NCBI GenBank assembly: GCA_900299205.1
Contig: OMIW01000142.1
Location: 1 to 54,890, forward strand
Length of the DNA: 54,890 nt
Direction: 5' to 3'
Origin: Pseudomonadota bacterium
Lineage (GTDB): Bacteria; Bdellovibrionota_C; UBA2361; OMIW01
Made by a program: the position numbers and the translations under genes. Each line of letters starts with the position of its first letter. Positions within the stretch are counted from its first letter, which is position 1. The notes under the pieces were generated by a model, which did not search any database, was not told the DNA's origin, and saw only the letters and a list, made by a program, of their open reading frames with translations. Of the stretch, positions 1 through 54,890 are shown piece by piece.

Positions 1-83
1 ACCCTGGATTCAACTATACGCACCGGATTACCTCAGCACGTTCGGGACTTTCACCCGTGAGACTCGCGCCCTACCGGGCGCAC
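1..83 (-). mobile_element. 5' end of a group II intron (IIC-like domain I), running off the window edge
   Basis: Reverse complement reads GTGCGCCCGGTAGGGCGCGAGTCTCACGGGTGAAAGTCCCGAAC...: canonical GUGCG 5' boundary plus the GGGTGAAAGTCCCGAAC element I recall from IIC intron domain I. The recognisable host reading frame starts at the adjacent base 84. Confidence 0.75.
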
Positions 84-860
84 AATGAAGAGGAGCTCTG
101 CTTTTTGAAAGCATGGCTCGATGACAACGAAAGATACGCCGAACGGCATCCTTTCAACGAGCTGTATCCTATCGTCGAGCGCGCTGTCGCCGATGGTGTG
201 ATCACTGACGAGGAGTGGTCTGATATATCGTGGCTTTGCAATCGCCTTCTTTCGACGGAATACTTTGATGCCACGACTGCAGATATGCAAAAACTCCATG
301 CCATCCTTGCAGGCATTGGATCAGACGGCCAAATTCAGGTAGGTGAGCTCATGGGCCTGTCTACCTGGTTAAGCGACCATGAGCACTTAAAAAGGTGTTG
401 GACGTACGATGAAGTTGAGGGGCTGGTTTACCAAGTTCTGGCTGATAAGCGGATTGATCCCGATGAGCATAAGTTCCTGATGACGTTTTTTGATGGGTTC
501 GTCTCAATCTTTGATAATAAGACGATTATCAATCCGGTACTGATCAAAGAGGGAAATATCGTTGGAGTATGCTCGATCTGTCCCGAGATATCTTTTGCTG
601 ACTCCGTCTTTTGTCTTACTGGCGAATCGCATAAGTACACGAGAGCGCAATTTGAAGAGCAGATCGTGCGGCGTGGTGGTACGACAGTGAAAGGAGCATC
701 CTAAAAGGTGAACTATCTCATCGTCGGGGCAGACGGGAACCCCTGTTGGGCGTATGCGTGCTACGGCCGAAAAGTTGAGAAGGCTGTCGAGTTGCGAAAA
801 GCCGGCCACCCGCTCATGATCGTCCATGAAAATGATTTCCATGATGCGGTCGCTGATTAG
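84..860 (+). pseudogene. TerB-like helical repeat + C-terminal BRCT domain protein, cut at the 5' end by the intron and interrupted by in-frame TAA at 702-704
   Basis: BRCT start (FCLTGES...FEEQIVRRGG) precedes the TAA; the same frame continues KVNYLIVGADGNPCWAYACYGRKVEKAVELRKAGHPLMIVHENDFHDAVAD to TAG at 858-860. Confidence 0.8.
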
Positions 861-913
861 GCGGCGTCTGCTCAGAGAAATTTGGATTCAAGTTGAGACA
901 GGGGCGATAGTTA

Positions 914-2104
914 CTACTGAAGTGAATCTCTCCTCTTCTTTTCAGCTTTTAAATCGTCGAAATACCCCTCAGATCCGAGCAGTTTCGCTAGTACTTTGAG
1001 ATTTCGAAGCTCCTCAGCCTCCAGCCGGGTATCCTCTAGTGCCATCTCTAGGGCCCTGTCGAGAAATGATTTGTTTAGTTCTCTCACCCTTTGCGCCGAT
1101 AGGCCAACCTCAATAGCAAGTTTTGCAAGATTCGCTGCCTCTTCTCTCTGGAGTTTTCGGTCCGCCAGGACATCTGTAAGCATATCCATGTAGGCTGCCT
1201 CACTTTGACTATCCAGTTGCAGGGAAGACATCGGAAGAAGCCGGATCACATTTGCCATGTATCCCTCAGTCCCTTTCAGGATTCTGGGTCGGCGAATTAG
1301 CAAACGAGGACGGTCTGTTTTGGCAGATTCCTGGACCAAAGGCATTTGCGGGACAGACAGACCACGCCTCCTCCGAAGATTCAAGAACAGTTTCGCCGTG
1401 GCGATAGCATCGGGCTCTGCTTCATGTGGTCCTGTCATGCCTATGCCGAGATAATCGCAGACCGTTCCTAGTTTGTGGTTTGGAATGTCTAGGCATATTC
1501 GGGCAAGGGAAAGAGTATCTACTGCGCAGAAGAGATTAAGGGGGAGACCAGCGCGCTGCGCTGCATGATAGAGAAATACCTCCTCAAATGGAGCATTATG
1601 ACTCACGACAAGTCTGCCACTCAGAAGGTGCAGTACATATGGCAGCACATCCTCCATTCCTGGGGCATCTTTCACATCTTCGTCTGAAATTCCATGATAA
1701 ACTGAGTTGGATATCGGAATGCCTGGTTTAATCAGTGAGGAAAATGTCTCCTCATGTTTGCCATCGGCGGAGAAGAGCACGACTGAAATCTCAACGATTT
1801 TATGTTTATGGAAAGGCTTAATACCTGTCGTTTCAAAATGAATTACTGCAAATGGGAGACTATTAACTGAAACGCTTCCCTCTTCACTCGCATAAAGAAA
1901 TACGTTTCTTTCGAAACCTCTCAACTGCCAGTCCTCGGGACCGCGATAGATCCCAAAGGGGCGGGTGGTTCGGTAGCGTCTTTGATTTGGAGAATTTTTT
2001 TCGGCCGGCTCCGATGCCAACGATGATTTCGAGAGTGATGCAGTAAAAATTTTCCAAAGCAAGACCAAAATAAAAATCCAGCCAGTAAGAAGCACTATTT
2101 CCAT
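914..2104 (-). CDS. DEDDh (DnaQ-like) 3'-5' exonuclease-domain protein with N-terminal TM helix and C-terminal TerB-like helical domain; active site atypical
   Basis: Motifs IHFETTG (ExoI), SHNAPFE (ExoII), HEAEPDA (ExoIII); hydrophobic N-terminus; C-terminal VLADRKL..EE...L repeats. Confidence 0.8.
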   Translation of the reverse strand: MEIVLLTGWIFILVLLWKIFTASLSKSSLASEPAEKNSPNQRRYRTTRPFGIYRGPEDWQLRGFERNVFLYASEEGSVSVNSLPFAVIHFETTGIKPFHKHKIVEISVVLFSADGKHEETFSSLIKPGIPISNSVYHGISDEDVKDAPGMEDVLPYVLHLLSGRLVVSHNAPFEEVFLYHAAQRAGLPLNLFCAVDTLSLARICLDIPNHKLGTVCDYLGIGMTGPHEAEPDAIATAKLFLNLRRRRGLSVPQMPLVQESAKTDRPRLLIRRPRILKGTEGYMANVIRLLPMSSLQLDSQSEAAYMDMLTDVLADRKLQREEAANLAKLAIEVGLSAQRVRELNKSFLDRALEMALEDTRLEAEELRNLKVLAKLLGSEGYFDDLKAEKKRRDSLQ

Positions 2105-3434
2105 ACCGAATCCGTCCGTTTTTTGGAAAGGTCGACCGAAACATGTCAGACATTAGAGCCATAACCCGTTGTTGATGCTCGCTCAGACAAGCTTAGCTTC
2201 CCAATCTGGCGTTGGCGATTTTGAGAGAAAGGGGCATATATCGTTGATTTTAAATTGTCAAAAAACATGTAACAGAGGAATACGTCTCTGTTGGTGAGAA
2301 TGATCTGATTATGCTTTCCGGTCGAGAGGAGACGGGCGATCCTTCGAAAGCGCCGTTGCGTGACGAGAGCCCCCTGATTCAGCGGACTGCGGAATCTGCG
2401 CAGGTGGAGCTCATGACTAGGTTCGAGGGTCGTTTTCGTGAAGATCGAAGAGCCTCGGTGGTGAGCGACGGCCAGCCGTCTTTCGCGATTGCTCATAGGT
2501 TCGTAGGTCGTGGTCTACCCCACAGATACGATGACATCGGTTGAGATGAAAAGGCAGAATTGGGTCCCTTTTTCTGCCTCATTGTTGTCCCGATATCGCT
2601 CTAGGTAGCCTGATCGAGCTCGAGGCACTCTCTTTCCCCGCTACTCGGTCACGTTGTTTCGGCTCCTTCCTCCCCCAGCGATTCGTCATTTTCTGCCTCC
2701 GGATAATCGTACCATCCTCGTGCGGACCAGACATCCACCTTGAGAACGAAGATATCCAATTCGTTGATGACGCGGTGCTTACTGCTGAAGTCCGACTACT
2801 CTCCCTCGACATAAGTCAAGCAATTGAGCTGATACGCGTCTGGCTCAGCTTATATCCTGCAACCCTCTGCTCGCGGAACATCTCAAAGTTAGCCTTGGTC
2901 GTCGGCCCCCGCGATTAGAAACCCTCCCTCCCGTATCCACCAGAATTCGCCATGGCTTCTCAAGGTCATGGAGAAAAAATATGAGCAAGGCATTCGACAG
3001 CGAGAAGGGAAAGGGTCGCCGAAATGGCTCATAAAAGTGGTATAAGTCTCAGGCGTAATTCATGCCATCAGTGACATGATTGAGGTAACCCCGTTCCAAG
3101 TTTAGTGATTGTATATGGAGCCCCGCGCAGACTCAAAGAGTTGGCGGTTGTCGGCAAGGATCGCTCGACAGGCACCCCGATGGGGTTCATCTACGAAATC
3201 GATGAGTCCATCAATTCCAATATAGTCGAGGGTGAGCGAGAAGCTTCGCATAAAAATCATTTTCTTTGGGGTCTGGGTACCATTTACTAAGGAAAAATTG
3301 AAGCACAGAGGAGGAACGCCATCCCTCCAGATTAAGCAATCCGGCCTCTAAGATGCGAAAAAGCTATCTTTACCCATAATTGATATAAACAGAGGAAAGC
3401 GGTCTCGCTTTCACTTTGAAAATACAAGACCCAC

Positions 3435-4721
3435 ATGCCTATCCCCGTTCACCCACTTGCCACTACCTCTGCCCCGGTGACTAGTGATCCCCGATTACCA
3501 GGACAAGGTTCAGTTCCCGCTCAGCTTGCTCACGAACGCACCGCCTCAGCACTGACTTTGGAGGCTTTCAATGGTTCGTTAAATCGGCCTAGCCCTCTAG
3601 GTGGAACGGAAACTAAATTGCCTATACGGCTACACAATAACGATGGGACTGTCCTATCGCTTGCGCCCGGGGAAAATCAGCCTGATGTCGTTTCGTTATC
3701 TCTTTGGAATCTACGGACCCAAACTTTCGTCCACGGCGAGGTCAATACCAGGTCGGGCTTATTCAGGGGGGTTAGCGGTGCAGTGAGAGGGTTACCGATC
3801 GAGGCTGACAGCTCACTGGAATTCATCGTGTCAGCTTTACGGAGGAGCTCCCTTGTTCCCGAAAAGTCAGTTCCATTGCCCCGCTCTCTCCCCGACCCAA
3901 CACTCGCTCGCTATCCGGATCCGAACAGAGTAAACCCGGAGCATTACCTATACCAACAACCAATACCAGTTCCGAAAGAAAGCTGTCCAGAACGGTCGTG
4001 CGCGAGCGTGAGTCCGCATGAAGTGGCGCAGTCCCTCGCTCATAGGCCTGACTTTGATCCGCAGCGGGCGTTGAACGGTGAAACAAGAGAGCCCGATAAT
4101 TCGGACCTGGACAACCTCAGACTGGCAGGACGACTTTTGCAGCCTCCTACCGAGGCTCAAAAGATACTCACGCAACTCGAGTCTGCCGTCAGGGGTCCGA
4201 ATTTTAACCTTCTGATGGTAGATTCCCCCTATCCACACGCAGAATCGAGAGAGAACGGTTTTATCGTCCTCACGACCGGGTTCGCAAATCTCCTCGAAAG
4301 AAGATACCCCGATCCGGCAAAAAGGGTACAAGCGTGGGCCACTGTTCTTGCTCATGAAATGGCCCACGATCTCTCGGATCACGGGCTACGCCTGAGGGAT
4401 TTCCCTTCCTCATTAAAATCGGACCGTTCGGCATTTGTGGACCAGTTGGCAAAAGCCGCTCGTCAGAGGCAATTTGAGCTGGAGGCTGATCGAGTGGGCA
4501 ACGGTATTGCGATCAGCGCCGGTCTTAACCCCCTCGATCCCGTCGAATTGCGTGACCTCCTCGAAACGATGAGAGCTGCGGGAAAAAGTTTTCCTCCAGG
4601 TCTCGATCCAGTTTTTCTGCGGTATTCCGGAGCCGATCCACAATCCGTGGCGCGGGATTATTCAGCTTCGCACCCCCTCCCCGATACTCGAAGGAAAGCC
4701 CTTGAAACAGGTCGGAAATAG
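3435..4721 (+). CDS. M48-family zinc metallopeptidase
   Basis: LAHEMAH (HExxH), ELEAD third ligand motif, C-terminal SHP...R motif. Confidence 0.8.
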   Translation: MPIPVHPLATTSAPVTSDPRLPGQGSVPAQLAHERTASALTLEAFNGSLNRPSPLGGTETKLPIRLHNNDGTVLSLAPGENQPDVVSLSLWNLRTQTFVHGEVNTRSGLFRGVSGAVRGLPIEADSSLEFIVSALRRSSLVPEKSVPLPRSLPDPTLARYPDPNRVNPEHYLYQQPIPVPKESCPERSCASVSPHEVAQSLAHRPDFDPQRALNGETREPDNSDLDNLRLAGRLLQPPTEAQKILTQLESAVRGPNFNLLMVDSPYPHAESRENGFIVLTTGFANLLERRYPDPAKRVQAWATVLAHEMAHDLSDHGLRLRDFPSSLKSDRSAFVDQLAKAARQRQFELEADRVGNGIAISAGLNPLDPVELRDLLETMRAAGKSFPPGLDPVFLRYSGADPQSVARDYSASHPLPDTRRKALETGRK

Positions 4722-4807
4722 GCTGAGTCCTGAGTTTTTAGTCCTTAATGGTAAAAAGGCTCTCTAATAACCCAATAAAGCGCCAAAAGTTCTTATCTCG
4801 CCCACAA

Positions 4808-5545
4808 TCACCGCCTTTCTCCTTGTCGCCAATCAACAGCCTCTTCCACAAAAACCCTAAAAAGCTCTCGGAATCGAGGTTCGATGTCGCCGTACAGCGT
4901 TTCGGGATGGCACTGAACCCCCAAGACAAAGTGCCCTTCCGCCGTTCCCTCGACCCCTTCAATGAGACCGTCTGGTGCGAAGGCAACACTGCGTAGCCCC
5001 TCTCCCAGCACTTTGACCGCCTGATGATGGAGCGAATTTACTTTGATCGTTCCGACGGAGAGGATCTCACGAAGCCGCGCACCCTCAAGGATCGAGACCG
5101 GATGAACTAACTCGCACCAATCACCCTCATTGTGCACCATACCAGCCCCTCGCTGTGTCGAAAGATCCTGATAGAGCGTTCCCCCATAGGCGACATTAAG
5201 AAGCTGGGCACCTCGACACACACCGAGAATCGGCTTTTTGTCGCGACGGGCCCATTGAATGAGAGTGAGCTCAACCTCATCTTTTCCCGAATGATGAGCT
5301 CCACACTCCGCAAGACGCGCCTCGCCATACCGATTCGGGTCGATATCGTCGCCACCCGGCAGAAACACCCCATCGGCAAGTTCATAGTACCGGGCCAACT
5401 GTTCGTAATCTGGAACGGGAGGGACCGCAATCGGAACAGCCCCCGCTGCCATCATGCACGAGAGGTACGTTGAATGGTCACCCCATATCGGTGGACCATC
5501 AGGAGCGGGACGCTCTGCGAGAGTGACGGTAATCAGAGGTTTCAT
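4808..5545 (-). CDS. Gamma-glutamyl-gamma-aminobutyrate hydrolase family (peptidase C26, class I glutamine amidotransferase)
   Basis: LPGGDDIDP, GVCRGAQLLNV, VNSLHHQAV, GVQCHPE motifs. Confidence 0.9.
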   Translation of the reverse strand: MKPLITVTLAERPAPDGPPIWGDHSTYLSCMMAAGAVPIAVPPVPDYEQLARYYELADGVFLPGGDDIDPNRYGEARLAECGAHHSGKDEVELTLIQWARRDKKPILGVCRGAQLLNVAYGGTLYQDLSTQRGAGMVHNEGDWCELVHPVSILEGARLREILSVGTIKVNSLHHQAVKVLGEGLRSVAFAPDGLIEGVEGTAEGHFVLGVQCHPETLYGDIEPRFRELFRVFVEEAVDWRQGERR

Positions 5546-5640
5546 GAAGGTCCTTCCGACTTAATCAATCAAGCAGAGATGAATTTAAGCACCGCAACAC
5601 AGCAGAGCAATCAAATACTTCTACAATGCTTCTCAAATGG

Positions 5641-6108
5641 TCAGTCAGCGAGTACTACGTCTGGGATTCTCGGTAATTGTGACGTCGCAGTCAGTGATTG
5701 ATCTGATGGAAGGGTCGTCCCGATTCGGGTGAGTTTTTTGTCCCAAGCACTCTGCCGTTGGTCGAGAATACTGAATGGGCTTGAATGTTCGAATGTTAAC
5801 TCGCGCAATCGATGCAGCCCGGAAATGCTTGAAAAATCAATTTTAGGGAGAGAAACTCCTTCATCAAGAATTATTTTGACGTTGGGATTCGCTCCTTTGA
5901 GGGAGGTTCCATCCACGGAGCTACCGTCGTGCATAATTTTCCAGAGACCTGAAGTAATGTATCGTTCGAGTTTTCCAGAATCTGCATCCTCCGCCTGCTG
6001 ATTAATTATTTCCCTCAATAACTCTCTTCCTCTTGGTCCGTCCAGCGGACATGTCGTTGATAGATTCAATGTTAATAAGTTTTCTGCCGGATCATAAGTC
6101 GGTCTCAT
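5641..6108 (-). CDS. Hypothetical protein
   Basis: Open frame; ATG at 6108 preceded by AAGGAGAG Shine-Dalgarno; no recognised motif. Confidence 0.55.
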   Translation of the reverse strand: MRPTYDPAENLLTLNLSTTCPLDGPRGRELLREIINQQAEDADSGKLERYITSGLWKIMHDGSSVDGTSLKGANPNVKIILDEGVSLPKIDFSSISGLHRLRELTFEHSSPFSILDQRQSAWDKKLTRIGTTLPSDQSLTATSQLPRIPDVVLAD

Positions 6109-6512
6109 AACACTCTCCTTTTCAAATAAGTATCCATTCGATCGAACTCGATGATTCGATCTCAGGATGAGCTTCACCACTACCAGATGATTCGGGGTAA
6201 TTACAAGTCTTGATTTGGAAGATTTAACTCATGAGCGTAGAGACTTAAGCTTCAGCTAGGTGACTTTAGACCCTCGCAGTGGCAGTTTAGTGTTTCACAC
6301 ACAACTTGGGTGCTGCATGCACGGACTAATCGCTGAACGCTCCTGAAGGGTCAGAATAATTTAATTGGTGCACGCGGACCTGGTCGCACCAATTTAGTTA
6401 TCAGACCCCAACAGACTCTGACCTATCCGGAGATACCAATGTGCAGTGAGAAGAGAGAAAGACTGAAAGCGACCTAAATCGACGGGGCCGAGCTTCGCGA
6501 AGAGTCGCGAGC

Positions 6513-7280
6513 TTAACCGTGTCCGCCCTCTCCAACAGCCCCCCAATCCACCCGTTCCCCGCCCTGCGCCACCAAAATCCGATTCGCCTGCGAAAAATGC
6601 CGACAGCCGAGGAACCCTCGGTGGGCCGACAACGGTGAGGGGTGAGGGGCGGTGAGGATGTGGTGTGTGTGGGTGGAAGTGGCAATGTGGGTTGCTTTCT
6701 TCTGCGCGTAGCTCCCCCACAGAAGAAAGACGACGCCAGTGCGATGAGTGACAACCGCCTCGATAACTTTGTCGGTAAAATGCTCCCAACCTTTGTTGGC
6801 GTGTGAACCTGGTTTTCCCTCTTCAACCGTCAGCACCGCATTGAGCAGCAACACTCCCTGATGAGCCCATGGGAGAAGACAGCCCGTTTGAGGCGTCGGA
6901 ACACCGACATCAGCTCTTAGCTCCTTAAAAATATTCTGAAGTGAGGGCGGAAAGGGCGTTCCAGGGCGCACCGAAAAACACAATCCGTGCGCCTGACCCG
7001 GACCGTGATACGGATCTTGTCCCAGAATAACCACCCGGACGGATGCGAGGGGGGTGTGGCGCAACGCCGAGAATACCTCAGAACACGGCGGATAAATGGG
7101 CTTTCCCGCTGATCGCTCAGTCGCAACAAATCGCTGAAGATTCTGGAAATACTCTTTCGAGCGTTCTTCATGAAGAACGTCACGCCAGGTGATGTCATGA
7201 CCGGAAATAACCTGTGATTCGAGCGGTGCTCCCATCGTTTCGTCGACGGATGATGCGGCTCCCCCGATTCCGTGTTCCAT
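6513..7280 (-). CDS. ung: Uracil-DNA glycosylase (family 1)
   Basis: [29 protein letters not shown] motifs; start taken at the ATG just after the thrS stop. Confidence 0.95.
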
Positions 7281-7311
7281 ACCCGCCCCTGTTCGTAGTC
7301 TCGATCTGCCG

Positions 7312-9180
7312 CTACGAAGCGAAGCAATCCATCGCCCTCTCACTCCGAAGCTGCGCAAGGTAATCGACGAAATCCCCCCGCTTCATAACCCGCTGATCAG
7401 CCACACAATACCGTCGTAAAGTTACCGTCTCGGCATCACGCTCCTGCTTGCCGATGATGAGCATATTTGGAATTTTATGTGTCACTGCTTCGCGTATCTT
7501 TTTGTTAAAAGAATTGGATGAACGATCAACCGATACCCTAAATAGCTTATCACGAAGTTCTCGCTCAATACTCTCCGCATACTCAACGCATTCTTCAGCA
7601 ACAGGAATGAGCCGAACCTGTTCTGGAGCAAGCCAGGTCGGGAACGCTCCACCAAAATGCTCAATCAAAAACGCGACGAATCGTTCGTGAGTGCTCAATG
7701 GCGCTCGGTGTACGACGTACACAGGGTGCTCTTTGCCGTCATCACCTATGTAACTGAGCCCGAAATTGATCGCCTGACCGAAATCGAGCTGGGTTGTACT
7801 GAGTGTCTCCTCACGTCCAAGAAGAGTTGTCGCCTGAAAATCTATCTTGGGACCATAAAATGCTGCCTCTCCCTCGCCGATGAAATATTCGAGGCCCACA
7901 TCCGAAATAACCTCTCGAGCGACCCCTTCAGAAAATGCCCACAACTCGGGGTTATCGATGAATTTTGCCGTATTCTTCGGGTCATGGGTCGAGAGACGAA
8001 CTTTTATCCTCCCAAACCGCAAATGGCTATAATACGACAGAGCCATCTCAAAGGTAGATTTGAGCTCGTTATGTAGCTGTTCTGGTGTGCAGTAAATGTG
8101 TGCATCATTCATACACATTCCCCGCACTCGAAGAAGCCCCGCAAGCGTGCCCGAGGCTTCATACCGATAGACATTTCCATATTCGGCCAGTCGGAGTGGT
8201 AATTCACGATAACTCCGGGGTCGGTGGCGGAAGATAAGGTGATGGTGCGGACAGTTCATCCCCCGCAAATAATAGGCAGCCTCTCCCTCAAGGTGCATCG
8301 GTGGATAAAGTGAATCCTTGTAGTAAGGAAGGTGGCCAGAAGTGTGATACAGCTCTTCCTTCGCCATGATGGGAGTGACCACCCGCTGATACCCTGCTCG
8401 ATGCTCAACCTCTCGGGCGAACTTCTCAAGCTCGTCTCGAATAACCGCCCCATTCGGCAACCACAACGGCAGTCCCGGCCCGACTTCATCTGCAAACATG
8501 AAAAGCTCGAGCTCTTTACCAAGTTTGCGGTGATCTCGCTCTTCGGCAAGTTTGCGCCGCGCCCGATAGTCGTCAAGCTGCTCCTTGGATTCAAAGGCAA
8601 GACAATAGAGCCTTGTTAATTGGGGGTTCTTTTCATCCCCCCTCCAATACGCTCCTGCAACACTATCGAGAGCAAAGCAATCCTCTGGAATCGCTCCGGT
8701 ATCAACGACATGAGGCCCGGCGCACATGTCCTCGAACGGTCCGTTAACGTAAAACCCGATCGTTGTTTCACCCCGCTCCTTCAATTCCTGGGCATATTCA
8801 GCCTTGTAGTTGGCTCCATTCTCTGAGAGATACGCTATCGCTTCATCAATCGGACGCTCTGAACCGGAAAATATCTGTTTTTCACGGATAATCCGACGCA
8901 TACGCTTTTCAATATCTTTGAAATCATCCGATGAAATTGGAGATTCAAGATCAAAGTCGTAATAGCACCCCGTACTGATGGGGGGACCAAACGCAAGTTT
9001 TGCTTTCGGACGAACCTGAAGCACCGCCTGAGCAAGAACATGGGCAAGCGAATGGCGGATTCGGTAAAGGCTATCGTGGCCCGAATTCGTATCAGACGAG
9101 TGGGCGCAGTCTGAGGAACATTGCGAGGAGTTCACTTGCGAGGAGTTCATAGGTGGTCCAATTCGGAGTGTATCGGTCAA
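7312..9180 (-). CDS. thrS: Threonine--tRNA ligase (no N-terminal TGS domain evident)
   Basis: [49 protein letters not shown] motifs. Confidence 0.97.
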
Positions 9181-9298
9181 TAGATGCTAATTCATCGCCT
9201 TAAATCAAGTCGGGGGAGTAGTTACCGACGGCGCATCTTCCGAAAATAACCGATCCGTTACACCCGGTAAAGCATTCCTCAGGATTGCTCCTCCTTCA

Positions 9299-10231
9299 TC
9301 ACCGATATCGCTCAGCCCCCCGTATTTCCTCTTCGATGTGACGGAATGATTCATACCGCGATCCCAAAACATCCCCCCTCTTCAGGGCTTCGCGCACTTC
9401 ACACGATGGCTCGGCGAGGTGTCGACAATCACGGAACCCACAATGCTCCGCATATCGGTAAAGGTCTGGGAAGTAGGTGATCAGCCCCTCGCTCGGGAGA
9501 TGAGTCAAACCAAAATGCTGCAACCCCGGGGTATCAGTGATAATACGAACAACTCCATCCCCCGTCACGACCGGCACTCCCATCGCTGCTGATGTTGTCT
9601 GTTTCCCCTGACCCGTTTTGCGACTCACCTCACCGACAGCTCGAAGCGCATCAGGAACAAGCCGATTAAGGAGGGAACTCTTGCCCACCCCGGAAATGCC
9701 ACAGAAAACCGCGTGTCGGACAGAGCCCCCAAAGATTGCATCCTCGACTGCCGACATTCCCTCTCCGGAGCGACAGCTCGTAAACAATAACTCGACACCA
9801 ATACGAGCGTAGGTATCGCGCACCTCTTCAGGCACTGCGTGAGGATCAATATCAATTTTGTTGCAAACGAGTAAGACCGGTATTCCTTCAGCTTGTGCTG
9901 CGACAATCGCTCGGTCGATCATGTGCCTATTAAAGAGAGGCTCAATCGCGGCGACCACGAACAGCTTATCAACGTTCGCCGCTAGCTGCTTCGTGCGTCC
10001 CTCATAGCTCCGCCTGAGCAACGAACGTCGCTCCTCCACTGAGGCGATAACGAGCTCATTGCGCTCGGACCGGATGACCACCTCATCGCCCACGCACGGT
10101 TCAGTCGTTCTCCCAACCAATGGAGCGGGGACGATTGTTCCCTCGCTCGTCCAGACGATAGCGCGCCTGCGAGAGCTTTGAAGAACCGTTCCCCTACCCT
10201 CTCCTTTCCTCATCGAACTCGGCCGAGACAT
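9299..10231 (-). CDS. rsgA: Ribosome small subunit-dependent GTPase A
   Basis: AANVD, NKID, GISGVGKSS, GKQTT, DTPG and C-terminal CGFRDCRHLAEPSC zinc finger. Confidence 0.95.
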   Translation of the reverse strand: MSRPSSMRKGEGRGTVLQSSRRRAIVWTSEGTIVPAPLVGRTTEPCVGDEVVIRSERNELVIASVEERRSLLRRSYEGRTKQLAANVDKLFVVAAIEPLFNRHMIDRAIVAAQAEGIPVLLVCNKIDIDPHAVPEEVRDTYARIGVELLFTSCRSGEGMSAVEDAIFGGSVRHAVFCGISGVGKSSLLNRLVPDALRAVGEVSRKTGQGKQTTSAAMGVPVVTGDGVVRIITDTPGLQHFGLTHLPSEGLITYFPDLYRYAEHCGFRDCRHLAEPSCEVREALKRGDVLGSRYESFRHIEEEIRGAERYR

Positions 10232-10440
10232 CTCTTCTTCTCGATAAAAAAGCCACATCAACTGTGGCAAATATCTTACAAATGGGCCCAACCCCCCTCT
10301 CGATCGGCGAAAATGCCCGACGGAGTTCCGTAAGAGCGGTGTCAGGTGTATACTAAAGGGAGGTAAGGGTTTAATCCAGCGCCATCCCGCTTGATTCGGG
10401 TGCGCTTCCCGCCCGATGTTTATCGTTTTGTGAACTCAAG

Positions 10441-10806
10441 ATGAAAAAGCTCGAAGAAGAATCACCAAGCAGCAATGGGGCCACCCGAAGGGAGCAAATG
10501 CTCCTCAAGGTTGCGTCAGCTCTCGTTTTCGCTCCTGGTTTTTTCCTCATATTGTTGGGTTTTTCTCTTTTTACTCTGCCAGAGGCTGTCACGAGCGTCC
10601 TCTCTTTGTTCTTAGTCTCCACCGGCGTGCTCGTCGTGAGGGGTACCGCTATTCTTACCCGGCTATACAGAAAATTCGAGGAAAGCCTTCGGGGTTCTGA
10701 AGGGAGAATGTTGATTCAAGGGGTGATAGTTCGGGGCAACCAAACCGAACAAGACCCCGCTCCGATCCAGCCAGAAGGGGAAGGTAAGAAGGACTGGCTT
10801 CACTAG
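10441..10806 (+). CDS. Small two-TM membrane protein, hypothetical
   Basis: Two hydrophobic segments followed by a soluble tail. Confidence 0.6.
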   Translation: MKKLEEESPSSNGATRREQMLLKVASALVFAPGFFLILLGFSLFTLPEAVTSVLSLFLVSTGVLVVRGTAILTRLYRKFEESLRGSEGRMLIQGVIVRGNQTEQDPAPIQPEGEGKKDWLH

Positions 10807-10880
10807 TCGGCAGATAATACTTAGGGACAATCGTGACACGCGAGGGTCGTCTTAAGACGAGGGCCCGTTCATTGCCGTCA

Positions 10881-11885
10881 TTAAACAACAGCTTCGCCCT
10901 CCCCACCACTGCCGATCTGAATTTTCCCCTCGGCTTCGAGTTTCCGGAGGATGTCGATGATACCTTGTTGAGACTTTTCAACATCCTTCAGTTTGGTCGG
11001 TCCAAGAGCTGCTAGATCTTCCTGAATCATGCCGGCCGCCCGTTGAGACATATTCCTGAAGAGGAGATCTTTTAGATCAGTGCTCGCCGTTTTAAGGGAC
11101 AAAATCAGCTGATCTCGGGGAACGTCCTTCATCAATGTCTGGATTGAGCGGTCATCAAGCCGCTTGAGGTCTTCAAAAGTGAACATCAGGTTGCGGATTG
11201 CGTCAGCAGTATCCGGGAACATTTCATCGATTTCCGCGATAATCCGAGCCTCGTTATTCCGGTCTACAAAATTGAGTATATCCGCAGCCGCTTTTGGTCC
11301 TCCCACCTCTTCCTCGTCGGATACGCTCGTGCTTCGTAAGGTTGAGTTAAGTACCTCGCGGACTTCATCAACAACCTCCCCTTTCACAATATTGAGACTT
11401 GATATTCGGAGCAGGATGTCAGTTTGCTGCTCTTGGCGCATTCCCTGCAACACACGTGCTGCCTGCTCAGGGTTCATTTTAGTGAGTAAAAATGCGATAG
11501 TTTGAGGGTGCTCGGTGGCAAAAAAAGCTTTTAGCACCTTTTCGGGGACTTCAGAAAAAATCGAGCTGAGCTGCTCCTTTTTGGCACCAGTAATAAAATC
11601 GATAAGACGCTCACCACCCTCCTTTCCATAGGCCGTTGATATCATGTCTCGGGCGTACTCAGGTCCATCAATGAGCATCGTCTTTCCCGCCTTCAGCATC
11701 GTCCGAAATTGGGCAGCAATAGCCAGTTGGGTTTCGCGATCAACCTCGGACATCTGCATAAAGGTTTTACTGATCCGTTTAACCTCGGGCTCGCTGAGAT
11801 GTTGGAGCACTTCCGCGGCAAGGTCCTTGCCAAGAGCTAGCAGAGTAAGGGCCGCGCGTTGCGTATTATTGAGTTCTCGTGCCAT
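10881..11885 (-). CDS. fliG: Flagellar motor switch protein FliG
   Basis: EHPQTIA, GGPKAAADILN, MFTFEDL, NMSQRAA motifs. Confidence 0.95.
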   Translation of the reverse strand: MARELNNTQRAALTLLALGKDLAAEVLQHLSEPEVKRISKTFMQMSEVDRETQLAIAAQFRTMLKAGKTMLIDGPEYARDMISTAYGKEGGERLIDFITGAKKEQLSSIFSEVPEKVLKAFFATEHPQTIAFLLTKMNPEQAARVLQGMRQEQQTDILLRISSLNIVKGEVVDEVREVLNSTLRSTSVSDEEEVGGPKAAADILNFVDRNNEARIIAEIDEMFPDTADAIRNLMFTFEDLKRLDDRSIQTLMKDVPRDQLILSLKTASTDLKDLLFRNMSQRAAGMIQEDLAALGPTKLKDVEKSQQGIIDILRKLEAEGKIQIGSGGEGEAVV

Positions 11886-12022
11886 GGAGTGGTAACGTGT
11901 CGATGCAACTATCCTCAAGGGAGATGCTATGAACGGCCATTCCGTTTCGCCGTTCTGTAACCTCAGTGGCCCCCACTAAATAAACCCACGTTCTTCGCTC
12001 GAGAAGGTCAAGAAGGAGAGCC

Positions 12023-13069
12023 ATGGACTCTGGAGAGGCACGACTGCAACCAATCGCGGATAGCTTTTCCGCATTTGCGGGGACGCCGCCGACAAAAATC
12101 GAATCGGTCGAGGCGCATGCCTCGGGTCGCGTCATTGCGCGACTTAGTAGCGAGAACTTCGGAACGGTTATTGGTAGCCATGAACCAGACTGGGCAGAAG
12201 CGAGCGCATTTCTCTATTTAGCCCGACACTTCAAGTCACATAAGCTCCCTGTTCCTCAGATATTCTTCGTCGATCAATCCCAACAAATTGTTTTGATGGA
12301 GGACCTCGGAAGGGAAACCTTGTATGATGTTCTCTGCCATCAGAGGATCGAGGGGGCGGAGGTAACGGAATCCGTCGAAGACCTCTATCATCGTGCGCTG
12401 AACGATCTTCCCAAATTCCAGTATGAGGCGGGCCGACTCGTCGACTTCGCCAGATGTCATCCCGTACCTGAATTCTCCCCGACGGACATGCGGGCCGACT
12501 GCCAGCTCTTTTTAAATTCTTTCGTGGATGTGACCGGAATCAGGGGTAACCGCCCGGCCCTCGAAGGTGAGCTTGCTCTCCTTGTCGACCTCCTAACCAA
12601 AGATACGCAGTGGGATACCTTTATGTACCGCGACTTTCAGTCGAGGAATATCATGGTGAGGGACGGTACTCTCGGATACATTGATTTTCAGGGTGGACGC
12701 CGCGGTCCCCTCGCTTATGATGTTGCATCCCTGCTCTATCAATCGCGAGCGGGACTTTCCGCTGGAATGAGAGCAAGATTGCTTACCTCCTACTGTCAGG
12801 CGGCGGCGGCTATTCCCCAGTTCGATGAGGATCTCTTTCGGTCTGAATTCGACAAGTGGGTGATAATTCGGTTACTTCAAGCCGTGGGACGTGCCGGAGA
12901 GCTGGGCTTCAGGAAAAAAAAGGAGCTCTTCTGGTCGGGGTTGCCGAAAGGCCTCGCTCTACTCCAAACGGTCCTCCACTCTGAACGGCTATCTTTTCAG
13001 CCGATCGCTCTTCGGGACTATGTCGATGCCCTCATTGAGCTTCTCCCATCAGAGCCGCAGCGTAACTAA
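12023..13069 (+). CDS. APH-fold phosphotransferase, AmgK-like (anomeric MurNAc/GlcNAc kinase)
   Basis: MEDLG, YRDFQSRNIM, IDFQGGRRGPLAYDVASLL; two genes upstream of a MurU-like gene. Confidence 0.8.
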   Translation: MDSGEARLQPIADSFSAFAGTPPTKIESVEAHASGRVIARLSSENFGTVIGSHEPDWAEASAFLYLARHFKSHKLPVPQIFFVDQSQQIVLMEDLGRETLYDVLCHQRIEGAEVTESVEDLYHRALNDLPKFQYEAGRLVDFARCHPVPEFSPTDMRADCQLFLNSFVDVTGIRGNRPALEGELALLVDLLTKDTQWDTFMYRDFQSRNIMVRDGTLGYIDFQGGRRGPLAYDVASLLYQSRAGLSAGMRARLLTSYCQAAAAIPQFDEDLFRSEFDKWVIIRLLQAVGRAGELGFRKKKELFWSGLPKGLALLQTVLHSERLSFQPIALRDYVDALIELLPSEPQRN

Positions 13070-13169
13070 ATTTCTTTCAGAGGATAGTGCGAAAGATACC
13101 CTGATTGCGCTCTGCAAGATTTCCAGATACTTACAATAGTTTCTTCCTGAATGTGATTAGTCACCCAAA

Positions 13170-13595
13170 ATGAATAACAGCTCATCCTCGCCTTCGAATC
13201 TTACCGTCGCTGTTCTCAGCTTCTCCTTTAAAAACCCGCCAAATTGGCGGGATTATCCTAATGGCGGAGGATTTGTTTTCGACTGTCGGGTAGTGCCAAA
13301 CCCGGGCCGAGAGGATAGGTATAAATCCCTGACAGGCCTTGACTTGGATGTGCAGGACTACCTCCGGGCACTGGATGAATTTGAGCATTTCTATCAAGCA
13401 ACGACCCTCCTCGTTGAACAGGCAGTTGCTCATCACCTGCGGAGAGGTTTTACTCAGCTTGTAGTTGCATACGGCTGCACGGGGGGTCAGCATCGGTCAG
13501 TTTTCTGTGCCTTACGACTGGCAGAACAGCTGCAAACTCGGGTTGCCATCTCTCTTGAACATCGTGAATCCCCTCACTGGCCGGCCAGAACATAA
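13170..13595 (+). CDS. Stand-alone RapZ C-terminal-like domain protein
   Basis: SFSFK, FVFDCR..PNP, LTGLD, GCTGGQHRSV motifs; lacks the RapZ N-terminal P-loop. Confidence 0.85.
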   Translation: MNNSSSSPSNLTVAVLSFSFKNPPNWRDYPNGGGFVFDCRVVPNPGREDRYKSLTGLDLDVQDYLRALDEFEHFYQATTLLVEQAVAHHLRRGFTQLVVAYGCTGGQHRSVFCALRLAEQLQTRVAISLEHRESPHWPART

Positions 13596-13604
13596 GGATA
13601 TTCT

Positions 13605-14336
13605 GTGAAAGCAATGATTCTCGCAGCAGGTTATGGGAGCCGCTTGGGCCACATATCCCAGCGAACCCCAAAGTGTCTTGTCTCGGTTGGTGGCAAAACG
13701 ATGCTCGAAATTGTCATTGGCCGATTGGTTAAGGCAGGGGTGACTGAGGTGGTGATAAACCTCCACCATCTCGCAAATATCGTCGAGGAGTATATTCGCT
13801 CCCAAAATAACTTCGGTATCACCGTTCACCTCTCCCACGAGACCTCCCTCCTTGGAACTGGGGGAGGTATCAAGAATGCCCGACATCTCCTCGACGGCAC
13901 TGAATCTTTTTTCGTGCACAATGCTGATGTCTACAGCGAAATCGATCTTATGGCTTTGCGCCATCGCCACGAGTTATCGCAGGCTCTCGTTACTCTCGCG
14001 GTAATAGATCGACAAAATTCACGCCCACTCCTCTTTACTCAAAGCGGGCTTCTGTGTGGTCATGAAAATCAAAGAGCCGGCACAAGTGTCGTATTTGGTT
14101 CAGATCCCCATCCCACTCCTCGGGCTTTCACCGGTATCCAGATTATATCTCCGCGCTTTTTCCGGTTTCTCGACCATCACGAAGGTGAGTTCTCCTCAAT
14201 AACCCCCTTTCTTGAGGCCGCCGAGCAGGGTGAACAGGTCCTTTCTTTTGACGTTTCGGGTTCATTCTGGGCCGGAGTTGACACACCGGAACGACTTGAG
14301 GAACTTCGCGCCCTCCTTGAGCGGAACCATCATTAG
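13605..14336 (+). CDS. Nucleotidyltransferase, MurU-like
   Basis: KAMILAAGYGSRL...PKCLV, VINLHHL, LLGTGGGI motifs. Confidence 0.85.
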   Translation: MKAMILAAGYGSRLGHISQRTPKCLVSVGGKTMLEIVIGRLVKAGVTEVVINLHHLANIVEEYIRSQNNFGITVHLSHETSLLGTGGGIKNARHLLDGTESFFVHNADVYSEIDLMALRHRHELSQALVTLAVIDRQNSRPLLFTQSGLLCGHENQRAGTSVVFGSDPHPTPRAFTGIQIISPRFFRFLDHHEGEFSSITPFLEAAEQGEQVLSFDVSGSFWAGVDTPERLEELRALLERNHH

Positions 14337-14491
14337 TCATAAGCGGTGAGGCTTGGGGTACTCAAAGTATCCCTTCGCGGATTTATCGCCATTTGACCCG
14401 ACGCAACACTTCCTGAACAATACGTCAATAATCTGCGAGATGAGCGGTACCCCAATTACTTCGCAGCACCTTATGTTGACGCCTCCCGACC

Positions 14492-16324
14492 ATGACGCAC
14501 CACGAGTCCTCTGACGAAGCTTCCCCAGCGCATTCCTCCGTGCATTCGCGACGCGACGGCGCCCGCGCTCTCGCGCGACTGTGCCTTTCCGAGAAGAGGC
14601 TCTTGCTCGGGGGCGGAATCGCCCTCTTTGTAGGAGTCGAATCAAATTTACTTGTTCCAGAGCTCGCTCGTCGAGCGCTCTCGCCCGTGAGCTCTCTCTC
14701 TATCTTTGCCTATCCCTATCGGATTATCCTGGCGGCTATCATTCTGTTTTTTATTCAAGGTATCGCCTATTACCTCCGAACTTACCTCCTCGGCATCCTC
14801 GCGCATCGGGTCGTCAAAAATTTGCGATTCAATCTCTTTTCATCGTTAATCAAGAATCGCATCTCATTTTTTGATACGCACAAGACGAGCGATCTCGTAT
14901 CTCGGGTCACAGCAGATACTTTGATGATCCAGGAGGCTATCGGCGTTCGGGCATCTGTCATTTTGCGCTACCTGTTGCAAATTGTGCAGGGTATCGTCCT
15001 CATGATCTGGTTATCACCGACTCTTACTTGCATCCTCCTTTCGATCATCCCTGTTCTGATATCCGTCTCAGTAGTACTCGGCAAGCGATTAAGAAAACTC
15101 TCACACACTCATCAGGCTATGCTCGCTGAGGCGAGCGGAGTATGCGAACAATCATTCTCAATGATCCGTACTGTCAAGGCGTGTCGGGCGGAGCAACTTG
15201 AGATACGAGCCTTCAACAAAGCCACTACAGCCGTGTTCGAGACAATTACTAAGCGAACCGCCGTGAGCGCATTCTTTCAATCATCCGTCACATTTTTGAT
15301 GAATACGAGTCTCGTTCTCGTCGGATTGTATGGACTCCAGCTTGCCAACTCAGGCGGAATGTCGTGGGGTAATCTGGTCGCATTCGGCATGTATGGAGCC
15401 ACCGTTGCGATGTCAGCGGCCTTTGTGGCTGGCGGCTTTTCCGACTTCATGCAATCACTTGCCGCCGTCGAGCGAGTACTCGAATTTTCTTCCTCGTTTG
15501 AGCACGAGCAATCAGGAGATAAATCTCTGTCCCCCTGCCTCACCATACCCTCAACCAATTGCGGCACGATTTCGCAAGCGACCTCTGATTATCCTGTAAC
15601 TTTTGATCGGGTGTCTTTCTCTTACCCGACGCGTCCCGAAGTGCCGGTTCTAACCGATATCTCTTTCACCATTCCTGCGGGGAAATTCGTGGCTCTTGTC
15701 GGTCCATCAGGATCAGGAAAGAGCACCATTACTCAACTCATTTTAGGTTTTTATCCACCGACTCTCGGTGAAATCATGATAGAGGGGCACCCGATATCGC
15801 AGGTGAGCTTATCTTCCTTGCGGAGGCAAGTAGCAATCGTCCCGCAAGACCCCGTACTCTTCTCAGGAAGTATTAGGGACAACCTCCTCATCGGTCTTCC
15901 TGATGCGACGGACTACCAACTCGTTGAGGTTTGCCGAGCTGTTAATATGATTGCGTTCATCGACTCACTGCCTGCCGGATTTGATACGTCAGTGGGCGAG
16001 CGGGGTTTGCAACTCAGCGGAGGTCAACGACAACGACTTGCTATTGCACGGGCGCTGCTTTCAGCTCCTCACCTCCTCATTCTGGACGAAGCAACCTCCT
16101 CACTTGATGCTCACAATGAGGGACTACTTCAGGAGACACTAAGCACGATCATAGGCCGAACCTCCCTCCTTGTGATTGCGCATCGCCTTGCCACGGTACA
16201 AAAAGCCGATGAACTCCTCGTAATGTCTAGTGGCTCAATTCTAGAAAGGGGGACACATGAATCTCTCTTGTCCCAGAATGGGTTGTACGCGGATTTTGTC
16301 CGTCAGCAAATTATCCGAGGTTAG
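14492..16324 (+). CDS. ABC exporter, fused permease/ATP-binding (MsbA/ABCB-like)
   Basis: N-terminal TM helices; GPSGSGKS, LSGGQRQR, LILDEATS, IAHRL. Confidence 0.93.
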   Translation: MTHHESSDEASPAHSSVHSRRDGARALARLCLSEKRLLLGGGIALFVGVESNLLVPELARRALSPVSSLSIFAYPYRIILAAIILFFIQGIAYYLRTYLLGILAHRVVKNLRFNLFSSLIKNRISFFDTHKTSDLVSRVTADTLMIQEAIGVRASVILRYLLQIVQGIVLMIWLSPTLTCILLSIIPVLISVSVVLGKRLRKLSHTHQAMLAEASGVCEQSFSMIRTVKACRAEQLEIRAFNKATTAVFETITKRTAVSAFFQSSVTFLMNTSLVLVGLYGLQLANSGGMSWGNLVAFGMYGATVAMSAAFVAGGFSDFMQSLAAVERVLEFSSSFEHEQSGDKSLSPCLTIPSTNCGTISQATSDYPVTFDRVSFSYPTRPEVPVLTDISFTIPAGKFVALVGPSGSGKSTITQLILGFYPPTLGEIMIEGHPISQVSLSSLRRQVAIVPQDPVLFSGSIRDNLLIGLPDATDYQLVEVCRAVNMIAFIDSLPAGFDTSVGERGLQLSGGQRQRLAIARALLSAPHLLILDEATSSLDAHNEGLLQETLSTIIGRTSLLVIAHRLATVQKADELLVMSSGSILERGTHESLLSQNGLYADFVRQQIIRG

Positions 16325-16408
16325 TGCATCGAGGTAAAAGCCTGCTCTCCCTGACTGTTTTAGCCTGCCTCTCTTGAGAGGCGCTCGTGAGCTACTGAAA
16401 ACCGCCAA

Positions 16409-16454
16409 TAAAAAAGTGGGAGGGGGCCTCCCCTCAGAGTCCCCCTCCCACTTT
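16409..16454 (-). terminator. Intrinsic terminator downstream of the RRM-bS18 gene
   Basis: 14-bp inverted repeat AAAGTGGGAGGGGG (16413-16426) / CCCCCTCCCACTTT (16441-16454) with a T-run on the minus strand. Confidence 0.7.
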
Positions 16455-16483
16455 CAAGAACGAGCCGGTAAAGTTCTGCTGGC

Positions 16484-17047
16484 TTATACCGCCGAAAACG
16501 GCAACAACCCAAGGTTCTGAGCTCGCTTGATAGCCTTCGATACCTTACGTTGATTATAAGCATTGAGGCCCGTTAGTCTTCGCGAAAGAATTCGCCCTCG
16601 CTCACTCAAAAAGCGGGAGAGGGTAGCAACATCGCGGTAATCAATCACAGCCTTAGGATCTTCGAGGAAGGGGTCAACCTTTCGCCGACGCTTGAACAGC
16701 TGCATTCGCTGAATTGGTGGAAGCGGCTCGTAACGACGCCCTTCCCCCTCACCACTCGGGGCCCCCTGCGCCGACCCTGGCGCTCCCGGTGCTCCCGCTC
16801 CCTTACCTCGATCCTCTACGACCTTCATCGGCCGTCCGTTCACCACCTTCCCATTTAACGCCTGAATCGCGGCTTTTGCGGCGTCCTCGCTCTCCATCTC
16901 GACAAAAGCAAACCCCTTCGAGCGCTTTGTTTCGCGATCTGTCGCAATGACGACACTGAGAGTAGGTGCCGCTGCGGCGAACAGCTCCCGAAGTTCATCG
17001 TTGGTGATGTCAAAATCAAGGTTACTGATAAATAATTTTTTCCGCAT
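16484..17047 (-). CDS. rpsR: RRM-domain / 30S ribosomal protein bS18 fusion
   Basis: N-terminal RNP2 LFISNL and RNP1 KGFAFVEM; Gly/Ala/Pro linker; C-terminal IDYRDVATLSRFLSERGRILSRRLTG...QRKVSKAIKRAQNLGLLPF is bS18. Confidence 0.92.
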   Translation of the reverse strand: MRKKLFISNLDFDITNDELRELFAAAAPTLSVVIATDRETKRSKGFAFVEMESEDAAKAAIQALNGKVVNGRPMKVVEDRGKGAGAPGAPGSAQGAPSGEGEGRRYEPLPPIQRMQLFKRRRKVDPFLEDPKAVIDYRDVATLSRFLSERGRILSRRLTGLNAYNQRKVSKAIKRAQNLGLLPFSAV

Positions 17048-17755
17048 AGTTATTTGCTCTGAAAATCCGTCCTAGCCCTGCAGATGCTCCCGCACCCCCC
17101 GTTTTCTATGCATCGTGCAGTTTACCCTGCAGCTCCCGCAGTTCCAAACAGGTACCACCGAACCCCTCACCGCCGGCCCTAATCCGAAGCGACAGTCGTC
17201 AGCCGGGCCTGTATTATCCCGACACAGACCCAAAAGTCAACTACCCTTCCGCTACCACATCCAAACAACTTTTGCCACACAAAGACAACCTGTGAAAAAA
17301 TCGAAGAAAATTGACGAAAACGGCCCGAAACTTTATTGCTCCCCCCTCATCTTATGCTATGGTTCGGCTATCAGGCGATAGCGATGCGGTAACATTGGAT
17401 GAGTATTCAGAAAACACTCTGGTACAAAAATATTACAATTCTTACCAACGCAAATCGCTTCGGAACGCTTGACGGGTTTAGTTTAAATCACTAAAAGTAA
17501 GTCTGTAGTCGACGATTCTTGGTTGTATGTATCGGTTAGTTGATTTGGTTAGTTGTACTTCTTCGTGCGGTAAAAGCAGAGCCCAAGAGATCGAAGAGCC
17601 CCTAAGGGTAATTTTCGTCCCTCGAAATGCTTTGCTGGTGGTCTGAGAGAGTGATGCAGCAGTAACTGCAACGATGGCGGCGGATCTGAAATTGAGAGCT
17701 CTCAACGGTGAGGCTCTCACGCTGAGAGGATCTGGGCGGTTGTCGGAGGTCACCT

Positions 17756-17793
17756 TCTCATTGCGGTATTGCAGTCTCATTGCGGTATTGCAG
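17756..17793. repeat. Perfect 19-bp tandem duplication (TCTCATTGCGGTATTGCAG x2)
   Basis: Read directly from the sequence. Confidence 0.9.
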
Positions 17794-17917
17794 TGATTGG
17801 TCGAGGCACTCCTCTTGGAAGCCTTTGGATGTTGTTCTCACCCAACCCGAACCCGAGTGATTCGCACGTGATGAAACGCTGCGAAACTCTGGGCACACAA
17901 GCACAGGGAAGCAGCAT

Positions 17918-18244
17918 ATGAGCAATTCATCAGCCGTTGGAAAGTTCACCTCAGAGCGGGATGACGACGTTGAGACCCAGTCCCCCGTCAAATCAGAGCG
18001 CAATCTCCTCGCAGCCGTCTTGTCGAGAGCCATTTGCGACGCTTTTGGGACTGCCCAATGTGAGCGTCACATCGTCAGAAGCGCCCGTCAGTGGTTGTTT
18101 GGAACCCTCATGCCGAAACAGCCCTTCAGCTTCTCCTGGGTGGCGAGCCACCTTGATCTTGACCCTCTGGCGCTCCAGGATTTCCTCCGAAACTATGAAG
18201 GGGATCCGAACGGTCTACAGGAGCGTTTAGCACTGCTGAGGTAA
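17918..18244 (+). CDS. Small conserved-looking hypothetical protein
   Basis: ERNLLAAVLSRAICD...ARQWLF...PFSFSWVASHLDLDP resembles a small helical family I recall from phage and deltaproteobacterial-type genomes. Confidence 0.7.
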   Translation: MSNSSAVGKFTSERDDDVETQSPVKSERNLLAAVLSRAICDAFGTAQCERHIVRSARQWLFGTLMPKQPFSFSWVASHLDLDPLALQDFLRNYEGDPNGLQERLALLR

Positions 18245-18431
18245 TTCTGATCGAAAACCGGTTGCTCTGGCTCAGACTTTATATCCGTGAGATAGGACAT
18301 ACGGAAATGATTTGTTCTCGCGGTCACTGATCCAGAGCTCTGTTCCTGAAGTTTTGAATTCGAATAAGAGACCGGTGCTCGGTCTTGAAGTCAGGGCGGT
18401 AATCCGCTCCGATCTGAAGTACGATTTACTA

Positions 18432-18641
18432 ATGAAGATGTCTTTTCGGCGGTTTCTTAACCAACGCTACGTCCTTCCAACCTTCGCTCTCCTCCTCGTA
18501 ATCTTTGCGCGGCTGATCGTCGCATCGTTTGAATTCGGTAATATGAAGGGATTTGTTATCTCGATGATCCATGCCTTGGTCGTCGCAGTCGGCACCCTTT
18601 GGTGCCTCCATGATCATCCGGATACAATCACGAGCGGGTAA
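18432..18641 (+). CDS. Small two-TM membrane protein, hypothetical
   Basis: Two hydrophobic helices; start uncertain. Confidence 0.45.
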   Translation: MKMSFRRFLNQRYVLPTFALLLVIFARLIVASFEFGNMKGFVISMIHALVVAVGTLWCLHDHPDTITSG

Positions 18642-18849
18642 GTGGATAAGCCCCCCTTGTTAGCCACCCCATAGTCCGAGATATCCTGGGGTCCTCCTGC
18701 TCTCCTCTCCGGGTAATTGAGGCACACCGGCTCGCACTCCCCTTACTTGTAATTCCGCAGTCTTCCATCTTATTTTTGGTCATCCGGATTTGATGAAGGG
18801 CTGTTTTCGCGCTATCATCCTCGTCAAACGTATTTTTATTTTGCGCACC

Positions 18850-20058
18850 ATGTACCCCCACCCATTACAACAAGTCATCCAGTCGCGTTCGAATTTTGAT
18901 GCTGAGGGTTTGCTGGAACTGCTCCGTGAGGTAGTTTCGATTCAGAGTGGAACAACCAACACGGAAGGTATTCGGAAAGTTCAGCATATCGGGCAACGGG
19001 AATTGGAGTCTCTCGGATTTCACGTTCAGCTGATAGAGGTTGATAACTTTGGGCCTCACCTTCTCGCTGAGCGACTTCGCCCAGGAAGGCCAAACATCCT
19101 CCTTGATGGTCATGTTGATACTGTATTCCCACCTGATTCCAATCCCAACTTCCGAATCGAGGGCTCAACCTGCTTTGGTCAGGGGGTAATCGACATGAAG
19201 GGCGGCAATATCTGCATGTTGGGGGCTTTGCGTCAGCTTCATCGAAGCGGAGCACTCGACCGTCTGAGTGTCCGTGTGCTCCTTGTTTCGGATGAGGAAG
19301 TCGGCAGCCCCTCCTCCCGATTCTTGATCGAAAAATTTGCCCCTCAGGTCGATATTGTGCTCGTTTTCGAGGAGGCGGGAGCGTGCGGAGAGGTAGTAGT
19401 TGGTCGCTCTGGCATTCAAGTCGCCGAGGTTCGGACATCGGGCGTTGCGGGTCATGCAGGAAACGTCAAAGGGATCCGTCGGAATGCCATTGAAGAACTT
19501 TCATACAAGATTTGTGCGCTCAGAGAAGCTGCATACAGCCTAGCCGACGAAGGTATACTCTTCTCGGTTGGCACAATTACAGGGGGAATCGCTCACAATG
19601 TGATCGCTGATTCGGCGGCGTGTGCAATTAATATCCGGTTTCCTGACGGTATCGTTTTTGACCGTCTGAGGAGAATGTTTGAATCAATAACTTCAATACC
19701 TCATGTTCCAGGAACACGCACATCCTTATCGTGGCATCCGGCTGGCTCTCCGGCTATGCCGGTAACGGAACGGGCCCTTACTATTGCCAACCTGTGTACT
19801 GAGATAGGTCTCGAGGCTGGGATTTCGGTCGGTTCGGAGACTCGAGGAGGTTCGTCTAACGCGAACTTGTGGGCTCACCATGGCGCACTGGTTCTCGATG
19901 GTTTAGGACCGATCGGAGGCGATGATCACTCTGAGAGGGAATGGATGTCCATCCCCACACTTATTTCGCGTGTAGATCTGGTCTCTCGCCTACTCGCTAA
20001 ACTTTCAATCCGGGAGGATATGTTCGGTCGTCGCCTACCTACCTCCGAGGAGCTGTAG
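18850..20058 (+). CDS. M20-family metallopeptidase (glutamate carboxypeptidase-like)
   Basis: GHVDTVF, GVIDMKGG, DEEVGS, GHAG, DGLGPIG..DHSEREW. Confidence 0.9.
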   Translation: MYPHPLQQVIQSRSNFDAEGLLELLREVVSIQSGTTNTEGIRKVQHIGQRELESLGFHVQLIEVDNFGPHLLAERLRPGRPNILLDGHVDTVFPPDSNPNFRIEGSTCFGQGVIDMKGGNICMLGALRQLHRSGALDRLSVRVLLVSDEEVGSPSSRFLIEKFAPQVDIVLVFEEAGACGEVVVGRSGIQVAEVRTSGVAGHAGNVKGIRRNAIEELSYKICALREAAYSLADEGILFSVGTITGGIAHNVIADSAACAINIRFPDGIVFDRLRRMFESITSIPHVPGTRTSLSWHPAGSPAMPVTERALTIANLCTEIGLEAGISVGSETRGGSSNANLWAHHGALVLDGLGPIGGDDHSEREWMSIPTLISRVDLVSRLLAKLSIREDMFGRRLPTSEEL

Positions 20059-20904
20059 TGCGAGCTGGGGTTGCTGATTGGCCTGACCCAACATCGCCGT
20101 CGCAGCCTGTTGAAGAATGTTGACCCGCGACAATTCAGCCGCTTCAGAAGCAACGTCAACATCCCGGATGCGGCTTTCCGTTGCTATAAAGTTCTCCCTG
20201 GCGGCTCTCAGATTGTTGATAACGAAAGCGAGTCGAGATTCTGCCACCCCCAGAGTTCCCCGATTCCTTGACAGAGAGGATATGGCGGCATTGACGGCAT
20301 CCAGGGCTCGCTGAGCGGCAGATATCGATTCAATCGGTCCCTGAGTATCGAGGATGGAGTAGATTTGGACGGAAGACCCAGAATTCGCGAGTCCAAGAGC
20401 TTGCAGCGTTGCTGCGACCCCAGAGTAACTCACTGTTGAAAGCGACGTTCCATCGAATCCGACCTGAAAAGCGATCCCAGCTCCCCCACTCAACAACCGT
20501 AAACCATTGAACTCGGTCGTTAGTGCCACCCTCTCTATTTCGCTACTCAGAGCACTGAATTCGGCTGCAAGAGCAGAGCGTTGGTCATTGCTATAGATGC
20601 CATTCGCCGACTGTTGTGCGAGCTCGGCTAATCGTCCGAGCACATTCGATATCTCGCCAACTGTTTGATCCGCTATCGTTATTACCGATATCCCGTCACT
20701 CGCATTTCTTATACCCGTTGCGGCTACGCGAGAATCTGCCTTTAGAGTTTCTGCGATTGAAAGGCCTGCAGCATCATCAGCAGCAGAATTAATACGGAGT
20801 CCAGATGACAGTCTCGCGTAAGAAGTCGCCAATCGGTCGGATACCGAGGCTAGGTTTCTTTGGGCCCTAAGAGATGAAACGTTGGTCGCTATATTGATGG
20901 ACAT
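20035..20904 (-). CDS. fliC: Flagellin
   Basis: RLSSGLRINSAADDAAGLSI N-terminus; ESRIRDVDVASE...ILQQA...QANQQPQ C-terminus. Confidence 0.96.
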   Translation of the reverse strand: MSINIATNVSSLRAQRNLASVSDRLATSYARLSSGLRINSAADDAAGLSIAETLKADSRVAATGIRNASDGISVITIADQTVGEISNVLGRLAELAQQSANGIYSNDQRSALAAEFSALSSEIERVALTTEFNGLRLLSGGAGIAFQVGFDGTSLSTVSYSGVAATLQALGLANSGSSVQIYSILDTQGPIESISAAQRALDAVNAAISSLSRNRGTLGVAESRLAFVINNLRAARENFIATESRIRDVDVASEAAELSRVNILQQAATAMLGQANQQPQLALQLLGGR

Positions 20905-21030
20905 GGTCTCCTATCCGTGTAAGACTGCGAGAGTCGCGTTTTTTTTAAAGGCCACACATCATGTGTGTACAACGATCCCGGGGCATCCGTTCAGGGACAG
21001 GCGGTAATCCATTCCCGCCACAGCCGACAA

Positions 21031-21047
21031 TGCAAAGGGCCTGCCAA
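21031..21047 (-). promoter_or_regulatory. Sigma54 (-24/-12) promoter of fliC
   Basis: Minus strand TTGGCAGGCCCTTTGCA: GG-N10-GC spacing, about 130 bp upstream of the ATG. Confidence 0.7.
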
Positions 21048-21077
21048 CCTGATTTTTCCTGGCCGCTGAGGACGCTA

Positions 21078-22124
21078 TCACCGCGAGAGAGACTGGGAAC
21101 TGTCCTGTCCGTACCAAGCTGAGAATTCCTCCTCTCGCCGAAGCACCCTTTCCACGTATTGCTTCGTCGAGCGAGGGAGGAAATCACTAATATCTGAATA
21201 ATTTCCGGCCTCTCGGCCTAACTCCTTCGCTCTCATCTGGGCCCGAACTACTCTTCCCTCACCCGCATTAAACGCCGCTAACACAATCCGCTTCCGTGAG
21301 TCCCCTGATATGCCCGGGATTGTGGAAAGTCCCCGATCGAGCTGCGTCGGCTGGGAGAATATTTCGTTAAGGTGGGTCAGATAGCGAATCCCAAGGTTTA
21401 CGTTTTGACCGGGATCAAGGGGCGCATATCCTTCGGTGTCAGAGAACCGGGTAAGAATTTCCTTCCCCGTGGAATCAAGAAACTGAAAAAGACCTTTTGT
21501 CTCATGACCATCTTGGCTAATACTGCCGCTTTTGAAGGAGGACTCTGTTGAAACGACAGCTAAAGCTAAAGGGACAGGTACGTCAGCCTTTTGCTCCTCC
21601 TTGGCGGCAACTATAAGCCTCTTTACCTCAGCTATCCGTTCGGGATGCGAAAGTTTATCGAATTGATAGGACGAGTCGTACCGTTTTATTGACACGATTG
21701 AGGGTGTCGGAATGGCCGGAATCGATTCTTTGACGCTACCCGGAAGAATAGGTTGCAAACTGACATCTGAAAGGTTTGGGGTAGGAGGAGTTAAATGTAA
21801 AAGATTAACGGAAAGTCTTCCCATCATCTCATCGGGAGATGTTTCAGAGGCGGTCAATGAATGCTGACTCGATTCGGTTCGCGAGCCTATCTCCTCCGAG
21901 GGATAGGTAGACCTTTTTTCATCTTTGATCTGTTGGGGAATCGATTCAATGAGATCAGCATGTTGGGTTCGTTTTCCGGAATCTGTTAAGGAGCTGCGCT
22001 CACCCAGAATTCGAGCGAAAGAGGGCGGTTTAGTAGATGAAGTATCTTCGGTATCTTCAGTAAGCGGCTCATACTGAAGGCCCTTCTGAATACTTCGGAA
22101 GCTTCCGAGGAAATCAATTCTCAT
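21078..22124 (-). CDS. Lytic transglycosylase (SLT domain at C-terminus), probably flagellum-associated
   Basis: AVVSTESSF, KGLFQF, LAAFNAGEGRV, TKQYVERV. Start placed at ATG 22124 because the longer ORF overlaps the Rep gene and a promoter lies in between. Confidence 0.85.
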   Translation of the reverse strand: MRIDFLGSFRSIQKGLQYEPLTEDTEDTSSTKPPSFARILGERSSLTDSGKRTQHADLIESIPQQIKDEKRSTYPSEEIGSRTESSQHSLTASETSPDEMMGRLSVNLLHLTPPTPNLSDVSLQPILPGSVKESIPAIPTPSIVSIKRYDSSYQFDKLSHPERIAEVKRLIVAAKEEQKADVPVPLALAVVSTESSFKSGSISQDGHETKGLFQFLDSTGKEILTRFSDTEGYAPLDPGQNVNLGIRYLTHLNEIFSQPTQLDRGLSTIPGISGDSRKRIVLAAFNAGEGRVVRAQMRAKELGREAGNYSDISDFLPRSTKQYVERVLRREEEFSAWYGQDSSQSLSR

Positions 22125-22177
22125 TCGTTCTGCGCACGAAAAGCTGGGAAACCAGAATCCACTCGATTCAGTTCCTC

Positions 22178-22194
22178 GGCAAATCTCATGCCAA
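22178..22194 (-). promoter_or_regulatory. Sigma54 promoter of the lytic transglycosylase gene
   Basis: Minus strand TTGGCATGAGATTTGCC: GG-N10-GC. Confidence 0.7.
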
Positions 22195-22206
22195 AAGGAT
22201 GTGAGA

Positions 22207-23520
22207 CTAGGAAATACCCTCTTTCTGCATACGCTCAAGTACGGCGTGCTCGAGAACTTTTTGATAGTTATGTTCTGAGAGATGTGGCCTGATCTTGGCA
22301 AGGGATGCAGTAACCTCACGCTCAATATCCAGCCTCGTCCTGCGTGATATTGGTGCCGCAGAAACGAGCTTCGGCATGCGCTTTGGAATCGAGAATGTTT
22401 GATAATTCTCAACAGCTCTGTATAAGAAACCAACTGGACTTCGATTCACCAAATGGCTGCCAGAAGATACGAGAGCATCGTAGTAAGCGATAATTTGTTC
22501 AATTCGGGAGACAGAATCCGGAGATTTGCCCTCCAGTAATTTGATGGCTTGGCGCTCCTTTAAACCACGAGCAACCAGGGACATCACAACCTTTTTTGTA
22601 TCAATTTTTTTGGCTTCCAGCACCCTTGATCGCGTGAGCTTTAGATTCTCAGAGAGCTGAGGCTCCTTTCTGGGCGCTTCCTGAGAAATTACACGGGTGC
22701 CTCGCTTTGCAATCACCGTCAACCGTGTGTCAGCTCCCCTACCCGAATAGGAAAATTGCTCGATGAATCCTTGTTCGCACAGCTCGGTCAAGGCTGGATC
22801 AAGTTGTTGTCGTAATGAGCTGGCAAATCGATAATTTCGAGATATACCCAGCTTTTCATGTGATAAGGTGAAAAGGTTAATTTCAAGACACGTTCGGTAC
22901 CAGAAGTGTTTATCCAGGAATCGATATAGACGCTTCGAAACAGCGGAGCGTAGGGAGAGGTAGAAGTCGAGGTCCAGTTTTTTGATAAACCCGACCTGGA
23001 AAGATTTGAAAATTGTTTCACTCCAGGTGAAGTAGCTCGATTTTAGATCGGCATCGCGAGAGGTATTTATCTCATATGCGTCTATCAGTCCGAAGACCTT
23101 AGTGCTGTGACATTTCGCATCATTGTCAAAAAAAGCATTGGTAGCTTTGATCCTAAGACCCGCCAATCGGTCGAGCGCTTTCTGAAGACGGCTATAGCTT
23201 CGTCCCTCCGTACTCCACCGAAGAGTTCGTAGAAGCTCATACCTCGTAAAGTGCACTTTACGAGTTTGAATTCCATCATCGACGGTCAGTTTGAGAAGAC
23301 CGAGCAAAACTTCGTCGTCCGAGGATGTTGGGAGTCCAAATTTGTCTGCACCCGTGATGAGCCATTTCCGTTCGATGAGATCTCCGTTCTTTGTTCTTAT
23401 GGAATCGTTGAATTCGAGAGTCTTCAGGTTTGGGTTAGCTCGTGTTGAGAGAACCGTAAGCGGAAACTCAGCGAGATTCATTTCATCTCGGGATACGATC
23501 CGGCGCGGTAGTTCGTCCAT
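22207..23520 (-). CDS. Plasmid-type replication initiator protein (RPA/RepA-like, winged helix)
   Basis: RDEMNLAEFP...FGLPT..D.EVLLGLL...FTRYELLRTL.W...GRSY.RL..AL.RL...KRLYRFLDKHF pattern, as I recall for the replication initiator protein A family; adjacent to iterons and parAB. Confidence 0.85.
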   Translation of the reverse strand: MDELPRRIVSRDEMNLAEFPLTVLSTRANPNLKTLEFNDSIRTKNGDLIERKWLITGADKFGLPTSSDDEVLLGLLKLTVDDGIQTRKVHFTRYELLRTLRWSTEGRSYSRLQKALDRLAGLRIKATNAFFDNDAKCHSTKVFGLIDAYEINTSRDADLKSSYFTWSETIFKSFQVGFIKKLDLDFYLSLRSAVSKRLYRFLDKHFWYRTCLEINLFTLSHEKLGISRNYRFASSLRQQLDPALTELCEQGFIEQFSYSGRGADTRLTVIAKRGTRVISQEAPRKEPQLSENLKLTRSRVLEAKKIDTKKVVMSLVARGLKERQAIKLLEGKSPDSVSRIEQIIAYYDALVSSGSHLVNRSPVGFLYRAVENYQTFSIPKRMPKLVSAAPISRRTRLDIEREVTASLAKIRPHLSEHNYQKVLEHAVLERMQKEGIS

Positions 23521-23580
23521 GGTGATTCAGAAGAAGAATAACCCAAATAATCGGGGAGGGACTTCCCTTGCAGAGTACTG

Positions 23581-23682
23581 ACTTTTAGTAAGTTAAACAA
23601 TCAAGATTTTTCTTTACTAATTATGTTGTGAGCGGATAAATAGATTAAGGAATACAGGTAGTTAGGTGAGTATATTTACTTG
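23581..23682. other. AT-rich segment, candidate DNA-unwinding element of the origin
   Basis: Visibly AT-rich stretch between the Rep start and the first iteron. Confidence 0.55.
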
Positions 23683-23684
23683 AG

Positions 23685-23802
23685 ATCACGAGAAAAAATC
23701 TTTCAATTCACGAGGGTCTTTACGGAGGTGCACGATAGGATTTTTTTCGATTCACGAAGGTTCTTTTTCCGATACCCGAGATGATTTTTTTCGAATTCAC
23801 GA
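23685..23802 (+). repeat. Iteron-like direct repeat array (core TTCACGA, ~22-bp period)
   Basis: Cores at 23685 ATCACGA, 23707 TTCACGA, 23729 TGCACGA, 23751 TTCACGA, 23773 TACCCGA, 23796 TTCACGA; further single or inverted cores at 23819, 23883, 23931, 23990, 24020, 24088. Confidence 0.8.
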
Positions 23803-24101
23803 CCCTTAGCTGAAAGGCTCGTGTAAGGAAATAATTCGTTTGGGACATAGAAACCGCCATTTGGGGACAGGATTTATAGGGAAGCACGATATTCAACGTG
23901 TACTGACATAAGAAAGGGGAAGGAAGGGTATCGTGAATTGATAAAAAGTCGTATAAGAAGCCGCTCGAACAAATTGTTGATGGGCCGTGCTCACGAACAT
24001 TCATTCTCTGAAGTTTTATTCGTGATTGAGTTTCTGTGAGCTAAGGAAAGAAGCAGCGGTGTTTAGGTAGTCTCATTATTATATCAATTCACGGTAGGTG
24101 T

Positions 24102-24896
24102 ATGGCGCTCATACTGGGGGTAGTTAATCAGAAGGGAGGGGTCGGAAAGACCACCACGAGTGTTAACTTGGGTGCAGCTTTGGCTGCGCAGCGAAAGAGA
24201 GTTCTTCTCGTTGATATCGATGCACAGGCAAATGCCTCGACTCACTTGGGGATTGCAACGGGGGATGAGGAAGAGACGGCCGAGAGTGGCTTAGAGAGGC
24301 AAGTTCCAGATTTTACGAGCTATGACCTTCTTAAGGGAACAAAAAATGTTCATGAAGTAGCAATAAAAAGGTCTGAAAATCTGGAAATTGTCCCCTCGAG
24401 TCTTCTTCTGAGCGCTGCGGACCTGGAGTTGGGAGGGGTGGTTGGCAGGGAACTTCTTCTAAAGAGGGCGCTGAGCAAGGTTACGGGTGATTATGATGTG
24501 ATCATAATCGACTGTCCACCCGCATTGGGGTTGCTCTCTCTCAATGCCCTAGCTGCTGTTCAGAAAGTTATAGTCCCCGTTCAGAGCGAGTATTTGGCTC
24601 TGCACGGGGTGCGTCAGCTTCTTGATACTATCGATCAAGTTCGTGCGATTTATAATCCAGATCTTGTCGTTGGAGGAGTTCTCATCTGTCTTCATGATTC
24701 GCGGAGAAGACTCGCCCGAGCGGTTGCGGAAACAATCCATTCTTACTTCGGGGATCTTGTTTTCAAGACGGTTATTCGTACTAACGTGGCCCTCGCAGAG
24801 GCACCTGCGCACGGAAAAACTATCTTTGAGTATGCGGAGAAATCCTCGGGAGCCGAAGATTACGCGTCACTGGCGATGGAGGTGATGAATGAGTAA
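24102..24896 (+). CDS. parA: ParA/Soj partition ATPase
   Basis: NQKGGVGKTT, DIDAQANAS, IIDCPPALG, LAEAPAHG. Confidence 0.95.
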   Translation: MALILGVVNQKGGVGKTTTSVNLGAALAAQRKRVLLVDIDAQANASTHLGIATGDEEETAESGLERQVPDFTSYDLLKGTKNVHEVAIKRSENLEIVPSSLLLSAADLELGGVVGRELLLKRALSKVTGDYDVIIIDCPPALGLLSLNALAAVQKVIVPVQSEYLALHGVRQLLDTIDQVRAIYNPDLVVGGVLICLHDSRRRLARAVAETIHSYFGDLVFKTVIRTNVALAEAPAHGKTIFEYAEKSSGAEDYASLAMEVMNE

Positions 24897-25803
24897 GCGA
24901 AAATTGATATTGGCAAATAACCCACTTCTGAGTGGTCCGGCGCTTCGAGACAGGCACGATTCAAATGCGGCTCCTCAGTTGACGCCATCTCAGCAGGGAC
25001 CCTTTCGAGAAATTCCGATTGAATTGATCGATCCCGATCCCGAACAGCCTCGAAGTGTTTTCGATGAGGATCAATTGGAGGAGTTGACGCAGTCAATTCA
25101 ACGCTATGGCGTTTTGAGTCCTCTCCTTGTCCGTCCGAGTAGAATTGCTGGTCGATACCTTGTTGTCGCTGGAGAACGCCGACTTCGGGCTTCGACACAA
25201 GCGGGACTCGCTAGTGTACCGGCGATTATTGACAGGAGTTTAGATGGTGATAAAGAGCGGACACTCGCCATTCAGCTTGTTGAGAATCTGCAAAGAGCCG
25301 ATCTTTCCCCCTTGGAGCGAGCCCAGGCGATGGGGATGCTGAGAGATTCATTCGGACTGTCGATTCGAGATATTGCGGAGCGGCTGGGAGTCTCGAAAAG
25401 CCTGGTCCATCGAAGTCTCGATCTTTTAGCGCTCCCCCCTGACTTAATCGTTGCGCTGCAAAATGGGGCATCTGAGTCGAAGATTCTTCTGCTGTCAAAG
25501 ATTGATGACGAGGATTTACGGGCGACGTACCTTCGGGAGATCGAGGAGATTACTCGAAGTGACATTGAGGCTCACCTAAAAGGCCGGTCGGCGCGAACTA
25601 CGACACCGGAGACTCGAGACTCGAAGGATGAGGTAATTGACCCGGAAGATCGTCGAATAGCCGATGAGATCCAACGGGCGGTTGGAGTACGAGTTCGACT
25701 TCAGAGAGAAGGTCGAAATAGCAATCGGGGGCGCCTCGTCCTTGAGTTCTATTCGGAGGACGATCTTCAGGAGATATTCCGGAAGTTAGTGAATGACAAC
25801 TAA
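24889..25803 (+). CDS. parB: ParB/Spo0J partition protein
   Basis: DPEQPR, AGERRLRA (arginine patch), LVENLQRADL, HTH, Spo0J-like C-terminal dimerisation domain. Confidence 0.95.
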   Translation: MSKRKLILANNPLLSGPALRDRHDSNAAPQLTPSQQGPFREIPIELIDPDPEQPRSVFDEDQLEELTQSIQRYGVLSPLLVRPSRIAGRYLVVAGERRLRASTQAGLASVPAIIDRSLDGDKERTLAIQLVENLQRADLSPLERAQAMGMLRDSFGLSIRDIAERLGVSKSLVHRSLDLLALPPDLIVALQNGASESKILLLSKIDDEDLRATYLREIEEITRSDIEAHLKGRSARTTTPETRDSKDEVIDPEDRRIADEIQRAVGVRVRLQREGRNSNRGRLVLEFYSEDDLQEIFRKLVNDN

Positions 25804-25824
25804 GAGGGTTGGCGACCTCGAAGT

Positions 25825-25839
25825 GTCCCACGGTGGGAC
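25825..25839. promoter_or_regulatory. Candidate parS site 1 (GTCCCACGGTGGGAC), inside a longer hairpin at 25814-25850
   Basis: 15-bp palindrome just downstream of parB, repeated exactly 93 bp further on. Confidence 0.65.
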
Positions 25840-25917
25840 GCTTCGAGGTCTTAAGTTAAGATCTCATTCTCACACGAAAGGTGATCGTGAGATGATATAA
25901 GCAGCTCGGGAAATACC

Positions 25918-25932
25918 GTCCCACGGTGGGAC
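25918..25932. promoter_or_regulatory. Candidate parS site 2 (GTCCCACGGTGGGAC)
   Basis: Exact copy of site 1 with different flanks. Confidence 0.65.
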
Positions 25933-26255
25933 AATATAAGAATTTTAGGCCCGAGGGGGCCTCTCGGGGAGAAACTTTTGCCTGAGAGGTAGTGAGGGTG
26001 CGAGATGAACGTGTTTTGATAGAAGCCGAAAAAAGGAAACTCCCAATAAAGGCTCTGTCGGGAAACGAAAGAATAGTCGAGGGCTGGGAGTGAATGGCGC
26101 CCTCCTCGAGGGTCAAGTTAGGACCCGAGGATTGCCAATGATTCGAAAGGGTGCGATCAATCACCGGTCAAATTTCAGAGGCTTGTCCGATTATCTCCGG
26201 GTAGGCAACGGGTTCTCCGTTAATCGGTTGTAGTGGGCTAAAAAAGGATTTCGGT

Positions 26256-27056
26256 ATGATAGGAGCCGTCAGTTCAAGGGTTCAATTTGATAATTGGTTT
26301 AAGGGGGTTTTCGAGCAGCGTTGGGGGTCTAGTGTGTTGGGGGATGTGGTTGGTTACGCCTTATTTCCGGGCGGGAAAAGACTTCGCGCTCTTCTTTCTG
26401 TTGCGGTTTGCGAAGATCTGGGCGGGGATTCTGGAGATGCGATGTGGGGTGCTGCGGCGATTGAGTGTCTCCATATCGCCTCATTGATTCATGATGATCT
26501 TCCATGTCTGGATAATGATGTGCTGAGGAGAGGCCAGCCCACGTGTCATGTGCAGTTTAGTGAGTCGGCCGCTTTACTCGCAGGGGACGCTCTCATAAGT
26601 TGGGCCTTTGAGCTGGGACTGGCGAGCCCGACGGGGTCTGAAGCTATCTGTCGGATTCTGTCTGTCGCGTTCTCGGCCCTTTGTCGTGGACAATACCTTG
26701 AAGTTGCCCAAGACAAGTTGAGGGAACTCGACTCCACCAGGGCGGTATCGAGCGACGAGGTCGCAAAATTGAAGACGGGAGCGTTATTTGCCGGCTCGTT
26801 ACAAGTTGGGGCAATTGCATCAGGAATAGACGAGGGGGCTTTGTTGGCAATGCTCGGCAATCTTGGGGAAGGGTTTGGAGTTCTTTTTCAAGCAAAGGAT
26901 GACCGTGACGATGGAGACAGACTCCTTGTGTCGGAAGTTTGCCGTTCGAGCCCTCGAAACGAACTAGACGGGCTATTTACGTCAGCTCACGACATCTCAG
27001 TTCGGAACTTCAAAAGTACCTATCGGGTAATGATGAAAGCACTGGATTTGAGCTGA
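26256..27056 (+). CDS. Polyprenyl diphosphate synthase (IspA/GGPP synthase-like)
   Basis: GGKRLR, SLIHDDLPCLDND..RRG, KTGALF, FQAKDD motifs. Confidence 0.9.
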   Translation: MIGAVSSRVQFDNWFKGVFEQRWGSSVLGDVVGYALFPGGKRLRALLSVAVCEDLGGDSGDAMWGAAAIECLHIASLIHDDLPCLDNDVLRRGQPTCHVQFSESAALLAGDALISWAFELGLASPTGSEAICRILSVAFSALCRGQYLEVAQDKLRELDSTRAVSSDEVAKLKTGALFAGSLQVGAIASGIDEGALLAMLGNLGEGFGVLFQAKDDRDDGDRLLVSEVCRSSPRNELDGLFTSAHDISVRNFKSTYRVMMKALDLS

Positions 27057-27172
27057 TTGACGAATTTGTCGTGCAATCGGGTAAGTGTGAGGAAGAAGTG
27101 CGAGAGAAGGTCGATTTTGAGGGGGCAATTACCTCGAGATCTCGCGAGCTAGCCATTATGAAGGAGCAGCCG

Positions 27173-27988
27173 ATGGATGTGGGCAAAATAAAAGGGACTC
27201 TGAGCGAGGAGGATGTACTCTATGTTCATGAATTGTTGGAGACGACAGGACGTGAACTATTGAAGTGGAGAGCCCGTTTATCGTCGAGCGGATCCATCGA
27301 GCGCTCTGGTTTGGAGGTTTCGGAAAAAGATGATGGTTCTCTGATTTCTGCGGCTGACTTTGCAGCACAAAAGATGATTTTCGAAGCAATACGGGCGAGA
27401 TTTCCCGGACAGGGCATACTCTCAGAGGAGGGGGTACTTGGTGTACGGGGGCTGGGGGAGCAAAGCTGGATTCTCGACCCTCTTGATGGAACGAGGGAAT
27501 TTCTCTCGGGAACTCCCGATTTTGCAATCCAGCTCGCACATTGTACTGCGGCGGGTGTATCTGCTGGTTGGGTTTACTTTCCAGCCCTCAGAAAGATGAT
27601 TTCCGCAACAGAAGGTGTTCAATCAAAGATTAATGATCGGTTCTGTCAGGTTGTGAATCAAGATAGTCTTGAACCTGATAGAGTTCTCGTTCGGGGGATT
27701 GAGTATCGAGATCCTCGGGCGAAGCATCCCATAATTGACACACAGGTGGCCCTTCGGCGACTCCTCGTCGGAGAGCTGGATGTCGTCATCATACGCCTCG
27801 GACGCCTCGGAGTCTGGGATGTGGCCGGTTGGAGCATCATTATTGAGAATGCGGGCGGAGTTGTGTGCGGAGTTTCGGGAACTATCGTCAGGTTGGACGC
27901 GAACACTCCTCCGGGAACCACGATTGTGTTTGCCGTCCCCGGATTGCGAGATGAAGCGCTTAAAATCGCCAACTCATTGGGCGACTAG
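27173..27988 (+). CDS. Inositol monophosphatase / CysQ-family phosphatase
   Basis: ILSEE, WILDPLDGT, WDVAG; AAGGAG Shine-Dalgarno before ATG 27173. Confidence 0.85.
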   Translation: MDVGKIKGTLSEEDVLYVHELLETTGRELLKWRARLSSSGSIERSGLEVSEKDDGSLISAADFAAQKMIFEAIRARFPGQGILSEEGVLGVRGLGEQSWILDPLDGTREFLSGTPDFAIQLAHCTAAGVSAGWVYFPALRKMISATEGVQSKINDRFCQVVNQDSLEPDRVLVRGIEYRDPRAKHPIIDTQVALRRLLVGELDVVIIRLGRLGVWDVAGWSIIIENAGGVVCGVSGTIVRLDANTPPGTTIVFAVPGLRDEALKIANSLGD

Positions 27989-28171
27989 ATGTAAGTGTCT
28001 GTTTATATTGATTAATATGGCGTTTGGCGTAAAGTTTTCTTCCTACTCTGAATACCGAGATTAAATGAAGGTGATTTAATGATAACCTTCAGGTGTTGGC
28101 GTTGTTGGTAAAAACCGTGAACAAGGCGGCCCAGAGATGTGTCGTTAGTTGTTTGCCTCAGGAAAGACATA

Positions 28172-28852
28172 ATGAACGGCATGTTCGGACCTCCGTGTTG
28201 TTCTCGCCCCTTCCGTTTATCTCGGAGGTTATTCGCTCAAGCGTTATTTGGGGTGATTTCCGTTTTCTTTGGACAAGCGCCGAGTTCCGCAGGACCGATT
28301 TATGTGTTTCGAGAGCCTGATGGAAGCATTAAATTCACCGATCGAAAGCCACCCGTTGGAGTGAAAGCGAGAATTTTCGAGCAATCCAAGCCGCATTTCA
28401 GTCTCTATCACTTTACTCGTCCCATCGTCTCCTCTCGAGTCACATTTAAAAAAGCCCAGAGATACGGTCCGTTTATTGACAAGCTGGCCCGGGAGTTTTC
28501 AGTTGATGCTAATCTCGTTAAGGCGGTAATTCACGCAGAATCGGGGTTCAATCATCTTGCAGTTTCGCCCAAAGGTGCCCGGGGCCTTATGCAGCTCATG
28601 CCGGATACGGCGCGGTTAGTGGGCGTCCGTAATGTGTTTGTGGCGGAGGATAACTTGAAGGGAGGAGTCCGTTACCTCGCGATGTTGGTCAACAAGTACT
28701 CCAATATTCAACACGCTCTCGCGGCTTATAATGCTGGTCCGGGAGCAGTTGACCAATATGGTGGTGTGCCGCCTTATGCCGAGACAAAAACTTACATTTC
28801 GCGCGTACTTGCCTTGCGCGATCGTTATCGACAAGGAGCGGATAAGGGATAG
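28172..28852 (+). CDS. Lytic transglycosylase (DUF4124-like N-terminal region + SLT)
   Basis: AVIHAESGFN, SPKGARGLMQLMP, ALAAYNAGPG, ETKTYISRV. Confidence 0.9.
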   Translation: MNGMFGPPCCSRPFRLSRRLFAQALFGVISVFFGQAPSSAGPIYVFREPDGSIKFTDRKPPVGVKARIFEQSKPHFSLYHFTRPIVSSRVTFKKAQRYGPFIDKLAREFSVDANLVKAVIHAESGFNHLAVSPKGARGLMQLMPDTARLVGVRNVFVAEDNLKGGVRYLAMLVNKYSNIQHALAAYNAGPGAVDQYGGVPPYAETKTYISRVLALRDRYRQGADKG

Positions 28853-29040
28853 TGGTTTGTCCTGTGCCGTGGACTTATTGTGTGATGCGAAGTAGTCTAT
28901 GAGTGAGCCGAACGCCAACCCGTAAGAGTTGCTAGGGGGCTACAGAGAGAATAGACAAGGATTGTCCAACGGTAAAAAGTCGGGCTGAATTCTCGTGAAT
29001 AAATTGAACTCCGTAATGTTAGCTCTTGGTTGACTTCTAT

Positions 29041-29685
29041 ATGGATTCCCCGCGGGTGCACGGCGTTCTTGCAAACTTACCGAACTGGCTAACCGTAGCT
29101 CGATTGCTCGCTACTCCCCTCCTTGTCTTCCTGTTGCATGATCCATCTCCGTGGATGGTCTTAGCATCGGTTGTCATTTTCATCGCTGCGGCGGTTACCG
29201 ACCTTCTTGATGGTTACATTGCTCGTCGGTGGCGAGTGGTATCTGACTTTGGATCTCTCATTGATCCCCTCGCCGACAAGTTGCTGGTGATGACAGCACT
29301 CATCATGCTCGTTGCCCTTCGGGACGATGTGACGGGTGGGAGCTGGGCTCCCGCATGGATGGTGGTGGTGATTCTGGCGCGAGAAATTTGGGTAACAGGC
29401 CTACGAGGGATCGCAGCGGCGGATGGAATTATTCTGGCTGCCGATACCCTCGGCAAATGGAAGAGTTTGCTCCAGATGATCGCAATACCCCTTCTCCTCC
29501 TTCATGACCTTACTGTGACCATGAAGGAATTGGTAATCACGGGGAGGTTCTTGGGAATTTTACTCCTGGCGCTTTCTCTTGTGCTCTCCCTTTGGTCGGG
29601 CATTGCATATTCTGTGGAGGTATTTGCCCGACGGGGATCCCGGCGTGTGGGTCCTGGCCATAAGGGCAGCCTTGGCGACGGGTGA
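29041..29685 (+). CDS. pgsA: CDP-diacylglycerol--glycerol-3-phosphate 3-phosphatidyltransferase
   Basis: NLPNWLTVAR, TDLLDGYIARR...FGSLIDPLADK, GKWKS. Confidence 0.93.
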   Translation: MDSPRVHGVLANLPNWLTVARLLATPLLVFLLHDPSPWMVLASVVIFIAAAVTDLLDGYIARRWRVVSDFGSLIDPLADKLLVMTALIMLVALRDDVTGGSWAPAWMVVVILAREIWVTGLRGIAAADGIILAADTLGKWKSLLQMIAIPLLLLHDLTVTMKELVITGRFLGILLLALSLVLSLWSGIAYSVEVFARRGSRRVGPGHKGSLGDG

Positions 29686-29913
29686 CATCTTCGCCATATG
29701 ACGGATAGGCATCGACACTCAGAGTTGCGGTGAACCGAGGTTGTTGCCATTTGTGACTTCTGTGTGGTGGCCAACTAGGTTATTCTGTGGAGGTTGCCTC
29801 TTGATGAATGATGAAAATCAAAAACCCCTTTTAGTGCAATTGGTTGCTGACCACCGCCGTCCTCTTTAGACTCTGTGCTCCTTGTTTTCCCATTTTTTTG
29901 AAGTTGAATAACT

Positions 29914-32900
29914 ATGAAGGTAGCTCGCCTCGAAGTATTTGGATTCAAGTCATTCATGGAGCGTCTCGTGCTCCCTCTCGAATCGGGTTTCACTGGGGTG
30001 GTTGGTCCTAATGGTTGCGGTAAATCTAACGTCGTGGATGCGCTTCGGTGGGTTTTAGGTGAGACGAGAGCGAGTCAGCTTCGCGGTGGGACCCTTGAAG
30101 ATGTTATCTTCAACGGAACTGATTCTCTCCGACCACTGGGTCTCGCTGAGGTAACAATCACCCTACGAGCCGATGGAGCAGCAATTCTTGATGATATCAT
30201 TTCACCGCGGGCAGAAGCTGAGCTTGTAGCCAGTGGTGAGCTGGAAGATGAGATTGGGCGTCCTCATTTAAGAGTTATTCAAGGGGGAGTCTCGGGCGGT
30301 GAACGGCTTGAAGCTGAGCCGGTCAGGAATGAGGAGAAAAGTGCAACTGATGACAGTTGTGAGGAGGTTTCGGGTGCGGGGGAGCGGGAGGTCGAATCCG
30401 GGGAAGAAGAGGGTACTGATGAAACGGACGAGTATCAATCCAATAAAGAAAGTGGCAGCTCAGTCCCGCAGCGTCGATCAGTGTCCCTCATATCCCGATT
30501 TCAGTGGCTGTCATCGGTAAGTGAGGTTCAGGTAACGCGTCGACTCTATCGGAGTGGTGAGTCTGAATTTTTCATCAATAAGGTCGCGTGTCGTCTCAAA
30601 GATCTTAAAGATTTTTTTCGAGCTATCGGTTTAGGTGCTCGGGCTTACACGATAGTCGCTCAGGGTGAGGTTGGCCGAATTGTTACTGCCAAGCCGACCG
30701 ACCGTCGCCAGATACTTGAGGAGGCGGCGGGAGTAGTTGGTTTTCGGGACAAGATCGCAGAAGCGACTCGTCGACTTGCCGATACGAGCCAGAATATCCT
30801 TAGATTACAAGATGTCATCGGGGAATTGGAGCGACAGGTGGCCGTACTGAAGCGGCAAGCCGCTCGTGCAAGAGCAAGGCAAGAGATCAAGGAAGAGCTG
30901 ACGGCTGGTGAGCGAACACTTTTTCTTGACTCGTTCGTTGCCCTTCAAGAGCGTGAAGGAGAAATAGTGAGAGCTCATGAGCTCGGCCGGGAAGCTGAAC
31001 AGGTCGTTGGGGAGCGCTTTGCAGAGATCGCAGCAGCCGAAGGGGCAGCGCGCGCAGAAATTGAGGAGATTGAGGTAAGGATTGATGAGGTACGAGGGCG
31101 TCTCGAGCGACTGAGGGAAGAATCTCGTCGAAGGGAGCGAACATTAACCGAGCGAAGGGCGAAACAGGAGGAGCTTCGAAAGTTAATTCAATCCACCAGT
31201 AATGAGATTCTCAGGCTTCGTGAGCGGATAGATGTTCTACAAGAGCGAAGAAAAAAATCATCAACCCAGATCGAGGAATTACAGCGGCAGGATCAGGAAT
31301 TGGGAGAGCAGGCACACGATGGTGATGATGGGGGAGCCAGTGACATCGATGATTTGGCTGGTGAACTTGAAGTCGCAAGAGAGGGGCTGGTTATTATTGA
31401 ATCGAGTTTGCGTGAAGTAAGGGACGCATTCATTGCGAAAGAGAGTAGCCTGGCAGCGATGCGAGAACAGATAGTCGCAGCCTCTCCCTCGAATCAACTT
31501 TCGAGTGTATTCGGGGCGGAGCTGGCTGCTCAATCAGCTGATGCCGTTCGGTTGCTTGTGGACGAGATGCATATCCCAGAGCGTCTTGCAAAAGCAGCGC
31601 AAGCAATTATCGCCGAGAGAGCGCGGTATTTGTTGGTTTCAGACCCATGGTTAGTCGCGCGGAAATTTTCCGATCGGCTCCGCACCGATCCCGGAGAGGT
31701 GGCCGGGATACTTGGCGTTTACAGGGCTGGCTTTGAACCTCGCTCCACTAGTTCTGTTGGCAATTATGAAATTCCGTTTCCCGCGCTTATCACTCTTCTG
31801 TCGGTATCTCAGGCCGCAGAGGGAATCGTTAGCGAGTTGTTGCGAGACGTGGTGGTTGCCGATTCGCTGGAAGCAGCGCTCGATTTTTTTCAAGCGAACC
31901 AAATAAATGATTCTACCGTTGATTGTACGGTGGTGACCCTCGATGGCGAAATAGTCACGAAACAGAGCTTCGTCAGTTCTCGGGGTAATAGTGGGCTGAT
32001 TGAGCTGCGCGGGCGTGAATTATCTCTCTCGAATGAGACCTCAAATCTTGCTAGTGCACAGGATAATTTGATTAATGAGCGTATTTCTCAGCTGAAACGC
32101 ATTAGTGCTTTGGAGGTACGACACGCTGAATGCTTGCGAATTGCGAGAGAGCGTCAACGGATACTACGAGAGTTAGGGCTACAGCAGGGAAACATCAGGG
32201 GATTACTTCAGGCTGAGCGGGCAATTTGCGAGCAAATTGGCCAAGATTTTGCGCGAGCACAGGAACAGGTCGAGGAACTCCAGTCGCATTTGGATGATCT
32301 CCGTTATGAAGCTGCAACCGTTGAGGAGGATGTAGAGGCTCTCGAGGTGCTTGTGGCAGATTCGGATGACTCTGATGGTGAGGAACTAGTGGGAGAATTG
32401 GCGATTGCGGAGCGCAGTCGGAGAGAGCGTCGCGAATATCTTCAGAATTTGTCGGAGGAGCTCCTCACGGTTCGCGCAGAGCTCGATAGGACGAGGGCGG
32501 CAAATGTCCGTTTTGAACTCGAAGCGCAGAAAATCATGGTTGAGCTTCAGAGTCTTAGTGAGAGATTCGTCGCAGATCAGGGGAGTGAAGTATTTCATGA
32601 ACTGGTCGCTTCAGATGTATCGATTCAGCGGCTTGAAGTCGAGGAAAAGAATCTTCTTCAGCAACGGGTTAACCAACTCCGGAACCGTTTGGTTCGTGAG
32701 GGGGAAGTTGATCCAGGCTCTATTGAGCAGTACGAGAGCGAGCGGGACCGACTTGCTGGATTTATTCAGCAGCGGGACGATCTGGAGCGTGCGGCCACAA
32801 CTCTTCGAGAGAGTGTCCAGCGGTTGACAGTGACCTCCGAAGAGCGATTCCTGTCGACATTCCATGCTGTTCGGAAGAATTTCGGTCGACTAGTGCCGTC

Positions 32901-33312
32901 GCTTTTTGGTGGTGGGGCTGCTGACCTTTCACTCTCTGATCCCTCTCGCCCTCTTGATAGTGGGGTTGAGATAGCGGTGCGACCTCCCGGAAAAAAATTG
33001 AAGAGTATCGACCTCATGTCAGGGGGCGAAAAGGCTCTTTGTGCGACGGCCCTGATTTTCGCGATGTTTCTCGAGCGCCCAAGCCCTTTGTGTGTTCTCG
33101 ATGAGGTAGATGCTCCTCTCGATGAAGCGAATCTTCAGCGGTTTTTGAGGGTAATTAGAGAAATGAGCGCGAGCACTCAATTTCTTATGATTACTCACAA
33201 TAAAGCCTCTATGGCAGCGGCAGATACTCTCGTTGGAGTGACGATGCCTACTCCAGGGGCTTCTAAAATGATAACGGTTTCTCTCCAGGAGGCGGTAGCC
33301 CATGGTGATTGA
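29914..33312 (+). CDS. smc: Chromosome segregation protein SMC
   Basis: GFKSF, GPNGCGKSN, coiled coils, MSGGEK signature, LDEVDAPLDE; upstream of ftsY as is common. Confidence 0.93.
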   Translation: MKVARLEVFGFKSFMERLVLPLESGFTGVVGPNGCGKSNVVDALRWVLGETRASQLRGGTLEDVIFNGTDSLRPLGLAEVTITLRADGAAILDDIISPRAEAELVASGELEDEIGRPHLRVIQGGVSGGERLEAEPVRNEEKSATDDSCEEVSGAGEREVESGEEEGTDETDEYQSNKESGSSVPQRRSVSLISRFQWLSSVSEVQVTRRLYRSGESEFFINKVACRLKDLKDFFRAIGLGARAYTIVAQGEVGRIVTAKPTDRRQILEEAAGVVGFRDKIAEATRRLADTSQNILRLQDVIGELERQVAVLKRQAARARARQEIKEELTAGERTLFLDSFVALQEREGEIVRAHELGREAEQVVGERFAEIAAAEGAARAEIEEIEVRIDEVRGRLERLREESRRRERTLTERRAKQEELRKLIQSTSNEILRLRERIDVLQERRKKSSTQIEELQRQDQELGEQAHDGDDGGASDIDDLAGELEVAREGLVIIESSLREVRDAFIAKESSLAAMREQIVAASPSNQLSSVFGAELAAQSADAVRLLVDEMHIPERLAKAAQAIIAERARYLLVSDPWLVARKFSDRLRTDPGEVAGILGVYRAGFEPRSTSSVGNYEIPFPALITLLSVSQAAEGIVSELLRDVVVADSLEAALDFFQANQINDSTVDCTVVTLDGEIVTKQSFVSSRGNSGLIELRGRELSLSNETSNLASAQDNLINERISQLKRISALEVRHAECLRIARERQRILRELGLQQGNIRGLLQAERAICEQIGQDFARAQEQVEELQSHLDDLRYEAATVEEDVEALEVLVADSDDSDGEELVGELAIAERSRRERREYLQNLSEELLTVRAELDRTRAANVRFELEAQKIMVELQSLSERFVADQGSEVFHELVASDVSIQRLEVEEKNLLQQRVNQLRNRLVREGEVDPGSIEQYESERDRLAGFIQQRDDLERAATTLRESVQRLTVTSEERFLSTFHAVRKNFGRLVPSLFGGGAADLSLSDPSRPLDSGVEIAVRPPGKKLKSIDLMSGGEKALCATALIFAMFLERPSPLCVLDEVDAPLDEANLQRFLRVIREMSASTQFLMITHNKASMAAADTLVGVTMPTPGASKMITVSLQEAVAHGD

Positions 33313-34759
33313 CGAGGGATTTCTGCCGAGCTTAATCAACGGAGCGGTCGTTTATGAAGGGGCATCGCTCGCACAGCCGCTCATGACTCCGCATATTTTG
33401 GGGCTCAGTCGAGAGAATCTCGCGGTGATTGTCGCCGTTTTTTCAGTTGTAGGAGTCATATTATTCGTGATGTCTCTTTTCCGAGGTGCTGCAACCGCAG
33501 ATGTTGTCGGACAACGAGGGGACGACATTGATGATCCGATCGAACGGCTCGGTCTACTTGAACGGAAGGTTCAACGGCTGAGTGAACGCGTCGATGCAAT
33601 TGATGAGCGGGTTAAGAAAGTTGGCTCCTCAGAAAACCTTTCGGTAGCGTCGCCCTCATCGAGCAGGCTCTCAGAGGGAAACCGTACCAAGCCCGAAGCC
33701 CCTCCTCAAAGCTCGGCCTCGAAAGATACCCCCTCTCAAAATGAGACGAAACACCGTGGTACGAGGTTGGACCTTGCCAGATTTGCGGAGAAGATTGTAT
33801 CCGGTGCTCAGGGATCTGTTCTCGATCAGCGCTTTGGACCCTCCCGACAATCCATCCTTAGCAAAATCAAATCGGTATTGCGTTCCTCGGAGACGATTGA
33901 TGCCGATATGCTTGAGGAAATAGAGGTACTACTGGTGACCAGCGATCTGGGCCTCAAAATGGCGCAAGCACTTTCCCGGGACCTAAAGGAGGTGCTTCGT
34001 TCAGGTGGGCTCGTGTCAAGAGAAAGGCTCTTTGCTCACCTTCATAAACAGCTTCTTGCCCTTCTCTCTGAGCCTCGGTTAATGGCTCCAGAATTTAATC
34101 CATCGAAGACTTCACCAGGTTGCCCCAAGGTGGTGGTCGTGGTGGGTGTCAATGGAGTAGGAAAGACGACGACGGTAGCGAAGCTGGCGCAACTTTGGTC
34201 TTCGAGGGGGGCTAAAGTCGTTTTGGGGGCAGCTGATACGTTTCGCGCGGCTGCCGATGAGCAGCTCCGTGAGTGGGGAAATCGAATCGGCGTGGAGGTT
34301 ATCGCAGGGGTTCCTGAAGATAAACCATCGACAGTTGCCCATGCGGCTGTTGAGGCGGGAAGGAATCAGGGGGCAGATGTTGTGATCATTGATACAGCGG
34401 GACGCCTGCACAACAGGGGTAGTTTAATGCAGGAGCTTGAGGGAATGTTGCGTGCGGTAAAGAAAGCTCAACCCCAATCGCCCGAGGAGATTTGGTTGGT
34501 ACTTGATGGTACGACAGGGCAGAATGCGTTAGCTCAGGCTCGGGAATTTCAATCCTCCGTCTCACTGACTGGAGTTATTGTAACGAAGCTCGATGGCACT
34601 GCGAAGGGAGGTGTCGCAGTAGGGATTTCTCACGAGTTAGGTATCCCGGTCCGTTTTATCGGTATAGGGGAATCCTGGCAGGATCTTCGTCCTTTTAATC
34701 CAAAGGAATTTGTCACCGCATTGCTCGGAGACGGTTCGGTACAGAGCAATTCGGTCTAG
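33302..34759 (+). CDS. ftsY: Signal recognition particle receptor FtsY with N-terminal TM anchor
   Basis: GVNGVGKTT, DTFRAAA, DTAGRL, TKLDGTAKGG. Confidence 0.96.
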   Translation: MVIDEGFLPSLINGAVVYEGASLAQPLMTPHILGLSRENLAVIVAVFSVVGVILFVMSLFRGAATADVVGQRGDDIDDPIERLGLLERKVQRLSERVDAIDERVKKVGSSENLSVASPSSSRLSEGNRTKPEAPPQSSASKDTPSQNETKHRGTRLDLARFAEKIVSGAQGSVLDQRFGPSRQSILSKIKSVLRSSETIDADMLEEIEVLLVTSDLGLKMAQALSRDLKEVLRSGGLVSRERLFAHLHKQLLALLSEPRLMAPEFNPSKTSPGCPKVVVVVGVNGVGKTTTVAKLAQLWSSRGAKVVLGAADTFRAAADEQLREWGNRIGVEVIAGVPEDKPSTVAHAAVEAGRNQGADVVIIDTAGRLHNRGSLMQELEGMLRAVKKAQPQSPEEIWLVLDGTTGQNALAQAREFQSSVSLTGVIVTKLDGTAKGGVAVGISHELGIPVRFIGIGESWQDLRPFNPKEFVTALLGDGSVQSNSV

Positions 34760-34960
34760 TCGGTCGGGAAGCTCTCTTATCGAGGGTCTCAGACTGAGTG
34801 TTGAGATTGAGAGCTTTGCCACGGGTATTTTCCTCTTTGAACCTCACAATTCTTTTCGGTCATGAGCTTAGAGCTCTCCAAAAATTTTTATAAAAAGGTC
34901 GGTCGAGCTGCTTCGCGAATGGGCACCTTTATTTTCTGCTCTATAGCTTGGGACGGAGAT

Positions 34961-37393
34961 TTAGTGGGCGCGCCCAGTATCGGGGCCGATAATCCCTCGG
35001 AGCAGGAGAGCTCCCAGTTTCCTGTGAATTGACTCCAACGGTTCGTCAGACGCATTTACATAGTCCTCATTGAGGAACTCCGGGTGATACCGAAGAAGGT
35101 GTTCAAGCACAAGACGATCTCGGGAGGACTTCGCTATCATTCGCCATATGTGATATCCAATATCAGCGAGATCATCGTGCCCCCACTCGATTAGCTTAAT
35201 GATGTACCGAGCTGTCGTGAGAAGCTCTTCAGGTGCGGGAGGACGGTCAAACCGAAAGCTGTCGGCTGAGGTTCGCATAATATCAGCAAGATTAACGAGA
35301 TTGGTAATGAGTCGAGGGATGCAATCACGAGAGAGAATTTTCCTCTCGAGGGTCGAGTCGAGATACGTCATGGTCAAGGGAACAATTCTCCTCATTAACG
35401 CATCGTTCAGCTCTCGCTCGTAATTTTTTGTGAATATCAGGAAGAGATTGTCGAGATTGCAATCGACCGGTGGCCCCGATTGGAGCCAGATTCTTCCGTC
35501 TTGAATGGGACCGAGAAAGAAAGTATCGATGTGAGCATCAACTTTATCAATCTCATCTATGAGAAGCAGCACCGGTTGGCTCTGAGAGCGAAGAAATGCC
35601 TGGGCAAGCACTCCTAGTTCAATGATGTCACTTTTTCGAATTCGAACACCGGCAGACGCTCGGGCAATCGCAACCTCATTTCTCATTTCGATGAGGTATC
35701 GCGTATCCATTCCGGTGTAACACTGGAGGGTCATGAACTCCGCGCCAGCCACTCGAGCGAGCATTTTTCCCAGGAAACTTTTTCCGCAACCTGGTGGCCC
35801 CTCAAGGAGTAAGCTTCTGACCATATCTCTTCTTACCGCGCATATGAGAGCTATCTGCTTCGCAAGATATGGCAAACACTCGTAGCCAACGCGCGCTAAT
35901 TTCTCGGTAACCTTTTCCGGACCCCCCAAATGTTGCCAGCCAATTTTTTCGACCTGAAAAGCTTTCTTTCTGCGCAATCTATCAGGATCTTCCACCACTC
36001 CCTTAAGAATGATTCGACCCAGCTTCGAGTACAGTTGCTTGAGAGATGCTTTGCGTGGATCCGAGATAAGAGAGTCAGCGAATTCCGGGTGGAACCTCAT
36101 GACCTGTTCAAAGATAACTCGATCTCGCTCGGATTTTGCCATGAGAGGCCAAACAGTTCGACCGACAACTTCAAAGTCGGTTATTCCCCACTCGATAAGC
36201 ATCCCGAGGTATCGCCCACACCGCTGCAACTCCTCGGGGGCAGGGGGCCGCTCGAATTGATAGTGACCCTGGCACCCACGCATAAAATCAACAAGATAGG
36301 AGAGATTTGACGAAATTTGAGGCAGGGCAGCTGCTTTCAGAACCCGTTTCTCTGCAGTGCTATCAAGATAGGTCATGGTGACAGGAGTTACCCGTCGCAT
36401 GAGTGCATCATCAATCTCTCGATTGAAGTTCTTGGTAAACATCACGAGTAAGTTATCAAGCTCTGCCTCGATTGGTGGTCGAGACTCGAGATGAATAACG
36501 CCATCGTTGAGAGGACCGAGAAAAAATGTATCAACCGCAGTGTCTACCTTATCCAACTCATCGACGAGAAGAATAACGGGACGGGTCTGGGAGGTGAGAA
36601 AGGCGCGAGAAAGAATGCCGAGATTGACCAGATCTTCATCGTTGATCGAACCACCGGCCATGGCACGGGCAAGGCCAACGGGAGACGGTTGCTCGATAAG
36701 GTGCTGGGTATTCATCCCGGGATAGCATGTCAATACCATCAACTCAGCACCCGTGAGTTTCGCGAGGCACTTGGCAAGGAAAGATTTGCCGCATCCTGGT
36801 GGGCCCTCAAGGAGAAATGAGCGCACGATAGCGGAGGGGGTAAGGAACATGAGTGAGAGCTGAATGGCGATGAAGGGTCCTGCATGATAGCCGACCTTTT
36901 CCAGCTTGGTCACCATTTCTGCGGGATTGCCGAGTGCACGGAACCCGAGATTTCTGGGCATATATTCGACGCTGACTTTTCCAAGGCTTCCAGCGTCTCC
37001 CGTATCATCCTCCTGTTCAGGGGGTAGTAGCTCATACGGGATTATCGTGAATACGTCATCTTGCTGAGACTTTATATACTCATCGATTGATACGGATTCT
37101 CCCTTGGGCCTAAAGAGACTGACCAGTTGTTTGGAAAATCCAGCTAGTCGAAGATTTGGCTCTTGAGGGAGTTCGCTTTCAGAGGTCGATTTGCTCGATT
37201 GACTGAAATCGGATGAGCCAACGAGGTCTTGGAGGATAAATCGGTCTTCTGCGAGACCCTCACTAACGGCATAGGCAGACTCCTGAGGTTCCGGGGAGTG
37301 GCCCGTCTTACGGAGGAATTTCTCAGTCGATGCTTGAAGGGAATCGCTCCGATTTCCAGGGATACGGCCCCCTTCAGATGGAGGTTTTTTCAT
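34961..37393 (-). CDS. Tandem double MoxR/CoxD-like AAA+ ATPase
   Basis: Two homologous modules, each with LLEGPPGCGKS, a Walker B (LLVDELDK / LLIDEIDK) and DALMRR. Confidence 0.85.
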   Translation of the reverse strand: MKKPPSEGGRIPGNRSDSLQASTEKFLRKTGHSPEPQESAYAVSEGLAEDRFILQDLVGSSDFSQSSKSTSESELPQEPNLRLAGFSKQLVSLFRPKGESVSIDEYIKSQQDDVFTIIPYELLPPEQEDDTGDAGSLGKVSVEYMPRNLGFRALGNPAEMVTKLEKVGYHAGPFIAIQLSLMFLTPSAIVRSFLLEGPPGCGKSFLAKCLAKLTGAELMVLTCYPGMNTQHLIEQPSPVGLARAMAGGSINDEDLVNLGILSRAFLTSQTRPVILLVDELDKVDTAVDTFFLGPLNDGVIHLESRPPIEAELDNLLVMFTKNFNREIDDALMRRVTPVTMTYLDSTAEKRVLKAAALPQISSNLSYLVDFMRGCQGHYQFERPPAPEELQRCGRYLGMLIEWGITDFEVVGRTVWPLMAKSERDRVIFEQVMRFHPEFADSLISDPRKASLKQLYSKLGRIILKGVVEDPDRLRRKKAFQVEKIGWQHLGGPEKVTEKLARVGYECLPYLAKQIALICAVRRDMVRSLLLEGPPGCGKSFLGKMLARVAGAEFMTLQCYTGMDTRYLIEMRNEVAIARASAGVRIRKSDIIELGVLAQAFLRSQSQPVLLLIDEIDKVDAHIDTFFLGPIQDGRIWLQSGPPVDCNLDNLFLIFTKNYERELNDALMRRIVPLTMTYLDSTLERKILSRDCIPRLITNLVNLADIMRTSADSFRFDRPPAPEELLTTARYIIKLIEWGHDDLADIGYHIWRMIAKSSRDRLVLEHLLRYHPEFLNEDYVNASDEPLESIHRKLGALLLRGIIGPDTGRAH

Positions 37394-39225
37394 GATAACC
37401 CCCTTCTCTGTTGGTTGGTGTAGATACGCTCACATACATTCACCAGAACATCCCGAGCCTTACCCGCAAGTCCCTCCTTGAACGCGGCGAGGTTGAGGGG
37501 GACAAGAATATTCTCTGAGATGGATTCCTCGGTTAGGCGACCTATGCGGACCGTATTTATCGTAGCCAAAGTATAAAAGCATAGGACGATCCAAAGTTCG
37601 ATGGCGAGAGGTTCGAACGATAGCTGCATTACGCGCTCAGAGAGGGGTTGAACGGTCGCTGCGAGCTTCTCCATCTGATCAACCAAATCAAGTTTATTGA
37701 TCGGCGCGTCGGGATCAATTTCGTAGCGAGAGGCTGCTTTCACTGCGGCTAAAAAGGCATCGGAAATTTCTCGTTCTTCCTGCCAATCAGAGCGTGGCTG
37801 GTACAACCCCAGGAGGGCGACATTGACCAGTGCTTCACGAACTTCATAAGGCTCGACGGCGGTTTCATGATTTCCGTCAAAGTGAGCGATGGGCTCCCGA
37901 ATAATTGCAACGATATTCTCCATCGTCCGTTCAATTCCGCTTTGAAAGGATTTGAGGATAGTTGCGGCTTGTTCAGTTGAGGGTGATTTAAGAGTTTGAT
38001 TGAGCACTGGCTCAACAAGCTTGCTCAGCTGATTTCTGAGCTGTCTTCCTGCAATCCCGTAAGCGGGATCAATTGCCCAAAACGTCGTCGGTAGCCAAGC
38101 TTGAATTGAAGAGGCATATCGGGGGAAGGGTTCGCCGAGATTTCTGAGTAAATAGGGGATATAATCCACCGTTTGCGATAGGCGAATAAATGGATGTTCG
38201 AAGGGTACCCAGGTTGAGCGAGATTTTTCTAAAGGCCTCTCCTCGAGCTTGGTGATCAGGCGGTATTCAAGGTAGGGGATTGATGATGGCGATAACTCTC
38301 GGGCTGACAGTTCAGCTCGCAACTCGGCTAGTCCTACATATCGGGGGCCTGGTTGGATTGGTTGATGAAAAAGAAGGGAAGGGCAAACAAGAAGGTTGTC
38401 CTTTGTGCGAATATCACAAACAAATCGCCATATTGATCCGTAAATGTCGGTGGTCTGATTCGGCTCTATGTATCGGTTCAAGACGGCATGAGGAATGAGA
38501 GTATCCCGAACGTAGGCGCGAATCATGTCCTCGTGATACCAATACTGCGATTCCTCTCGATACATATCGTGTAGCTTGGCGAATATTTGCTCGATGAGGG
38601 GGTATACGGTTTCATCGGGGTAAGTTTTGCCGTCTCGAGCAGCTTCTATGAACCTTTGTGATTGCATCCAGAGTTCGCGAAAAAATGGCGCAACCTCGTC
38701 ATTTCGGGTAAAACAGCAAAAAACTCGGTGAGCGATAAGTTCCCCAAGCAGATTTTCAAGACATTGAACAACAGGTCGTCCGAGGGCCATGTTGTCGTTA
38801 CACCGCTGAAGCGAGACATCAAGATCCTTGTGAACTCGGTTGAGGGCAGCTTCATGGACCCTATTTATCCGTTGTACGAGCGTACGTAGTGCCCTCCGGT
38901 CGGTAATGAGCGCCGGATCGTCAGTGAACTCATCGAGAAATAATTCAAGTGCTGAGGCTCGTGTCGAGGTAATCGGGTCGAATGAGTTGCAAAACCCGAG
39001 AACGACAGTGCGTTGTTCGAACTCTCTCGTGGTGGGAGCGTTTGGGCCGGCCTCTGAGCAGAGCTTCTCAATAAAACCCCTCACAGAGGTGAGCTGATCT
39101 GAATCGACTAACCAATCTGCGAGCATCATCGGATCCGAGGGTATCGGTATACCGTGGCGCGAGAGGGTCCGTGAGAGAGCCTCTTGTTGACTTAATGAAA
39201 GTTGCAGGGAAGAAGAGCTTCGCAT
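37390..39225 (-). CDS. Hypothetical helical protein, translationally coupled to the AAA+ gene
   Basis: 611-aa ORF; ATGA stop/start overlap at 37390-37393. Confidence 0.75.
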   Translation of the reverse strand: MRSSSSLQLSLSQQEALSRTLSRHGIPIPSDPMMLADWLVDSDQLTSVRGFIEKLCSEAGPNAPTTREFEQRTVVLGFCNSFDPITSTRASALELFLDEFTDDPALITDRRALRTLVQRINRVHEAALNRVHKDLDVSLQRCNDNMALGRPVVQCLENLLGELIAHRVFCCFTRNDEVAPFFRELWMQSQRFIEAARDGKTYPDETVYPLIEQIFAKLHDMYREESQYWYHEDMIRAYVRDTLIPHAVLNRYIEPNQTTDIYGSIWRFVCDIRTKDNLLVCPSLLFHQPIQPGPRYVGLAELRAELSARELSPSSIPYLEYRLITKLEERPLEKSRSTWVPFEHPFIRLSQTVDYIPYLLRNLGEPFPRYASSIQAWLPTTFWAIDPAYGIAGRQLRNQLSKLVEPVLNQTLKSPSTEQAATILKSFQSGIERTMENIVAIIREPIAHFDGNHETAVEPYEVREALVNVALLGLYQPRSDWQEEREISDAFLAAVKAASRYEIDPDAPINKLDLVDQMEKLAATVQPLSERVMQLSFEPLAIELWIVLCFYTLATINTVRIGRLTEESISENILVPLNLAAFKEGLAGKARDVLVNVCERIYTNQQRRGLS

Positions 39226-39300
39226 TGAGCGCTCACATGGGGTACCCCAAAAAACGCACCATTGGTGACATCGAGGTGATTCGACAGGACGATAGTCGTT

Positions 39301-39327
39301 TGATCGGCTTTGTGCTTAGTTTGCTTA
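39301..39327 (-). promoter_or_regulatory. Sigma28 (FliA)-like promoter
   Basis: Minus strand TAAG-N15-GCCGATCA versus consensus TAAA-N15-GCCGATAA, about 75 bp upstream of ATG 39225. Confidence 0.55.
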
Positions 39328-39345
39328 AGCCCTGATCTGATGAGG

Positions 39346-39381
39346 CCCTTTCAGCGAGCGATGTTTTGCCCGCTGAAAGGG
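39346..39381 (-). terminator. Hairpin directly after the glucan synthase stop
   Basis: CCCTTTCAGCG / CGCTGAAAGGG 11-bp inverted repeat; no strong U-tract. Confidence 0.5.
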
Positions 39382-39384
39382 ATA

Positions 39385-42300
39385 CTAAAGCCCCTTTTTG
39401 TCAGATTTTTGGGTTGATCGTCGCTTTTTAGCGCCGAGAACGGCAACAACGGCGATATCTCCCGAAAAATCACCGAGTCGAATGGTGTTTCCAGTCATCT
39501 GGGTTCCGTTGACCGAAATTGAGCCAATACCCGACTCAACCCCGGAGGGATTCTCAAATCTGATTTGGATCTTGCGTGGTGAATGAAGCTCTACGCTCCA
39601 CTCTCGCCACACCGCCGGAACACATGGATTGATGACGAGGGTATCACGTTGGAGAGAAATGCCAAGGAGGTGATGTATGGCTGCTTGATAAAGCCAACCA
39701 GCAGAGCCGGTATACCAACTCCAACCTGCTCGTCCTTTGTGGGGCTCAACACCGTAGACATCGCCACATAGGACGTACGGTTCGCCCTGGTAAACGTGGA
39801 CTCCTTCGGAGGTCGCTCCATGGGTGATAGGATTGAGCATTTGGAAGAGCTCGAATGCACGGCTACCATTCCCCGCCAGTGCTTGGGCGATGACAACCCA
39901 AGTGGCAGCATGAGTGTATTGCCCACCATTTTCCCGAATCCCACGGAGATACCCCTTGATAAAGCCAGGCTCAGATCTTCCGGAGAAAAAGGGCGGAGTA
40001 AGAAGCTTAATTATCCGTGCTGAAGTATCGACAAGATGCTCATCGACACTTGCCATCGCCATCATCGCCCGCTTTGTATCTCCCGTTCCAACGATAACGC
40101 TCCATGTCTGAGCCAGAGAATCTATCTGGCATTCGTCATTTTCGGCGCTTCCGAGAGGAATTCCTTCATCATCGTAGGCACGCCGATACCACTGACCATC
40201 CCAAGAAGTGTTCTCGATAGAAGAAACTAACTCAGATGCTCGTCGAGAAAATTCTTCCGATCTCTCGTCGCCGCGAGCTTCCGCGATCGGTGAAAAGATC
40301 GAGAAGGTATGGGCAAGAAACCATCCGAGCCACACACTTTCGCCCCGACCCTTACTGCCGACCTCGTTCATTCCATCGTTCCAGTCTCCGGCTCCCATCA
40401 GGGGCAATCCACGAGAACCCAGCCGATATGCGCGCTCTAACGCACGGATGCAGTGTTCGTAAAGAGTTCCTCGTTCTGCTGAGACCGAGGGAATAAGGTA
40501 GCTCTCATCCGAATCGCCAAGCGGCGGCGCTTCGAGGAACTGGATCACTTCATCAAGTATCGCGGTGTCACCAGTTACTTCGAGATATCGGGCAACTGCG
40601 TAAGGTAGCCATACGAGGTCATCGGTTATTTTTGTGCGAACTCCACGACCCGTCGGAGGATGCCACCAATGCTGAACATCTCCCTCAATAAACTGTCTCC
40701 CTGCATGAAGGAGAATCTGTGCCCGGACCATTTCGGGACGAACAAGAAGTAGAGCCAGTGAATCCTGAAGTTGATCCCGAAAGCCGAAAGCTCCACCACT
40801 CTGATAAAATCCCGTACGGGCAAAGAGTCGGCACCCAATAGTTTGATAGAGCAGCCAACCGTTTACAAGAATATCAAAGCTTCGTTCAGGAGTTTTAACC
40901 TGGATCGCCGATAGTGTGCTGTCCCACCAATGGTTCGCCACTTCGCGATCATGACTATACGTTTCATGTTGTCGGTAGTGTGGAGCCGTGGAGCGAAGCC
41001 CTTCGATAGAATCACATTCGCCGAGGAAGAAAAGAGCTGTTCGTTCTTCACCTGGCTCGAGATTGAGGTGCACCTTAATAACTCCGCACGGGACAAAACC
41101 TGATCCGACTCGTTGCGATAACTGGACGAGGTTTCGCCGATTGGTTCGCTGACTTGAAGAACGCTGGGACCCAGCCGATTCAAGACTTAATGGATTGCTG
41201 ACATCTCGGTCCCGACCAATAAACTCAAGCTTGTCGGTTGTGAATGAAATGATGCTGAGGTTTGAACCTAGAAAGACCACTTTGCCGGCAAACTCATTGT
41301 TGTAACGGTTTACCGCAGTAAGAACCTGTGCACCTGGCTCGTATGCCGTGGAGAGATGTCTTTGAGCTTCTTCGGGTGCTATTCCAAGGACCCAATCAAC
41401 GTATAGATATAACTCAAGTCGTCGCTGAACCACATCCTCATTCCTCAATCTCAGCGACCACCATTTGACTGGCGAATCGGAAGCAACCCGGATGGTAAGT
41501 TCTGAAGAGATGGCTATGTGATTTGCCTGAAATAGGCTTTCTCCGAATCGATGAGTTACGATTGTCTTCGAATCACGGGACACAGGACCGGGCGTCGGAC
41601 ACCATACATGACCACTTTCGGTATCGCGAATATACAGTACCTCGCCCGCCGGGTCGCTCACTGGATCGTTCGACCACGGGGAAAGACGATTCTCCCGGCT
41701 GTTCTGCGCCCAGGTGTAACCGCCTCCCGACTCAGTCACTAAGGTTCCGAATCTCCTGTTTGCGAGAACATTACTCCACGGCAGAGGAGGCGTAGATGAT
41801 TGGGAGACGATCAGCTGATATCCTCGCCCCTCTTCGACGAAGGAGCCGTAACCGTTTTCGAACTCACCACTCTTCGGCTGCAAGGTGACCCGCGGATATT
41901 CCATCTGTCGACTGAGATCGAGCATCCCGGGAGCGAGAGGAGGAGTAATTGCAAAGAGCTGATCGAGCTTAAGCTGCTCTTCAAGCGATCCATCAGCTCC
42001 GGAGAAGACAGCACGGGAAACGGCTTCCAGAAGAGTCAGTTCTTCATTCGAGAGTTGCGATGCGGCACGAAGGAAAATGCCACCATTTTTATCGAGCATA
42101 CCAGAGCTCGGGGTCGATCGGATGATGTGTTGCACCTCCTCCTGAAGCTCCTGAAAGTAGCCCCCCGGATACTCGTTAACAATGACGAGATCCGAAGAAA
42201 TACCCCTCGCTCTGAGGTACGCATGGCCGAGGATAATTTCCCGAGCCAGTTTAAGGTGGCCTCCGTCGTAAATTTTAAGAAGGAGTATCGGTAGATCCCC

Positions 42301-45300
42301 GGAAATCCCAAATCTCCAAAGTGCTGATTGTTGAAGATGATTGCGAGTAATCAGCTCCGCCGAACCTCTCAAATGCTCAACAGGAAAGAGAATGGCGGTA
42401 CCGAGCGCTTGGAAGAGGTGGGTCTGGCGAGCAGTGTATTGCTCATTGCGAAGCTCAATACGGCTCTGACTCCACGCCAGTTCAAAGGCACGGGTAATGC
42501 TGTGGAAATCGCGGTATTTGCTGGTGAGATGCTGGAGGACCTCAGGAGAACGCGCTACTCCCGTGATAAAAGATAATGCATGAGATTCAGTGGGATCGAG
42601 CTCGACCCGCGCGCGAAGACTGAAGCAAGGGTCCAGCACACTTCCCACGGTATTTGATAGCTTCCGCTCGCCCATCGCAAAGGGATCGTGAATAGTTCGG
42701 CCTCGTCCGATAAAGGTGGGTCGTGATGTCTCGTACTGGAGCCTGTCCCATACCGTTCTCATAACAACTGAATGGAAGAGAAGAAGCGGGGCTTCGTGTC
42801 GTGACCGAGGCCGACGTGATAGGATTAAGGCATCATGCTCCTCGTCGAAAACTGATTCGACAAATAGTCGTTGAAAGGCCGGATGGGCCCGATCCGCGCG
42901 TGCGCCAACCAGAGCGACCTCTCCGAAGCTCGTAATCTCGAGATTCCGCTTTCTATCGGAAAGGTTGGTGAGGGTTAGTCGTCGAACCTCAACATTATCT
43001 TCCTGCGCGACAGTGATTTCCAGAAGGCTCAGTATTTGATTATCCCTTCGGCAGAACTCGGCTTTATCGCCCTTAAATACCACGGAATAAAGTTCGGGTT
43101 CAGCTCTGGATGGATTGTAAGTGGCTGACCAAACTTCACCTGAATCGAGGTCGCGAATGAAAAGGACTGAGCCCCACAGATTTGCAGTAAGGTCCTCTCG
43201 CCAACGGGTGATGGCGATGTCACGTTCGAAGGAAATAAATCCGCTTCCCGAATTGTCCACCATCGTGGTGAGGGTTCCGTTCGAGAGCAGATGTGTTGAT
43301 GGATATTGGGTAAAAGGCGTCGAAAAGATCCTCTCTTTTCGACTTCCCTCTCGTTCAGACTCCTTCGTCGCAAATGCGAGGGGAGATTGGCGGGGCTCAG
43401 AATGCGGTATCCGGGAGGGAAACTTCTCATGCAGCAAAACCTCGACCGCTTTGATGATTGGATCTTGATGAAATCGCTCCTGGAAAACCCCATCACAAAG
43501 GACATTCGCTATCGTCGGCAGGCTCATCCCTTGATGGTGGGCGAAAAAGGAACGCACAACGTGGAATGTCTCATCTTCCGTAAGCCGATCTTCGGTAAAA
43601 TCTATCGCCTCGTAAAATCCGTATTCTCCACGAAATCCATCTCTCTCTAGTCGACGCAGATTTTGGACGGCAGCGATTGGTCGAATGGGTAGTGCGAGAA
43701 CCGTTGAATAAGGTGAGACGACGAGGTCATTTTCTAAACCGCGCTTAAGGCCGAGGCCAGGGACTCCGAACGCGCGATACTGGTACGTCGCATTCAGATC
43801 GACGCCACTATGAGCTGACTCAGAGATGCCCCATGGAACACCACGCCGGGTTGCGTACTCCCGCTGTGTATCGATGACTCTCCGATAGGTTTGACCGAGA
43901 AGAGTTTCTGCGTAATCGCGTTGAACAACGAGAGGCATCAGGTATTCGAACATGGTGCCACTCCACGATGCGAGCGCAGCGCCCCCCGGAGTATCGACGA
44001 GTGTGCGACCGAGCGAAAACCAATGCTTCATCGGAGCATCTCCCTTGGCAATCGCTATCATACTGAGCAGTCGCGATTCCGAGGCAAGAAGGTCATAGAA
44101 GCTCCGATCTTTTCGGGCCATCTCGACGTTGAGACCGATAACAAATAAATTCTTTGATCCGTCAAAAAGAAATGAAAAATCGAGTTCCTCAAAGATATCA
44201 GTACAGGCTTGCTTAGTTTTATCGACGACGATTTTTAGATCACCAAGTATGGTGGCTGAACGTCGCGCTGCGCTTAGCCACGGCTCATGACCGAGGTCAC
44301 CTTGGCTAGAATCCTTGGGTAGGGCAGTTGCTGCTCCGAGGGAAAGGGCCATCGCAAGAATTGAAGAAGGTGACGCCTCAGTTAACGCCAGGCTTGCAAC
44401 AAGCTTTCCTTCGTCGGGAGAAATCTCAGCCTGAGAGCCTCGTTCAACAAAAGGGGCAACCCATGCCACGAGCTCTCGCTGCTCGAGAAGCTGTCCGAGC
44501 TCCGCGATTTCTGCAAATATCTCTTTTAGCGCATTCCGCCTGCCTGAATCCGACTCATCAGGACCATCCGAGCTACATACCCCAGAAATCGCTGAGATAA
44601 TCTCAACAAAAAGCTGCACGGTAAGTCGATCATAATTCGTGTAATTGGCAAGGACCGCCTGAATGGGCTCAATTGTATCGCTAAGGTGAGATTTCTCTTG
44701 CAGAAGAGCTGTCAGACGGGCAATCAGGTGGTGGATAAATGAGGGTTTGATGATGGGGCCTCGCCATAGAGCATCGAGAGAAGTTCGTATCGCAAGGAGG
44801 TGACCGGCAAAATTGCCGCTATCAACGGAGGAGACGTAACGAGGGTGGAGCGGAGCCAGGGTCCTGATATCGTACCAGTTGAGTAAATGACCATTGTACC
44901 GCTCAAGTTTGGGCAAGGTTTCGAAAATCTTCGATAGAAGGACGAGTACTGTCCTACTATCCTCGTAACCGAGCTCATAGGCGGACACCGCGCTCATCAT
45001 CGAGAGGCTAATGTTAGTTGGGGAGGTGCGCTCTGCCACAACTCGCTGAGGTGTTTGCTGCAGATTATCTGGGATGAGGTAATGATATGCAGGACGAAGG
45101 TGGTCTTTGAAATATCTCCACGTTTGATACCCCACTGAGAGCAGATAGCCACGATCCTCGGGAGAGAGACCAGATGTCGGGGGCTGGGGGCGGGCTGCAA
45201 GGAGGGTTGCTGCTACCGGAGATAGAAACCAGATCGCGATAAGTGGCAGGGCGGCCGAGAGTCGGTCAGGAGCGGATACTGAGACGAGTATCGCTGTGAA

Positions 45301-48240
45301 AGCGGAGATTCGGAGAGCTGGAGCAAGAGAACGCACAAAGCTCCCAAATGAAGAACCGAGTCGTCGCTCAGATGCTGCTGCCGTCTCCCATTCAAGAAGC
45401 TTTGTTCTCGGGCCATATATACGGTATAGGGTTACGCTTACCGCATGAACCATCAGATAGGCTTGGTGGGGTAAAAATATGAGAAACAGCACTGCCTGTG
45501 CGCCGTGTTGTATGAGGTCTCGCCCCACTCCCCGAAGGTAATCCCCAAGCGATATCCCTACCGGGGGTGAGAGAACAACTCCAGCGACGCTCGTATACAT
45601 CGGAAACATGAAGACGGGCAGCATGACGAGAGCCCAAGCGAGAGTGCTTCCGGGAAGTATCGTCCACGAGGCCACGAGGAAGAGAAATAGCATGGGAGCA
45701 ACGAGACTTCTCCTTAGATTGTCGAATATTTTCCACCTACCTAATCCGGGAAGGGAGGATGGAACCTTCGTATGGGTCGCATCTGGCACGAGTGAACCGA
45801 GCCAGGGGAGAAGCTGCCAATCACCACGGACCCAACGATGCTGCCGTCGCGCATGCACGTGGTAGCGAGATGGGACCTCGTCGTAAACCTCAATATCGGT
45901 GGCTAGCCCGGTTCGAGCAAATATGCCCTCGAAGAGGTCATGACTGAGGATCGCGTTCTCCGGTACTCGCCCTTCGAGTACTTCCGAAAAGACGGAGACA
46001 TCGTAAATCCCCTTGCCGAGGAACGACGCATTCCCAAACACATCCTGATAGAAGTCAGATATTGTCTGCGTATATGGATCAAGCCCGAGATCCCACGAAT
46101 AAATTCTCGAAAAGCGAGAGGCGAAACCACTGGGAAGTGAATAGCTCACTCGTGGTTGAATAATCCCATAACCGCGCTTGACCATCCGAGAGACGGGATC
46201 TATCACAGCCCTATTGAGCGGATGGGAGATGGTGCCAATCAGTCTTCGTGCACCGTGTGGCGAGAGATGAGAGTCTCCATCGAGGGTAATAACATACTGG
46301 ATGGACCGTAAAAGGGCGCGCTCACGGTCACTCAACACAAATGAGGTTGGACCTTTCCCCCCGATCTCCCGATTTAGCTCCTCGATTTTACCGCGCTTTC
46401 GTTCCCATCCCATATAGCACCGTTCCCGATCGTTCCACCGCCTTTCGCGGAAGAAGATAAAGAAGCGAGGTGCCTCCGGGCTGAATCCGTGTCGAGAATT
46501 AAGAGCAGCGATAGCCGCACGACCAGCTGCAATTATGTCGCGGTCTTGAGACTCATCGGGTGTTTTCCGATCGGGAAGATCGGCGGTGATCGCCAAGAAT
46601 ATGTTATCATCTTCGTTGGCATGCCACCGTACTTCAAGGCTATCGATGCACGATGAGAGTGAGTCGTGATTATCAAATATCCCGTGCACTATCATTAATG
46701 TGCGGCTCGTCTCAGGTATGCCATTTTCAAGGTGCAGCTTCGGTAATGCGGATGGGCGAACGCACTGGTGGATGCACCATTGAATAAGACTCATCGCAAC
46801 ATCTGATGCGGGTATACATGCAACCAGAATGAGAATTGTTGCAGGAAACCAGCCGCTGCCGAGGGACAGAGCCCACATCCCGAGGAGTGTCGAGAGGGTG
46901 AGTGCGGAGATGCCGATGCCTCCCGCATAGAGAGGAAGCGCATGTCGGCGCAGCATCCTCGCTCCGACCATCGGAATGGAGGGGTGGTACCCGATCATGT
47001 GCTCAAATAGGGATCGGCCCTCATCGACGAGGTAGTATCCGATGTGGCGTCGTGCTTCGGCCCGATGTTCCTCGATAGGATCGCTTGTTTTGGGTGGATT
47101 TTGAGTCAGTGTGACGAGCCGTTCGGCGATCTCGTGCTCGGCCAGCCGGGAGCGTTTTGCGAGAATTTCGAGATGATGTCGATAAAGGTCTCTCGTCTCA
47201 AAGTCGCATTGGGCATATACCCCGCTCGGATCACGGAGAAATTCTTGATGAACGAGGCTCATTGACTCAAACCATTCGCGCCAATTAATGCTGCTCATCT
47301 CGCGCATGGAGGTTATTGAATTCGCGATTGATATCTGGTCAAACGCCTGACGTTGATGATCCGCACGAATGAGCTCCTCAGGGTCGGCCCCCTGTTCCCT
47401 AATCCGCTCTTCAAACCATTTAAGGGCTAGTGGGGCGCGTCCTCCCCGCAATCGGAGTTGACGAAGTACGTGAACAGCGCCTCTTCCCCCGAGTGACGGA
47501 CGCCCTTTAATCTCCTTCGCGAGCTCGATAAGAGTGTCGGTACCAGCATGGGTCGTGCTTGCCTCAGTCGAGGTTGTCACCCGTTGAAGGAATCCATCGA
47601 CGTAAAGCAGCTCCTCTCGCTCCTCAACAATTCGTTGAATGAGCCGCCGCAGATTTTCAACAAGTGCAAACTTCAGCATCAATGGAACCGCCCACAACTC
47701 TCCGGTAGTGAGCGGTTTCCGGGACTGAAAGCCCGTAATAAACGCACTTAGGATCTCCGGCTCGACGACGGAATCGGAGTGGATAATTACTTCGAGGGTC
47801 AGCGCATAAACTCGAGGGTAGCCAGCGGACTCTCCCTCGGCGACCTTGGGGAGGGTCTTGTCATATTTTTTGGGGAAAAATCGCCGCACCTCGGAGATAT
47901 GCTGCAGGACGATATGGTGATTATCGAGTAACCATTCCGCCCCCGGAGAGAGGCTTTCTCCCTGCTTCGCTGCATCAGCGAGGGTCCGGTAGGCTGCATC
48001 CAGAAAGGCCACGTTACTGAGGAACCGACTTCGGAGTGCGCTACTGCTTCGTCCGTCTCGATAGGAGGTGTCGCTGTCGGCGAGAGTGGCTGCCCGGTCA
48101 TGAAGGGCCTCATTGGCGAGGATGGTGGCTCGGAGGGGGTCGATGGGCTCGGTCGGTGCCCGGGAGGTTGAACGAGGGGTGCGAAGGGTGGCGAGAAGAT
48201 TGGCAAGGGGCGAGGACAGGGACGGGCGCAGGTGCTTCAT
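39385..48240 (-). CDS. ndvB: Cyclic beta-1,2-glucan synthase (Cgs/NdvB/ChvB; GT84 + GH94-like phosphorylase domain)
   Basis: AEWLLDN, GWERKRGK, LSHDLFEG, RQHRWVRGDWQ, SWSGTMFEYLMP, YQSGGAFGFRDQLQD, GDWNDGMN, RENGGQYTH, WYTGSAGW. Confidence 0.93.
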   Translation of the reverse strand: MKHLRPSLSSPLANLLATLRTPRSTSRAPTEPIDPLRATILANEALHDRAATLADSDTSYRDGRSSSALRSRFLSNVAFLDAAYRTLADAAKQGESLSPGAEWLLDNHHIVLQHISEVRRFFPKKYDKTLPKVAEGESAGYPRVYALTLEVIIHSDSVVEPEILSAFITGFQSRKPLTTGELWAVPLMLKFALVENLRRLIQRIVEEREELLYVDGFLQRVTTSTEASTTHAGTDTLIELAKEIKGRPSLGGRGAVHVLRQLRLRGGRAPLALKWFEERIREQGADPEELIRADHQRQAFDQISIANSITSMREMSSINWREWFESMSLVHQEFLRDPSGVYAQCDFETRDLYRHHLEILAKRSRLAEHEIAERLVTLTQNPPKTSDPIEEHRAEARRHIGYYLVDEGRSLFEHMIGYHPSIPMVGARMLRRHALPLYAGGIGISALTLSTLLGMWALSLGSGWFPATILILVACIPASDVAMSLIQWCIHQCVRPSALPKLHLENGIPETSRTLMIVHGIFDNHDSLSSCIDSLEVRWHANEDDNIFLAITADLPDRKTPDESQDRDIIAAGRAAIAALNSRHGFSPEAPRFFIFFRERRWNDRERCYMGWERKRGKIEELNREIGGKGPTSFVLSDRERALLRSIQYVITLDGDSHLSPHGARRLIGTISHPLNRAVIDPVSRMVKRGYGIIQPRVSYSLPSGFASRFSRIYSWDLGLDPYTQTISDFYQDVFGNASFLGKGIYDVSVFSEVLEGRVPENAILSHDLFEGIFARTGLATDIEVYDEVPSRYHVHARRQHRWVRGDWQLLPWLGSLVPDATHTKVPSSLPGLGRWKIFDNLRRSLVAPMLFLFLVASWTILPGSTLAWALVMLPVFMFPMYTSVAGVVLSPPVGISLGDYLRGVGRDLIQHGAQAVLFLIFLPHQAYLMVHAVSVTLYRIYGPRTKLLEWETAAASERRLGSSFGSFVRSLAPALRISAFTAILVSVSAPDRLSAALPLIAIWFLSPVAATLLAARPQPPTSGLSPEDRGYLLSVGYQTWRYFKDHLRPAYHYLIPDNLQQTPQRVVAERTSPTNISLSMMSAVSAYELGYEDSRTVLVLLSKIFETLPKLERYNGHLLNWYDIRTLAPLHPRYVSSVDSGNFAGHLLAIRTSLDALWRGPIIKPSFIHHLIARLTALLQEKSHLSDTIEPIQAVLANYTNYDRLTVQLFVEIISAISGVCSSDGPDESDSGRRNALKEIFAEIAELGQLLEQRELVAWVAPFVERGSQAEISPDEGKLVASLALTEASPSSILAMALSLGAATALPKDSSQGDLGHEPWLSAARRSATILGDLKIVVDKTKQACTDIFEELDFSFLFDGSKNLFVIGLNVEMARKDRSFYDLLASESRLLSMIAIAKGDAPMKHWFSLGRTLVDTPGGAALASWSGTMFEYLMPLVVQRDYAETLLGQTYRRVIDTQREYATRRGVPWGISESAHSGVDLNATYQYRAFGVPGLGLKRGLENDLVVSPYSTVLALPIRPIAAVQNLRRLERDGFRGEYGFYEAIDFTEDRLTEDETFHVVRSFFAHHQGMSLPTIANVLCDGVFQERFHQDPIIKAVEVLLHEKFPSRIPHSEPRQSPLAFATKESEREGSRKERIFSTPFTQYPSTHLLSNGTLTTMVDNSGSGFISFERDIAITRWREDLTANLWGSVLFIRDLDSGEVWSATYNPSRAEPELYSVVFKGDKAEFCRRDNQILSLLEITVAQEDNVEVRRLTLTNLSDRKRNLEITSFGEVALVGARADRAHPAFQRLFVESVFDEEHDALILSRRPRSRHEAPLLLFHSVVMRTVWDRLQYETSRPTFIGRGRTIHDPFAMGERKLSNTVGSVLDPCFSLRARVELDPTESHALSFITGVARSPEVLQHLTSKYRDFHSITRAFELAWSQSRIELRNEQYTARQTHLFQALGTAILFPVEHLRGSAELITRNHLQQSALWRFGISGDLPILLLKIYDGGHLKLAREIILGHAYLRARGISSDLVIVNEYPGGYFQELQEEVQHIIRSTPSSGMLDKNGGIFLRAASQLSNEELTLLEAVSRAVFSGADGSLEEQLKLDQLFAITPPLAPGMLDLSRQMEYPRVTLQPKSGEFENGYGSFVEEGRGYQLIVSQSSTPPLPWSNVLANRRFGTLVTESGGGYTWAQNSRENRLSPWSNDPVSDPAGEVLYIRDTESGHVWCPTPGPVSRDSKTIVTHRFGESLFQANHIAISSELTIRVASDSPVKWWSLRLRNEDVVQRRLELYLYVDWVLGIAPEEAQRHLSTAYEPGAQVLTAVNRYNNEFAGKVVFLGSNLSIISFTTDKLEFIGRDRDVSNPLSLESAGSQRSSSQRTNRRNLVQLSQRVGSGFVPCGVIKVHLNLEPGEERTALFFLGECDSIEGLRSTAPHYRQHETYSHDREVANHWWDSTLSAIQVKTPERSFDILVNGWLLYQTIGCRLFARTGFYQSGGAFGFRDQLQDSLALLLVRPEMVRAQILLHAGRQFIEGDVQHWWHPPTGRGVRTKITDDLVWLPYAVARYLEVTGDTAILDEVIQFLEAPPLGDSDESYLIPSVSAERGTLYEHCIRALERAYRLGSRGLPLMGAGDWNDGMNEVGSKGRGESVWLGWFLAHTFSIFSPIAEARGDERSEEFSRRASELVSSIENTSWDGQWYRRAYDDEGIPLGSAENDECQIDSLAQTWSVIVGTGDTKRAMMAMASVDEHLVDTSARIIKLLTPPFFSGRSEPGFIKGYLRGIRENGGQYTHAATWVVIAQALAGNGSRAFELFQMLNPITHGATSEGVHVYQGEPYVLCGDVYGVEPHKGRAGWSWYTGSAGWLYQAAIHHLLGISLQRDTLVINPCVPAVWREWSVELHSPRKIQIRFENPSGVESGIGSISVNGTQMTGNTIRLGDFSGDIAVVAVLGAKKRRSTQKSDKKGL

Positions 48241-48542
48241 TGGAGGCCGTATTGTTTGGGGGATACCTAGAGGTTAGCTCGCGTGAAGGTTGTTGTAATG
48301 ATTACTGTATGATGGTTGGGGATTAATCGCCAGATGGGGTAGAGGTGGAGAATTTTCTTGGAGTATGAATATTATGGGGAGGGTATGAGGTATACGAGCG
48401 ACTGTGTCTCGGGTAGAGAATGTGCTGCCGATTTGGAAGCGACGAATCGGTTGCCACGTTATGCCTCATTAGAAAAGGACATTGAAGAGGCACCGTTCTA
48501 GGGGGTGCCTCGGGGTGCTTTTGGGTAGCCAGGTAGGTTCTT

Positions 48543-48629
48543 CCCTCAGGGGAGCTATCCTCAGGGGGCGTGCGTTGGGTCCCTCAAAGACCCCTTGAGC
48601 ACGCCCCCTGAGGATAGCTCCCCTGAGGG
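48543..48629. repeat. Perfect 31-bp inverted repeat with a 25-nt loop
   Basis: CCCTCAGGGGAGCTATCCTCAGGGGGCGTGC (48543-48573) and its exact reverse complement (48599-48629). Confidence 0.9.
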
Positions 48630-48656
48630 CCACCGACCACCGGTTAGTGGTCGAGC

Positions 48657-49853
48657 CTACTGACTCTCCTGGGCCGCTAGCCAGTCATCGAACGTGGTGC
48701 TTGCTAATGCTTTTACCCGTTTCAGTTTCTGCTCGATCCGCTCACGTAGGGCGAACGGGTCGAGACTCTCATACCTTATCGTCAGTTTTTCTTTGACTGC
48801 TTCCGAAATCTCAGGACTCTCGAGCACTCTTTGATACGGGGGCTTCGGTTTTTCGTATTTGCGAACGATCCGTGACCCTACCCGAATCTTTTCCTTGAGT
48901 TTCATGTTCGGGCAGAAGAAGTTCTTCCAGTCCGACCACTCGTTGGCATAGATGTCGTTGATAAGGGGCACAAGCTCGGGGTTTTCAAGACGCACATACC
49001 CAAGGAGTGCTCGCGCCGTGGTCCAGTTTTTCTGCTCTACATGCGCGTTATCATTCTTCTTGTAGGGGCGGCTCCGAGTAAGACCAATCTTTTTTCCCTG
49101 AAAATACCTGACCAGATGATCGTTGAGGAACTCTGACCCATTGTCGCAATCAAATCCCAAAATCGGAAACGGCAGCACCGCCTCAATGTCTCGAATCGCC
49201 TCAACCACGTTGGCGGCAACCTTGGTCCATACCGCTCGATTCTCAGTCCATTGCGTCGCAATATCAGTAATCGTCAGAGTAGAAACAAACGGTCCCTTCG
49301 ATGATGATCCAGAATGAGCCACGGTATCTGCTTCTACGAAACCTGGAATGGTAATGTTCCAAGTCTCAGTTGATATGGGTATCTGAGAGCGCAACAGGCT
49401 ACCCGGCTTGGTCAAGTTCCTCCCGCGCCGATACTTGGCCTTATACGGCGCTAGGACTCGATCTATCGAGGCTGCACTAATCGCCAGCAGCAACGATTTG
49501 ACCTCCTCACTGACCTCCTTTTGATGTCTCTTCTCAAGGTGCGGGAGCACAAGAGGAATCGCCGACTTTAGGAGCTTGCCACACGCCCAATCGGAGCAGA
49601 ACCAGATCTGTTTTAGCCCTTTTATGAACTCAGGCGACTGGTACCGGGATGCCCGCCCGGGCTTCTTGCGAGCCCGCTTGTGCCCCTTGTTCATCACTCG
49701 TATCGCATAACATCTTGATAATTCGAAGGTTTCACACAGCTCATCAAGAATCAATCCCCTCTTCTTCTTGTCACTATTGTGGTACCTTCGCGCTATCTTG
49801 CTAATATACTTCCGCTTATCCTTCATCGTCATCTTGTCATGGTCCTTTTTCAT
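48657..49853 (-). CDS. Integrase-core (rve-like) DDE transposase
   Basis: GFVEADTVAH, DCDNGSEFLN, RSRPYKKNDNAHVEQKN. Confidence 0.9.
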   Translation of the reverse strand: MKKDHDKMTMKDKRKYISKIARRYHNSDKKKRGLILDELCETFELSRCYAIRVMNKGHKRARKKPGRASRYQSPEFIKGLKQIWFCSDWACGKLLKSAIPLVLPHLEKRHQKEVSEEVKSLLLAISAASIDRVLAPYKAKYRRGRNLTKPGSLLRSQIPISTETWNITIPGFVEADTVAHSGSSSKGPFVSTLTITDIATQWTENRAVWTKVAANVVEAIRDIEAVLPFPILGFDCDNGSEFLNDHLVRYFQGKKIGLTRSRPYKKNDNAHVEQKNWTTARALLGYVRLENPELVPLINDIYANEWSDWKNFFCPNMKLKEKIRVGSRIVRKYEKPKPPYQRVLESPEISEAVKEKLTIRYESLDPFALRERIEQKLKRVKALASTTFDDWLAAQESQ

Positions 49854-50126
49854 GACCAGTTCGATGAGGCAACGACCTCCTCAGTCTCCTCAAACACCGA
49901 CTCTTCAATGGCTTTTAATTTGAGGCAACTCGGTTATCCCATTCCGAAGAATCGGAAGTCACGTTCAAAGAAAAGGTGATCATAACCCTTGACGTTCGGG
50001 AAATGAGAAGATCCAGACGGGACGGGGAAGAGAATGGTTATTTGAGAGAAGGCAGAGGTGTAGTGCGCTGGGTGGCGGCGCCAATCGAAGGCGGTGACAA
50101 CCGGGAAATGGGACGGACGGGAGCAA

Positions 50127-51095
50127 ATGGGCAAAATAATTGATTGGTTTGTCGGATTTACAAACAAAAATTGGAGACACGGTGGTTGCGTTTTACGCGA
50201 TCTGCGTCGGGCCAGAGACCAGGGGATACTCTTTATTGAGGCCGCTTTCCTTCTTCCCGTTGCCGTGGTGTTCCTCCTCGGGGTCGTGGAGGTGGGCAAT
50301 TGGTATTATCAGGGGCTGCGTTTAGGTAACCTCGCTCAAAACCTGGCTACAGGCGTCCAGCAAGACCCGTCCATATCGCCTCACAACCTGTATCGACTGA
50401 CGGTTTCAACAAGTTCCCTCCCAGAGGTGAATAGGACGGGGGGAGCAGTACCGGTAAATTGCCCACCGGAAACGTGCGAGATTCAAGGATTATCGAGGAC
50501 ATTGGTAGCCTCAACGACCCCGCTCAGCCAAGGCTCGGTACAAAGCGCTTCATCGTCAGACTGGTCGAACCCGTGGGAAAACGACTCTGACCCGTCGAAC
50601 GACCGTCAACCGTACTATGTTGGTGTGGCAGTGAGCTATCCTCGCACGAGCTTATTTTCAAGACTGTTTTCCACGACATCGCGGACGAGCCGTTGGTCGT
50701 CAGTTGTGGTCAACCCCGCGATTCAGCCTCGGGTGACCACTGAGGTTCGGTTTTTCAGGTTTAAAACCTGGGACAATGACGAACTTGAAAGGTACGGGGG
50801 ATACAGGCGAGTTCAAATCGGGACTACCTCAGTCAATGAATCAGTTCCGGCGGAATCGTTAATGAATGGGCCAACTCCATTTGTAACGGATGAGGTAGCG
50901 GCCCAACACGGATCCAGCGACTGGGGGCTCAGGTGTCGACAAGAAAACGGATGGGTACCAATAACGTGTAGTCTCCAAGCGAAAAGTGGGGACCGAGATC
51001 TGAGGGCAAAGAACAATGGATGTTTCTCAGATGAGGGGGAGGAGAATGGAAAAGGTCGGATTTACCTCGGGTGTATGAAATCGATAGTGGATTAG
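50127..51095 (+). CDS. TadE-like pseudopilin with extended Cys-containing C-terminal domain
   Basis: Prepilin-like DQG/ILFIEAAFLLPVAVVFLLGVVEVG motif. Confidence 0.7.
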   Translation: MGKIIDWFVGFTNKNWRHGGCVLRDLRRARDQGILFIEAAFLLPVAVVFLLGVVEVGNWYYQGLRLGNLAQNLATGVQQDPSISPHNLYRLTVSTSSLPEVNRTGGAVPVNCPPETCEIQGLSRTLVASTTPLSQGSVQSASSSDWSNPWENDSDPSNDRQPYYVGVAVSYPRTSLFSRLFSTTSRTSRWSSVVVNPAIQPRVTTEVRFFRFKTWDNDELERYGGYRRVQIGTTSVNESVPAESLMNGPTPFVTDEVAAQHGSSDWGLRCRQENGWVPITCSLQAKSGDRDLRAKNNGCFSDEGEENGKGRIYLGCMKSIVD

Positions 51096-51324
51096 GGGTC
51101 AATAAGGGAAGTAAGCCCCTTCCCTCTCCTCGCGTCCACCGACGGGTCTCGGCTGGACCCTATCGCCCCTTTTGAGTCGCTCATTGATTCCTTGGCTAAA
51201 GCCCCTGGATGGGGGGGCTTGACAGGTATCGTAGAGCCCCATGAAAGAAGAAAGGTCAACGCGGTTCAGGGTCCCGAGGCACAACGAGACCGTCAGGATA
51301 CAAAGAGATTTGGTGATCACAATC

Positions 51325-51675
51325 TTAGGTGGCGCGGAGGCAGCTGAGCGAGTACGCGGTTGAGATCAATCTGTTTGGAGCACCCCCTTGTGAGCTTATG
51401 AGCTCTCCCCCAGAACTGAGGACTGCTATCTGTTTTCCCGCTGGACTCTCCATTGAAACTTGAATCCCGGCACTGACCCGCTGGATCGCGATCTGCCTCC
51501 CCGCCACGTCCCCAAGAGGCAGCGGGCCATCCCTCCCTTCGAGGACTCGGTGAAACTGCCCCACCTGCGGATAAATCCTCTGGTCCGCAAATGTCGCCCT
51601 GTCCGGCAGTTGTGATGGAGATTCCGGCCCTGCTGAACTAACACCAACCACGCCCTGCGTATCCCCAATCTTCAT
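51325..51675 (-). CDS. Hypothetical protein
   Basis: AGGAGG Shine-Dalgarno before ATG 51675; no motif. Confidence 0.5.
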   Translation of the reverse strand: MKIGDTQGVVGVSSAGPESPSQLPDRATFADQRIYPQVGQFHRVLEGRDGPLPLGDVAGRQIAIQRVSAGIQVSMESPAGKQIAVLSSGGELISSQGGAPNRLISTAYSLSCLRAT

Positions 51676-52271
51676 ACTACATCCTCCTGCACCCACGACC
51701 TACACCCAATCGCTTCTCACAAGCCCCTTTTCATTCTCACGATTTCTGAAAGCCTCATGTAGCTACCACGAAGACTGTCCCGGGACTCTGAGACACCGTA
51801 TCGTACACGATCTTTCGGCTTCAGCGTTAGCATCTTCCCTCAAAAAATAATGTCTTAAAGAAAACCAAATAAGCCCTCATAACCCAAGAATTACCCTTAT
51901 TGTCGATAGGTTATCATTGGGAACCTCCCTCTATCTCCGGGCGTGGTGAATAATTTTTTTTCTTTCTCCCGGGCGACTACAGATCCCCCCGCTTTTAAAA
52001 ACCTAAGCTCCCATCACTTAAACCTCTCGACCAGGAGTCGTCAATCCTCACCAAAAACTTGAGAAGATAGTGGTGAAACATCAGACTTACCATTATTTAA
52101 ACGGCTAAGTACCCTCCTCCCGCTTGTACTCACGGCGTGAGCCTCGAATCGGGCCCCTGCAAAACGCTGCTCTCCCTCTCCCCCTTCAATCAGCTATACT
52201 CTCCCTCAACGCAACTATCGCTCCTCTCCGATCCTCCTCGCTTGCCCTCTGTTTCTCTTTTTGTGTTCTCT

Positions 52272-54326
52272 ATGCGTCCCCGTCTCACTGTTATTCTTAC
52301 CATTCTCTCTTTTATCAGCTATCTCATCACTCATCTTCTTTTTCTTCAGGATTTTCCTATCTATTTTTTCTGTGATGAGGCGTACATCGGTAACAAGATT
52401 CACGAGCTGATTGCTCATAATTTTTCGGATGCATCTGGGCGGTTTCTTCCGCTCTACTACGAAAAAGCCCCTCAGCGGTGGGTTCCGCAGATCTCTTTGT
52501 ACCTTTACCTTCCCTTCGTGATGTTGTTTGGTGGTGGTATCGCAGCATTACGCGCAGGAACCGTCATCCTTTCGATTCCGGGGCTTATTGCGCTGTATCG
52601 ATTGGCCAAGGATGCTCTCCGATTGAAGGAGCCGTGGCTTGTTGTCGCAATCTTGGGCTCGCTGCCGGTGTGGTTCCTCCATGTCCGCACCGTTTTTGAG
52701 ACCGCTCTCATTATTCCCTTCCTTGCGATCTACCTCTGGCAGCTGACCCGGTGGCTCAATGGCGATAGACGGGCGGTCTTCGGCGCACCGATCACCGGTG
52801 CACTTCTTTTCTATTCCCATTTTTCTGGTTCGATCGCTTTTGTAGCGACCTCTCTTTCAGTTCTCCTTCTCAATCTGATTTCCATCGGACGACAGTGGCG
52901 TCGCGCTCTGATTTCAGGCGGGATTCTTCTCGTCCTTATGATTCCCTTTCTGATATTCTCTCAGCGAAGTCCAGGAGCGATGGCTGAACAGCTCTTCGTC
53001 GTCAATTCGCACTGGTATGTTCCCGGACTGAGTACCTCCGAGCGAGCCCAGCTCGCCATGACGTCTTACCTGAACTCATTTTCACTATCATATTGGTTTT
53101 CTCCGGATGGAGGGAGGCAGTACGATGCGGTTCGCCACCTGTGGGGAGGGCGGGGGTATCTGGGGTATTGGATTTTCCCGCTCGTCTTGGGAGGGGTAGG
53201 TATTTCGGTGTGGCGGTGGCGGGACCGGAACTATCGAATCGTGCTCGGCTGTCTCGTGGCATCAACAGCGGCTTCTCTTATCGTCCCCATCATGATTATG
53301 CGGGTGTTCGCGGTGCTCGTGCCGGTTTCGCTGCTCGCCGCGATCTCGATTGACTTCGCGGTAAACCTTGTCTCCTCTACCGCAGCACGCACCACCATGG
53401 TATCAATTCTCGGAGTTGGTTTCGCTTTGTTTCAGGGAAATCTACTTCGGGAAGCCATCACGAGAGGGCCAACCTGGTTCAGCGATTATGGCCTCTACGG
53501 GATGGCATGGGGAACAAAGGAGCTCTACGAATCATTTTTACCCGCCCTCGCCTCCCGTCATCCCGATGCATCTCTTCTTCTGACGAGTTCTTGGGCAAAT
53601 GGCGCTGATAGCTTTAACGAATTTTTTGTTCGGGACGCAACCAGTCCGCTCCACGGGCGGATATCGCTCGTCAACGTCGAGGACTTCAACGCAACCCTTC
53701 GTTCAGGGATTTCCGAGCGGGTGATCATCGTTTTAACCGAAGAGGAGTGGAAGAGGTTTCGGATAAATCCCAAGTTTTCGCTTTCGGAACCTATCGAGAT
53801 TCTGAACCTTCCCGACGGAAGGCCCGGTTTTTTCGCCGCGCATTTTAGCTATTCATCTGAAGCTCGAGAGATCTTCGAGCGGGAGCTCTCGGAGCGGCGC
53901 AAACCGATCACCAGCCGTACTGAACTTGGTTCTCTTGGCGGAGCCATTATCACCCACTCCCAATTCGATATCGGCTCCATCACCGATCTCTTCGATGACA
54001 GCGATTTCTCCCTTGTCCGAACCCCCGCCAATGTCAATCCTCTGATCCTTCAGATAATCCTCGATAGCCCGTCACCGCTCGCCCGAATAAAGGCCCGTCT
54101 CTGGCCGATGACGGTCGATTGGGAGGTTACTCTGACCGATTCGGGTGGCGTGGAGTGTTTTCACCAGAGGGGAAGAGAAAAGAATACCGGTGAAGATGCG
54201 ACGATTGATGTAGATATACCAACCTGCCCAACGGCAAAGGTGATTACCATCAGCTTTGGTGAAGCGGGGTATCACTCGGAGTCGCGGGTTCATGTGAAGA
54301 GGATAACCCTTGAGCAAGGGTCATGA
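52272..54326 (+). CDS. GT-C membrane glycosyltransferase (ArnT/PMT-like)
   Basis: N-terminal TM helix then FFCDEAY acidic motif, many TM helices, soluble C-terminal domain. Confidence 0.75.
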   Translation: MRPRLTVILTILSFISYLITHLLFLQDFPIYFFCDEAYIGNKIHELIAHNFSDASGRFLPLYYEKAPQRWVPQISLYLYLPFVMLFGGGIAALRAGTVILSIPGLIALYRLAKDALRLKEPWLVVAILGSLPVWFLHVRTVFETALIIPFLAIYLWQLTRWLNGDRRAVFGAPITGALLFYSHFSGSIAFVATSLSVLLLNLISIGRQWRRALISGGILLVLMIPFLIFSQRSPGAMAEQLFVVNSHWYVPGLSTSERAQLAMTSYLNSFSLSYWFSPDGGRQYDAVRHLWGGRGYLGYWIFPLVLGGVGISVWRWRDRNYRIVLGCLVASTAASLIVPIMIMRVFAVLVPVSLLAAISIDFAVNLVSSTAARTTMVSILGVGFALFQGNLLREAITRGPTWFSDYGLYGMAWGTKELYESFLPALASRHPDASLLLTSSWANGADSFNEFFVRDATSPLHGRISLVNVEDFNATLRSGISERVIIVLTEEEWKRFRINPKFSLSEPIEILNLPDGRPGFFAAHFSYSSEAREIFERELSERRKPITSRTELGSLGGAIITHSQFDIGSITDLFDDSDFSLVRTPANVNPLILQIILDSPSPLARIKARLWPMTVDWEVTLTDSGGVECFHQRGREKNTGEDATIDVDIPTCPTAKVITISFGEAGYHSESRVHVKRITLEQGS

Positions 54327-54458
54327 AATGACGGATTTGGTCGTTGAGCTGCTCGAGGACCGGCAGAGGGACGAGATAAATTGCCCGTTAAACTGAGAAC
54401 AACACCGCCAAATCGCAAGCTCGGCCGAGGTGAGATGCGGCCGAGCCACGAAAGACCC

Positions 54459-54890
54459 CTACTGCGCCTCGCCGGTTCGACTGACAAGCGGATTAATCCG
54501 ATAGCACACCCCGCCACTCATGCGGAGGTAAACGAAACCGTCGCGGGTCTTCGCGTTTATGCCGCGCGCCCGAGCACCATTCGCGATCTCACGATTCGTG
54601 CATCTCGGTACTCCACCCGCCGCACAGTATGCCCGCGGACGACGGGTCACATTCCATACTCCGTAATAGCCAAGACGAGCGGCCACTGCTCCATCTGAGT
54701 ACAAAAGCGTTGCGGGAAACGGAGGACACTCACGATTACAGATGAGGGTCGGACCCGCAGCGCGGGGATCGAACCGATTTATGTGGTCGGAGATTTGAGT
54801 CTTGTACAAAAACGCCTTTCCTACCTCGGTCTTCACGGTGCTGCACATCTTCCTGAATGTCCTACTTGTGGGAAGACTCTGCCCCTGAGC
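54459..54890 (-). CDS. Hypothetical Cys-rich protein, 5' part outside the window
   Basis: Frame is open from the window edge to TAG at 54459; six Cys in the last 130 aa. Confidence 0.5.
   Translation of the reverse strand, partial: AQGQSLPTSRTFRKMCSTVKTEVGKAFLYKTQISDHINRFDPRAAGPTLICNRECPPFPATLLYSDGAVAARLGYYGVWNVTRRPRAYCAAGGVPRCTNREIANGARARGINAKTRDGFVYLRMSGGVCYRINPLVSRTGEAQ

What the first reader, a model, noticed from the sequence alone, without database searches (positions are those of the whole stretch)
16484..17047. RNA-recognition-motif domain fused to ribosomal protein bS18
Seen: one uninterrupted 187-aa ORF with a complete RRM, a flexible GAGAPGAPGSAQGAPSG linker and a complete bS18. 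The bS18 lacks the zinc-binding cysteines (KVDPF, TGLNAYNQR), stands outside the usual rpsF-ssb-rpsR-rplI operon and has its own terminator. Established: bS18 lies at the 30S platform near the mRNA exit and anti-SD region, and bacterial RRM proteins are usually free single domains. Inference: a ribosome-tethered RNA-binding domain that could recruit or unfold particular mRNAs, or an autoregulatory device.
Basis: partly seen in the sequence, partly recalled or inferred. Interest (0 to 1): 0.8.

Follow-up and report, generated by a model that had tools for sequence, protein, structure and literature searches.

The report
RRM domain fused to ribosomal bS18
In a whole lineage of uncultured freshwater bacteria, the only gene for ribosomal protein bS18 carries an extra RNA-binding (RRM) domain on a flexible tether, which would place it where the messenger RNA leaves the small ribosomal subunit.

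Summary
Window 16484-17047 (-) is one uninterrupted 187-aa ORF: a canonical RRM (aa 1-80), a disordered Gly/Ser/Pro-rich linker (81-114) and a complete bS18 (115-187).

It is not an assembly artefact. Contigs of two other DNA runs span the junction without gaps.

It is the only S18 gene in this genome, and the usual slot between rpsF and rplI is empty.

The fusion marks a whole lineage. Of 124 species genomes of the window's phylum-rank group, 116 hold exactly one S18. 113 of these are intact RRM-bS18 fusions, one has lost the RRM, one is broken on a low-coverage contig and one is cut by a contig end.

No RRM-S18 was seen in 151 sampled genomes of Bdellovibrionota proper. Some of those carry a bS6-bS18 fusion instead.

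Both domains are under purifying selection, and the RNA-binding aromatic residues are kept in 42 of 43 sequences.

Best reading: this is the working bS18, holding a single-strand RNA binder at the mRNA exit and Shine-Dalgarno chamber. That role is inferred, not shown.

A highly conserved 108-aa protein of unknown family is encoded next door in 71 of 81 loci.

Public records call the fusion plain "S18". My four literature searches for it found no paper describing it.

The parts
16484..17047 (-). Whole RRM-linker-bS18 gene (187 codons plus the stop at 16484-16486)
   Evidence: ORF list and translation. Two Pfam domains in one frame. It is the only S18 above cut-off in the genome.
16808..17047 (-). 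RRM domain, aa 1-80 (Pfam match aa 5-74 = 16826-17035). RNP2 is K4/F6/N9; RNP1 is G45/F46/F48/E50.
   Evidence: Pfam RRM_1 E 1.7e-23. pLDDT above 90 with b-a-b-b-a-b order. Foldseek target TM about 0.9 to solved RRMs. F6, F46 and F48 are each kept in 42 of 43 sequences.
16706..16807 (-). Flexible linker, aa 81-114: a Gly/Ala/Pro/Ser-rich stretch, then the semi-conserved YEPLPPIQRMQL segment
   Evidence: pLDDT 37-59, below 50 for aa 83-103. Across 43 sequences the length is 20-55 aa (median 28), mean pairwise identity is 0.25, and G, S, R and P are the commonest residues.
16487..16705 (-). Complete bS18, aa 115-187, including the basic N-terminal tail (FKRRRK) and the S18 domain (Pfam match = 16502-16651)
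   Evidence: Pfam and TIGR00165 above their cut-offs. End-to-end alignment to solved bS18 chains. Mean pairwise identity 0.67.
16408..16435 (-). Terminator-like hairpin (16435-16418) with a T-run, about 50 nt after the stop codon
   Evidence: Consensus scan. The number of sites is not above shuffles, so only the position supports it. The next gene downstream is a convergent ABC transporter at 14492-16324 (+).
17213..17240 (-). Promoter-like site (TTGACT, 16 nt, GATAAT; 10 of 12 matches) about 165 nt upstream of the start codon
   Evidence: Consensus scan only. RNA-library contigs of a relative reach at least 27 nt upstream of the ATG, then continue for 44 letters that differ from the window.
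17918..18244 (+). Conserved 108-aa neighbour gene (P0271) of unknown family, transcribed divergently from the fusion gene
   Evidence: A homologue lies directly upstream of the fusion in 71 of 81 loci: 54 divergent, 17 on the same strand. Mean column identity is 65% over 33 sequences. No Pfam, NCBIfam or PHROG match. Whether it belongs to the same functional unit is open.
17048..17917 (.). 870-bp intergenic region without a credible ORF, between the fusion gene and the small gene
   Evidence: ORF list. RNA-library contigs of a relative cover 17372-18244 in one piece, with 6 gaps (five listed, all in the intergenic part). At DNA level the region is conserved only within the genus, at 88%. No Rfam match.

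Best explanation
The gene encodes the one and only bS18 of this organism, so the protein is built into the platform of every 30S subunit. Its C-terminal 73 residues are an ordinary bS18, including the basic N-terminal tail. In other bacteria that tail lies against the Shine-Dalgarno/anti-Shine-Dalgarno duplex. Ahead of the tail, a disordered linker of about 35 residues carries a canonical RRM with intact RNA-binding aromatic residues. The RRM is therefore held within a few nanometres of the mRNA exit channel and the 3' end of 16S rRNA. I propose it binds single-stranded RNA there. The most likely target is the 5' untranslated region just upstream of the Shine-Dalgarno sequence. The RRM would act as a built-in capture or standby arm that works alongside bS1 and SD pairing, both of which are retained. 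Shown: the architecture, sole-copy status, lineage-wide conservation, purifying selection on both domains, and one origin of the fusion. Inferred: incorporation into the 30S, the position of the RRM, RNA binding and the identity of the target.
For: (1) Sole bS18. There is one PF01084 match above cut-off in the window's genome. The rpsF-rplI slot holds no S18 in 6 of 6 genomes examined. 116 of 124 genomes of the group have an S18, and each has exactly one.
(2) Conservation. 113 of those 116 are intact fusions: 109 are single full-length matches without stops, and G032, G076, G065 and G066 were checked by eye. The wider protein search found 600 clusters at E <= 1e-10, and all 120 listed carry both Pfam domains.
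(3) Selection. Against the same-genus genome G001, 54 codons differ and all 54 changes are synonymous. Against G002 there are 107 synonymous and 20 non-synonymous differences (RRM 45:7, linker 13:9, S18 49:4). Mean pairwise identity is 0.52 for the RRM, 0.67 for S18 and 0.25 for the linker.
(4) RNA-binding features. F6 (RNP2) and F46/F48 (RNP1) are each kept in 42 of 43 sequences, and the fold is a canonical RRM.
(5) Geometry, from papers read as passages. [quoted passage not shown] The preprint 10.64898/2026.07.03.736309 says the E. coli bS18 N-terminus becomes ordered on contact with mRNA.
(6) One origin. The 43 fusion RRMs form one side of a branch against 50 free RRMs, with SH-aLRT 92.
(7) RNA-library contigs of a relative about 91% identical span the RRM, the linker and the start of S18 (16648-17074) without gaps.
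Against: Nothing here shows RNA binding, ribosome incorporation or a target. No extra sequence signal was found upstream of the SD in about 1650 putative starts, apart from slight T enrichment at -18 to -16. SD use looks ordinary to moderate: an SD core precedes 34% of first ATGs against 14% of decoys. bS1 with six S1 domains and bS21 are both present, so no obvious gap exists for the RRM to fill. One genome (G049) has lost the RRM and kept S18, so the RRM is dispensable at least there. All members are metagenome-assembled genomes. The RNA-library contigs come from a relative and may contain DNA. The fusion clade's branch support (92) is below the tool's 95 mark, on only 82 columns.
Confidence: 0.55

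Rival explanations
1. The RRM binds ribosomal RNA rather than mRNA. One version has it hold the single-stranded, pyrimidine-rich 3' tail of 16S rRNA (the anti-SD) when no mRNA is engaged. That would modulate SD recognition in a way loosely analogous to the bS21/bS18/bS6 pocket of Bacteroidia. Another version has it help the platform fold during 30S assembly.
For: The tether point is next to the 16S 3' end (passages in PMC10123108 and PMC7797042). The anti-SD CACCUCCUU is present and invariant in 5 of 5 relatives' 16S genes, so it would be a constant ligand, which fits the strong conservation of the RRM. RRMs that bind rRNA in a bacterial-type 30S exist: cS22 binds h6 and h10. SD usage is only moderate.
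Against: A clear SD peak at -14 to -8 shows that the anti-SD is used. A long, variable and disordered linker of 20-55 aa suits a mobile arm better than a fixed structural contact. No covariation test is possible because the tail does not vary.
Confidence: 0.2
2. The RRM is mainly a protein-docking module that recruits a partner to the platform. The partner could be the conserved 108-aa protein encoded next door, an RNA helicase or RNase, or RNA polymerase. Direct RNA binding would be secondary.
For: The small gene's linkage to the fusion is conserved in 71 of 81 loci and survives a change of orientation between orders. The small protein is very strongly conserved. It was not found in 0 of 151 sampled Bdellovibrionota proper, which also lack the RRM fusion. 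An invariant fusion-specific residue, D79, replaces the Ala found in 98% of free RRMs.
Against: The RNP1 and RNP2 aromatic residues that protein-binding RRM variants often lose are kept. G049 lost the RRM but keeps the small gene next to S18, so the linkage may be with S18 or purely regulatory. Paralogues of the small protein lie elsewhere in these genomes.
Confidence: 0.12
3. The RRM is an autoregulatory device. Free, unassembled fusion protein binds its own mRNA leader through the RRM and represses translation, replacing the operon-level control lost when rpsR left the rpsF operon.
For: The gene stands alone and is apparently monocistronic. Its leader lacks an SD core in the window and in 32 of 42 orthologues. 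Autogenous control of ribosomal proteins is common (established knowledge).
Against: The 60 nt upstream of 42 diverse orthologues show no conserved sequence. The intergenic DNA is conserved only within the genus. There is no Rfam leader. An 80-aa domain kept for this purpose alone across a whole phylum-rank group is not parsimonious.
Confidence: 0.08
4. The fusion is an artefact (chimeric assembly or mis-called frame) or a decaying gene.
For: All genomes are metagenome bins. One relative (G087) shows the two halves in different frames.
Against: The same architecture occurs in 113 genomes and 600 protein clusters from many sources. Independent contigs span the junction. All 54 codon differences to G001 are synonymous. 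The G087 contig has about 2.9x coverage according to its record title.
Confidence: 0.01

Closest known systems
Canonical bacterial bS18 (rpsR), as in the E. coli and Thermus 30S
   Same: A complete S18 domain and basic N-terminal tail. It passes the Pfam and TIGR00165 cut-offs and aligns end to end with solved chains. It is the single copy in the genome.
   Different: It carries about 114 extra N-terminal residues: a folded RRM plus a linker. It lies outside the rpsF-rpsR-rplI cluster, which here reads bS6-bL9.
Chloroplast bS18c N-terminal extension (preprint 10.64898/2026.07.03.736309, passages read)
   Same: [quoted passage not shown] The authors propose it adds contacts with mRNA.
   Different: It consists of heptad repeats of basic and aromatic residues (about 19-55 aa), not a folded RNA-binding domain, and it occurs in plastids.
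cS22 / PSRP2 of chloroplast ribosomes (PMC5737520 and the same preprint, passages; sequence match to 5x8p_v and 5mmj_v)
   Same: RRM domains as an integral part of a bacterial-type small subunit. It is among the best PDB matches to the RRM part.
   Different: It is a separate protein with two RRMs that sits at the foot of the subunit on h6 and h10, not at the mRNA exit. It is not fused to a core ribosomal protein.
bS1
   Same: It works alike in principle: single-strand RNA-binding domains on flexible connections at the mRNA exit side, next to bS18 (PMC10123108, passages).
   Different: It uses OB folds, is a separate protein and is anchored through uS2. It is still present here with six S1 domains, so the RRM adds to it rather than replacing it.
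bS6-bS18 fusion in part of Bdellovibrionota proper (found here)
   Same: An N-terminal alpha/beta domain joined by a low-complexity linker to bS18, as the only S18 of the genome.
   Different: The partner is bS6, the known heterodimer partner of bS18. That fusion joins two ribosomal neighbours and adds no new activity.
Free single-RRM proteins of bacteria (cyanobacterial Rbp type; NCBIfam NF058537 'Rbp_regulator')
   Same: The same domain with the same RNP motifs. A free paralogue exists in this genome at C38:5792-6001.
   Different: The fusion scores 84.1 bits against a cut-off of 100 for NF058537. The fusion RRMs form their own branch and carry D79 where free RRMs have Ala.
Anti-SD sequestration by bS21/bS18/bS6 in Bacteroidia (PMC7797042, passages)
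   Same: A lineage-specific change at the bS18 site that bears on how the 16S 3' tail and mRNA meet.
   Different: There it is achieved through point residues of normal-sized proteins and goes with loss of SD use. Here SD signals are present.

Membership tests
Ribosomal protein bS18 (Pfam PF01084 / NCBIfam TIGR00165) | S18 domain scoring above the curated cut-offs | tested here: met
   PF01084 80.3 bits against 21. TIGR00165 76.2 bits against 38.75.
Ribosomal protein bS18 (Pfam PF01084 / NCBIfam TIGR00165) | Full-length correspondence to bS18 as seen in solved ribosomes, basic N-terminal tail included | tested here: met
   aa 113-186 align to residues 4-77 of 81 (5myj_AR), and aa 118-185 to residues 4-71 of 75.
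Ribosomal protein bS18 (Pfam PF01084 / NCBIfam TIGR00165) | It is the organism's bS18 (no other copy) | tested here: met
   One match above cut-off in a genome that is 89.75% complete. One match per genome in 116 of 116 related genomes that hold S18.
Ribosomal protein bS18 (Pfam PF01084 / NCBIfam TIGR00165) | Physically part of the 30S subunit, paired with bS6 | not testable with these tools
   bS6 is encoded. Incorporation needs ribosome proteomics or cryo-EM.
Ribosomal protein bS18 (Pfam PF01084 / NCBIfam TIGR00165) | Usual gene context rpsF-(ssb)-rpsR-rplI (typical, not defining) | tested here: not met
   bL25-pth-bS6-bL9 without S18 in 6 of 6 genomes. The fusion gene lies elsewhere, next to the small gene.
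RRM (Pfam PF00076 RRM_1) | Domain score above cut-off and the b-a-b-b-a-b fold | tested here: met
   82.7 bits against 20.7. The AF2 model has the element order E-H-E-E-H-E. Foldseek gives target TM about 0.9 to solved RRMs.
RRM (Pfam PF00076 RRM_1) | RNP2 and RNP1 motifs with their aromatic residues | tested here: met
   F6, F46 and F48 are each kept in 42 of 43 sequences; K4, G45 and S43 are invariant.
RRM (Pfam PF00076 RRM_1) | Binds single-stranded RNA | not testable with these tools
   Needs binding assays or CLIP.
Free bacterial Rbp regulators (NCBIfam NF058537) | Score above the curated cut-off | tested here: not met
   84.1 bits against 100. The protein is also fused rather than free.
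Zinc-binding ('C+') form of S18 | Cysteine ligands in the S18 part | tested here: not met
   0 Cys in the S18 part in 41 of 43 fusions and 1 Cys in the other 2. The definition of the C+ form is recalled, not taken from a call.
Plastid-specific RRM ribosomal protein cS22 | Separate protein with two RRMs bound at the 30S foot | tested here: not met
   There is one RRM, fused to bS18. The likeness to 5x8p_v and 5mmj_v is at the level of the RRM domain only.

The most novel reading that the evidence does not exclude
This lineage builds a constitutively specialised ribosome. The RRM on bS18, possibly with the lineage-specific and very conserved 108-aa protein encoded beside it, would form a new mRNA-selection module at the 30S platform. 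The module would read a single-stranded feature of 5' leaders, or gate access to the anti-SD. It would be a third bacterial solution for start-site recruitment beside SD pairing and bS1, with the RRM-less genome G049 as a natural knock-out.
Probability: 0.15. Interest if true: 0.85.

Novelty: new variant of a known kind. Interest (0 to 1): 0.7.

Why it matters
Core ribosomal proteins of bacteria rarely acquire whole folded domains with an activity of their own. Here a canonical eukaryote-style RNA-binding domain is fixed on the only bS18 of an entire deep lineage, at the point where mRNA leaders, the anti-SD and bS1 meet.

If the RRM binds leaders, it is a built-in initiation factor. It would give a direct handle on how mRNAs are recruited when SD pairing is only moderate. 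If it binds the 16S tail, it would be a second, independent way of tuning SD recognition besides the one described in Bacteroidia.

Either way it gives the poorly understood bacterial RRM proteins a clear physical address. The hypothesis is testable with recombinant protein and E. coli complementation, without needing a culture of the organism.

The parallel bS6-bS18 fusion in a neighbouring lineage, and the bS18c extensions of plastids, suggest the N-terminus of bS18 is a recurrent site of ribosome innovation.

Tried and rejected
1. 'The lineage has abandoned SD pairing, as Bacteroidia have' is rejected. SD cores peak at -14 to -8, precede 34% of first ATGs against 14% of internal decoys, and the anti-SD is canonical in 5 of 5 relatives' 16S genes.

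2. A leader motif for the RRM: position-wise base composition from -60 to +20 showed only the SD purine peak and slight T enrichment at -18 to -16. Gene starts were crude (first ATG of long ORFs), so a weak motif could be missed.

3. A conserved autoregulatory leader or non-coding RNA: none in Rfam, none in the 60 nt upstream of 42 orthologues, and the intergenic DNA is alike only within the genus.

4. Complex prediction of the fusion with the small neighbour protein gave 'no answer' (score 0.00). It counts neither for nor against binding.

5. The search of 1.84 billion representatives was swamped by multi-RRM proteins. Only four of the best 150 are fusions (P0121, P0128, P0143, P0153). It therefore does not settle whether independent RRM-S18 fusions exist in other phyla. 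The Atlas showed one cluster with both domains.

6. The 'phylum' search returned the same 124 genomes as 'class' and added nothing but the rank.

7. Fold of the small protein: no PDB match by Foldseek. There are only weak matches to uncharacterised phage proteins (E about 1e-3, TM about 0.5). The VIA-align wide job had not finished after ten collecting calls.

8. Parts of the stretch without RNA-contig cover (17104-17371 and 16300-16634) say nothing.

9. Hfq was not found in the window's genome, which is 89.75% complete. I draw no conclusion from this.

10. The eight genomes without any S18 (G030, G040, G071, G077, G078, G094, G114, G115; 55-90% complete) are read as assembly gaps. In G040, G094, G114 and G115 the orthologue of the neighbour gene is missing too. 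In G030 that orthologue is present but no fusion lies beside it. Real loss cannot be excluded.

Supplements of papers were not consulted.
Full report
WHAT IS THERE. Window 16484-17047 (minus strand) is a single 187-codon ORF with an ATG start. Pfam finds two domains in the same frame. RRM_1 covers aa 5-74 (E 1.7e-23) and Ribosomal_S18 covers aa 133-182 (E 1.1e-22). Both score four times their curated cut-offs. NCBIfam's S18 equivalog model TIGR00165 matches aa 118-184 at 76.2 bits against a cut-off of 38.75.

Against the sequences of solved structures, the C-terminal part aligns end to end with ordinary bS18 chains. Residues 113-186 align to residues 4-77 of an 81-aa chain, and residues 118-185 to residues 4-71 of the 75-aa chain present in 368 entries. 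None of the 60 chains listed (of 256 matched) covers both parts. A whole bS18, with its basic N-terminal tail (FKRRRK), therefore begins near residue 115, and everything before that is extra.

AlphaFold2 on a 43-sequence alignment gives two confident domains (pLDDT above 90 for aa 1-80 and about 90 for aa 121-187). They are joined by a segment with pLDDT 37-59, below 50 for aa 83-103. The first domain superposes on solved RRMs at target TM about 0.9.

A terminator-like hairpin with a T-run follows the stop codon by about 50 nt. The scan finds no more such sites in the region than in shuffles. The next gene downstream is a convergent ABC transporter.

IS IT REAL. Contigs of two other DNA runs cover the junction. 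One spans 16542-17197 with no difference, and another spans 16300-16915 with seven substitutions and no gap. In two metatranscriptome libraries, contigs of a relative about 91% identical cover 16648-17074 and 16832-17074 without gaps. That stretch includes the RRM, the linker and the start of S18. These are contigs, they come from a relative, and RNA libraries can hold DNA.

The strongest argument is comparative and is given next.

ONLY COPY, AND LINEAGE-WIDE. The window's genome is a bin of 2.45 Mb in 206 contigs, 89.75% complete. It has one S18 match above cut-off, which is this gene. The only other hit is a 14-bit fragment with an internal stop. On contig C201 the genes run bL25-pth-bS6-bL9. 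The usual place of rpsR is empty. The same order without S18 is found in five further genomes from other families and orders.

The genome collection places the window in a phylum-rank group that holds a single class of 124 species genomes. A family search finds S18 in 116 of the 124, and exactly once in each. Of these 116:

- 109 gave one full-length match to the fusion without stops.
- G032 (a longer linker), G076, G065 and G066 (long Asn/Gln-rich linkers) are intact on inspection. This brings the intact fusions to 113.
- G087 has the two halves in different frames, on a contig whose title gives about 2.9x coverage.
- G046's S18 is cut by a contig end.
- G049 has a 107-aa S18 with no RRM, and only 178 bp lie between it and the upstream gene.

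Because other members of G049's family carry the fusion, and because the fusion RRMs form one branch, G049 is best read as a secondary loss.

The eight genomes without any S18 are 55-90% complete.

In the species-level contig collection, 50 of the 80 loci kept match both domains. Thirty of those are titled Bdellovibrionota or Bdellovibrionales. The rest are titled Deltaproteobacteria, Proteobacteria/Pseudomonadota, Oligoflexia or simply 'Bacterium', and all are metagenome bins.

In the 5.8-billion-protein collection, 600 clusters match at E <= 1e-10. All 120 listed carry both Pfam domains. Where named, they are called 'ribosomal protein S18', and once 'cold-inducible RNA-binding protein'.

In 151 sampled genomes of the phylum that holds a Bdellovibrio bin, 146 have one S18 each. 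Most sit in open frames of 80-150 aa, and 24 sit in frames of 200 aa or more. I fetched ten of those. Nine are bS6-bS18 fusions, and one has an Arg/Gly/Asp-rich extension. None has an RRM (Pfam confirmation for three fusions and the exception).

The ESM Atlas shows one large cluster with both domains, with Bdellovibrionota as its commonest label. I could not survey all phyla, so an independent origin elsewhere is not excluded.

SELECTION AND ORIGIN. Against the same-genus genome G001 the gene differs at 54 codons, all synonymously (13 in the RRM, 16 in the linker, 25 in S18). Against G002 the count is 107 synonymous to 20 non-synonymous (RRM 45:7, linker 13:9, S18 49:4).

Across 43 sequences chosen to be less than 85% identical, mean pairwise identity is 0.52 for the RRM, 0.67 for S18 and 0.25 for the linker. 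The linker varies from 20 to 55 residues and is rich in G, S, R and P. The aromatic residues that stack on RNA bases in RRMs are each kept in 42 of 43 sequences: F6 in RNP2, and F46 and F48 in RNP1.

In a maximum-likelihood tree of 93 RRM domains, the 43 fusion RRMs form one side of a branch. The other side holds 20 free RRMs of the same group and 30 from other phyla. Support is SH-aLRT 92, from 82 columns and a quick search. Compared with free RRMs, the fusion has an invariant Asp at position 79 where 98% of free RRMs have Ala, and Phe where they mostly have Tyr at positions 6 and 12.

HOW IT PROBABLY WORKS. Papers that I read as passages place bS18 at the site in question. [quoted passage not shown] In Bacteroidia, bS21, bS18 and bS6 hold the anti-SD (PMC7797042). 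The E. coli bS18 N-terminus is said to become ordered on contact with mRNA, and plastid bS18c has grown a repeat extension there (preprint 10.64898/2026.07.03.736309).

The fusion keeps the basic tail and hangs the RRM on a disordered linker just before it. The cell has no other bS18, so every 30S should carry an RRM within reach of the emerging 5' leader and of the 16S tail.

I therefore favour a built-in capture or standby arm for single-stranded leader RNA (confidence 0.55). The main rival is binding to the 16S 3' tail or another rRNA element (0.2). Protein docking (0.12) and autoregulation (0.08) follow.

The organism has not given up the standard machinery:

- SD cores peak at -14 to -8 and precede 34% of first ATGs, against 14% of decoys.
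- The anti-SD is canonical in 5 of 5 relatives.
- bS1 with six S1 domains and bS21 are both encoded.

The RRM therefore adds to the usual system rather than replacing part of it. I found no leader motif that could be its target and no conserved leader of its own gene.

THE NEIGHBOUR. A 108-aa ORF at 17918-18244 (+) faces away from the fusion gene across 870 bp. A homologue lies directly upstream of the fusion in 71 of 81 loci. It is divergent in 54 loci, all of the window's order, and on the same strand in 17 loci of the other orders. It is still there in the RRM-less G049.

It is more conserved than the fusion itself, with mean column identity of 65% over 33 sequences. It has no Pfam, NCBIfam or PHROG match. 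All 302 related clusters are 'hypothetical'. It was not found in 151 sampled Bdellovibrionota proper. It has more distant paralogues in the same genomes.

Its model is a five-helix bundle behind a disordered N-terminus. The model has no PDB match by Foldseek and only weak likeness to uncharacterised phage proteins. The complex prediction with the fusion gave no answer.

RNA-library contigs of a relative cover 17372-18244 in one piece. That is the small ORF plus about 540 nt of the intergenic region, with a higher contig depth than the fusion's contig. Whether this gene is a partner, a regulator or merely a neighbour is open.

KNOWN OR NEW. The sequences are in public databases under the plain name S18. 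Three full-text searches for an RRM-S18 fusion found no paper on it, and a fourth search on bS18 at the mRNA exit turned up none either. One search for a bS6-bS18 fusion also found none. The library does not hold most subscription journals, and I did not see any supplements.

I class this as a new variant of a known kind: a bS18 with a new, folded, presumably active N-terminal domain. The closest parallels are the plastid bS18c extension, the RRM protein cS22 and, functionally, bS1.

VERDICT. Interest is 0.7.

Noticed in passing
L115-L119, L121-L124 (genomes G136, G215, G255, G201, G161, G265, G222, G208, G277): In part of Bdellovibrionota proper the only S18 is fused to bS6 in one frame (bS6, an acidic linker, then bS18). 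This was seen in nine of ten long S18 frames fetched, and 24 of 146 S18 genes in the sample sit in frames of 200 aa or more. Pfam confirms both domains in three of them.
   Followed up: partly
window 17918-18244 (+): A 108-aa protein of unknown family is very conserved (KPERNLLAAVLARAICDAFG... core) and is encoded directly upstream of the fusion gene in 71 of 81 loci. Its orientation flips between orders. It is specific to this lineage as far as searched, has paralogues elsewhere in the genomes, and shows weak fold likeness to uncharacterised phage proteins.
   Followed up: partly
window 17372-17917: The ORF-free intergenic stretch is covered, together with the small ORF, by single contigs about 930 nt long in two metatranscriptome libraries. 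The contigs come from a relative and have indels only in the non-coding part. This could be a long leader of the small gene or a non-coding RNA. There is no Rfam match, and the DNA is conserved only within the genus.
   Followed up: partly
L109 2424-2747 (genome G049): This is the one genome of the group whose S18 lacks the RRM. It is a 107-aa protein that keeps the linker-proximal motif and the small upstream gene, so it serves as a natural RRM deletion for comparison.
   Followed up: partly
G000 contig C201 (locus L097 15-2558): The ribosomal gene cluster reads bL25-pth-bS6-bL9, with rpsR missing from its usual place. The same holds in five other genomes of the group.
   Followed up: yes
window 17903-17967: A 65-nt piece around the start of the small ORF occurs in further RNA-library contigs with different flanks and higher depth (records 3 and 6). 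It probably comes from other relatives.
   Followed up: no
G000 whole genome: No Hfq domain (PF17209) was found in the window's genome, which is 89.75% complete. One free RRM protein is encoded at C38:5792-6001.
   Followed up: no
genome G040 (single contig, 2.3 Mb, 82% complete): Neither an S18 nor the orthologue of the small neighbour gene was found on the single contig, although a 16S gene is present. This is probably a missing region, but it was not resolved.
   Followed up: partly
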